NCBI GenBank assembly: GCA_020536535.1
Contig: JAHLWZ010000916.1
Location: 1-47,880, forward strand
Direction: 5' to 3'
DNA: 47,880 nt
From: Pelomyxa schiedti
Lineage: Eukaryota; Protista; Evosea
In this document: positions 1-47,880 of the stretch, in pieces
Position numbering within the stretch: the first letter of the stretch is position 1
How the letters are laid out: the number at the start of each line of letters is the position of its first letter
Position numbers and translations under genes: made by a program
Notes under the pieces: model-generated
Told to the model about the DNA's origin: nothing
The model's database searches: none
What the model saw: only the letters and a program-made list of their open reading frames with translations

Positions 1-3000
1 TCTTGGCGCCGCGCTGGCATTGCTACAATTAACACGGCTACAATTATGGCGTAGTTTCCAGGAGCGGAGGGAGATCTGGGCCCAGGCAAGGGATACGGCG
101 AACAAGTGCCGACGGGCGGAGACGGGCGGGGGCAGGGGCTGGGCCTGGTGAGGGAGGGCTGTACAGCACTACTACTACTACCACCACCGCCGCCGCGGCC
201 GCGGGTGGTGGGGATGGTTTAGATGTTGTTGGGAGAGGAGCTGGGTCGCCACAGAACAGAGATCATGGTGGTGGTGCTAGTGCTAGTGATTATGGAGGGG
301 AAGGGCCGCGGGAATGCGAGGCTGAAGGGTCGGTGGCGGGGGGAGAGGGTGGGAATTCGGATTATGGGGGCAGGTTGCGTTTTGGTGTTGTTTTTGTGAT
401 GTGTGCAGTTTTTCAGGTTTACATTGGGGTCAAGTGCACGGTGTTCCAGTTTTCCATGGTGGGTATCAGCCTTTTTTTCTTTTTTTTTTCTTTTTGGGCT
501 AACTTTCTTCTACAGCCACTACTTCAGGGGGCAATGGTTCTTACCTCTGTTGTGGCAATTAATGCGGAGGCGTGGGCTTCTGCTGGGCCTTTCCTCACTC
601 ATGGAGACCCTCAGGGAGAGATGATTCCAGCACTACACCATCACCCATTGCATCACGACGATACAACATTTGGTCACACTTGTGATTTATGCAGGTCGCG
701 ATTACGGGAATCTTGGAGGTGCCATCCATGCGATTTTGATGTTTGCAGCTCTTGTTACGAGTATGTCTCTGACATGTATTTCCCGTTTTGAAATGTTATT
801 TATTTATTTCTCTTTTGTTTTTCTCCGCGTTAACCAACAGAAAGAAGAGCAAGGCCAAAGGGGAAAATCTCATCAGAGGCGATGCAGGTGTTAGAGATGT
901 TGTGGGAGCACCAACGAATTACGAATATTTTCTGAAAGCTCTGTCGTTCGCCCACAACAGTAAACACTTCTTAGGAGCAGCAATTGGATGTCTTTTAATA
1001 ACATCACTGTCAAGTTTGCTTTTGCCAAAGTCAGTGGTTGTTCAATATCTTGCCATTTTTTGACCACGAATCAAATAGCTATCAAGGGAAAGTTCTTGAC
1101 AGTGTCATAGTTGGGAATCTTCAGAATTTCCATACCTATGTTCTGTGTTATGTGGCAGCAACATTCATTTCTGGTGTCTTTGCCAGCGGTCGAAATCTGT
1201 GCTTCAGGTATGCTGGATTTGGAAGTTAGCATTTTTTTGGTTGTGACTTCTCCGTGACAGCCTCGTGGCCAGCAGGATGTCCAATGCTGTAAGGAATAGG
1301 TTGTTTACTTCAATTATCCACCAAGATATTGCTTATTTTGATGGTACCTCAACTGGAGATGTTACTTCCAGGTGTGGAGTACATGGACACTGCACACTAC
1401 TATTAATCGTTATTACCACTGCAGACTATACGGTGACACGATGGCCCTTGTAACACCAGTTCAAAGCGTTATCAGTGCGTTCGTTTCCAGTGCTGTATCC
1501 CTTGGTGGCGGATTCTTGATGTGCATGATCACATCATGGCGTCTCACAATACTGGCCCTTACAACGGTTGGGCCGATCACAATTGTCACCAAGATATACG
1601 CACAGTGGAGTCAGCAGTTAAACAAGTTTGTAGCTCAGCAAATCTTAGAACTAAACAGTTGATTTCAGGGAAATATGGGCAGCTTGGGGAGATGCCAACA
1701 GTGTTGCCGTGCAAGCCATTTCAAATATCAGGACAATTCGCTCCTTTTCAACAGAAGTAATTGAGATCGCAAAATACACAGCTTCCACAGGGGAAGCCTT
1801 AGCCAAAGGAGTTAAGGTATGCACTACGAAAAGTGGCTCTTGATACTTAACTCTCTTCATAGGATGCGCTTGCTTCAGCTGGAACCGTAGGAATTTCCAG
1901 CACAATTGACCTCACTGTTGGAGTGCTGTTACTTTTCTATGGCGGTACAGTTGCTTTGCACAACCCTGAGCAGTATGAAGAGCTTCTTTTTATACTTTAT
2001 TGAATATTAACCTCACCTGCAGACTCTCTGTTGGAAGGTTGGTCACTTTTCAATTATATTGGAACATGGTATCCCCTCTGTCTTCAAAGACATTATTTAC
2101 AAATTTTTTCTTTCCCCAGGTCAACAACAGCTACAACAACCTCCTCAACCAAGTGAATTCCCTGACACGTGCTGGCGGTGCTGCCCAGCGTGTTGTTGGC
2201 TTGCTGGACAGTCTTCCCGATATTGATCCACATTCTGGCAAGGTTGTTGATGGCATTGAAGGGACTATTTCTTTGCGGAATGTGCACTTCTTCTACCAGA
2301 TGCGTCCAGAAAATATCGTGCTTGACAATGTTTCGCTGGAAGTACCAAGAGGCTGTGTTTGTGCCATTGTTGGAAGGTGTGCTTTGGTTCCCAAGTGGTG
2401 AGTATTTGATTGAGATGAATTCAGGTCCGGGAGTGGCAAAACCACCCTTGTGCACCTCCTTATGCGATTCTATGACACCAAGAAAGGCTCCATACTTGTT
2501 GACAATACTCCCATAACTGGATACAACCTTTCCTCTCTTCACCGGCACATTGGTCTCGTTTCACAAGACACGCAACTGTTTTCAACCACCATAGAAGAAA
2601 ACATTGTCTACGGATTAGATAGGTTATATCCCACGTTTCCGCTATAATCTCAACCCTGAAACTCCCTCAGGCCGTACACTCAAGAAGAAATGATATGTGC
2701 CGCTAAGAACGCCAATGCACATGAATTTATCACCAGGTTTGAAGATGGTTATAAAACCAGAATAGGAGAGAGGGGAGTGCGACTGAGGTAAACTCTCTTT
2801 ATTGTTTGTATAAAAGTTTAACATTTCGCACAGTGGTGGACAAAAACAAAGGGTTGCCATTGCCCGGGTTCTCATGCGGAATCCGCGGATACTTCTTCTT
2901 GATGAGGCCACCAGCTCATTGGACTCTGAGTCCGAATCCGCGGTGCAAGATGCCATTGATAATATGATCAAATGCCTCAAGTGCACAGTTATTCTGATCG

Positions 3001-3371
3001 CTCATAGGTAACCATCATATCTTCTAGCGCTATGAATCTATCAATTCTATATCAATCTACCACACCGGGCGGTTCCGCACACGATTCACATTAAACCATG
3101 CAATCGTATCATTCACAAAAACCAAATACCACTCACAGGCTTTCCACTGTTGTTAATGCGGATATGATAGCGGTTCTGGACCAAGGCCGCATTGTGGAAC
3201 AAGGAAAACACGAGGCAAATATATTCCCACCCCCTTCAAATGGCACAAAACACTCCACAACCAACCAACTGACAACTTATTTTCACAAAGGAACTTCTCA
3301 GACAAGGGGGAATCTACGCATCCCTCGTCAACAAGCAACTGGCCAAGGCATCAAACACGCTCTCCGAGTGA
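1..3371 (+). CDS. ABCB-family half transporter (TAP/ABCB9/ABCB10-like) with N-terminal membrane region and inserted C1/ZZ-like zinc finger; multi-exon, 5' end probably upstream of the window
   Basis: Spliced exons give ABC TMD motifs ([50 protein letters not shown]), Walker [11 protein letters not shown]-loop VSQD, signature [13 protein letters not shown], Walker [13 protein letters not shown] and H-loop IAHRLST; stop TGA at 3369-3371. Frame 3 is open from 33 with no convincing start. Confidence 0.93.
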
Positions 3372-3460
3372 TTCTTTCGTTCAAAAACGAACGTAACTAC
3401 AACCAACTTGGTTGAGGGGGAGCACGCCCGCAATGTGCTAGAAATACTTCAATTTATCGC

Positions 3461-4526
3461 TTAGACGGCAGTGCAACCCTTGGGGTAAGCGGCGTCGGTG
3501 GAAATGCCGCATTGGTTCTTGCCGATGCACATGCGGAAGTATCCCTGCTCGCCCCATGATGTTCCCCAGCTGTTCTTGATCTTGTATGACTGCTCGGCAG
3601 TGTTGAGGCCAATAAGAAGGACGGCGTGGTCAAGGGTCGACGTGGAGCAGGCAGATGGGCACCAGATTCCTCCGGTGTAGGCTCTGTGAACAGGTGTTAG
3701 AAACAAAAAGAAACACACAAGGAAGGAAGGTGTAGCATACGAGAGGAGACGGGCGTCAATTGCTACAGCGATTGGCTGTGTGACAAGGGCAGTTTGCAGC
3801 TGCGTGTCAGATCCAGATGTAATCCCGGTGTATGTCGTGATCTTGGTCACCATGGTCTCCTTCACTATGCAGTCCTTGGTATCAACAGCAGTGTAAGGAT
3901 AAGCTTCCTCAGTTGGAAGACCAGATTCTGCGCACGCGAAGGCTCCTTGGATCGTGCCACCACTGCAGCCATTCTGGCGAAGAGTGGTGCAGCAGTCGAC
4001 GAGGTCTTGCTCAGACAACGAAATGAGCTGGCCATCTCCAAGGATGTTTCGGCAGGCCTCAATTGCACCAATTGAACCGAATGTCCAGCAAGACCCACAT
4101 TGGCCTTGGTCCTTGGGCTTCTCGCACTTGGCAGTCCAGTCTACGTCGGTGGCAGCTGTGCCAGAAACTACTGTCACATTGCGGTGGACTTGGGGCTTCA
4201 TGAGGTAGGAAGACTGTAGAGATGATTAGGTTTGTGAAGGAACGTGAAGGGAGAGTGAAGAATCATAAATACTACAAGAGGGAACATACTTCGAATTCCT
4301 CAGAAGTGAGGTCGGTGAACTTGTTGGGGCCAAGGGTCCAGGAGTGTCCCTCAGCGTTGAACTTGTTGTAGTAGTCCATGTTGTGTTGCCAAATCTTGAA
4401 CCTGAGCGAGGCTTGCCTGTCGGACTCGTAATGCTTGCCATACTGAGTGGCCCACTTCTGGAAATCAGAACGTGAGTAAGCTGCGACGGCGGCAACGAGC
4501 AGGGCAACGAGGAAGGCTGTCTTCAT
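3461..4526 (-). CDS. Papain-family (C1A) cathepsin L-like cysteine protease with signal peptide and I29 propeptide; 3 exons
   Basis: Signal peptide MKTAFLVALLVAAVAA, ERFNIN-like (RQASLRFKIWQHN) and GPNKFTDLT propeptide motifs, catalytic QGQCGSCWTF, LDHAVLLIG and KNSWG. Confidence 0.96.
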
Positions 4527-4904
4527 TGGTTGTGTGTTGGTTGGGTTGTTTTTTGTTTGTTTTGTTGTTGCCTGTTGGTCGGGTTAAAAAGGCAGCCTTT
4601 CTGGGGAACTTTGGGGTTTTGACAATAACAAAAACCCCAAACAACACATTTTTATCGCTGATGTTGTGAAAATCCTCTATGATGAACAAATCTTGATTAT
4701 TGGACGTTTCTTCAACAGACCCAAATGTCCCACAAGTTGTTCTCCGTTTTTTGTGAACGGTCCGAGGGAGGTATTGACGAGCCAGTGCACTCCTCCCAAA
4801 ACAAAGAACGACCAACACCTCCTCCAGGGGGGCGTCTGGTGTCATTTTTGATTTAGGTGTCACTTTACACAACGCCTAAATCAAAAATAAAAATTTTCAA
4901 AAAT

Positions 4905-6266
4905 ATGTCGCGTACCAACCAACAAGAGACGCAGGTTCGTGCGATGTACGCCAAGGACCAGTTCGTGACCCTCGCGTGGGGCGCAATTGTGGGTGCTCGT
5001 CGTCCGATTTCTCGCGGTGATGGCGTGAACGAGAGGCACCGCAGTTGCTTTTTGAGTGTGATTCCAATTGGGATGTTGGTTGAGTTCATTGGCAAGAGGT
5101 GGATAATGAGGAAGGAGAGGGACATCAACGTCACTTTCTCACCTCAGGGTGGTGCTGGTGCTGCTGATGAGGGTGATGAGTGGGGGATGCTACCAGAGTT
5201 ACCCAGCAACTACGGCGAATGTGATAAGTTGCAATTTGTGGTGTCATGCACACTGGGTGTGATAACATGCAGCGTCGACCGCATGCTCATCGACCTGGAG
5301 CCAAAGAGCTTTGGTGGCAAAATCGGAGGTGGGAACGAAGTCAGGTGCACGGTGACTAACTCAGCTGGCGACTATAGGATCCATGTGCTTCATCCACGTG
5401 ATAGGTCACTGTTGATCGGCTCGGCACATGACGCGCCGCTGATGTGCTGGAATGGGACGTGGATTGTGGTTGGTCAGCATGACGAGAAGAAGTTGTATGT
5501 GTGGAGCTCAGTGTTATCAAGGGGGCCACCTGTCAAGGTGATCGATTTGCCGTTGTTGGAGACTGCTGTTTCAATGAGGTTCTTTGGCCCAACTGAGTAT
5601 GACTGCCACTCTGATGATGTAGAAATTATCTTCACTCAAAGGAAACCCAACAACCAGTTATACGTGTGTGTCACACACCTGAACATCAGAAGTGTTGTGG
5701 ATCCCGCTGGAATTCCACCTTCATCTTTCCTGGAAAGTGCAGCACTTCCTGATGGTATTGACACAAGGAACCTCAGCCGGCCACTTGTCAACAGGCAAGA
5801 GAGAAGTTACTTCTTCCCTTTCAGCTTGGGCACTGAGCAGAGACTGCTTCACCTGCGCACAGGGAATGCATTCACGTGGCTTCCAGACAGCCGGGGTCTC
5901 ACTGTGGCACCAGTTGATGATACCCACATTGCTGTCACTGATGACAGCAGTGCCACCACTGTTTTCTCGCTCTCGGACCTATCACGCAGTGGAACGCAAC
6001 AGCAACATCTTGCACTAAAGCCTACGTGTGTTCACCCACACTCAATTGGAACCACACAGGTGACTGTTGGTTGTGGATTGGTTGTCTTCAACTCCATCGC
6101 TCCAGAAGGCCCTCCGGCACAAATCAGTACTGTGGGTGGGAGGATTGGCGGCTCACAGCATGACTTTGTGGATGCATCCACTGGGTCATTGTTGTTAACT
6201 GTCAAATTCCCAAACGGCTTGCTGATGATCCCAGGTGAAGTCAAGTCTGATGGACTCTTGCCTTAG
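4905..6266 (+). CDS. Intronless uncharacterised family protein, copy A1 (YAKDQFVTLAWG box plus probable beta-propeller)
   Basis: Uninterrupted ORF, first ATG at 4905; clear paralogy with 6335-7687 and 9294-10805 (shared IGKRWxMRKERD, CWNxTWIVV, FFGPTEY, VDDTHIA, DAxTGSLL). Confidence 0.85.
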   Translation: MSRTNQQETQVRAMYAKDQFVTLAWGAIVGARRPISRGDGVNERHRSCFLSVIPIGMLVEFIGKRWIMRKERDINVTFSPQGGAGAADEGDEWGMLPELPSNYGECDKLQFVVSCTLGVITCSVDRMLIDLEPKSFGGKIGGGNEVRCTVTNSAGDYRIHVLHPRDRSLLIGSAHDAPLMCWNGTWIVVGQHDEKKLYVWSSVLSRGPPVKVIDLPLLETAVSMRFFGPTEYDCHSDDVEIIFTQRKPNNQLYVCVTHLNIRSVVDPAGIPPSSFLESAALPDGIDTRNLSRPLVNRQERSYFFPFSLGTEQRLLHLRTGNAFTWLPDSRGLTVAPVDDTHIAVTDDSSATTVFSLSDLSRSGTQQQHLALKPTCVHPHSIGTTQVTVGCGLVVFNSIAPEGPPAQISTVGGRIGGSQHDFVDASTGSLLLTVKFPNGLLMIPGEVKSDGLLP

Positions 6267-6334
6267 TAATTACAGCCTTTCCTTCCATGAACACATCAAA
6301 AAAAAACCCCGTTTCTTTGAAACAAGCATCAAAA

Positions 6335-7687
6335 ATGTCGGGTGATACCGAAGAGACCGAGGTAGTTAGCGCGGTGTACGCCAAGGACCAGTTCGTGACC
6401 CTCGCGTGGGGCGCGATAATGGGTTATCGTCCTCTTTCTCGCAGTGACAGCGAAATTTGTGCATCCCCAACCGACGACGCGACCGACCACGGCGGGGACG
6501 AGAGGCACCGCAGTTGCTTTTTGAGCATAATTCCAATTGGGATGTTGGTTGAGCTCATTGGCAAGAGGTGGATAATGAGGAAGGAGAGGGACATCAACGT
6601 CACTTTCTCACCTCAGAGTGGCCCTGGTGGTGTTGATGATGGTGACGATGAGGTCTCAGGCCTCGGAGATTGTGATCGGTTGCACTTCGCGGTGTCATGC
6701 ACACTGGGTGTGATAGAATGCAAGGTCGACCACATCGTTTTGGGACCAGGAAGAAAGAGCTTTGGGGGCAAAATCGGAGGTGGGAACGAAGTCAGGTGCA
6801 CGTTGAAGCCTTCTTCTGGCTACTACAGGGTGCATGTGCTCTATCCACGTGACATGGCACTACTTCAGGGATCAGCGCGAGTTGCACCGCTGATGTGCTG
6901 GAATGGTACATGGATTGTGGTGTTACGCACTGTTCGAGATGAGAAGAAGTTGCATGTGTGGAGGTCAGAGAGCCCAAGTGTAGAATTTGCAGGAGTTATT
7001 GATTTGCCATTGCAGGGGTCAGCTGTTTCAATGAGGTTCTTTGGCCCAACTGAGTATGACTGCCACTCTGATGATGTTGAAATTATATTGAGTCAAACCA
7101 AACCCACCAATCAGGAACACGTGTGTGTCACACACTTGAACATCAGAAGTGCTGTGGATCATGCTGATCCTCCTTATTTGTCTTTCCTTGAAGGTGCAGC
7201 ACTTCCTGAGGGCTTCGACACAAGGAACCTCAGCCAGCCACTTGTCAACAGGCAAGAGAGAAGTTACTTCTTCCCTTTCAGCTTGGGCACTGAGCAGAGA
7301 CTGCTTCATCTGCACACAGGGAATGTAATCACGTGGCTTGCAGGCAGCCAGGGTCTCACCGTTGCCACAGTTGATGATACCCACATTGCCACAACCTCCG
7401 AGGCCACCACCTTTGTTTTCTCACTCTCAGACTTATTGTGTGGATGCGGGCAACAGACACATCCAGCCCAACCGATCAGTGTTCACCCACACCCAATTGG
7501 AACCGCACAGGTGACTGTTGGTTGTGGCTTGGTTACCACCAGCTCCTTCGCCCAAGTCGGTAGAATTGGAACAGCTTCGTCACGGCACGGCTTTGTTGAT
7601 GCCTCCACTGGGTCGTTGTTGTTATCACTCAAATTCCCAAACAGAAAGACAATGATCACAGGGGCAATTAGCCCAGATGTGCTTTGA
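6335..7687 (+). CDS. Intronless uncharacterised family protein, copy A2 (tandem paralog of A1)
   Basis: 466-aa ORF (ATG at 6287 or 6335; 6335 matches the A1 start position) sharing long identical nucleotide tracts with A1. Confidence 0.85.
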   Translation: MSGDTEETEVVSAVYAKDQFVTLAWGAIMGYRPLSRSDSEICASPTDDATDHGGDERHRSCFLSIIPIGMLVELIGKRWIMRKERDINVTFSPQSGPGGVDDGDDEVSGLGDCDRLHFAVSCTLGVIECKVDHIVLGPGRKSFGGKIGGGNEVRCTLKPSSGYYRVHVLYPRDMALLQGSARVAPLMCWNGTWIVVLRTVRDEKKLHVWRSESPSVEFAGVIDLPLQGSAVSMRFFGPTEYDCHSDDVEIILSQTKPTNQEHVCVTHLNIRSAVDHADPPYLSFLEGAALPEGFDTRNLSQPLVNRQERSYFFPFSLGTEQRLLHLHTGNVITWLAGSQGLTVATVDDTHIATTSEATTFVFSLSDLLCGCGQQTHPAQPISVHPHPIGTAQVTVGCGLVTTSSFAQVGRIGTASSRHGFVDASTGSLLLSLKFPNRKTMITGAISPDVL

Positions 7688-7899
7688 AAGTTCTTGTGTC
7701 TTGTGTGTTCCTTTGCTAAATCTTTTTCCGTGGTGTGTGAGAAGTTATATACTTGAATTCCAATGCAGGCTGATGGATTACTGTGATGATCTTATGCAGA
7801 CTGCAGCGGTGATTGATTCCCACACCAACCACTTCTCTTCAATCCACTTTTCAGAAAACAATGCTTATTCATTAGTAATTTGCCACTTTTTACCATCCG

Positions 7900-9060
7900 T
7901 CACATATGAGAAATTGTAAGAGGCCAGTCCACAGGACCAATCCACCTCACAATTTCCACATGGAAGATTGGAGATACAGTGTGCACCTCATACACTGTGA
8001 CCCCACTGTATCCAACAAGGTAAATGAATCCATCTTCAATCTGCAGATACCTCCCACACTCAGGCAGTGTGACCACTCTCACCATCCTGGTCTCAACAGA
8101 GGAGCAATCCCAAATCTGGTACGACCTCCTGTCGACGACCTCGTAGACACAGAATGTGGACTGGCTCAGCTGCGTGGTTTTCACCACTGTATCCCAAAAA
8201 CTACCAATTTCCCTCACCAACCCAGTGCATTCCTCCAACTCCATCACACTGTACTTTCTCTTTGAGTAATGAAGTCTCACTGCAACAACAAAGACACGGC
8301 TCCCACCATTCCTCCTCATTAGCAGTGCCGACTTCAACTCCACCGTTTCTCCTTGTTTCACTGGAAGCACACAAGTCGTGGAACTGCAGATATCCAGCGA
8401 AGAAGTGGCCACAGAGTGCTCCACATCAACAACCACACAAACAACAGTGGGCCCAGAACCATAGTTGCCAACAAATAACATTGCCATTTGGGCTGGCTCC
8501 CTTGGGTCGAAGCACATGCAGCCAATCTCCAGGTTCATCCCACAATACTGCGGAACAGGCAAATCCCACACACAAGGGCCACCCGGTTTCCTTGCTGCAA
8601 TCATCAGCAATCCATGTTCCCCACCCCTATGCACATGTCCCAGCCACTGGCTGTTTGCAGTCATTACCTTGGATGAAAATGATTCTTCTCCATCAAGTTG
8701 CTTTTTCATGCACAGGAAGGTGATCCCACACAGTGGTGACAGCCCAAACAAGAGGAACCCACTCTCCCACCGTGGTCGCTTCAGGCGCCTGAGCTTCACG
8801 GCAGCAACCCTCTCAGTCAGAAGCACAGCAAGTGTGTCCCACATGAAACACACCAGTGGACCTTGTGATGCCAACAACCTCACTGATGATGATGGTGAAT
8901 GAAGGCCAACAAGGAACACCATCAATTGAGACCACACGGCTGGGCTGGTTGACCTCAACAAATCATACCGGCGGAAGTTGCGGGCCAACGGGCAACTCGT
9001 CACTCTGAGACCACACCCGTCATGCGGGTTAGTGAAATCCCAATTGTGGGTTGTTGTCAT
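7900..9060 (-). CDS. Intronless divergent member of the same superfamily (SQLMVFLVGLHSPSSSVRLL box; beta-rich C-terminus)
   Basis: Long open frame, first in-frame ATG at 9060; motifs GLSPLCGI, TANSQWLG and SQSTFCV align by eye with family motifs VSxTLGV, NxxWIV and DDxHF/DDTF. Start uncertain. Confidence 0.7.
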   Translation of the reverse strand: MTTTHNWDFTNPHDGCGLRVTSCPLARNFRRYDLLRSTSPAVWSQLMVFLVGLHSPSSSVRLLASQGPLVCFMWDTLAVLLTERVAAVKLRRLKRPRWESGFLLFGLSPLCGITFLCMKKQLDGEESFSSKVMTANSQWLGHVHRGGEHGLLMIAARKPGGPCVWDLPVPQYCGMNLEIGCMCFDPREPAQMAMLFVGNYGSGPTVVCVVVDVEHSVATSSLDICSSTTCVLPVKQGETVELKSALLMRRNGGSRVFVVAVRLHYSKRKYSVMELEECTGLVREIGSFWDTVVKTTQLSQSTFCVYEVVDRRSYQIWDCSSVETRMVRVVTLPECGRYLQIEDGFIYLVGYSGVTVYEVHTVSPIFHVEIVRWIGPVDWPLTISHM

Positions 9061-9293
9061 ACAAGTTACGACGAGAAAGGTAGATGGTTTTGCGAGAGGA
9101 ATTTTCACCGAAATCAAATCCAACAATTCTCTGGTCCACCTGTGTGGGGTGTAGTCACACACTGGACAAGACCTCCAGAGAGACACTGTGCCACCTCAGG
9201 CCATCTCAGTACAGCTTGTTATGGGTGCAAGCACAAATCCACAAGACAACTGATTCATCAAAACGAAGTTTTTAGTGTGAGTCACAATTTTGG

Positions 9294-10805
9294 ATGTGGA
9301 CCACACGACAACTGCACACCCTAACGTCCGATTTTGAGCTGGTGCGGCAACCGTTTTATGCCAAGGACCAGTTTGTTTCAGTGGCGTGGGGTGCGGTTAT
9401 GGGAACCCGACGCCCCACCAACCCCCCGACGCCGGCGGAGGGACAACAAGTCGACGGTGTCGCCGCCACCATCACCACCACCGCAGCCAGCTGTTGTTTC
9501 CCGCTGAGTGCGATTCCAAGTTGGCTGTTGGTCGAGTGCATAGGCAAGAGGTGGGTGATGAGGAAGGAGAGGGACATCGCTGTCACGTTCTCGTCGAGGC
9601 CCCCCGCTGATGCTGATGACGCCGACGACGCCGCCACCTCCTTGCCCATAATGTTGCTGGGGGGGAACGGCGACGAGCAAAAGTTGCATTTCGTGCTGTC
9701 ATCCACTCTGGGGGTTCTGGTGTTCCAGTGGAAGCCAGGGTCCATGCTCGGCCCGAGGCTTCCTGCCATGGGCGAGATTGGAGATAACGCCATTGAGGTC
9801 AGGTGTCATGCATCGGCACTTCCGGGTCCGTACAAGCTGTACGTTGTTGACCCAAAGTTCGAACACAAATTCACCTCGCGGTGGGAGCTACTTCGTGGAA
9901 ACGGGAATGAGGAGCCCCTGGTGTGCTGGAACAGCACGTGGATTGTCGTGGGCCAACAGCGGGAAAGGAAGCTGCATGTGTGGAGGTCACAGTTCCCAAA
10001 TCAGCCACCTGTGAAGGTCTTTGACTGGGAGTTGCTGAGGTCAGGTGTTTCAATGAAGTTCTTTGGCCCAACTGAATACCAGACCAGCTGCGATGATATC
10101 GAAATCATCTTCATGAAGGGAAGTCCCCCTGAAGGGATACTGTGTGTTGCACACTTGAACGTCAGAAGTGCTGTGGAGTCTCCGGAATCTCAACTTCTCA
10201 TACCACCTTCGTTGATGTTCTTCCGAAGTTCCGCGCTTCCTGAGGGCCTCGAAATGGGGAATCTCAGCCGGCCACTTGTCGCCAGGCCAGAGAGGAATTT
10301 CTTCTTCCCGTTCAATCTGGGACCTCAGCATAAGCTTCTCAATCTTCACACAGGTAAGGCCTTCACGTGGCTGGAGGACAGCAGCAATGGGCTTATTTCA
10401 GTCAGAGCGGTTGATGATACCCACATTGCGGTCACTTATGACAGCAATTCCACCACCTCTGTGTTCTCCCTCTCTGACCTGGCCGCCCATGGCACAGCAG
10501 CCCCACAGCCGCAGCAGGAGCTTCCACCAACGTGTGTGCACAGGCACCAGCCAGGGACCATTCATGTGGCTGTTGGCTGTGGGATTGTAGTGGCCAGCAG
10601 GATAAACCACTCGCGGAGCGTGGCACCGCAGCCGCCACCAGGCAAGAAGATACTGCCACCATACACCAGGAACCACTGGGCGTTCCACATAGCATCACAG
10701 CATGACTTTTCCGATGCAGCAACTGGCTCCCTGCTGTTCTCTCTCAAGTACAACAACAAGGTGCTCCTGCCTCACGAGATCACCTCCACCCCCTTCATCA
10801 ACTAA
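9294..10805 (+). CDS. Intronless uncharacterised family protein, copy A3
   Basis: 503-aa ORF with YAKDQFVSVAWG, IGKRWVMRKERD, CWNSTWIVV, FFGPTEY, VDDTHIAV and DAATGSLL. Confidence 0.85.
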   Translation: MWTTRQLHTLTSDFELVRQPFYAKDQFVSVAWGAVMGTRRPTNPPTPAEGQQVDGVAATITTTAASCCFPLSAIPSWLLVECIGKRWVMRKERDIAVTFSSRPPADADDADDAATSLPIMLLGGNGDEQKLHFVLSSTLGVLVFQWKPGSMLGPRLPAMGEIGDNAIEVRCHASALPGPYKLYVVDPKFEHKFTSRWELLRGNGNEEPLVCWNSTWIVVGQQRERKLHVWRSQFPNQPPVKVFDWELLRSGVSMKFFGPTEYQTSCDDIEIIFMKGSPPEGILCVAHLNVRSAVESPESQLLIPPSLMFFRSSALPEGLEMGNLSRPLVARPERNFFFPFNLGPQHKLLNLHTGKAFTWLEDSSNGLISVRAVDDTHIAVTYDSNSTTSVFSLSDLAAHGTAAPQPQQELPPTCVHRHQPGTIHVAVGCGIVVASRINHSRSVAPQPPPGKKILPPYTRNHWAFHIASQHDFSDAATGSLLFSLKYNNKVLLPHEITSTPFIN

Positions 10806-10859
10806 CCTCGACAACGCAAACAAAAACAACATTCTGCTCTTCCTTACTTAGTAGCTCCA

Positions 10860-13349
10860 ATGGACGGCGAGGAGTCCCCGGCAGCAACTGCGTTGTCGAC
10901 AACAACTGCCACCACGACGACCACGAGCGCGGCGGCGCAGAAGGAGACGGGCACGGGCACGGGCACGGGCACTGGGGCGTGGTTCGACGTGTCGCGGGAG
11001 GCGCCGCGGTTCGCGGGGGAGCAGAGCGCGTTCGAGTTCCAGCACCGGCTGGTGGACGCGGCGAGCGGGTCGGCCGTGAGCCGCGTGATCAACGCCGGGC
11101 GGGGGAACCCAAATTTCCTGCTGACAACTGTCAGGGACGCATTCGCCCAGCTGCTTTTGTTCGCGACGTATGTTGTTGCTGTCCCGCGGGTTCATTATTA
11201 TGGGATCGGGGTGGTGTGGGTGTTCGGGAATATGGCTAGTATTATATTTATACATAACGGTTTATTCTATGGAGTAATTTTTGAACAGGTTTGTTGCGGA
11301 ATCAGGGGAAGGCCTCCCGAGGGGACTAAAAGTCAGGCCAGATAAAAGGGGGATTGCAAAGAAACTGCAGGATTGGCTGCACAAAAATAGTTCCTCCAAT
11401 GGTTCCGCATTCCTAAGCAGTGCAATAAGCTTCATACATGAAGTATGTAGATGACTTCCCGTTATGTGTGACTTATCTCCAAAATGCAGAAGCTGGACTT
11501 GGAAGCTGACGATATTGTCTTCGAACTTTTTGATGCTGCTCAAGGTGACTATTATCCCGTTCCACCCCAAATGCTGCCAATGACGGAATTAATTGTATTT
11601 CTTTTACTTGAGACTTTCATTTTAAAACTTTTTTGCTAAGGTGAGACAATACTTGAACTCGGTCCTTTTTCACAATCACCCACCCCTTGGGACGTTTTCG
11701 TTATTTGCTACGGAAGGCGCAACAGCAGCAATGATTTACCTGTTTAATACTGTATGGCCCATCAAAAAAAAGATGTACACTAAGGGTGCTTCAAGCTAAA
11801 AGTGAACCACATATTGGCTCCAGGAGACAAAGTTGCCATCATAACTCCGATCTTCTCTCCTTACCTTGAAATCCCTGGGCTCTCGGAAAATGGATTCACT
11901 CCTGTGTACCTTGTGCGTACAGTTCATTGTCTTATTTTATTTTTCTAACATACTTCTCTTGAAGTCTTGTCAGGAGAGTCTCGGTTGGCAGCTGGGCCCT
12001 GAGGAAATCGCCAAACTTCGAGATACAAGCATCAAGGCATTGTTCGAAGTGAATCCAGGCAATCCCTCATCCTACTCTATGTCAAGGCAAACTGTGACCC
12101 AGATTGCACAAGTTATCAGAGAGCACAATCCAAACCTCATCGTTATCTCTGATTGGTTTCCTAGCCCTGAACAATTTCATTCTTCTTACTGTACTTCCCA
12201 GTGTTTATGCCAATTTCGTGGACGAGTTTCACTCTCTTCTGCATGAAGTAAACCCGTGGTTTGTTTATCTTTCTCTAAAATTCCTCAGATACCACAAAAT
12301 GTGATTGGTGTGTACTCTTTCAGCAAGTACTTTGGAGTTACTGGATGGAGGTAGAAATTTCTTGTTCTTCCCAGAGATTTTCACGCCGTTCACAGACTTG
12401 GTGTAGTTATGGTGCACCAAAATACTGTACTGGATACTATGATTGCACAACTTCCGGATGAACAAAGAAAGGTTCTTCTGCCTCCAGATTTAAAACCCAA
12501 GAGTTAACTCTTTAACCACAGCAACTTGCAGCACGGTATAGAATAATTACCCCAAAACCAGATAAACTCAGATTCATGGCCCGACTTCAGTCGGATTCTA
12601 GATGTTTGGCACTTGGCCACACGGCAGGGTACTTCAAACACTTTCATTTCTAAGTATAAAAGTTTTTAAATTCTGAAAAACCCATTAGTTTATCGGGACC
12701 ACAGCAAGCCATCATGGGCTTGTTTGCCCTGCACGAACTGCTGGATGAGAAATGTTCATACAGAAACGTAAATGCCTGCATTTTCTCCGTTTTGGACTGA
12801 CCCAGAAAAAAGGCCATTCTTGGCATCCTGAGAGAACGCTGGAATAACTTACACAAAGGCCTGGGCGTGACACCCCCCGACACGCCGTCATTGACGCGGT
12901 ATTACGCTCTACTAAATGTACTATCCCTATTATTCCCGCTCCCTCCTAACTTGTATTGCTTAGATAGCACATCTCGCCGAAGACAAACACGGGAAGGAAT
13001 TCGCCACCTGGCTTGTACAGCACACATCCCTATTTGGGTTCCTTAAGGTACATCTCTCTTCCTCCTTCTTTATCCAGCACTTCCGGCGTCCGGCATTCTT
13101 TTTCCCCGTTCGTTCCATCCTATTCTAACACACAAACAAAACACACAACAGTTGCTAGCAGAGCGGCACTTTACAGTGTGCCTGCCGGGTACCAAATTTG
13201 CCGGGCCTGACTGGTCAATACGAGTGTCAGTGGCCAACGTGTGTGCCGAGGAGTGCACGCAAATAGGCAGCAACATTGTGCAGCTGTTGGCATACATGGC
13301 ACACAGGCATGCCACCGACAGCCACTTACTGGGTGATTTGGATGAATAG
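10860..13349 (+). CDS. asdA: L-aspartate 4-(beta)-decarboxylase / bifunctional aspartate aminotransferase, bacterial AsdA/AspD type, about 13 introns
   Basis: Spliced motifs SAFEFQHRL, INAGRGNPNF, GDYYPVPPQML, FATEGATAAMIYLF, PIFSPYLEIP, VNPGNP, SDCVYANF, YSFSKYFGVTGWRLGV (PLP lysine), SDSRCLALGHTAGLSGPQQ and LPGTKFAGPDWSIRVSVAN follow the motif order of bacterial aspartate 4-decarboxylases. Confidence 0.92.
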
Positions 13350-13463
13350 AAAGAGATACAAGCAAAAACAATATCCACTGGCACAGTGATAACAATCAAA
13401 AAAGATTACATCCAAAAACTCTTTGTTACAACCTTTTTTTACAATGATATTGCCTGGTCTGTG

Positions 13464-16400
13464 TTATGTACTGCTCTCACAGAGGCGAGATTTCTCTGCC
13501 AGTTGCTGTTTCCGTGTAAGACAAGAAGGGAGTTATTTGGAGATGGCTAACCTCCGGGTTTGATATCACTGTGAAGTGCGAAATGTAGTTGGCGACGTCT
13601 TGCTGAGGCTTGAGCTTGTATTTGGCGGACTGGCATTGCTGGAACTTCTGCAGGATTGAGGCGATCATTCTCATCTTGTCCCAGTTGACAAGCTTGGCTG
13701 TTGCGTAATCGGGATTTCCATCTTTAAATCGAGTCAGTCGGTAAATGAGAATTGGAAATACTGACCTTCAATGAAAGTCAAATCTTTCATCCACAAAGCT
13801 ACTTTCATGTGAGTGGAAACTGATATTGCAAAGCACGCACCAATGTAAGGAACAACAGGAAGGCCACACTTTTGTAAGTTGGAACGGTAATTACTCATAT
13901 TGGGTTGTAAAACATCAGCTAGAAGATCCTCCAGGAATTGCTTCTCAATTTTTGGAACAGACTTGGAAGAGGTTAGTATTACAGAATTAGGGCGTGAGGG
14001 ATTGAACCTGCCAAGTTTTCTTCAATCGTGTAATTGCAAAAGAACCCAGACCCAACCCAATAGCGTAATATGCGGTCCAGTTGTTCATGTCTTTGCAGAG
14101 CTAAAAATCTGTAAGAGAAGGCCACATATTTGAGGATTACTTGGGCAATTTGTATAAAGCGTCTTACTGTGCAAACTCTCTGCTTCGTGTTTGGGGTAAG
14201 AACAATTTCTGTTGATACCCACTGTGACACCTTTTTGTACAAGTTACACAGGGTGGAGGGGAAGGAGAGCTTTACAAAGTTGGTGTGAGTAATCATCTTG
14301 CATATGTTTGGGGACTTTCTCAGCCTTTCGGACTCATCCTTACTGTTCCACCCTTGGCGCATAAATTCACAAGTGGAGATTGCGAGAAATATTTGCGACT
14401 CCAATAATGTTAGTTGCCTAGCAACCTCCAGTGGGTGTAAGTCAGTGAATTCCGGGCGCTAGAAGGGGACTGAGAGGAGAACACAGAGTTTAGTGGCATA
14501 CCTGAGACTTGGGTCCAATGGGTTTGGGCCAGTCCGTTTTACTGTGCTGCCGCGAAGAAAAGGAATACAGTGTTGGAGCATCAGAAAATCGGCAAGATGT
14601 GGAAACCACAGGTGAACTTTGAAGGGCTAAGGAAACCGTAAGGGAGTAGCGGTTCGGGTCAGTTGTAGTAGCAACAGGGTCCCGCTGTTGCATCAGTGAT
14701 CTGTGATGCTGTTGTCTCGACAGCCTCCCAGTTGCCAAAGGCGCAGAAATAGAAAGATTGTCAAGTGTCTTCGAAAGGGAAGCAGAAATTGCAGTATTAT
14801 CTACTGTCGTCAAAGGAATCGGAGTGCAAGCTGACAGGGGTGCAGGCAAACGAGGAGAGGGCTCTGGAGAGGCAGAATGACCTCTGGATCTGCTATCTAC
14901 TGAAGTGCTTTTATCTTTGCACTTTATGACACCTCGTTCCATCATTGAATTGCCCAAAGCAATAACTTGTTCACGGTTGAGAAAAGGGAAATACTCTATA
15001 GTATAGCGGATAATTTCGTCGGCTGACTGAGGGTTGGTGCAAGAAGAAAAGGAACTCGCTCCTTACCATAGAAAGCTTTCTTGATGGTTTTTATTGTCCT
15101 CTTCTTGCTACTAACAATTGGACTCAAAAGCCATAATGTTTCCACGACTTCCTGGAAATTTTTGCTTTCCACTGCCATACAAGAGGGAGACAGTGGAACT
15201 GATTGCCCTTTGACAACCTAAAGAGTTGGTGAGTGCATTAAAAACAAAAAATTCCGTACTATTGTTGCTACAATATTTTTCTGTAAACATTCCAGGATGC
15301 AAGTTCCCCATTCAGCATGCTTTGGATACAGTTGAGATCGAATAAACTCTCTCAACAAATCCCCGATTTGGAGGATACTGGAATGGCTCTCTGCCCAGCG
15401 TTTGATGATATCGAGTACCCTAATTTCAATGTGAGAATCATGATTTCTTTCTTAGGTGTCCTTGGTCACACCTGGTTTGTATGATCTCTATTGGAGAACT
15501 ATACCTGAAATAAGGTTAAGAAAGTAGAGTATGGAAAAGATTGAGATCAAACTGATTGACTAAGTGAAGAAACAAGTCCGAGGATTCCATGAAATATTTG
15601 TGTGTAAGTAACAGAGTGTCTATATCAGTCACGCCTTTAGGATATTTGAGTTCGAGAATTAATTCCCTAGCTAGGGACTGTACGTGGACATGACACGCAA
15701 AGGTGAGCAATAAAATCCTCGGCAGTGCAAGAGTGTTCAGCATCACTATATTGGGTGGGAAAAAAAGAGTGAGGAAGTCTGGAATGTACGGTTTGATTTC
15801 CTACTAGGTGTGAGTGCAATAATTTTGTAGCCAAGGTACATACAGGACAGATAGGCTCCTCAGTGTTAATGACTGATGCACCACCATTACCGGTTGCAGG
15901 GCCAGAAATAGCTACACCCCTCTCTAGATTCTTGAGAAGTAAACATAAGTAACTTTCGGCGCTTACCCATGAGGCAGATAGCGTATTCCCAATGCGGAAG
16001 CGGGGGCTCGCTCATGGCCCTTTGTCTTCCCCCGCATTCCTCGTCATCACTACCAACACCCACACTCTCACAGCCCCTGCTAGCCACCACGGTTTTCTTC
16101 ATTTCGATTGCGCCGTAGCTGTACTGCCTCCATATTCCCCGTCCACCCTCTTCCTCATTCGCAGCAGCAGTGCCGTTGTTCAGCGGGTTTCCCCTCGTCG
16201 TCGTTGGCGGTGACGGTGGGTCGTTACACTGCGCTATGCCGTTGTTGATGCAACACGCAGCAAAAGCGGCTGTGCGAGAATACGCGTTGTGTGTAGACGT
16301 TGTAGTAGTGGAGAGTGTCTGGCCGTAGAGATGCACGGTTTTGCGCTTCTTCGGCTGCATCACAGACGTCACTGAACGCGACAAAGATCCGCTCGTTCCT

Positions 16401-16482
16401 ATCACCGCTGCATTGTGGCACAGTACAAGAGTCAGATCGGATTAAAAAAGAAATAACTGGTTGATAACAAACCAGTTGTCAT
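13464..16482 (-). CDS. Ras guanine nucleotide exchange factor (REM plus CDC25 domain), multi-exon
   Basis: REM motif DIDTLLLTHKYFMESSDLF; CDC25 motifs HPLEVARQLTLLESQIF, VSQWVSTEIV, PVVPYIG, KDLTFIEDGNPD and VNWDKMRMIA; ATG 16482 inferred via a short first exon; stop at 13464. Confidence 0.9.
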
Positions 16483-16757
16483 CACGGTATCTCTTCGAGG
16501 CCGCCTTTTTTTTTTTTGTTTTTTGTGTTGTGTTTTGTGTTGTGTTGGTGCATTTTTGCGTCACGTCTTCGTCGTTTCGTGTCAGGGCTTTCGTTGGGTC
16601 TATCAATCACATGTGCGGTTATGCGAAAATCAACTTCGGCCCCTTTGATGCCGCTGAAAAATCCTCAATGAAGGAACAACCTTCCTTCGCCTTTTCATAA
16701 CGGAATGAACTCCACTAAATCGAGCAAGATGATCGATTTGTGTTGTTGAGAGTGAGG

Positions 16758-18002
16758 TCAACTTTGGCACAATGAGTGGAGGCGAGGAGCTGATATTTTG
16801 GTGTGAGGGACGAAGGAAATCACCTCAGTGCCTGTCATTGGGTGATAAACCTTGACTGTGTTCTCCTGCTCCAAACAGCATAGAAAGCCCTGGCAGCAAC
16901 AAAGTAATTGATAAGGGCAGGACTTTGGTTGGCAGTTCAGAACTTTACAAGGATTCTTTGCGTCGGTGACCGAGTACACACTCACTGATGTGTCACTGTC
17001 ATGCACAACAAAGTGGGAGTCATCAAGCTTCACTGGGAGCCTCATGAATTTATTCAGCACTGTGTTGGAAGGAAGACTCACCAAGCAGTATTCCACACTG
17101 CCACTCCTTTTATTACCAGTTGTATTGGTAGTCACAGTTGCTGGCAGTATTATTGCACTTGTTACTGGGTGCCACATTGGCCCCTTGCCAACCTCAAAAG
17201 GGGTCGTTATGTGATTCACAGGATTAATCACACCACCACTCACAAAAGTGTTTTCCAAGTCTATCTGGAAAAACCTTGTTTTACCCTTCTTTTTTTGTAC
17301 AACGGAGAGCTCATCCCCACCTCTAATTAGCCCCTTCTCATGAAACAAGCAAGTGAACTCCACATGCTGCAATCCAGATAGTGGCACATACTTGCTCCAC
17401 AAAGGAGGACAAGGAGCCATCCCGGCCTCATCCCCATCGTCACTCCTCCTCATCCTCTCCAAAATGAACCCATGGCGCTCACGGAAGCACACAATCCACT
17501 TGTGATTAGCGATGATATCCTTGTCATAGGCCCTCATGACCCCAGGGAAGTCAGCCACCCCCCACAGCGTCCTCGTGGCGTCGTTTCCCTCCACCCTCTG
17601 CACCTCGAATCCACGCCTCTGCTCGTAGACGAGGGTGCGGGGGTCCGCCCACACCCCGGTCCCTATTTCCCTCGTGCACAGCGACGCGGACACGAGCCCC
17701 AGGGTGGGCGAGACCACGAGGAACAGGCTCGCGTGGGCCCGCGGGTCCGCCCCGGGGACGGCGAAGTCCGAGTGGGCCGACACCACCAGGCGGTGGGCCG
17801 GGGCGAGGACCCAGCGCGGGCCGATGTGGTCCGAGAGCGAGCAGCGGGTGAGGAGCCGGGCGGGGCTCCGCGACCCGCAGCCCGCGGGGAGCAGGGCCGC
17901 CGCAGCGAGCGCGACGAACTGGGCCCGCGCGTCGATGTACCCAGAGAGGCCCTCGATGTCCCGGAGACGGGCGGCCGGCTGTGGCGAGTGCCTGGACGCC
18001 AT
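16758..18002 (-). CDS. Intronless uncharacterised family protein, copy B1 (ARAQFVAL...CGSRSPA box)
   Basis: 414-aa ORF with DARAQFVALAAA, GCGSRSPARLL, IGPRWVL, VVSPTLGLV, ANHKWIV, DDSHFVV and HPMTGTEVI. Confidence 0.82.
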   Translation of the reverse strand: MASRHSPQPAARLRDIEGLSGYIDARAQFVALAAAALLPAGCGSRSPARLLTRCSLSDHIGPRWVLAPAHRLVVSAHSDFAVPGADPRAHASLFLVVSPTLGLVSASLCTREIGTGVWADPRTLVYEQRRGFEVQRVEGNDATRTLWGVADFPGVMRAYDKDIIANHKWIVCFRERHGFILERMRRSDDGDEAGMAPCPPLWSKYVPLSGLQHVEFTCLFHEKGLIRGGDELSVVQKKKGKTRFFQIDLENTFVSGGVINPVNHITTPFEVGKGPMWHPVTSAIILPATVTTNTTGNKRSGSVEYCLVSLPSNTVLNKFMRLPVKLDDSHFVVHDSDTSVSVYSVTDAKNPCKVLNCQPKSCPYQLLCCCQGFLCCLEQENTVKVYHPMTGTEVISFVPHTKISAPRLHSLCQS

Positions 18003-18238
18003 CTACAAAGACCAATCAATCTCTGCCAATACTCTCCTGCGTGCCAGCACAGCTCGGAGAATCGAGAGTGTGATGGGAGACCGCAGTGATTGTGTGATGG
18101 GAGATCAGAGTCAGTTCCAGGTTGGGGTGACCTTGATTGGTCACTGGGTTGGGTGGGACCCATAAGACCACCAGTCGCTCCAAGAGATTTTCCATTGGCA
18201 GGTATTAGGCGAACACTGGCTTTTTTTTTCAACATCGA

Positions 18239-19738
18239 ATGCAGGGTCGCAAGAACGACTGCGATAACACGTATGGTCGTTGTGTGAGTTCAGACGGGCA
18301 AGTGTCCCTGGAACCAGTGCTCAGTGCCAAGTCACAGTTCGTTGCTGGCATCGGTCTGCACTGGCACCCTCGCTGCGGCTCACGCAGCCCAGCACACCTG
18401 CTTCCCACACAAGTCATATCGCACTTCATCGGGTCGCGATGGGTGATGGCCCCTCGCGCGGTCGTCAGTTTCATGGCCACCGGGAGATTGTGTGTTGGTG
18501 GCGGTGGCAGTGGCAGTGTATCGTACATGGTTCTGTGCTATGTGTCACACACAGGGGGCGTGGTCACTGGTCACGTCTGGAACGCCGAGGGAGACGAGTG
18601 GCGCCACGTTGTGGGATTGGTGGGTGACATCGGTGCCGGAATCCGCAGCAACGAGTGCGGTGGTGGGAATGAGTGTGATGGCGATGTTGACGTCGATGCC
18701 GTGGATGATGTTGATGACTCGGTGTGGGATGAAATGTGGGAGGACTCTGGGGCTTGGAGGAGTAATGCCGAACCAATCAAGAGAGTTGAGAGTGGGAGCA
18801 GGGTGGTGCAGCATGGGCCGTGGGTCGTTGGGGCCCTGAGGAGGGTGGGGCTGCGTGTGAGTGACATGGCTGCGGCGCCGAGGATGATAAATGACCTGCC
18901 GCTCGAGGCCTTGCACATTGGAGGTGTGTTCTGGGGGAAGCTGAGTGTGTGCTGCAATCGGAAGTGGATTGCCGCCGGGATGGTGGCCTCGGATTCTCTG
19001 GAGGTGTTTAGGGTTGCTGCTGGAAGTGGAGGCGCGATGGAGCTGAGTGCTCATGTCAGATTGCGGTGCCCATGTTTCCTGGCAATGAAAATGCGGGGCC
19101 CAGACACACTCGTTTTGTTGCTGCACAACGGTGGGCAGTTGCCATCATCGAATCTCAGGGAAACAGAAGGTGTCACACTGCTTTTTGTTGACCTGGAAGC
19201 AAGTGTTTCTGCGAAGGAAGTGAGGAGTGTCACGAGTATCAGTTTCCCCATGGAATCAGCAGAAGTAACAGAGCTGGTTTCGTGCAGTACCCTGGAGGAT
19301 TCCATCTGCTGGTCTCAGGAAGGGGATCCCTTCATTGTAGTTTACTGGCCAGAGAGTGGCAAGCTCGATGTGAGATCAAAGGATAGCTCTGTATCAGTGT
19401 TTTACCTTCCACGGGGTGATTTTAGTCGCCTGAGTGATGACACATTCTGCATATGGGTCAGCACAAAGAGGCGAGCTCATGTGTACAACATTACAGCGCC
19501 TTCAAAACCCATGTTCAAATTCTCTTACCATGGCAGAGGTGCATTTGCCACGGCATTCAGTGAGTTTGTTGTGTGCAAGGAGGTTGTTTCTGACCACAGA
19601 AGCACCACCAGCAATGGTCGGTCCATGCACCACTTTTATGACCCAGAAACAGGAGGAAAGGTCATGTCACTTGTGAGCAAAGTGGCCGAGGTGGTTTCAC
19701 TGCTCCCTGTTTCTGGTTGTTGTTCTTTTTCTATTTAA
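18239..19738 (+). CDS. Intronless uncharacterised family protein, copy B2 (AKSQFVAG...HPRCGSRSPA box)
   Basis: 499-aa ORF with SAKSQFVAG, HPRCGSRSPAHLLP, IGSRWVM, YVSHTGGVV, CNRKWIA, DDTFCI and DPETGGKVM; divergent from B1 across a 236-nt spacer. Confidence 0.82.
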   Translation: MQGRKNDCDNTYGRCVSSDGQVSLEPVLSAKSQFVAGIGLHWHPRCGSRSPAHLLPTQVISHFIGSRWVMAPRAVVSFMATGRLCVGGGGSGSVSYMVLCYVSHTGGVVTGHVWNAEGDEWRHVVGLVGDIGAGIRSNECGGGNECDGDVDVDAVDDVDDSVWDEMWEDSGAWRSNAEPIKRVESGSRVVQHGPWVVGALRRVGLRVSDMAAAPRMINDLPLEALHIGGVFWGKLSVCCNRKWIAAGMVASDSLEVFRVAAGSGGAMELSAHVRLRCPCFLAMKMRGPDTLVLLLHNGGQLPSSNLRETEGVTLLFVDLEASVSAKEVRSVTSISFPMESAEVTELVSCSTLEDSICWSQEGDPFIVVYWPESGKLDVRSKDSSVSVFYLPRGDFSRLSDDTFCIWVSTKRRAHVYNITAPSKPMFKFSYHGRGAFATAFSEFVVCKEVVSDHRSTTSNGRSMHHFYDPETGGKVMSLVSKVAEVVSLLPVSGCCSFSI

Positions 19739-19819
19739 GTTCTATACGAGGCACAACTTTGCTTCGTGGAAGTGTTTTCAAGTTTTTCATCAGAATTATC
19801 AGGTAGTTGCGTTACGTAC

Positions 19820-22245
19820 ATGATGCATCGTCACAGTGGCGAAGCCGAGAGAAGTGTCACCACTTCCCTGCTACACCACCACCCCTCAGTATGCCCAACA
19901 ACAACCCCCTGCTGCCCCTGCCGCCCCTGCGCCCTCGCCCGCGCCGTGTGGATCTCGCGCCTGGTTTGGGACCACGTTGCGTCCCCCGGGTGGCTCGACG
20001 GGGGCCTCGGCGAGCGCCGCGCCCTGGGCCCGGCCAGGCACCTGTGCCGCCCCCACCGCGGGCTGTGGGCCGCCGCCGAGGCCCTGTTCCCGCTGCGGGG
20101 CCTGCTGTGCCGCCGCGCCCTGCGCCTGGTCACCCGCGAGGGCGGCCGCACCGCCGGGACCTACCGCTCCCTCGCCGCCGCGGCGTCGGCGCCCAGCCCC
20201 GCGGGCGTCGCGTGGATCGTGGGCCACAGGAACGAGGGGGAAAAAAAAAACACAACACCCAGGGCCAGGGTGGGGGGCAAAAGCTATTCGCAGGCAGAGG
20301 CGGAGGACCAGGAAGGGGGGGTGATGATGGGAGGCATGGATTGCGGCGGCGGCGGGTGTATGGGGGAATGTGGGGATGGTGTTGTTGTTAAGGAGGTGGC
20401 GGCCGTGTTGCTTGGGTTGTGCTGTGGTGGGCACGTGGAGGAGGCGAGGAAGCTCATCGGGGATGGTGTTTCTCAGGGGTGCTGCACCGATGGCAATGCT
20501 AGGAGCAGTGGTGGGGCACAGCTAGCGATTGAGTGTGCGTTGCCGTCGCTGTGGGACGGGAGGTGTGTTGTGAGGTGGAAGAATGCTGCGTGGTGTTTGG
20601 GTGGGGGCGATGCGGCGGCGGGAAGAATCAAGCTAAGGGAGAAGGTGATCGAGTACGTTCGGGGTTCGTGTGGCCCACTCAATTTCATGTGGTGGGTGGG
20701 CGGCGAGAACCACGTTGCAGTTCTGAGGTGGCTGGTGTCTGTGCTTGGAATCGAGAGGAATTCAGCACCTTGGATTCTGTATCAGCAACTGCCTTCTGCT
20801 GTTCATGGTGGTAAGGTGGAAGTTGTGGAGTGGCTGTTTGGTGAGTATGACTTCACTGGCCTCCCAGATTTCGTTGTTTCCGAGCTAGCCTCTTTGTGTG
20901 CTCAAAGTCCCTCACCCAGCAGCATCAGGTGGTGGGTGAAAAAATTTCCAGCCCTGACTGCCACCTTGGATGACTACAGTGATTACATCCTGAAAAATAA
21001 ATGGAGCTCAGTGGAAGACTGCAAATGGGTAGTATCCAATTTTTGCGGTAATGAGGATGGGCCTGCTGGGTTTATGAAGAGTATTGAGGCAATTAAGTGG
21101 GTACTGACAACATTTAACATTGATGCAAGGGCAGATACATTAAATAAGCTCTGCGAATCTCTTGGAAATGTATCACTTACTGAGTGGCTTGTCTCAGAAA
21201 AGCACTTTGCCATCCCAGATGCAGCAACGTTTGTGTCTGCATGTGCAGCACCAAGGAAACGAGGATCCTCACTTGCAAGGTGGCTTTCAACGAGGGTGAC
21301 CCTCTCTCAGGCTGATATAATCACGTCTCTGACTGCAGCACTCCGATCTGGCAATATCGAGGTTGCAGATTTTCTGGCTGATAGGTTCCACGTGATGGAT
21401 GTAGTTAACTCCAGTGCTGAGATTGCCGGAACTACCCTTGTTGGTGTGTGCAATGACTACCGTGGAGTGGAAGGGCTGAAGTGGTTTATTCAGCACCTCT
21501 CAGAGCTTGGAATTATCAAGGAGAGCTCGATACAAGGGGCATTTGCTGCAGCACTTCAGTTCTCTGATAGGTTGGCTCTTGCTCTGTTGTTGGATACCTT
21601 CACTGAATTTCATCCACAATGTTATCCCCCCCTATTCAAGAAACTTGTGATAAAATTCATGACAGTGGGGCTGGATACTCTGAAACGCCTCCTTGTGTTT
21701 ACTCCAGCCTCTTCCCTGCCCTTACCCACAACAGAGTTTGTGGCCAGGTGTTTGACTTCAGGGAAATTCCAGCCATACTCCAGCAAAAGTGTCAAATGGG
21801 TCATCCAGCAGTTCCATTTGCAGTATACCCACATCAACGCCAAAAACAACTCCCTACTGTTCAAGCTGTTTAACAGAAGGAAGAACAGGTGTGCTGAGTG
21901 GCTCATTGACTCATTCCACATCCCTTTCTCTGATGTGTGTGTTCTCCAAATCCTCAATTGAAAGCTAAAATACCACAGGTTGTTGAGATGACGAAGTGGT
22001 GCAGGGAAGACACGGCAATTGACCTGGCAGGCTGGCAGTTGCTTTTGAGGAAGTACCACGGCAACATCAACACAGAGGTGATTCACCAAACCCTGATGCC
22101 AATTGTGACAGTGTCACCACACATTGCACTCAACACTATTCACCATCATGGAATTACAGTAAGGGACATACAAGAATACTTCATAGGTGTTGACACTGAA
22201 TGCTCACCCACACAGCTATTATTATGGCTCGCAACGATTTCATAA
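19820..22245 (+). CDS. Degenerate ankyrin-like helical repeat protein; one intron near 21934-21979
   Basis: Long ORF with recurring GHVEEARKL, NHVAVLRWLV, GKVEVVEWLF, GNVSLTEWLV, GNIEVADFLA and GVEGLKWFI repeats; a GT..AG intron joins the 731-aa and 102-aa ORFs. Confidence 0.75.
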
Positions 22246-22677
22246 TAAGAAATTAAAAGTTTGAAGTTTCACATTGTTCAACTTTTTGAAAAAAAAGGAG
22301 GAGCTGATACTTCAATGTAAGAGGTAAAGGCAACCCTGTCATTGCATCATACACCCTTGTTGTGTTTGCACTGGCATCCTCCAAAGGTTGGTTTTACAGT
22401 TCTTTGGAGAGTCATGACAGTGGCCGTGGATGTTCATCTCTACGGTTGCTGTGAAGTACAGGCAGGCATAACACCAAGTTGGGTGCGAGCTGAGAGCGGC
22501 GCCATGCACCGGTGTGCCGAGAGTGTTTTCATCTCTACCTGGAGGAGGGCCTTTGCTGGTTACAAGAAAACAGACCTGATTATTTCTGTGAACCGGGAAA
22601 AAGCTGTTGATGCGAAGGTGAAAGTCCCCACACCTAACAACAACGTCACCATCGTGGGAAGTACGACTGTGGGGCTG

Positions 22678-23839
22678 ATGAAAGTTACTCGGGTTCATAA
22701 ACTTGCAGTGCTGATTATGGGAGTGGTGTTGGTGCCGCGCCTTGATGTTTCGGCGGCAGACGACTCCTCGCCGTCATTGTCGTCGTCATCATCATCCACG
22801 TCGACGGATGTATTTTGTGTGTAGATCTTCATTCTTTATCTATGTATGTAGGCACAGACACACACTGACTCTGAGTGGGAAGATTGCCCTGAGGTTACGG
22901 TGATAAATGACAACGAGAGTGCTTATTTTGGGTTGTGTACTTGTGATGTTTTGCCACAGGGTTGTTGGACTCTATACTACAGGGACTATGGTAACATCAC
23001 ATATAGTGGCTTTTTTTTTTTTTTTGTGCTAAACCGGCACAACTTAGGCTTGTGGTTCCAGTATAAACAGCTAATTGGAGCGATCACCATGCGAGTGTGC
23101 TCCAATTTTAGTTTGGCAGTGGAGGTATAACTTGTAATGCGCAATATGAGTATACCATTTATTGTAGACAGTTTGTGGACAACTGGTGCGATTATATCAA
23201 TTCATACACATGTACATCGAGCTATACTACAAAATGGACTGGCGAGAGCGACTGTTCATACCAAGTGTCTATAGATATGTCTGAGTTCTACGCAGAGAAC
23301 AAAATTTTCACGGTTAAATCGTATGCAACACTTTCACTCCTACTTCAGTCCGCTGATATTTCACAGTGCGTCATCATTAGCCTCATTTTTCATTATTACA
23401 TTGCCCAGCGAAAGTGCCGATTACCACTCTTCTTCTCTCAGCTCCGCTGACCACGTTACGTGGTCCTGTAAGTTTCCCCTCTATTGCACTAGCAGTACAA
23501 TTCTAATGTAGTTACAGTATGGTTCGTTCTCCTCTTTGTACTTGCTGGTGCAGGTTGTGCCGTTGGGCTCACTATATATATCTGCTACAAAAAGAGGTCC
23601 CTTTTTATATTCCACTTTTTTTTTTTTTGTAATGTATCCCAAGGAGAGCGAAACCCTACTCTAAAATTTCCGTAGACTTACAATGTCTACCCACTCCCTA
23701 TGGCGCTACTGCAGCACCTCCTGTTTTTACTCCCAATCTCATAGTGACAGGTACTGAAGAATCAACACAATACAAATTACCGCAACCGGCACACCCACCA
23801 CCTGCAACCACACAAACACCCATCAATAGTACCTTCTAG
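22678..23839 (+). CDS. Type I membrane protein with Cys-rich ectodomain, single TM helix and Pro/Thr-rich cytoplasmic tail; multi-exon
   Basis: Hydrophobic N-terminus (LAVLIMGVVLVP), Cys-containing exons (CPEVT, CTCDVLPQGCW, WCDYINSYTC), TM VTVWFVLLFVLAGAGCAVGLTIYIC followed by YKKR, tail with YSKI (YxxPhi); stop TAG at 23837-23839. Confidence 0.6.
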
Positions 23840-23913
23840 TGTAAAGTATAAAAACGGTTTTGGGTACAAAATCAAAAAATTTCTCTTTTTTACAACAACA
23901 TACTCCTTGGTGT

Positions 23914-25866
23914 TTAGCACCAGGAATGAGTCCCACTGTGAGTGTGGTGAACATGATTATGTGAATGGGCATTGTGGTGCCTGTTGCTGCTACCACTATG
24001 ATGATTACTGGTAGTGTGAGTGTGGTAGTGGTAGTGGTGATGATGGCGATGGTGGTTGTGAGCATAATTGTGATTGTGATTCCTGTTGTAATGGTGTGTA
24101 TTAAGCCGGGCTGTACATTCATCATCCCCTTCACACCCGCTATCTTCCACAGGTTGATATGGAGTGGGTGGTACTTGGTACGCAGTATCAATCCCGCAAC
24201 AGCTGCACCTATCCAAGCAAGTGCACCTCCCACAAGTGCTACTTCTTGGTGAAGTGCTGCTAGTCACGCTGCTGATATTGCTGAAGGGAAGCTGTTTGCG
24301 GGTGAACTGGGGTGATGACGGCGGTGAGGATGGAGATAGTACAGGGAGTGGAGAGGGTGGGGACAGTATTTGCGGGGTTGGGATTGGTGGTGATGGCAGT
24401 GCGAGGTTATTGTTCACGAGGTTGTTATTGTTTTCCGGGAAGGCTGAGAACCTATCCGAGTCCACATAGTCGCAAATGTCACAGATGTTGCGGCGTATTT
24501 CCTGGTCCACCCAATCCCCGCCGGCCATGCTATCCTCTGCCTCATCCGGGCTTTCTTTGGAGTTTCGGCTTGCTAAAGCATGCTTAAAACTCTTGAAGTC
24601 CGGTGTGTGGCGCCAGAGGTAATAGTGTCTTACACACTTCTCCTGATTTATGTGGCACTGGGAATGTGGTTGGAAAATTCGGGGAAGAAATAGAAAGCGC
24701 TTACATGCTCGGCTATGGAATCAAACTTTTTCCCGTACTGCATTAGAGCAGACTTGAAAACTTCATGTTCCATTGGTGTCCAACTATCCGCAAGAGTATC
24801 TTGGAGGAAGAATTAGTGTTGAAATCAACCTTAGGTGGTACATACAACAGTTAGGGGATTCTAATGCTTTTAGTGCCACGTCAACCTGATAAGAGGATTG
24901 ATGCAAATTCTCGAGATGTGCTTCAAGCATTCCCGGCTTTGTCTGACACTGCAAAAGGTACGAATCCACTGAAATTAAGGTAAGAATGAGCCAGGTAAAT
25001 ATTGTAAATATTACTTTGTTCATCGCTGATAGCGGTATGGTCCCAAATAACTTTTCCAGTTGATTGAACTCTATACTGTTCACGTTCTTTGGATGTACGT
25101 TAAAAGAGAATAAAAAGAAAGGGGCACACGGCAACAAATAACCCGCAAACCAATGGAATAAAAGTAAAACAAAAATAACAGTTTCTAAAGATATGTCACC
25201 TTTTAATCCGAAAAGGATAGGAATGGAAGCTTGAGGTCTCCTCCTCTTGCTTCCTCTACTAACAAGGCCTCTCCCGTAGTAAGAACCTGTTCCCACATCA
25301 ATGTCCCCTCCTTCCACTTGAGAAGAAGACTCTACCCCCAGCCCGGAACCTTAATGATTCATGAATATCATACTTATCTATTATACGTTCTATAATTATA
25401 CCAGAGAATGTGGCTTGTTGGTCCGGCGGGGGCCTCTTTCTTGACGGTGATGATGATGTTGATGTCAATTTGCTGTCATACGCGAAATTATACGCGGGGT
25501 CGTTGTCTATGTCAGCACTCAGAGGGTCCTCTCCAAAGGCTGTGTGAGACTGCGGGGACCCATCGGGCCTGAATTTGGTTTCATTTTGAGAAGACCCGGA
25601 ACGCCGCGACGGTTGGGAAAAATCTGACGAGCCGATTTGTGAACTGTTTCCAGAGGAAGATGTCCGTGTCCCGATTGTGGGACTGAGCCTGCTGTACATG
25701 TCGAAAGGGTGAGGTTGTCTATCCCCAGGGTAGCCTTCTTGTATGCCTCGCAGGGAGGACAAGAAATCTTCTGAGTTCCTGGGTCGGACCTCTTTTGAAG
25801 GAAGGAAGAAACATCAGATACAGATAAAGTGATTGATGAAAATTTGTATTTCAGAGAAGGCGACAT
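23914..25866 (-). CDS. ELM2-SANT/Myb domain chromatin regulator (MIER/RCOR-like) with His-rich tail; multi-exon
   Basis: SANT-like WTPMEHEVFKSALMQYGKKFDSIAEH...KCVRHYYLWR, preceded by LHQSSYQVDVAL and an ELM2-like IDVG...QASIP segment. Confidence 0.7.
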
Positions 25867-26288
25867 CGTCGGGCGAAAAAAACCAAGTTGCCCTCATCGC
25901 CGCTTTATTTTTTTTCCCTCCGTCGTCGACGGAAACACACAAAAAGGTGCGACATGTGGTCGTGGGAAAAAACCTGTTGTTGTCGCCGTCGTAGATTGTC
26001 GAAACGAACGAGTTCTAGCTATTTTCGTGCGTGTCGGTGTTGGTCCGGTGTGGTTGCGCGTCTATTACTAATCCCCGATAGCGACGGTTAGCTCCTTTTT
26101 TGTTTTTTTTCTAACCCTCTTTCAAGGAAAGAAGGAGCAACTTTGCTATCCCCCTTTTTCCTTTTCGAAAAAAAAAACCAACTGCGGGTGTTGGTGACGC
26201 GTGGAAAAAAGGGAGAAATTGAGAATACGACTGTAAGAGATACAAGATACTCACTTCCAGGAAATGATAATTTCTTCCGTAAACTGAC

Positions 26289-27297
26289 TCACGACTTCTT
26301 GTACCTAGCATAGGGCTCCTCGTTCACGTCGTAGCCCGTAAGCCACGGCTTCCAGTCTGATTTGTTCTTGGCTTTCCATGCCGGATACTTGAGTGCGTTC
26401 TCGTGGATTGTAGAAACCATTTTTGGTGACAGCTTGGTCATAGCCCAGTTCACAATGCTTGTTGGTAGCCACCCTTTAGGGTCACTCTGTGCAAGGTGAG
26501 AAGGGCATTTTCCGCATTGTTAGGTGAGTGCCAACCTGAGAGTAGAATAGTAAAATGCAACCGCCCTCGGGACGCCTTCGGACAATGTAACCACCCAAGT
26601 GCGACCAGCCCCTCACAAATCCCTTCCTGTCTGGGCATCCCTCGTGTGGTACGCTGTGATTGAAGATGACCCATTCGTTGCGTTCCGGAAATACACGCCA
26701 TGTGCGGTGGTTACAGAAGTCCCGGTTCGCCATTGGTGTTGGCATCTTGACTGCAAAGTTAAATTCGGGTGGAACGGAAATATAATACCTTAGCAGCGTA
26801 ATAACCGACTTCGTTAAATCCGTCAATTTGTTGTACAATAGAACCCTGAGAAAAAATAAACATTGCGGTGTTGCGCGAGTTAAATTCCAACCTCAATCAT
26901 ATTGTTATCCCATTCTCTGCGGAAGTAGTGATCGTGCTATACAAAGTTAAACTTTTATTGTTGGTACGGGAGAAATACCAAAACGTCGTACAAAACTTCG
27001 GGTTCAACATCGGTATAATACGTGTGCATTTTGATAGCGGTGATCGGAGAGTTTGACATGTTCTGAGATATTGGGTATTTTAAAAAAAGAGAAAAGAAAA
27101 GGAAAAAAGAGAAAAACCAAACAAAAAGAAAGGAGTGATAACAAATTTACCTTCTTCCATAACTTGAGCGTGGGGTCTTCGTACACCAAAGCCCACGAAG
27201 GGTCGGTTGCATCGACTTCGGCGACAAACCTTTGGAAGTCCTCGGTGGTCGCAACAAGACCTCCGGGGCCAGTAACTGGTGGCGTGACAGCGGCCAT
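26289..27297 (-). CDS. START-domain lipid transfer protein (PCTP/STARD10-like), multi-exon
   Basis: Motifs YDVLHDHYFRREWD, PMANRDF, KGFVRG, SDPKGWLPTSIVNW and KYPAWK. Confidence 0.9.
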
Positions 27298-27663
27298 TAC
27301 ACAAAATTGGTTTTTCCCGCTCAAAAAATGGGAGTACCTGCACAGCATTAGCACTTCATGTTACCTATTCTGTCGCCATTGTGGTTGTTTGACGTACCTC
27401 TCGGTCCCTCTTTGTTACGGTTGTGTGGTCTGTTGTGTTTGTTTTTTTTAAATTTTGTTTATTCGCGATCTTGCTTTGCGGAAAGAAGAAAAAACTAAAC
27501 AGAAACATCAATCCCCTGCTCAGCAACTGCCTCCAATTTTGATCGAGGACTCTGACAGATCGCAGCACTACTTCGTTTAATTCCCAGAGTCGTTGGTTGT
27601 GTGTGGTGTGAGTGAGATCTCTCTGCTTTGTTGTTGTGGTTACAGCATACAACTACTGCGGGC

Positions 27664-30600
27664 ATGTCGTCGTTCGTTTCTTCGTCAATGTCGGCGTCGT
27701 CGTCATCCGGTACTAATATTACGACGACGCAACGGGGTGTTGACATGGGTCTTGCCGTCACTTTCGCGATGTGGGCAGCGGGAATGCCAGCCATCTATGT
27801 CGGCTTTCTGGTGCTGAGGAAGATGTTCAGGATTGTATTTGAGGCGCAGACAATACGCACAAAGTGAGTGCTCTCACTCTCTTTCTCCTTTTCCTCTACA
27901 TTCTGAGTGACAAGGAGCACTTCAGGTTGAACGCCGAGTATTACAAACGAAACCCATGGGAAGAAGCAAAGGACATTCCACCCCCTTCTCACAATGGTTT
28001 TTACTGGCTAGTGCGATCACTCACTTGGTCTGACGAAGCACTTTTTGACTACATTGGCTTAGATGCTGTCATGTAATTCTCAAATTGCCTTAGTCGAAAT
28101 CCCATTCTCTTCAGGTTCATCCGGCAAATGAGGACGTTGATTGTTCTAGCACTTGTCTTTTTTATTTATGCTGTTGGTGTATGTGCACGAGGCCCTCAAC
28201 TTCAATGACACAACACCAGGTCATTCTCCCTATAAATTCCATTGGTACCAATAGACAATCTGCAATAACGGATGCAGAACATACATCGTAACCTCCCTCT
28301 TTCCAACAAAGAGTCTCACAATGTCACAGGGGGCTTGCTATTCTGACTATGGCAAATATTAATAGTTCTGACAAGAGTGAACGTAATCTGTTGTATGTTC
28401 ACGCTTTCGGTTGTGTGCTTACTACTCTTTGCATACTTATAGCTCAGTACCGAAACTACGCTTTTGTACGATTTTATTTTATATTATTGCCGAGATATTT
28501 CTAACATAAATTAGTTCATCAAATGGTCTGCGCGATTCCACAAAAAGTGCCTTCCGCAAAATTATTCTTGTTACTTGAAGAAAGTTCCTTCTGACCATAA
28601 CCACGAATCGGTATTAATTTGCCCGTGCTGAAGTGCAATAACACAGTTCCAGTTGAATGATCTTCTGGGAACTATGTTTGGCAAGGACCACATTTTATCC
28701 GTGCAACCAATACCTTATCTACCACAATTGGAAGATGAGAATAAGAAATTTAATGAGTACTTGTCAAAGATGGAGGAGGTTGAATGCATCAAGTTAGCAA
28801 GTTAACTTTTGAAAAGGCGGAGTATGACTTCAAACACTCCAAGGATCACAAGCGCCCTACAACTCGCGCAATACTTGACTCACCCTTGCCTGACCTGGGG
28901 ATGTCCTCTCCAAAAGAAATTGCGAAGCTTGGCTCCAAAGTCACCAGTAAATTCAAAGAAGTTGATGCCCTAGACTACTTTCAGAACAGTCTTGTGAATT
29001 CTGCTAAGAAAATAGAAACGCTGCAGTCTACAGCTCTAGAAACAGCTCCACAAACAGCGTACTTTTTGTCCCTTCTTTTATCAAATACAAATTCCCCTCC
29101 AATAAAGCTAACCAAAAAAAGATCAGCTTTTGTAACTTTTACTGATGCCCTGACAGCAATGAAATGCGTACAAACTATTCTTGTGTCCCCAGGAGTCATC
29201 ACACCAAGTCGTGCACCGCACCCTGAGAATGTACAATTCAAATTCCCTAGCAAAAACTGCTTAAATGCTTCAGGTGTTATGGCAAAATCAACACATCAGT
29301 TCCTGGCAACGTTCGTTGAGATTGTTGGCTATCGATGTGGTTCTTTTCTTCCTTATCTGGATCTGGATGATTCCAGTTGGTACCAAAAAAAGATCCTGCG
29401 AAGAATGTCATCTCACATACACATAGGATTTGCTGTTTCACTGTTTAGTATTGCCACATTGGAACAGATTCCAGGCGGGAAAGATCTTGTTGAGGCGTTG
29501 CCGGCTTCTGTTCTTGCAATTTTGAATGGATTTTTACCTTCACTGGTGGTTATTATCTGCTTTTCTATTTTGGAGCCTTTGCTTATTTTCATCGTAAAGT
29601 TAGAAGGTTTTTTCCTCCCAAGAACATCCCTATTCTCACTGGCAAATAGGGTTGCTCACTAACCTAGAAGAAAAACGCACGTACGACATTTCTGGCTCAC
29701 GGTGTTTCTAATGTTTCCACAGTGTCCTAAATTTGTGGTTTTTATTTTTAGTCCTGAATGTCTTCTTAGTTTCCACTCTGGCAAACTCTATTCTTGGTTT
29801 GCTCTCAGTACCAAGGCACAAAAATTAACATTGCAATAGGAGCATTGGAACAAATTAAGATGCTTGTTGATCCCATGGCTGTAGTTGACATGTTGGCAAA
29901 GGCTCTTCCATCGCAATCTGCCTATTTTATGAACTACATTTTGGTATTAACATACACTCTGCATGCCTAAATTGACACAAATAAGATGGGAGCCTTATCT
30001 TCATCCATTTCACTGCTGAGGCCTCAAGACATAGGATTGCGCTTTATCAAGAGACTAATTGCAAAGACCGACCGGGATCTACGGGTAAACTCCCTCAATT
30101 TTCTTGTTAAGCACTGAACAACTTGTTAGGCGGCTGATTACCCTGCCGAGTTTGATTACATGTGTTACTATGGGCAGACCACCCTAGTATTCACAATCAT
30201 GCTTACTTATACACCTATTGCTCCTCTTATTGTGCCTTTTGCTGTGTTCTATTATGTATCTCACAATGTGATGCACACTTACAACGTGATGTACGTCATC
30301 CTTCTGCATTCTATCGCAACTAACTTTCCAATTCCTTCATAGTTATGTCTACCGGCCTTCTCATGATGAGGGTTTGTTGTGGGGCACTACCTTTGACCAA
30401 ATCTTTGTTGGTACACTAGTCAGCCAGGTATTGCCGTGCAATACAAAGTACCTTGCCACCACCCTTACCATCCACAGGCCATACTGTTTGGAATTCTTTC
30501 ATTGAACCTATTTACTGGCGGGATGGTCATAGTTGCAATCATTCTCGTTTTGACGTGCGTACATATCATCATACACCAATCATTCCCCGGTACCTTCCTC

Positions 30601-31023
30601 ACACATTAATACAGAGCCATAGCGTGGTACATCATGCACCAGCACTTTGCGCAGTACAGCCGGGTTGGGTCGCTGCACCAGGTCATCAACATGCCGCCGT
30701 CGCTGGCCCGCATCCGCGCCGACGAGCAGACCCTCGTAGTCGACGCGTACAAGCACCCGCTGCTCAAGCCCCTGCACACGCAGGTCATAACCACAGTGAG
30801 CTACACGCCGGTGGGCGAGGCCGCGGCCAGCCTGCTTGTGCCCGTCAGCGTGATCAACGACGTGGAGCTCGGGGAGGGGCCGTCGCCGTCCCAGCACACG
30901 CCCAAGCAGGACCAGCACAAGCACAAGCATAAGCACAAGAACAAGCACAGCAAGGACACCCCGACGTCGTCGTCGACATCAGAGGAAAGTGAAGCCCTCA
31001 TGTCCAACCAGGACGACACCTAA
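27664..31023 (+). CDS. OSCA/TMEM63 (CSC1-like) mechanosensitive cation channel, multi-exon
   Basis: Motifs IGLDAVMFIR, LTMANI, AFVTF, RAPHPENVLWQN, LPSQSAYFMNYIL and YTPIAPLIVPFAVFYY. Confidence 0.92.
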
Positions 31024-31042
31024 ATTAGTGTAAAAAAAAAAA

Positions 31043-31214
31043 GGTCGGTTAACCTTCCTTACCTTACGCGCCGAGACACACGAACCACATGTAGGCCGGG
31101 AGCAACACCACGAGCAACACCACGACAATACTACAACGGGCATCCCTAGCAACGTCTATTGCCAGACAACAGCGTCAACCTCAGTACTTAGCGTCCACGT
31201 ACAGGCCACCAGCC
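31043..31214 (-). ncRNA. Candidate RNA polymerase III non-coding RNA, about 172 nt, class unknown
   Basis: On the minus strand: TATATA starting 30 nt upstream (31244-31239), 5' GGCTGGTGGCCT able to pair with 3' AGGTTAACCGACC, followed immediately by T11 (31032-31042). GC-rich and intergenic, with no ORF in the track. Confidence 0.45.
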
Positions 31215-31523
31215 ACGCGCATGTGCAGAGGCTATGGCTATATACTCCCACAATGTCCACGTATAACTCTTCAATCGTTCATTCCAAAAAAATACCAGTC
31301 TCCACTCATAAGGGGCAGATCCCACAATCATCTACAAATCATAACCCTTTGAACCGCTAGTATACCCCAATTGTGGTACCTGCCCGGCAGGCTACTCTGA
31401 CCCAGAGGTCCCGCGCTTTTGTTCCCAGGTGCTAATTTTTCACATTTGTTTTTTCCCAACCCACCTGACCAAATAAGAAGAATAAAAACAAAAAATACAA
31501 CAACAACAAGATCGTGCGGCACA

Positions 31524-31677
31524 GTTAAGGGGATGCTGGCGTTTGGCGTTGGTTTCCTGTACTTCACTGGCATCATCATGAGTGGTGGCTTTGGGGTTAA
31601 GGGGATGCTGGCGTTTGGCGTTGGTTTCCTGTACTTCACTGGCATCATCATGAGTGGTGGCTTTGGGGTTAAGGGGA
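31524..31677. repeat. Perfect 72-bp direct tandem duplication (2 copies plus a 10-nt third start, GTTAAGGGGA)
   Basis: Units start at 31524, 31596 and 31668; the two full copies are identical. Confidence 0.95.
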
Positions 31678-31793
31678 ACCACACAAAACACAGCTACGTA
31701 GCTGTGTTTTGTGTGGACTTTGTACTATTTTGTTGCTATCTATGTTTGAGTGACAGTGTTACGAAAAACTCAAAACAGATTCTTTTTTTGCCT

Positions 31794-33783
31794 TCACCCA
31801 AGCCAATTAGAAACCATCCTGTAAAATACACCACCATTTGCTTTCTCCTTTTCATACTCCTGTTGTGCCCTCACCACTCTCTCAAGCATCTCCGCTGCGG
31901 TTAACCTCTGTCGAGGAATAAATAAAATAACAAAGGAGGCTCCAACATACTTTGGTGGGATCCTGGTCCCAGGAACACACAAACGCATCAATCTGAAGGT
32001 ATTTCAGAATAAATAAAGAGAAGAAGTAAGCACACCAAATAGTCTGGAAGCTTGCGCCGGGGGTGCGTATTGGGAACATCTTGTGTAATGGTAGGGCGCT
32101 TTCCACCCACAGTAACATCCTTGTAGAGATTCACAGATGGAGCAAACAAGTGGACTTCAAACAACAGCTCAAAGAGAGTGAAAGTTACCGCGAACCTTTT
32201 GATGTTAGAGTTCCGGAAAAGGAAATCAGACTGGCTCACATATCTGAGGCTTTAGAGGGGCCTCGGAAGCCATAGTATTCTGTCAATTCCGGGGCTTTAT
32301 AAGGTACTTCCGATATTATATGCATCATTAGACATCAGCATGTTGGTAATATAACGGGTACCGGTTCCTGCTGCAGGGCCTGGCTTTGCTTCTGAGATCA
32401 ACATAGCAAATCCAAAATCACTAATCTTTAAATGGTGTTTTTGCAATTGGACTTGAAACCATTTAACCTTCAACTTCATAGTTGGGTCCAAAAGTAAGTT
32501 AGCCGGTTTCAAATCACTGAAAAGAAAAGATTTAGATTGAGAAATGCAATCTGAAAGACTCTTACTTATGTAGCATGCCCAATTGGATGTGCAGGTAATT
32601 AAGAGCACAAAGCTATGTTGGTGTGATTAGAAGATCATATCGAACAAATAGTACAATTTGTCTGCACATGTCTAGCTTCATCTCATATGTTAAGGTAATG
32701 TTGCGCAATCTTTCTTCTTCTATGTCCTGCCTATCGTGCAAAAGGGTGTACAGAGAGCATGACATTCTTTCCATTAAAATAATGAATTGGTTTTTGGCTA
32801 TGCTTATTCCTAATCCAACATAAGAAACAGTTACATAATACACAGCTCACCCATAAATAAGACAACGTGGGGATGTGCCGCGGCCCTAAGATGTGTAACT
32901 ACTACAAGAAGAGACTGACGGGTACCTCAAGCTTTTTACTTCGGTTGCTAGATCTTCAATTTTCCGTGTATTGTTCATATCAATGGGAATAACTTTGATG
33001 GCGAATTGGGAACCATGAACCTCAGCTGTAGCCAGTAAGAGAGAAAGCAAATTAGTTAAATGCTGGATGTAAAAATAATGCACCTCGGTAAACCCGCCCA
33101 AATGAGCCTTCATCAATGTAACCCGTCTCCTCATATTTGATGTCGGCTCTACTGAAGAATTTTTCAGGTTCCACTACACGAGCCATTGTTGCTATCACTC
33201 TTCTCTCCAGCTCTGCTTGGATTAGGGTCTCATATTCCTCAACCGCGGTCCTAAGTGCCATTTGCTCCTGTTCCAAAGCTGCCTCGCGCCCAAGATTACA
33301 AGTGATCTGTTGTGTCAATCCATGATCAGAAGAGGTTGTAGTGTTGGAAACGGTATGGGAAATCATTTCATGAGCCGGACGATCCCCGCCAGTTTGACCA
33401 ACGCCGCCATCATCGGCATGCATAGAATCCTGCAAATTTGGCAAGTTGGCAGCGTTTGGCGCATCGTCTTCAGGGTTGTCTGCAGGCCTCTGGTCGCTAT
33501 CGTGGTATTCAATGTGTACTGGCCAGCCATCATGGCGTCCGTGCCCGGGAATCGTGTAGTTTTGCCGGCCCAGTGCTGAGTCTGTGCCCCCACGGTGCGA
33601 GAAACATATCCACGCGATGCCGTGCGACACGCAAATGATTGTACTGTGGGTTGATTGGAGCTGAAAAACAAACCAGATCTCAACATACAGAGGACCATCG
33701 TCGCGAAACAAGGCATGGATCTCGTAGTTCTTAGTTTTCTTGGGAAGGCCCACAGCCCGCAGAACCGGCTCCTTGGCCGTCAT
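31794..33783 (-). CDS. TKL-like protein kinase (non-RD, HNDLKPAN), multi-exon
   Basis: IDEGSFGRVY, FAIKVI, HPHVVLFMG, HNDLKPANLL, ISDFGFA, GTVPYKAPE, ASDMFAV and WDQDPTKR after splicing. Confidence 0.9.
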
Positions 33784-33985
33784 GTGTAGTTGTCTGGTTT
33801 TGTTTCAGATCTGACAGAGGCGGTGGTCTTTGTCGTATGCCTCCCGCCAAAAAATTCGGAATTCAAAGACTCTGCACACTGTGCAGAGTTCTGTACCCCC
33901 AGTGTAAACACTATCCTGTTGTCGTCGGGAATGGGACGGTTCCAGAGGAGGGAGTTCTAGTGTATTTGCCGGTACAGCAACAACA

Positions 33986-34059
33986 ATGGTGATTGTCGGG
34001 CTTGGCGGACGGCGAGAGGACGTGGGGTCGCTGTTGATGCGTGCGGTGAAGGACACGTC

Positions 34060-34093
<34 letters not shown>

Positions 34094-36960
34094 GTTGCTA
34101 CCAACAACAACAATGGCGGCGGGTCGCCGGTTCGAATCCTGGCCGCGTCGGATTGCGACGCCTTGTGTGGCACACACCTGCTCACTGTGCGTGCGTGTGC
34201 GTGTGCGTGTGCGTGTGCGTGTGCGTGTGCGCGTGCGCGTGCTTTGTCTTTTTCACCTCCCCCTTTGTGTTTTTTTTTTTTTTTTATTTCTTGTGTTGCT
34301 TTTCAAGGCTATACTTCGCAAGTACCGTGGAACATATAGAATGAGAATCATAAGTGGAAGGGAAGACCTTTTGGCGGCCCTGGACTCGGAGGTAGCTTCG
34401 CTGGGACAAACGGGAAATCCTGATGGAGGCGAGGACCCGCTTTCACAAGTGAGCATCTTCCGGAAAACACTTAAATTGCTTGTTAATGTTTGCCAGGGTT
34501 TGCACCACATAATGCTGGTGAATTGTGGGGGGACTGTTGATCTGAGGGGCAGTATGGCATCTTTCCCCACCAACGCTATTTTGCATGTTTTTGACAGTCA
34601 CAGACCATTCCACCCTGCAAATATTGCTGACCAGCAGGTGAATCAATAGAAGCCACATGTCTCCCAAATAATACAATCAGATTTCTCTTGTGGACTTCCT
34701 TGCAGAGAGTAATGCGGTTCCCGCACCAAATGATTCAACTTCCACTACAAGTTCAGCACCACTGCCAGAATCCACCAAGTCACCAGACTTGGCAACAGAT
34801 ACAACCTCAGAAGCACAAATTAGCACAGATCAGGAAAGCCACAATTCCGACTCTTCAACAATGCCTCCAGATCTACAGCCACTGACAGACAGTCAAGACA
34901 CTTCACCTACTTCAAAAATGGACCATAATATACCCTCTCCAAGCACCAAGCGAAGAAGAACAACCACCAAGAGTAAATGCTCAGAGGATGACAAATCAGG
35001 CGAAAAAGATGGAAGTGAAGAAGAGGATGGAGAGGAAGAGGAGAAGGAGGAAAAGGAAGAGGAAGAGGAAGAGGAAAAGAATGAGGACACCACAGCCTCT
35101 GAAAACCCATCACAAACATCACAGTCCACAACCGCAACATCTCAATCCACTTCAACACCCACATCTCAAGCCACTTCAACATCCACATCACAATCCTCTG
35201 TTTCCGGCACCCAAGGTAATGGCGTGCATTTCGGTCAGAGCTGCAGCTTGACATTACTCCAACTTGCCTTTCAGGTAAATGTTGAAGATCAAGACATGGT
35301 GTGGTAAGTAAATTCTGGCCTTGATGAAAGTAAAGTGTTTTTTTTGTAACCACTTGAAGGTGGGGAATAGTTGGAGTCACTGAACAATTCATTCACCAAA
35401 AGATTTCCCACGACCTGTACATGAACTGTGTGTGCACCTAATATTTCCCTGTTTCTGATCATTCAGATGTGTCGGAATTAGAACTCTATCGTGGAAGAGT
35501 TGTAACACCAGAGTCGGGGTTATTGAGTAACCTGAGAATACATGTTGACGCTTATGGGGATGATGCCGGTGCTGATTTAGATATTCCTGTCGGAAAAGAC
35601 TATGGCGGAATTTTATTCAACGAAAACGAGTACAAACCCCTGCTGTGGCTATAGTTTAATGTTTCAAAGATGGCAATTCATGTTGTACCGACACTGGAAT
35701 CTGTATGAAAGTATATTCTACACTCCGTATGACTGTCTCATGTCCCGTTCTGTGAATTAATCTCTAGATGAAGAGCAGTTGTTGTGAAATTGAAATTTTG
35801 GGAGAGGAACGGACATGAGATATTGGTTCGACGTTTATCGTTGCAGTGTGGATTAATCTTTGGAACTTTAGAATGGACTTCTGGCCAAGATGGGTGTGGC
35901 TTTCAGGGACTGCAAGGTTTCATTTGGAAGCATGTGCACCCTCAGGAACAACACTGTATTGGGTCGCGTGCTGTCATGGGAAATGTGGGACAAATATACA
36001 TCCCTAGCAAGGGAAGAATTGTTATTTTCGTCATTCACTAGAGTATGCAGGCAAAATGCTGTATGATTAATGACTCAACCTATGCAGAGTTTTGAAGCAA
36101 ATCGAGAACTGTCGGCATCGGATGTAGTTTATGCAGTAACTGCAATTGCTGAATCTGATAAAAGTGGCTCTCTTGAGAAGTGCCATATGGATGCATATAA
36201 TGCGCTGTATCTGTTACTCCCTACTGGCAATATATTCACACAACTCCAGTAGCAGCACGCGCGTTGATGATCTTGTCAACACTGGGATAGAACCCGCAAT
36301 TAAACTGCAAAAGGTAAGTTGAAAGGAAATTATCAGAGGAATTCAACTGATGAAACTACAAGAACATTGTACAGCAAGGATTGCATATGGTTGCAAACAA
36401 AACAATTATTCTTTATGGATCCTTCCGGTAACAAATCACTTTCTCAGACAGTGAGCCAACAAACTTTCTCAAGATATGCAGTATTGAAGAATACCCTTTT
36501 GCAAGCTCATTTCCTACAAAAATTCGCCCTGTTGCGGCTTGGTTTTTTCTTGATGGAGCTACTTCTAGTATTCTACACTTACCTTTTTCTATACCTAACA
36601 CCTTTCACCAGGAAATCAACAAAGTGTCCCGGCCGCTTGTACTATGTGCCGTCAATGAAGAAACAAACCACCTCCTAGTACTCGGCACAGCAAGTCCAAC
36701 TGACCCCGCTCACAAGTAAACCCGCACTCCATCCTTCTAGAACGAATTATAGAAAATAATTAAGTGGAGTACTTCACTGCTCACTGTCACCTAGCCCGTT
36801 CATAACCCACTTCGTGCACACAAGTAAAAAGATGGCGGCCCAAGTACTGTTCCACGGATTTGACTCCCTTGTTGTTGACATACCCCTCAATTCTCTGGAA
36901 TCCTTCGTAGAAACCCTCCACTTGTCCTTACAACAAGGCTTTTTGGACTTTGATGACTAG
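33986..36960 (+). CDS. CDC45: Cell division control protein 45 (CMG helicase subunit), multi-exon
   Basis: RILAASDCDALCG, MLVNCGGTVDL, VFDSHRPFH, acidic insertion, WWGIVGVTEQF, FMLYRHWNLYES, LSASDVVYAVTAIAE and C-terminal NPF...FDSLVV. Confidence 0.93.
34187..34242. repeat. (GCGTGT)n microsatellite at the 5' end of CDC45 intron 1
   Basis: Run gtgcgtgcgtgtgcgtgtgcgtgt... begins at the inferred splice donor. Confidence 0.85.
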
Positions 36961-37016
36961 CCATAAGGTATTGTCACTAAATAAATCCCACAAACAGAAA
37001 TAACACCGTAATTCTT

Positions 37017-40000
37017 TCATTCCTTTTTTGCATTTACTGCCGCAGCACTTGTACCGGTCGTACTAGTATCACTTGTGCCAGAGCTTTCACTTGCATCATC
37101 ATTGGTATCAGAATCACTGCCGCTGCTACTACTAGGTTTCGGCTTCTTTTTGGCTTGGTACTTTGGCCTGAGGTTCTTGTGCTTGTGTATTCTCACCGGA
37201 GTTGCAGTACTGTGCCGGAATCGTGTGAGTGTTGTTGGGTCTGCTATGGGAGTAGGGTGCTGGCTCTCCACTAGTAATGATGATGGTGATTCCGATGATT
37301 CCACTGGTGATGATTGTGTTGATGCTGTTTTGTTTTGGCTTGCTGTTGCTTCCAGTCCTCCTATGTGTATAACCCGCTGTGATTGTTTCCGGCGGAGTGG
37401 AATTCCACACAGAGGGCATGTGCCGGTTCCCCTAGGGTAGTAATGCCCTTGTGTTGTTGATGCTGATGAAACTGTTGTTGATACTGTTTGAGTTGTTGAG
37501 GTTTCTATTGGTGTTGCTGCTGCTGTGGATTCTGAGGACGGTGGTGCAGGTTGAGCTTGTGGGTGTTGGCCTGGTGGTGATAGCCAAGGGAATGTGATTT
37601 GAGGTGGGGGTGTGATGGTAACATCTGGAAGAACTACTCCTTGCGTTGGTGGTGCCAGGCTTCCCTTGAGGGTGGAACTTGCTTTCTTTGGTGTTGCCGG
37701 TGCGGACTTGGCAGCCTGGGGCAACAGCTCCAGTGAGTGAACGGGGGATACCTCGTGCGGAAGCCCCGGCGAAACGCCGCCGCACACCCAGCAAACTAGG
37801 CTATCAACTTCGCAGACTAGTAACATGGTCCGCATGCATCTCGCTGTAGAAAAGTGAGATTGGGGCTGGGGAGGGTTGTGAGTGAATTGGGTGTACGCAC
37901 TGAACTCGTGTCCTTTCTCGCATTTGCAGTGTGTTGGTGACTCAAAAGGGACAACTGGTTGTGTTGTAAGGGGTTGGAGAAAAAGCGGAGAGAGCAAACC
38001 GCAATTACAAACTGGGCAAGTCTCTATTGGGAGTTTTTCTGGGGTCGTGTTTAACAGCTTTAAAATGGTATTGCAAACTGGGCCAGACAGGGCCGGCTCT
38101 TTCATGGAACAAAATTGAATCAAGTGAGACAGTGAAAGTATCTCACGTGCACCTGTAACTCTTGGTTATTTGATTAAGAAAAGTGAACAGGGCTCACTGA
38201 AATGTAGTTCGCCATATCCTATCAAGGATTGAAGAGAGTGCCATGCATGCAAAAAGTAAAGTTTATCCTTGAGTTGAGGTAATTCCAAGCCCAATTTTCT
38301 TTGCTATTGTTGAAGTTACTAACGATCCAGGACTATTTACACATAGATAGCTTAACTGGGAAACTCGTCCTAATCATGTGGCAAAGCTGAAGTGCCCGTT
38401 GCCTGAGAAGGAGTAAGCGCGAGTTAATGTGTTGTGTGATTGTACAGTTTGTTGGACAATGGCGGGGCAGCTTCAGAGGCGGTTACAATCTGTGAGAAAG
38501 CTGTGGCAACGAAAGTAAAGCTGGAATTTTTGAGTGCATCAATGGCATCGGTGCATACTGGAGCCTCTGCAGTTGCCATTCTCAACAAAACGGTGAGAAG
38601 GGGATTGTTGTGGAAATCGAGTGACGGTTCAGTTGGGGAGCTAACCCCAGAGAACAGTGGTGTAAAATGGATTTCCATGGACTCGTGGAGGTTGAATAAT
38701 TTTACAACATTACCAGTTTTTATTTTTGGGTTCCTGGAAGTACTAAGTTGTCACTTAATGCACTGATGTAAAATACCTTACCACGGTGGCGAAAAAGCAT
38801 CTATTCGGTGATGATGCTATTCCACGCAATTCAGGTACAGCTTTGGGTACTATTGTAGTCAAAGAAGTCAGGTCATAGGTAACACTTTGCTCATTCAAGT
38901 AAGCCGACCACTTTTTAACTACCAAAGCATTGAATAAGAAGCCCAGAAGGATGAACTTAGATTACCTCCAGTCAAAGAAGATGTCAAAAATGACTGCTGA
39001 TCAACCCAGGCAACTCCTGTAATACAGGTAAATGGTTTGTTTGTAGAGTTCTATTTTATTAACCTGTGATTAGACATTGATGACCTGGAAACAAAGTTGT
39101 TTTATTGTCTTTCTCATTCCAAGTATAAATCATCCAGGAGGCACAGCAAACAACAGTTCGGTTTGTCTATTTGTTGTTCCGTTACCTTCACCGATATTCA
39201 GGGGTTTACTCGATCAGGGGACCAAGAAATGGTGGTAATTGCTCTCATTGAGGAGGCAACAATAGTAGACAGCCCAGTGATGCTTAGTAATGGGCTGTGT
39301 GATGTGACAGAAGAGGGCAGATTAGCACTCCTACTTGATCCACATGGCTGAACTTGAAACAGGTACACGGAGCCATACCCAGTGCCAACTGCGAGCAATA
39401 CAGTGGAAAAACCTTGGGAGTCCTCTTCTAAAAAGTCTTATCAATGTTTGGAGAGTGAATGTATCCAGATACTGGCTGGTGAAAACCCAAGAGCAGTATT
39501 CCATGTTTCAGTAGAAAATTCACACTCAAACTGAAAGTTATAAATGCTGTTTAGGGAGAATTACGGCACTATTAAAATTGAAAGTAGAACGGACCCCTTG
39601 CAGGATTTGCTGGTATCAAGGGAGATAATGCAAACCTAAGAACAATTCATTCAATCAGGTAGGTTAAAAACCAACAAAGATTACATTGTGGTTTGTTCCG
39701 ATTGCTACAAGACTAACTTGTTTTTCGGGGAAGCATAAGATTGGAGACCATGCCACACCTGTGTCGGTAAGACCAAAAAATGAGAAAAAGAAGAGAGTAG
39801 ATACTCACAGTTGAATGTAAAGATGTTGTGCCTAACAGTAAGATACTCTTGGACCTCTAACGAGTGCCGCGGGCTCTTTTTGGTGGCAATTTTTAGGACT
39901 TTAACTGGAGTTTTCCGGTTTTGTTTGTTGTAATGTCTTTTCGGAGTCAGTGATTCGGCCCTAGCCAAGGCCTGGTCATACAGTACTTTCGCAGTGGCAT

Positions 40001-41247
40001 CGTCAACTGCCTTCCTGCCATGTATCACAAACCAAAAAAAAAAAAGTTGTTTGGAGGTCGAGACCAGTCTCTTCGGTAGTGCCGCCATATAACTTCTGCT
40101 AAATTTTCGACCTAATTTCTTTCAGTTAATACAATCGGAAACACTTGAATATACTAACCAGACACCAGGAAACAGCACTTTCCGAGTGTGGGAATGTGTA
40201 CACCCCAATAAAGTGGTCTACTCCACACACAGCAAGCAGGCACCTGAAGTGGCGTTACACGGCAGTTGATTTACCAATTCCATACTCATTCAGTGGAGTG
40301 ACAACCGGAGACCAACCTATTCCCGTGATTTTGTATGGGCTCTCCTCGAACTTTCTTGGCTTGAAAACGAAATCTATTTTTTTCGAGCAGTCAGGTCGTT
40401 GGTAAAGGCCAGGCCTGTACATACAAGGCTCCCCGCCCAGTTCCAAAAAGAAGCCGTTGCGCTTGATCGACGTCTCCAAAACCACGGGGCACTTCCCGTC
40501 CATGACATACACCCCCTCGTCGTTGAACACCCCGACCATGTTGCTGTCGCTCACCCGCACGCAGTCCCCCACGCACGAGCACCACCCGTACACCATCCCC
40601 ACCTGCTGCGCCCTGGCTCCCCACTCCCCGCCAACCCCGGCCCAGGCCCCACCAGCCCCTGTCCCTGTCCCTGCCCCGGCGCCCCCGCCGCCGCGTCCGG
40701 CGGCCCCGCGGTCCCCCCGCCCGCCGCGGGACAGGAGCCCCCCCGCGCCCATCCCAACCGCCCCGTCCCCATCCCCGTCGCCTTCGTCTTCGTCGTCGCC
40801 GCGGTAGTAGTCGCCCTCGCCGTCGCCATCTCCTTCTGCTGCTGCCTCGTTGTCGTCGGCAGCCCCCCCACCACCCCCGTTCTTATTCGTGGTGCATGGG
40901 CGCTTGGTCCCCGCCAGCGGCGATGTTGGTGGGAGTGCGGAGTCAGTCTCGGCGTCAGCACGCGTGTGGCCGCGGCCTCGCCCTCGGCCTCCCCTGGCGC
41001 GCCCCCCGCCGCGCATCGGGGATGCCACTGCTGGTAGTGCTGGTGGTGGTGGTGGTGTAGATGGGGGGGGTGGCTGGGGGGAAGCAGCGGGTGCGGACGA
41101 TGCCCTCCTCGTGGTACCAGTGGGTGTGCGCGGGGTTTTTGGTTTCGCCGCGGCGGCTGTTGATGTGGTCCTCCTTCTCTTGGGGGGGGTTGTGGGGGTA
41201 GCCTCGGGCGGCGGAGCCGATTCTTTGGGTGTCGCTTCGTCGGCCAT
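37017..41247 (-). CDS. GTF3C4: General transcription factor IIIC subunit 4-like (TFIIIC90/tau60): WD-like N-terminal region and C-terminal zf-TFIIIC zinc finger; multi-exon
   Basis: ITGIGWSP...CLLAV, AITTISWSP and LLAVGTGYGSVYLF propeller strands; C-terminal ETCPVC...CEKGHEF...RCMRT...CWVC...CPLCG pattern typical of zf-TFIIIC; RG-rich low-complexity N-terminus. Confidence 0.72.
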
Positions 41248-41370
41248 TTTGGTCTTCGTTGTTTGTTGTTTTGATGAAATGCCTGGGATCCAGGAGGACG
41301 TCGGTTCGAGACCGAGAGGGATGAATCATTTATTAGTTGGTCAGCATAAGGAACTAGCATAAGGTGTTAG

Positions 41371-44300
41371 TTAGGAGAGTAGAGGAACGGCTTCAGTGTC
41401 CATGTCGAGGGTATCGTAGGGTACTAGGTTCTGTTGTGTTGGTGTTGATGGTGTAGAGTCCACTTGTGATACTGTGGGTGATACAGAGTGCACCGCAGTT
41501 GTGTGTGTTGATGCGGACTGGGCACGGGTTGTTAGCAGGAGGCAGGAGGGGTGGTCATTGAGAGGGTGGAATAGCACCGACATTCGTTCAGTGGCTTTGT
41601 TTTCCTGTGGTGTTTTTTAGAATTTGGAATGGATAGAACATGGGCGAGAACTCCATTCCGACTGGTGGAATTGGAATGGAAGAATCAAAACCTTGCAGTT
41701 GGCAACATGTTGGTTTTCTAGCCGGTAGATATTCCATTGTGCTCGCCTTATAATTTCAACTATGGCAAGAAGGGTAGTGAACACATCAGGAGCGAGACTC
41801 GTGCGTTCAAGAAATTCCGGCGAAATCTGAAGAACTGGGTTGGAAAGGCAAATTATATTGCAATGAAATTCTTTGGGCAAACTGTGAGGGTCCACATGAG
41901 TCTCATTATCAAATTTGATATAATTGCAATGTAGTACAAAACTCGGGGACGGTAGACTAGCATAGGCCGCAGTATAATATGTTTCCTAAAAAGGTTTCAA
42001 ATTCCAATGTGGTAGATGGGCCACGCATGTACCCTGTTCTGTCTCGCAAAAATCCCCAGTCGAAGTAGACATCCCACGAGAACTAGAAATGTTAACCAAA
42101 CGGTACTATTTGAGAGGCATGCCGTGTAACCAGTGCTTATGACAATGAGGGTAAACCATACTATCTTAGATTTATAATTTAGCTTCACAAAAAGATGTAT
42201 TAAAATCTACATCCAGGTAAGAGCAGTCAAAGTTTCCTCTAAGACAAGAAAAAACCTGAAACCACAGTTAAAGGAGTAGAATAGTATGAATACACACAGA
42301 AACTAGTATAGAAACCAAGTACTTCCCGGCATTTCCAAGGTGAGTTTTGATGCGAGTGTCTCGGTAGCAGCGAATACACTAAGTGGGTGAAAGTAAGAGA
42401 GCACAAAAAAATATCCTTGGCTGACCTGCAGGAGTCGCCAGCATGCGGGTATTCCAGCAATTAGGGGTCTCGTCCATGCATTTGCGGCTAGGCATTCCTA
42501 AGAACACCGTTATGATTGTAAGATGCACATTCTCGAACCTGGCGTCCGGTCCAGAGGTCAGAGAGGTAGTAGCAGAATGTAAATTCGAGATCATACAGGA
42601 CGATGGCAAGGGAAGTTAATTGATCCGCCATGAAGGAATCCTGCACAAATTAGATGTGGATACCATCAACATAGAGAGATAGCGTACCTTAAATAAGACT
42701 TGAAAAAAAGGTGCACATACAGTTTTAAAGATACATTTGAACAGCCAAAATTTAGCTCTGATTTGAAAAAAAAACTGAGGTACGTTACGGAAAGAACACT
42801 GTGGCTAACTTACAAATGCGACAAGTACAACAAACATCATGAAAAGAGGCCACACAACAGCAGGAAAAGATTGCGTCCATTCAAAATGGGGTGGTGGATC
42901 TACAGAGACACAGTATCTTTTATCGTCAGATTAAGACAATTTATGGGACTGATATTACCCTAATACACTCAGTAAGAATATTAGGGTGAAGAACGCTGCA
43001 AACTCGAAGACTTGTTTGAAAGAAAGTTGTTTGCGTGTGTCAAAATCAAATATAAGCACATAGTTGACTCTGAACTTAGACCAGACCTATAAATTGGGTG
43101 ATACTAGCTTAACAGCCTGACAGTTCCCATACAAACATGTCAATTCCCCACAGCCAAAGAAGAAGCTGCGGTAATCTGAGACAAATAGGGTGAGAGAACA
43201 CAAACCAACGCCATAGCTACGGTCCTGTAAGCAATGAACAGAGCATCGGCATTATATTGATCCAGTTTATTAGTGAGCATTGCACCATAAAACATCCACA
43301 TTATAACTAATGGGGTTCCGATTCCAATCAATACCCCTATTATAGATCAGCTGAAAAGAGTAACTATCACGAAGAAGACCGAGGCGGAATGTAAGCCACC
43401 CCTGCTGGTCATTGTGTATAACAGAGAGGGATATTTTTGCTTTCTTGTAATCACCTTTTTCAAAGGCATGGGAATATACAAACCTGCGACTTTTTGAGGA
43501 AATTTGTTGGGATTGTAAGGCATACGTGAGCTCGTCATACAATGTATTTAACGCGTCCATTCTAGAAAATTTAGTTTTGTAGATCTGCAACTCAGGTGAA
43601 CAGAAATAAAGACACAGAAAGCTTACATTATCAGGTAAATAGGAGTCTTTGTAAGTAGTACCAAATTTTTTATCATACAGATCAATAACTTTCTTGAAGC
43701 CTTCCGTGTTTATTTTACAATAATTCTTAAGAAATATAACATTTCGATAGCAGACAGTAAAAGACCGGCGAAGTTTTGACTTGGCTGGGTAATAGTGAGA
43801 AAGTTTCTCTATGCTCCTCAACCTTTCATCCTCGCCCATTTAGATAGTAGTGCCTCTTTGTAGTGTATCGAAGCTGGCTTGTTGTGCGTTCTCCATTCTT
43901 GTCTATCACCTTGTATTCCATACCTAAGGGCCTGCACGATTTGGTCCTGCGAGGGGGAGTCCGAAGTTGCAGCATTGCTGATAGAACTTATAATGTGGTG
44001 GCTATGTGCACTGCCTGGTTCATAATTTCTTATCAGTTTCATTGAGATAGCATCATAGACCAGATTGCTTTGATTGGCCAGTGAGCGGCACTAAATGTGA
44101 TAGAAACAAACCAGAAGGTGGCAGATATTTCGTCAAGTTGCTTTTGATAGAACCTATCCACATTCTGGATATTTTTCTCCAAGAAGGACCAGAATTCTGC
44201 CTCTGCATCCGTATGTCCACCCCCTAACACAAAGCCACTCTCTTAGAGTGTTTGATGATATAAATACCAACTCTTGAATACAAGAGAGAGTAACATAAAA

Positions 44301-44570
44301 AACACAATCACCACCCAAAACCATCAGAAGCAGAGACCCACCGGTGGGACCAGATGCCACTGTTGCGTGTGTCGATGACGCCGGCGCAGCCTCTGACGCC
44401 GCCGATGCATATTCGTCATGTGCATGGGCATTATGGGAGGCAGAGAGGGCGAGGGACGCCAGGGCGGCCTGTATCCTAACCATCTTCTTCTTCAGCTTGT
44501 TGTACTTGACGTAGTGCTGCTTCCACTCGGGCACTGTGCCCCCTGCAAGCTCCCGCCTATACACTCCCAT
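41371..44570 (-). CDS. XPR1: SPX-EXS phosphate exporter (XPR1/PHO1/SYG1 family), multi-exon
   Basis: SPX motifs VPEWKQHYVKYNKLKK, FLEKNIQNVDRFY and LKNYCKINTEGFKK; EXS motifs VWSKFRVNYVLIF, FMADQLTSL, NAGKY, WDVYFDWG and EIIRRAQWNIYRLENQH. Confidence 0.93.
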
Positions 44571-44923
44571 AACCGTGTCCCAACCCCGACCAGTTGTCTG
44601 TGGTTTTTAATATTTTTGCGTGTCGCTGCCACAGTGTCGGTTCGTGCAGCTTCTTGTTCACAGAAACTTGGAAAACCTCGATTGTACGGTTGATTCCTCT
44701 GTTCGGCAGTGGTTCTCGTCATCTCAAGTCGAAGTGGGTCCCCCATAGCCCAAAGAACGTCGTTCTTCGACGCCCAAATTTGAAACTGCAGACAAAAATT
44801 CAAAACAGTTAAGAAGAGCGCTGATCATCAAAACAGCAACAATCAACGCCGGCACATCACGCCAACACCAACCCACAACACAACACCAGTAGATCTGTGA
44901 TAGATATATAATACAATACATCG

Positions 44924-45539
44924 ATGGCGGACATGGAGACGTCGCCGAGCAAGAACCCGTTCATGCGAGCACCGCAGACCAAGCACATCGACGAGAGGGG
45001 AATCCTCAGGCTACCAAACGACTGGCGTGCAATAGTCCTCCTAGTGCTGTGCGCCGGAATGGGAGTTATGGGAATACTCTCGTTCTGGGCTAGTGGCGTG
45101 CTAAGGTAACGCCATTGTGGGATTATGGGCTAGTGTCAACATGTTGATGTTTTAACTTTGTTCTTTGTTATTAGCCTTGTTTTTTTTTAACTTGTATAAG
45201 TTGGGTTGTGGCTATTGGGTCTATAGCTGCTGCCATATTTGGAGTAATAGGAGCTTACCTACAAAATGCATTCTGCTTCTTCTTGGTATTTTTTATCCCT
45301 GCTCATTCTCAAAACATATACCAACGTATATTAGTGTATGTTCACATTTTTGTGCGTCTCGGCTGTATCCATTATTGCAGTGATAATACACCACGACAGC
45401 TACAGCTGTGGTGTTTATCTCACGGACTGCTTTGTTGGAGTATGTACAAAACAGTTTGTATTTTATTTAACTATCCCGTCAGTTCATTACCGCCTTTGTG
45501 TGCTTCTGGATGCGTGGTCTCTCATTTAGGCCTTGCTAA
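44924..45539 (+). CDS. Small four-TM membrane protein, 4 exons, family unassigned
   Basis: Four hydrophobic segments on successive exons (AIVLLVLCAGMGVMGILSFW; WVVAIGSIAAAIFGVIGAYL; CMFTFLCVSAVSIIAVII; FVGFITAFVCFW); likely stop TAA at 45537-45539. Confidence 0.55.
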
Positions 45540-45625
45540 CAAACAAGAAAAATGGTTTTGTAAAAAAACTTTCTCTTTTTTTTTTTTTTTTGTTTTTTAT
45601 TTGTTTTGTTTTTTTTTTAGAAGTT

Positions 45626-47755
45626 TCAAGAGTACAAGAATTCATGCAGGTCCTGTTTTGTACCCAAAACCTGTGAGCAATGTGCCACGACTTGTGCCTG
45701 AACCAGCAATGCATCGGAGTTGATATTGTCCATAGTATCACAGGCCTTGTGGTAGCATGGGTCACATGTGGCTCCTGCCATCCCTCCAAATAGTGTCCGC
45801 TCTTCTGCGGTCTTTACTTCAGCTGCAACAGGAATACATATTGTCAGTTTGAGGTATATGGAATAGTGGAATGTTGTGGATTGTTGGGATTGAAAGTGAT
45901 TTTATAATGATAGTAGAAAGTTGTGGTTGCAACGGAAGCGGTACATACCAACGCCGGTGTTGGATTCTGTGACGGAATTAGGAGGAGGCGGGAAAGAGGA
46001 GATAGAGATAGTGTACCAACGGCCGGAATTCCGGCATCGAGAAACGGGCCATAGTCAGACCCGTTGGAGAAGAGGAAATACTCGAAAGGAATTTGGCTGT
46101 CATTGAAGTACTCTTCAAAAAGGACCTTTGGTTTTGTGTCAAGAATGGTAGTGGTCCTAAACTCTTTACCTGAAGCTTTGAGGAAGCGTGTTTGAGGGAC
46201 TCAGACCCAACACTGGAGTTACCATAACTAATGTAGTATATGTAATTGGCACTGGCAATCATGTCCATATTGATGTCTGTCTTGTTTTAAAAAGGTCTTT
46301 ACAACTGGAGGAGTACACGCTTCAATGTTGAAATCATATTCGGTTCTATGCTTTGTTCGATTAACTTGGATTATGGAGAATCTTACATACTGAAACGAAG
46401 TACCGAGACCCTTGCAAGCCATACTCCTCGGCTCCCCAAAATGCAAATATCAATTGATTGCGTAAGTTATCCAGCCTGGAATGAATTGAATTTGCAGTCA
46501 GTAGAGTACTTCTCACTTTTTTGAGGCGTATGCAATCTCTAGCAGAGCAGAAATTCCACTTTGGGACAGTTTTTAGCAAATAATGGGAATCTAAAAATGT
46601 CTCACCTTGCATCGTCGTTTACGCCTGGCGTAGCTGGCTTTGTATCCAAATGAGCACCGATTACAATCACTGAGGAGTTGTCTCCCTTCCAAGGTCTTAG
46701 ACTTGAGTTCGTGAAAGTGAAGATTCTACCTTGGAACTGACAGCATAAATGTTTCTTGTTGCATTTTGTGTGTACATAGTTTCAACCTTAGGTATTTAGT
46801 GAGTTGAAACCTGAGCAAAAAAAAAAGTACTTTCAGATATACAGCAGTATTTTCATCACTTATCCATACAGCGCAGTTATATGATACTCCAAAAGCTGGA
46901 ATTGTGGAGTAACCTCCAATTCCAACAAGCGTGGTTGTGGTAGTAGGAGTATTATAAATGAATATTGCACTGGCTTCAAACCTGGAATTAATATAGCAAA
47001 GAACGCGAGTTGAATTGAGTTGATACTTCATTGCTACTCGAATTTTGTACTTGCCAGTGCAAACGCCTGTAAGTACGAGGGCTATATTTCCAACTGGAAA
47101 CCCTGTTTTGAAACTGTTTGTAATCAGGGATATCAAGTGCCTATTACCGTAGTAATCTGCATCATCACAGCCATAGTTTGGGATCTTAGTTATTTGGGCA
47201 GTAATTTCGCCACTTGGCGAATCCCGTAGAATACTGAAGTCATGGTTGTATGTGAAATTCTGTTCTCGAGGGGACACCATGTTGAGAACGGGAACACCGA
47301 CCACAACAAAGTAGTTGTAGTCAAAGAATTGTTGATGTGCAATAAAATCATGCTCGGTGAGCTGCTCCACAATATAATCAGCGGCGGAATCAAATCTTTT
47401 TTTGTTTAAAAAAAGCCAGCAGTGGTTACCTCAATGCCAAGAGTAAGAAAAAAGGAGAAGATACCCAGAAGTTCCAGATACTCTAGCACCGCCATTTGAC
47501 GTAGTGACATTATAAAGCTTGGCCATGGTGTCAGTCATAGCATCCTGGTCAATAAGGTCGGCCATGTCAGGTTCCTGCGTCAACCAAAGAGAAGTAGGAA
47601 GTATAATCAGCACAATGCCTACACATTTCAGATATCCCCCCGTCAGTGACCAACACCTACAGGCTACACAGACACAGACACACAGCCACAATACAGGATG
47701 GGCTCGAGCCAAGTAGCCATAGACACATACACTCACGCACGCAGGCGCACGCACA

Positions 47756-47790
<35 letters not shown>

Positions 47791-47791
47791 G

Positions 47792-47880
<89 letters not shown>
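45626..47880 (-). CDS. PA-domain M28 aminopeptidase with N-terminal membrane anchor; 5' end beyond the window
   Basis: Zinc-ligand motifs GAHLD, GVNDDASG, FWGAEEYGLQGS, NMDMI and DPCYHKACDT; SDYGPFLDAGIPA; PA domain GCDDADY...GNIALV; includes an 18-nt micro-exon (45949-45966). Confidence 0.9.
47732..47880. repeat. (CA)n/(CGCA)n microsatellite running off the window end, inside an M28 gene intron
   Basis: Long CA dinucleotide run visible directly. Confidence 0.97.

Follow-up and report, generated by a model that had tools for sequence, protein, structure and literature searches.

A large family of intron-free genes joining a conserved N-terminal box to a predicted seven-bladed beta-propeller in the amoeba Pelomyxa schiedti

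Introduction

Ubiquitin-ligase substrate receptors, like other recognition repertoires, are built from a constant head and a variable propeller. The F-box is a three-helix module of roughly 45 aa (Pfam PF00646 / PF12937) that binds Skp1, and large lineage-specific expansions are known in F-box families too. The SOCS/BC-box adaptors, which bind Elongin B/C, have a BC-box and a Cul-box, usually C-terminal to the substrate-binding domain. The DCAFs dock on DDB1, where they bind between the two propellers BPA and BPC. In one of them, DCAF12, a helix-loop-helix stands ahead of a seven-bladed propeller (PMC9929631).

The stretch of DNA analysed here (the window) comprises the 47,880 nucleotides of positions 1 to 47,880 of contig JAHLWZ010000916.1 of the anaerobic amoeba Pelomyxa schiedti. 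Obligate prokaryotic endosymbionts dominate the biology of this amoeba. The P. schiedti genome spans 52.4 Mb in 5337 scaffolds, with 19,876 predicted proteins and 7.43 introns per gene (PMC8887013). An earlier note, made from the letters of the window, had pointed to six ORFs as members of an expanded family resembling a substrate-adaptor system, and this proposal is followed up below.

Results

The six ORFs (named A to F) were all found to be uninterrupted in an ORF check of the window, and they prove to be true protein-coding genes without introns, all from one very large family, as the earlier note had claimed for six related intronless ORFs, here falling into three subfamilies. Gene A (4905-6266, + strand) encodes 453 aa of the D-type subfamily (‘YAKDQF...GKRW’) in an intact ORF, and its box was placed at 4950-5108 (aa 16-68) by motif mapping, with an E-value of 1.2e-8 for the box-only profile. 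It is followed by its tandem copy, gene B (6335-7687, + strand, 450 aa, with an in-frame upstream ATG at 6287), in which motif mapping and the profile place the box, with its loop insert, at 6380-6577 (aa 16-81). Gene C (7900-9060, - strand, 386 aa) represents the third subfamily, with a ‘WSQLM’ box from which the HPRCG loop has been lost. It stands head-to-head with gene D (9294-10805, + strand, 503 aa; box 9360-9560, propeller about 9564-10787), and by their coordinates the two are separated by a 233-bp spacer (9061-9293) that may be a shared promoter region. A second head-to-head pair is formed by gene E (16758-18002, - strand, 414 aa), with a canonical ‘RCGxxSP’ box at 17805-17930 (box profile E 2e-28) and a propeller at about 16776-17804, and gene F (18239-19738, + strand, 499 aa), with a canonical ‘HPRCGSRSPA’ box at 18326-18448 (box profile E 2.4e-24). 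The coordinates leave 236 bp between E and F (18003-18238), and the deposited model KAH3744507.1 puts a small 5′ exon and an intron inside this spacer. The window adds two divergent subfamilies to the canonical type, one with an insert in the RCG loop (A, B and D) and one in which this loop is lost (C). It was also observed that C, of a different subfamily, is located within the A/B/D array, and that a second intronless expanded family (G) adjoins F. No further copies or relics were found by profile search elsewhere in the window.

At the level of sequence comparison, the homology of the six ORFs was confirmed as far beyond chance. A, B and D were aligned by BLAST over their full length with 42-64% identity (64% between A and B, 47% between A and D), and these three genes look like local tandem duplicates. 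Between E and F, the box was the only region aligned by BLAST, the N-terminal 53 aa being 51% identical (E 1e-7). The link between the two groups was provided by profiles: a profile made of 37 paralogues of D and nothing else reached E (7e-19) as well as F (3e-14), A, B and D were in turn reached by the reciprocal profile at about 1e-30, and the D-type and E-type alignments were matched by hhalign with a probability of 99.9% (E 5.7e-36) over 359 colinear columns. Moreover, a box-only profile made without A, B and D still matched these three at about 1e-8. C gave no significant pairwise match to the other five ORFs and joins through its subfamily profile, for which hhalign gave 97.4% (E 1e-11) against that of the E-type. 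The full-length family profile, N-terminal box included, matched significantly, with E-values of 1e-100 for A, B and D (1.5e-100 for A), 4e-62 for E and 1.5e-45 for F. Furthermore, the set of motifs described earlier (box, VSxTLGV, NxxW[IV], DD[ST][HF] and DxxTG) was recovered in this order in all six proteins. Profiles also connect the window genes to copies across dozens of other P. schiedti contigs, where the nearest relatives of C and of E and F are found. In particular, the paralogues of C on other contigs show 69%, 57-67% and 47% identity and start at the Met at 9060.

Each protein begins with a short variable N-terminal tail, followed by the conserved box and then, without a linker, by the propeller. 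The box is about 45-65 aa long and consists of two helices, the first with the motif ‘A[RK]xQFVAL’ and the second ending in ‘IG[RK]RWV’, joined by a loop that reads ‘RCGxxSP’ in the canonical type and carries inserts of 20-40 aa in A, B and D. It is the best-conserved segment of the family alignment, with 2.0 bits per column compared to 1.1-1.5 in the body. In the C subfamily, the box was also more tightly constrained than the body, with dN/dS values of 0.20-0.25 in the box and 0.40-0.42 in the body at equal or higher dS. For C itself, the box had rightly been described as divergent; its former anchoring on ‘CGLRVTS’ proved misplaced, as subfamily alignment and motif mapping put the true box at VWSQLM...FMWDT (8833-8937, - strand, aa 42-76). 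Two more distant relatives of C (L069 and L070) keep ‘HRRCGSASPAR’ at the loop position in the subfamily alignment (A4). The box profile found no match among PDB sequences and no look-alike in the ESM Atlas, where the feature score of 0.77 was at noise level. A box shared with the neighbouring ORF G was considered and rejected, the box profile finding nothing there even with all filters off.

The body of the proteins is, in the AlphaFold2 models of D and E, a seven-bladed, four-stranded beta-propeller, in agreement with the propeller fold for which modelling and Foldseek had been proposed as a check, and by sequence it is not of the WD40 type. For D (pLDDT 82.5, pTM 0.83), helices at residues 23-36 and 76-88 are followed by 28 strands, and for E (pLDDT 76.9, pTM 0.77), helices at 25-37 and 53-66 are followed by about 30 strands, with an additional four-residue turn beside the two main box helices. 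The top structural matches of both models were all generic seven-bladed propellers, with VIA Z scores of 14-16 for E across residues 67-402 and Z scores of 10-12 for D, over 250-320 aligned residues at 4-13% identity and a Foldseek E-value of about 1e-8. The WD-like blade endings described previously do not amount to a real signature, with 0.75 WD dipeptides per protein and no match to Pfam WD40, apart from one sub-threshold match to WD40_2 (E 0.033). Within the propeller, the motifs of highest conservation are those of the first blades, adjoining the box. The catalytic motifs of propeller enzymes were all unmatched in a Pfam search of 53 members, and the window proteins showed no hydrophobic stretch that would point to a signal peptide or a membrane anchor.

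The size of the family became apparent with an exhaustive profile search, which was required since a word-based search of proteins, run first with D and afterwards with a 53-sequence profile, returned the window proteins alone. The number of cluster representatives was 1316 at E ≤ 1e-3; it fell to 512 when the threshold was set to E ≤ 1e-10, and to 149 with E ≤ 1e-30. Of the 1316, the best 150 were inspected. All 20 sampled matches were ‘hypothetical proteins’ of P. schiedti, and no relative outside Pelomyxa was present among them. The description of the family as expanded and lineage-specific is thus upheld within this sample, and it is so far known, judging from the matches seen, only from P. 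schiedti. Since 512 clusters at E ≤ 1e-10 stand against 19,876 predicted proteins, and many deposited protein models hold two to four family copies, this one family, for which no relative was detected elsewhere, accounts for at least 2.5% of the proteins predicted for this amoeba. The public gene models mask the family in that neighbouring copies are fused. No published description of it was found in the open literature.

The paralogues were found to evolve under constraint, with dN/dS values of 0.32-0.52 in eight pairs (0.52 for A and B, and 0.35-0.43 for C and its paralogues), and values of 0.3-0.5 therefore indicate real genes. Rapid diversification, as put forward in the earlier note, was overstated: no clear diversifying selection on the propeller was apparent from the dN/dS windows, those above 1 being local and noisy. 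Moreover, only six of 340 six-frame matches of the family carried a stop codon. The DNA similarity between paralogues ends at the ends of the CDS, both between A and B and between C and a paralogue 78% identical to it, and the family genes alternate with ordinary intron-rich host genes. The observed/expected CpG ratio was 0.60-0.72 in family genes compared to 0.63-0.80 in the background; CpG depletion was also considered as a mark of the family and proved weak, C alone standing out (0.35). An association with mobile elements was rejected, as none of nine flanking long ORFs had a transposase, reverse transcriptase or integrase domain.

Discussion

The best explanation of these observations, to which we assign a probability of roughly 0.55, is an orphan family of box-plus-propeller proteins forming a repertoire of soluble binding proteins. 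In such a repertoire, all members would use the constant box to contact a single shared partner or to serve one common task, and the variable propellers would offer differing binding surfaces. A role of the family towards endosymbionts, prey or viruses is pure speculation.

It appears rather unlikely that these proteins are substrate receptors of cullin-RING ligases, in which the box would dock Skp1, Elongin B/C or, as the best fit of layout, DDB1, while the propeller would pick the substrates. A constant N-terminal helical module on a variable seven-bladed propeller would suit that function, the helix-loop-helix before the propeller is the DCAF layout (PMC9929631), and the DCAF12 propeller cluster appears among the structural neighbours in the Atlas with a TM of 0.49. 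Furthermore, the P. schiedti genome encodes Skp1, in intron-split genes, and many F-box genes, and SCF machinery is therefore present. However, no F-box or SOCS family of Pfam was matched at E ≤ 1 in 53 members, nor any F-box family in the six window proteins, so that the likeness to F-box and SOCS/BC-box adaptors drawn in the earlier note was not borne out. A genome scan with the F-box-like HMM (PF12937) gave more than 150 canonical F-box loci among the matches listed, none of them on this contig. By our reading of the sequence, the spacing from LP to W in the box is far shorter than that of F-boxes, with 12 residues in D. As for SOCS features, the box is N-terminal, and a reading of the alignment gave no conserved [STP]Lxxx[CSA]xxx-hydrophobic pattern. 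The motif WDx[RK] occurs in only two of 73 family members, the box profile was blank in the PDB and at noise level in the Atlas, and the structural neighbours are generic, with the methylamine dehydrogenase heavy chain on top. Co-folding of E with P. schiedti Skp1 (P0151, residues 46-202) gave a score of 0.01, a value that answers neither way. The adaptor reading is thus only an analogy.

Doubtful, too, is the proposal that the box acts within the molecule as a cap or closure stabilizing the propeller, the proteins then being stand-alone propellers that bind ligands in the manner of lectins or resemble enzymes. The box runs without a linker into the first strand, and a short strand ahead of helix 1 in both models is reminiscent of N-terminal ‘velcro’ closures. 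The pLDDT of the helices is no lower than that of the blades, with whole-chain pTM values of 0.77-0.83, and the best-conserved propeller motifs are those of the first blades, beside the box. The top neighbours include the heavy chains of methylamine and aromatic-amine dehydrogenases as well as bacterial propeller lectins. However, a pure cap would hardly be expected to preserve an invariant and exposed-looking R-C-G-x-x-S-P loop in hundreds of copies whose propellers have drifted to about 20% identity. The loop also accommodates the inserts of 20-40 aa in A, B and D, and the catalytic motifs of propeller enzymes were unmatched.

It is very improbable that the copies are selfish or foreign DNA (a mobile element, retrocopies, or viral or bacterial remnants) with no cellular repertoire function, since, although the genes lack introns, of which the genome has 7.43 per gene (PMC8887013), are scattered over many contigs besides their clusters, and include C inside the A/B/D array and F next to the intronless expanded family G, purifying selection was found in all tested pairs, frames are nearly always intact, the nine neighbouring long ORFs have no transposase, reverse transcriptase, integrase or viral domain, the genes interleave with intron-rich host genes, their GC and CpG are not foreign-looking, and the 20 sampled matches include no non-Pelomyxa relative.

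To return to the binding repertoire proposed above, substrate receptors and other recognition repertoires likewise combine a constant head with a variable propeller, and therefore the partner of the head would define either a new adaptor system or a hitherto unknown use of propellers. It is conceivable, though improbable, that the box is a new docking module plugging several hundred propellers into one hub such as a cullin-RING ligase, reached by way of DDB1 or another adaptor, with the RCGxxSP loop as a contact or as a regulatory (Ser-Pro) site. If this were true, the family would be among the largest known dedicated substrate-receptor or recognition repertoires, in an anaerobic amoeba packed with symbionts. 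If no partner exists, it is still a striking example of intronless genes that expanded by birth and death within a genome very rich in introns.

Comparison with known systems

The best structural matches of the family are seven-bladed propellers other than WD40, namely the methylamine dehydrogenase heavy chain, the prolyl-oligopeptidase propeller, PROPPIN/Atg18 and bacterial PLL-type lectins. However, identities are 4-13%, no single family stands out, and none of these has the N-terminal box or hundreds of copies per genome. The F-box/WD40 proteins (Fbw7, beta-TrCP and Cdc4) also combine a constant N-terminal helical module with a propeller, and Fbw7 is among the Foldseek matches through its propeller. 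They differ in that the Pelomyxa box has two helices instead of three, is followed by no linker domain and is unmatched by the F-box and F-box-like HMMs. The DCAF/DWD receptors of CUL4-DDB1 (DDB2, CSA and DCAF12) share with the Pelomyxa proteins an N-terminal helix-loop-helix that leads straight into a seven-bladed propeller, and both groups form multi-member families. On the other hand, the Pelomyxa family shows no sequence similarity to them, no WD40 repeat signature and no WDxR (DWD box) motif; its invariant RCGxxSP loop has no counterpart in DCAFs, and its copies number in the hundreds compared to tens of DCAFs. By analogy of architecture, the closest parallel, and the one that the family most resembles, would be the DCAF class of CUL4-DDB1 substrate receptors.

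Six family genes and their relatedness

Six uninterrupted open reading frames (ORFs) of one protein family were found in the window. A (4905-6266, +) and B (6335-7687, +) lie in tandem, whereas C (7900-9060, −) and D (9294-10805, +) stand head to head, as do E (16758-18002, −) and F (18239-19738, +), with spacers of 233 bp (C/D) and 236 bp (E/F). The earlier note had reported these frames and an ordered set of shared motifs; both were borne out, as homology was recovered by BLASTP, profiles and hhalign, and the motif set was found in all six proteins. A six-frame scan of the whole window with family profiles returned exactly these six genes, with no relics or further copies. Moreover, a single open frame matched the family profile over its full length in each case, so that introns are unnecessary.

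By BLASTP, A, B and D were clear full-length paralogues (64%, 47% and 42% identity), the similarity of E and F was confined to the N-terminal 53 residues (51% identity, E-value 1e−7), and the remaining pairs lacked significant similarity. Profiles joined the D-type (A, B and D) and E-type (E and F, with the canonical RCGxxSP loop) subfamilies: one built from the 37 paralogues of D, leaving out E and F, matched E at 7e−19 and F at 3e−14, and the reverse experiment matched A, B and D at about 1e−30. Furthermore, hhalign aligned the D-type (28 sequences) and E-type (23 sequences) alignments at 99.9% (E-value 5.7e−36) over 359 colinear columns, from the conserved N-terminal segment, hereafter the box, through the last motif. 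A box-only profile from E-type copies also matched A, B and D at about 1e−8.

C represents a third subfamily, whose profile matched the E-type profile at 97.4% (E-value 1e−11) and the D-type weakly (20%). Its close paralogues on other contigs of the assembly (69% on C1388, 57-67% on C257 and 47% on C388) all start at the position corresponding to the Met at 9060. Since distant members of this subfamily keep HRRCGSASPAR behind a WSQLM helix, the box of C was placed at 8833-8937, which corrects the earlier, misplaced alignment; its Cys-Gly loop has been lost. Two divergent box types are present in the window, one with a loop insert (A, B and D) and one without the Cys-Gly loop (C).

Annotation and coding constraint

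Pairwise dN/dS ranged from 0.32 to 0.52 at dS 0.4-1.3 in eight paralogue pairs, and only 6 out of 340 six-frame genome matches to four queries contained stops. In the deposited model KAH3744501.1 (900 aa, 4905-7687), A and B are merged across the stop codon of A, while KAH3744507.1 (1,305 aa, 18239-21961, +) merges F with an adjoining ankyrin-like ORF, G, and places an additional small 5′ exon in the E-F spacer. The last motif lies close to the C-terminal end in every family member; because all of them stop shortly after it, we infer from the sequences that both fusions are prediction artefacts.

G itself (19766-21961, +; 731 aa) had only weak ankyrin matches in Pfam, and is part of another large family of intronless genes in the genome, with more than 60 near-full-length copies (37-50% identity) and 602 first-look candidates whose frames are almost all intact. 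No relation of its N-terminus to the box was found. Inside the family genes lie further long ORFs of 150-205 aa, antisense or overlapping (8154-8723, +; 17472-18089, +; 17663-18235, −; 18545-19126, −). Comparable ORFs are present in paralogous loci, those tested had no Pfam match, and they are probably by-products of composition. Elsewhere in the window, two overlapping long ORFs (40255-41360, −) occupy a GC-rich (0.55) region and have low-complexity products rich in Gly, Ala, Pro and Arg.

Family size, range and origin

An exhaustive HMMER search with a 53-sequence profile against 1.84 billion cluster representatives gave 1,316 matches at E≤1e−3, 512 at E≤1e−10 and 149 at E≤1e−30, many of the proteins having two to four matched stretches. 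All 20 matches sampled from the best 150 of the 1,316 were single-member Pelomyxa schiedti clusters titled 'hypothetical protein Pelo_...', two of them from the window itself. The proposed lineage-specific expansion holds within this sample; weak relatives may occur elsewhere. In genome searches, copies appeared on well over a hundred contigs, frequently clustered. For this genome of 52.4 Mb in 5,337 scaffolds, 19,876 proteins are reported, along with 7.43 introns per gene (PMC8887013). No published description of the family was found in the literature searched.

The best genome matches of A, B and D were one another, with a 43% identical copy on contig C792 ranking behind; the three are hence local tandem duplicates. 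C lies between B and D, yet is of another subfamily with its nearest relatives on other contigs; E and F had only distant relatives. DNA similarity of close paralogues ended at the CDS boundaries, and no mobile-element or viral domain was detected in nine flanking long ORFs. The G+C content of the family genes (0.51-0.57) was higher than that of the surrounding intron-rich DNA (0.44-0.48). Their CpG observed/expected ratios were 0.60-0.72 versus 0.63-0.80 in the rest of the window, C alone being clearly low (0.35). No feature found points to a foreign source of the family, though there may have been one.

Predicted fold

Confident AlphaFold2 models were obtained with family alignments for D (pLDDT 82.5, pTM 0.83) and E (76.9 and 0.77). 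Both models comprise, in order, a short strand, helix 1 (the QFVAL segment), a loop, helix 2 (ending in IG-R/K-RWV) and 28-30 strands, predicted to form seven four-stranded blades. The loop of the box is 9 residues long in E; in A, B and D it is disordered and carries an insert of 20-40 aa. Foldseek matches in the PDB were propellers only (E-value about 1e−8), an independent structure search gave Z scores of 14-16 for residues 67-402 of E and 10-12 for D, and Atlas structural neighbours reached a TM of about 0.5. The top matches, at 4-13% identity, were the methylamine dehydrogenase heavy chain, prolyl-oligopeptidase propellers, PROPPINs, DDB1/SF3B3 propellers and lectins, no single propeller family standing out. 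By sequence, the propeller is not of the WD40 type: no WD40 repeat was matched in Pfam among 53 members, and WDx[RK] was present in 2 of 73 members. No hydrophobic segment indicative of secretion or membrane anchoring was seen.

The box and its possible role

The box was the best-conserved part of the protein (2.0 bits per column vs. 1.1-1.5 in the propeller body). Across 23 aligned E-type boxes, A, Q, C, S and W were invariant and R, G, L and G nearly so. Within the C subfamily, the first 85 codons had a dN/dS about half that of the remainder at equal or higher dS, which places the constraint on the protein and not on the DNA. Together with the models and structure searches, this conservation upholds the earlier picture of a constant helical head on a variable propeller. 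The family is best read as a set of soluble binding proteins in which the conserved box would serve one partner or task common to all (probability roughly 0.55). That the box is purely a structural cap is considered unlikely.

The F-box or SOCS adaptor link drawn in the earlier note remained an analogy without support. No cullin-adaptor motif was matched in Pfam at E≤1 among 53 members, the box profile had no sequence match in the PDB, and its language-model look-alikes scored 0.77, under the noise level. An F-box-like Pfam model found more than 150 canonical F-boxes above cut-off in the whole genome, chiefly within spliced genes on short exons, and none of the candidates scored lay in the window; the amoeba thus also owns a large canonical F-box repertoire. 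At least five Skp1-like loci were found in the genome, each interrupted by short introns (one, L073, at 64400-65600 of contig C832). Two of the deposited Skp1 proteins ('cytosolic glycoprotein FP21') begin with about 45 extra residues in which Thr, Ala and Pro are abundant.

An F-box consists of three helices and a linker, whereas the box is predicted to have two helices leading directly into blade 1. Closer in layout are the DCAF receptors of CUL4-DDB1, in which a helix-loop-helix precedes a seven-bladed propeller (PMC9929631), as predicted for this family. A DCAF-like role as cullin-ligase receptor is nonetheless considered unlikely, to the same degree as the structural cap, as nothing found ties the box to known cullin-adaptor motifs and, unlike in DCAF receptors, the WDxR signature is missing.
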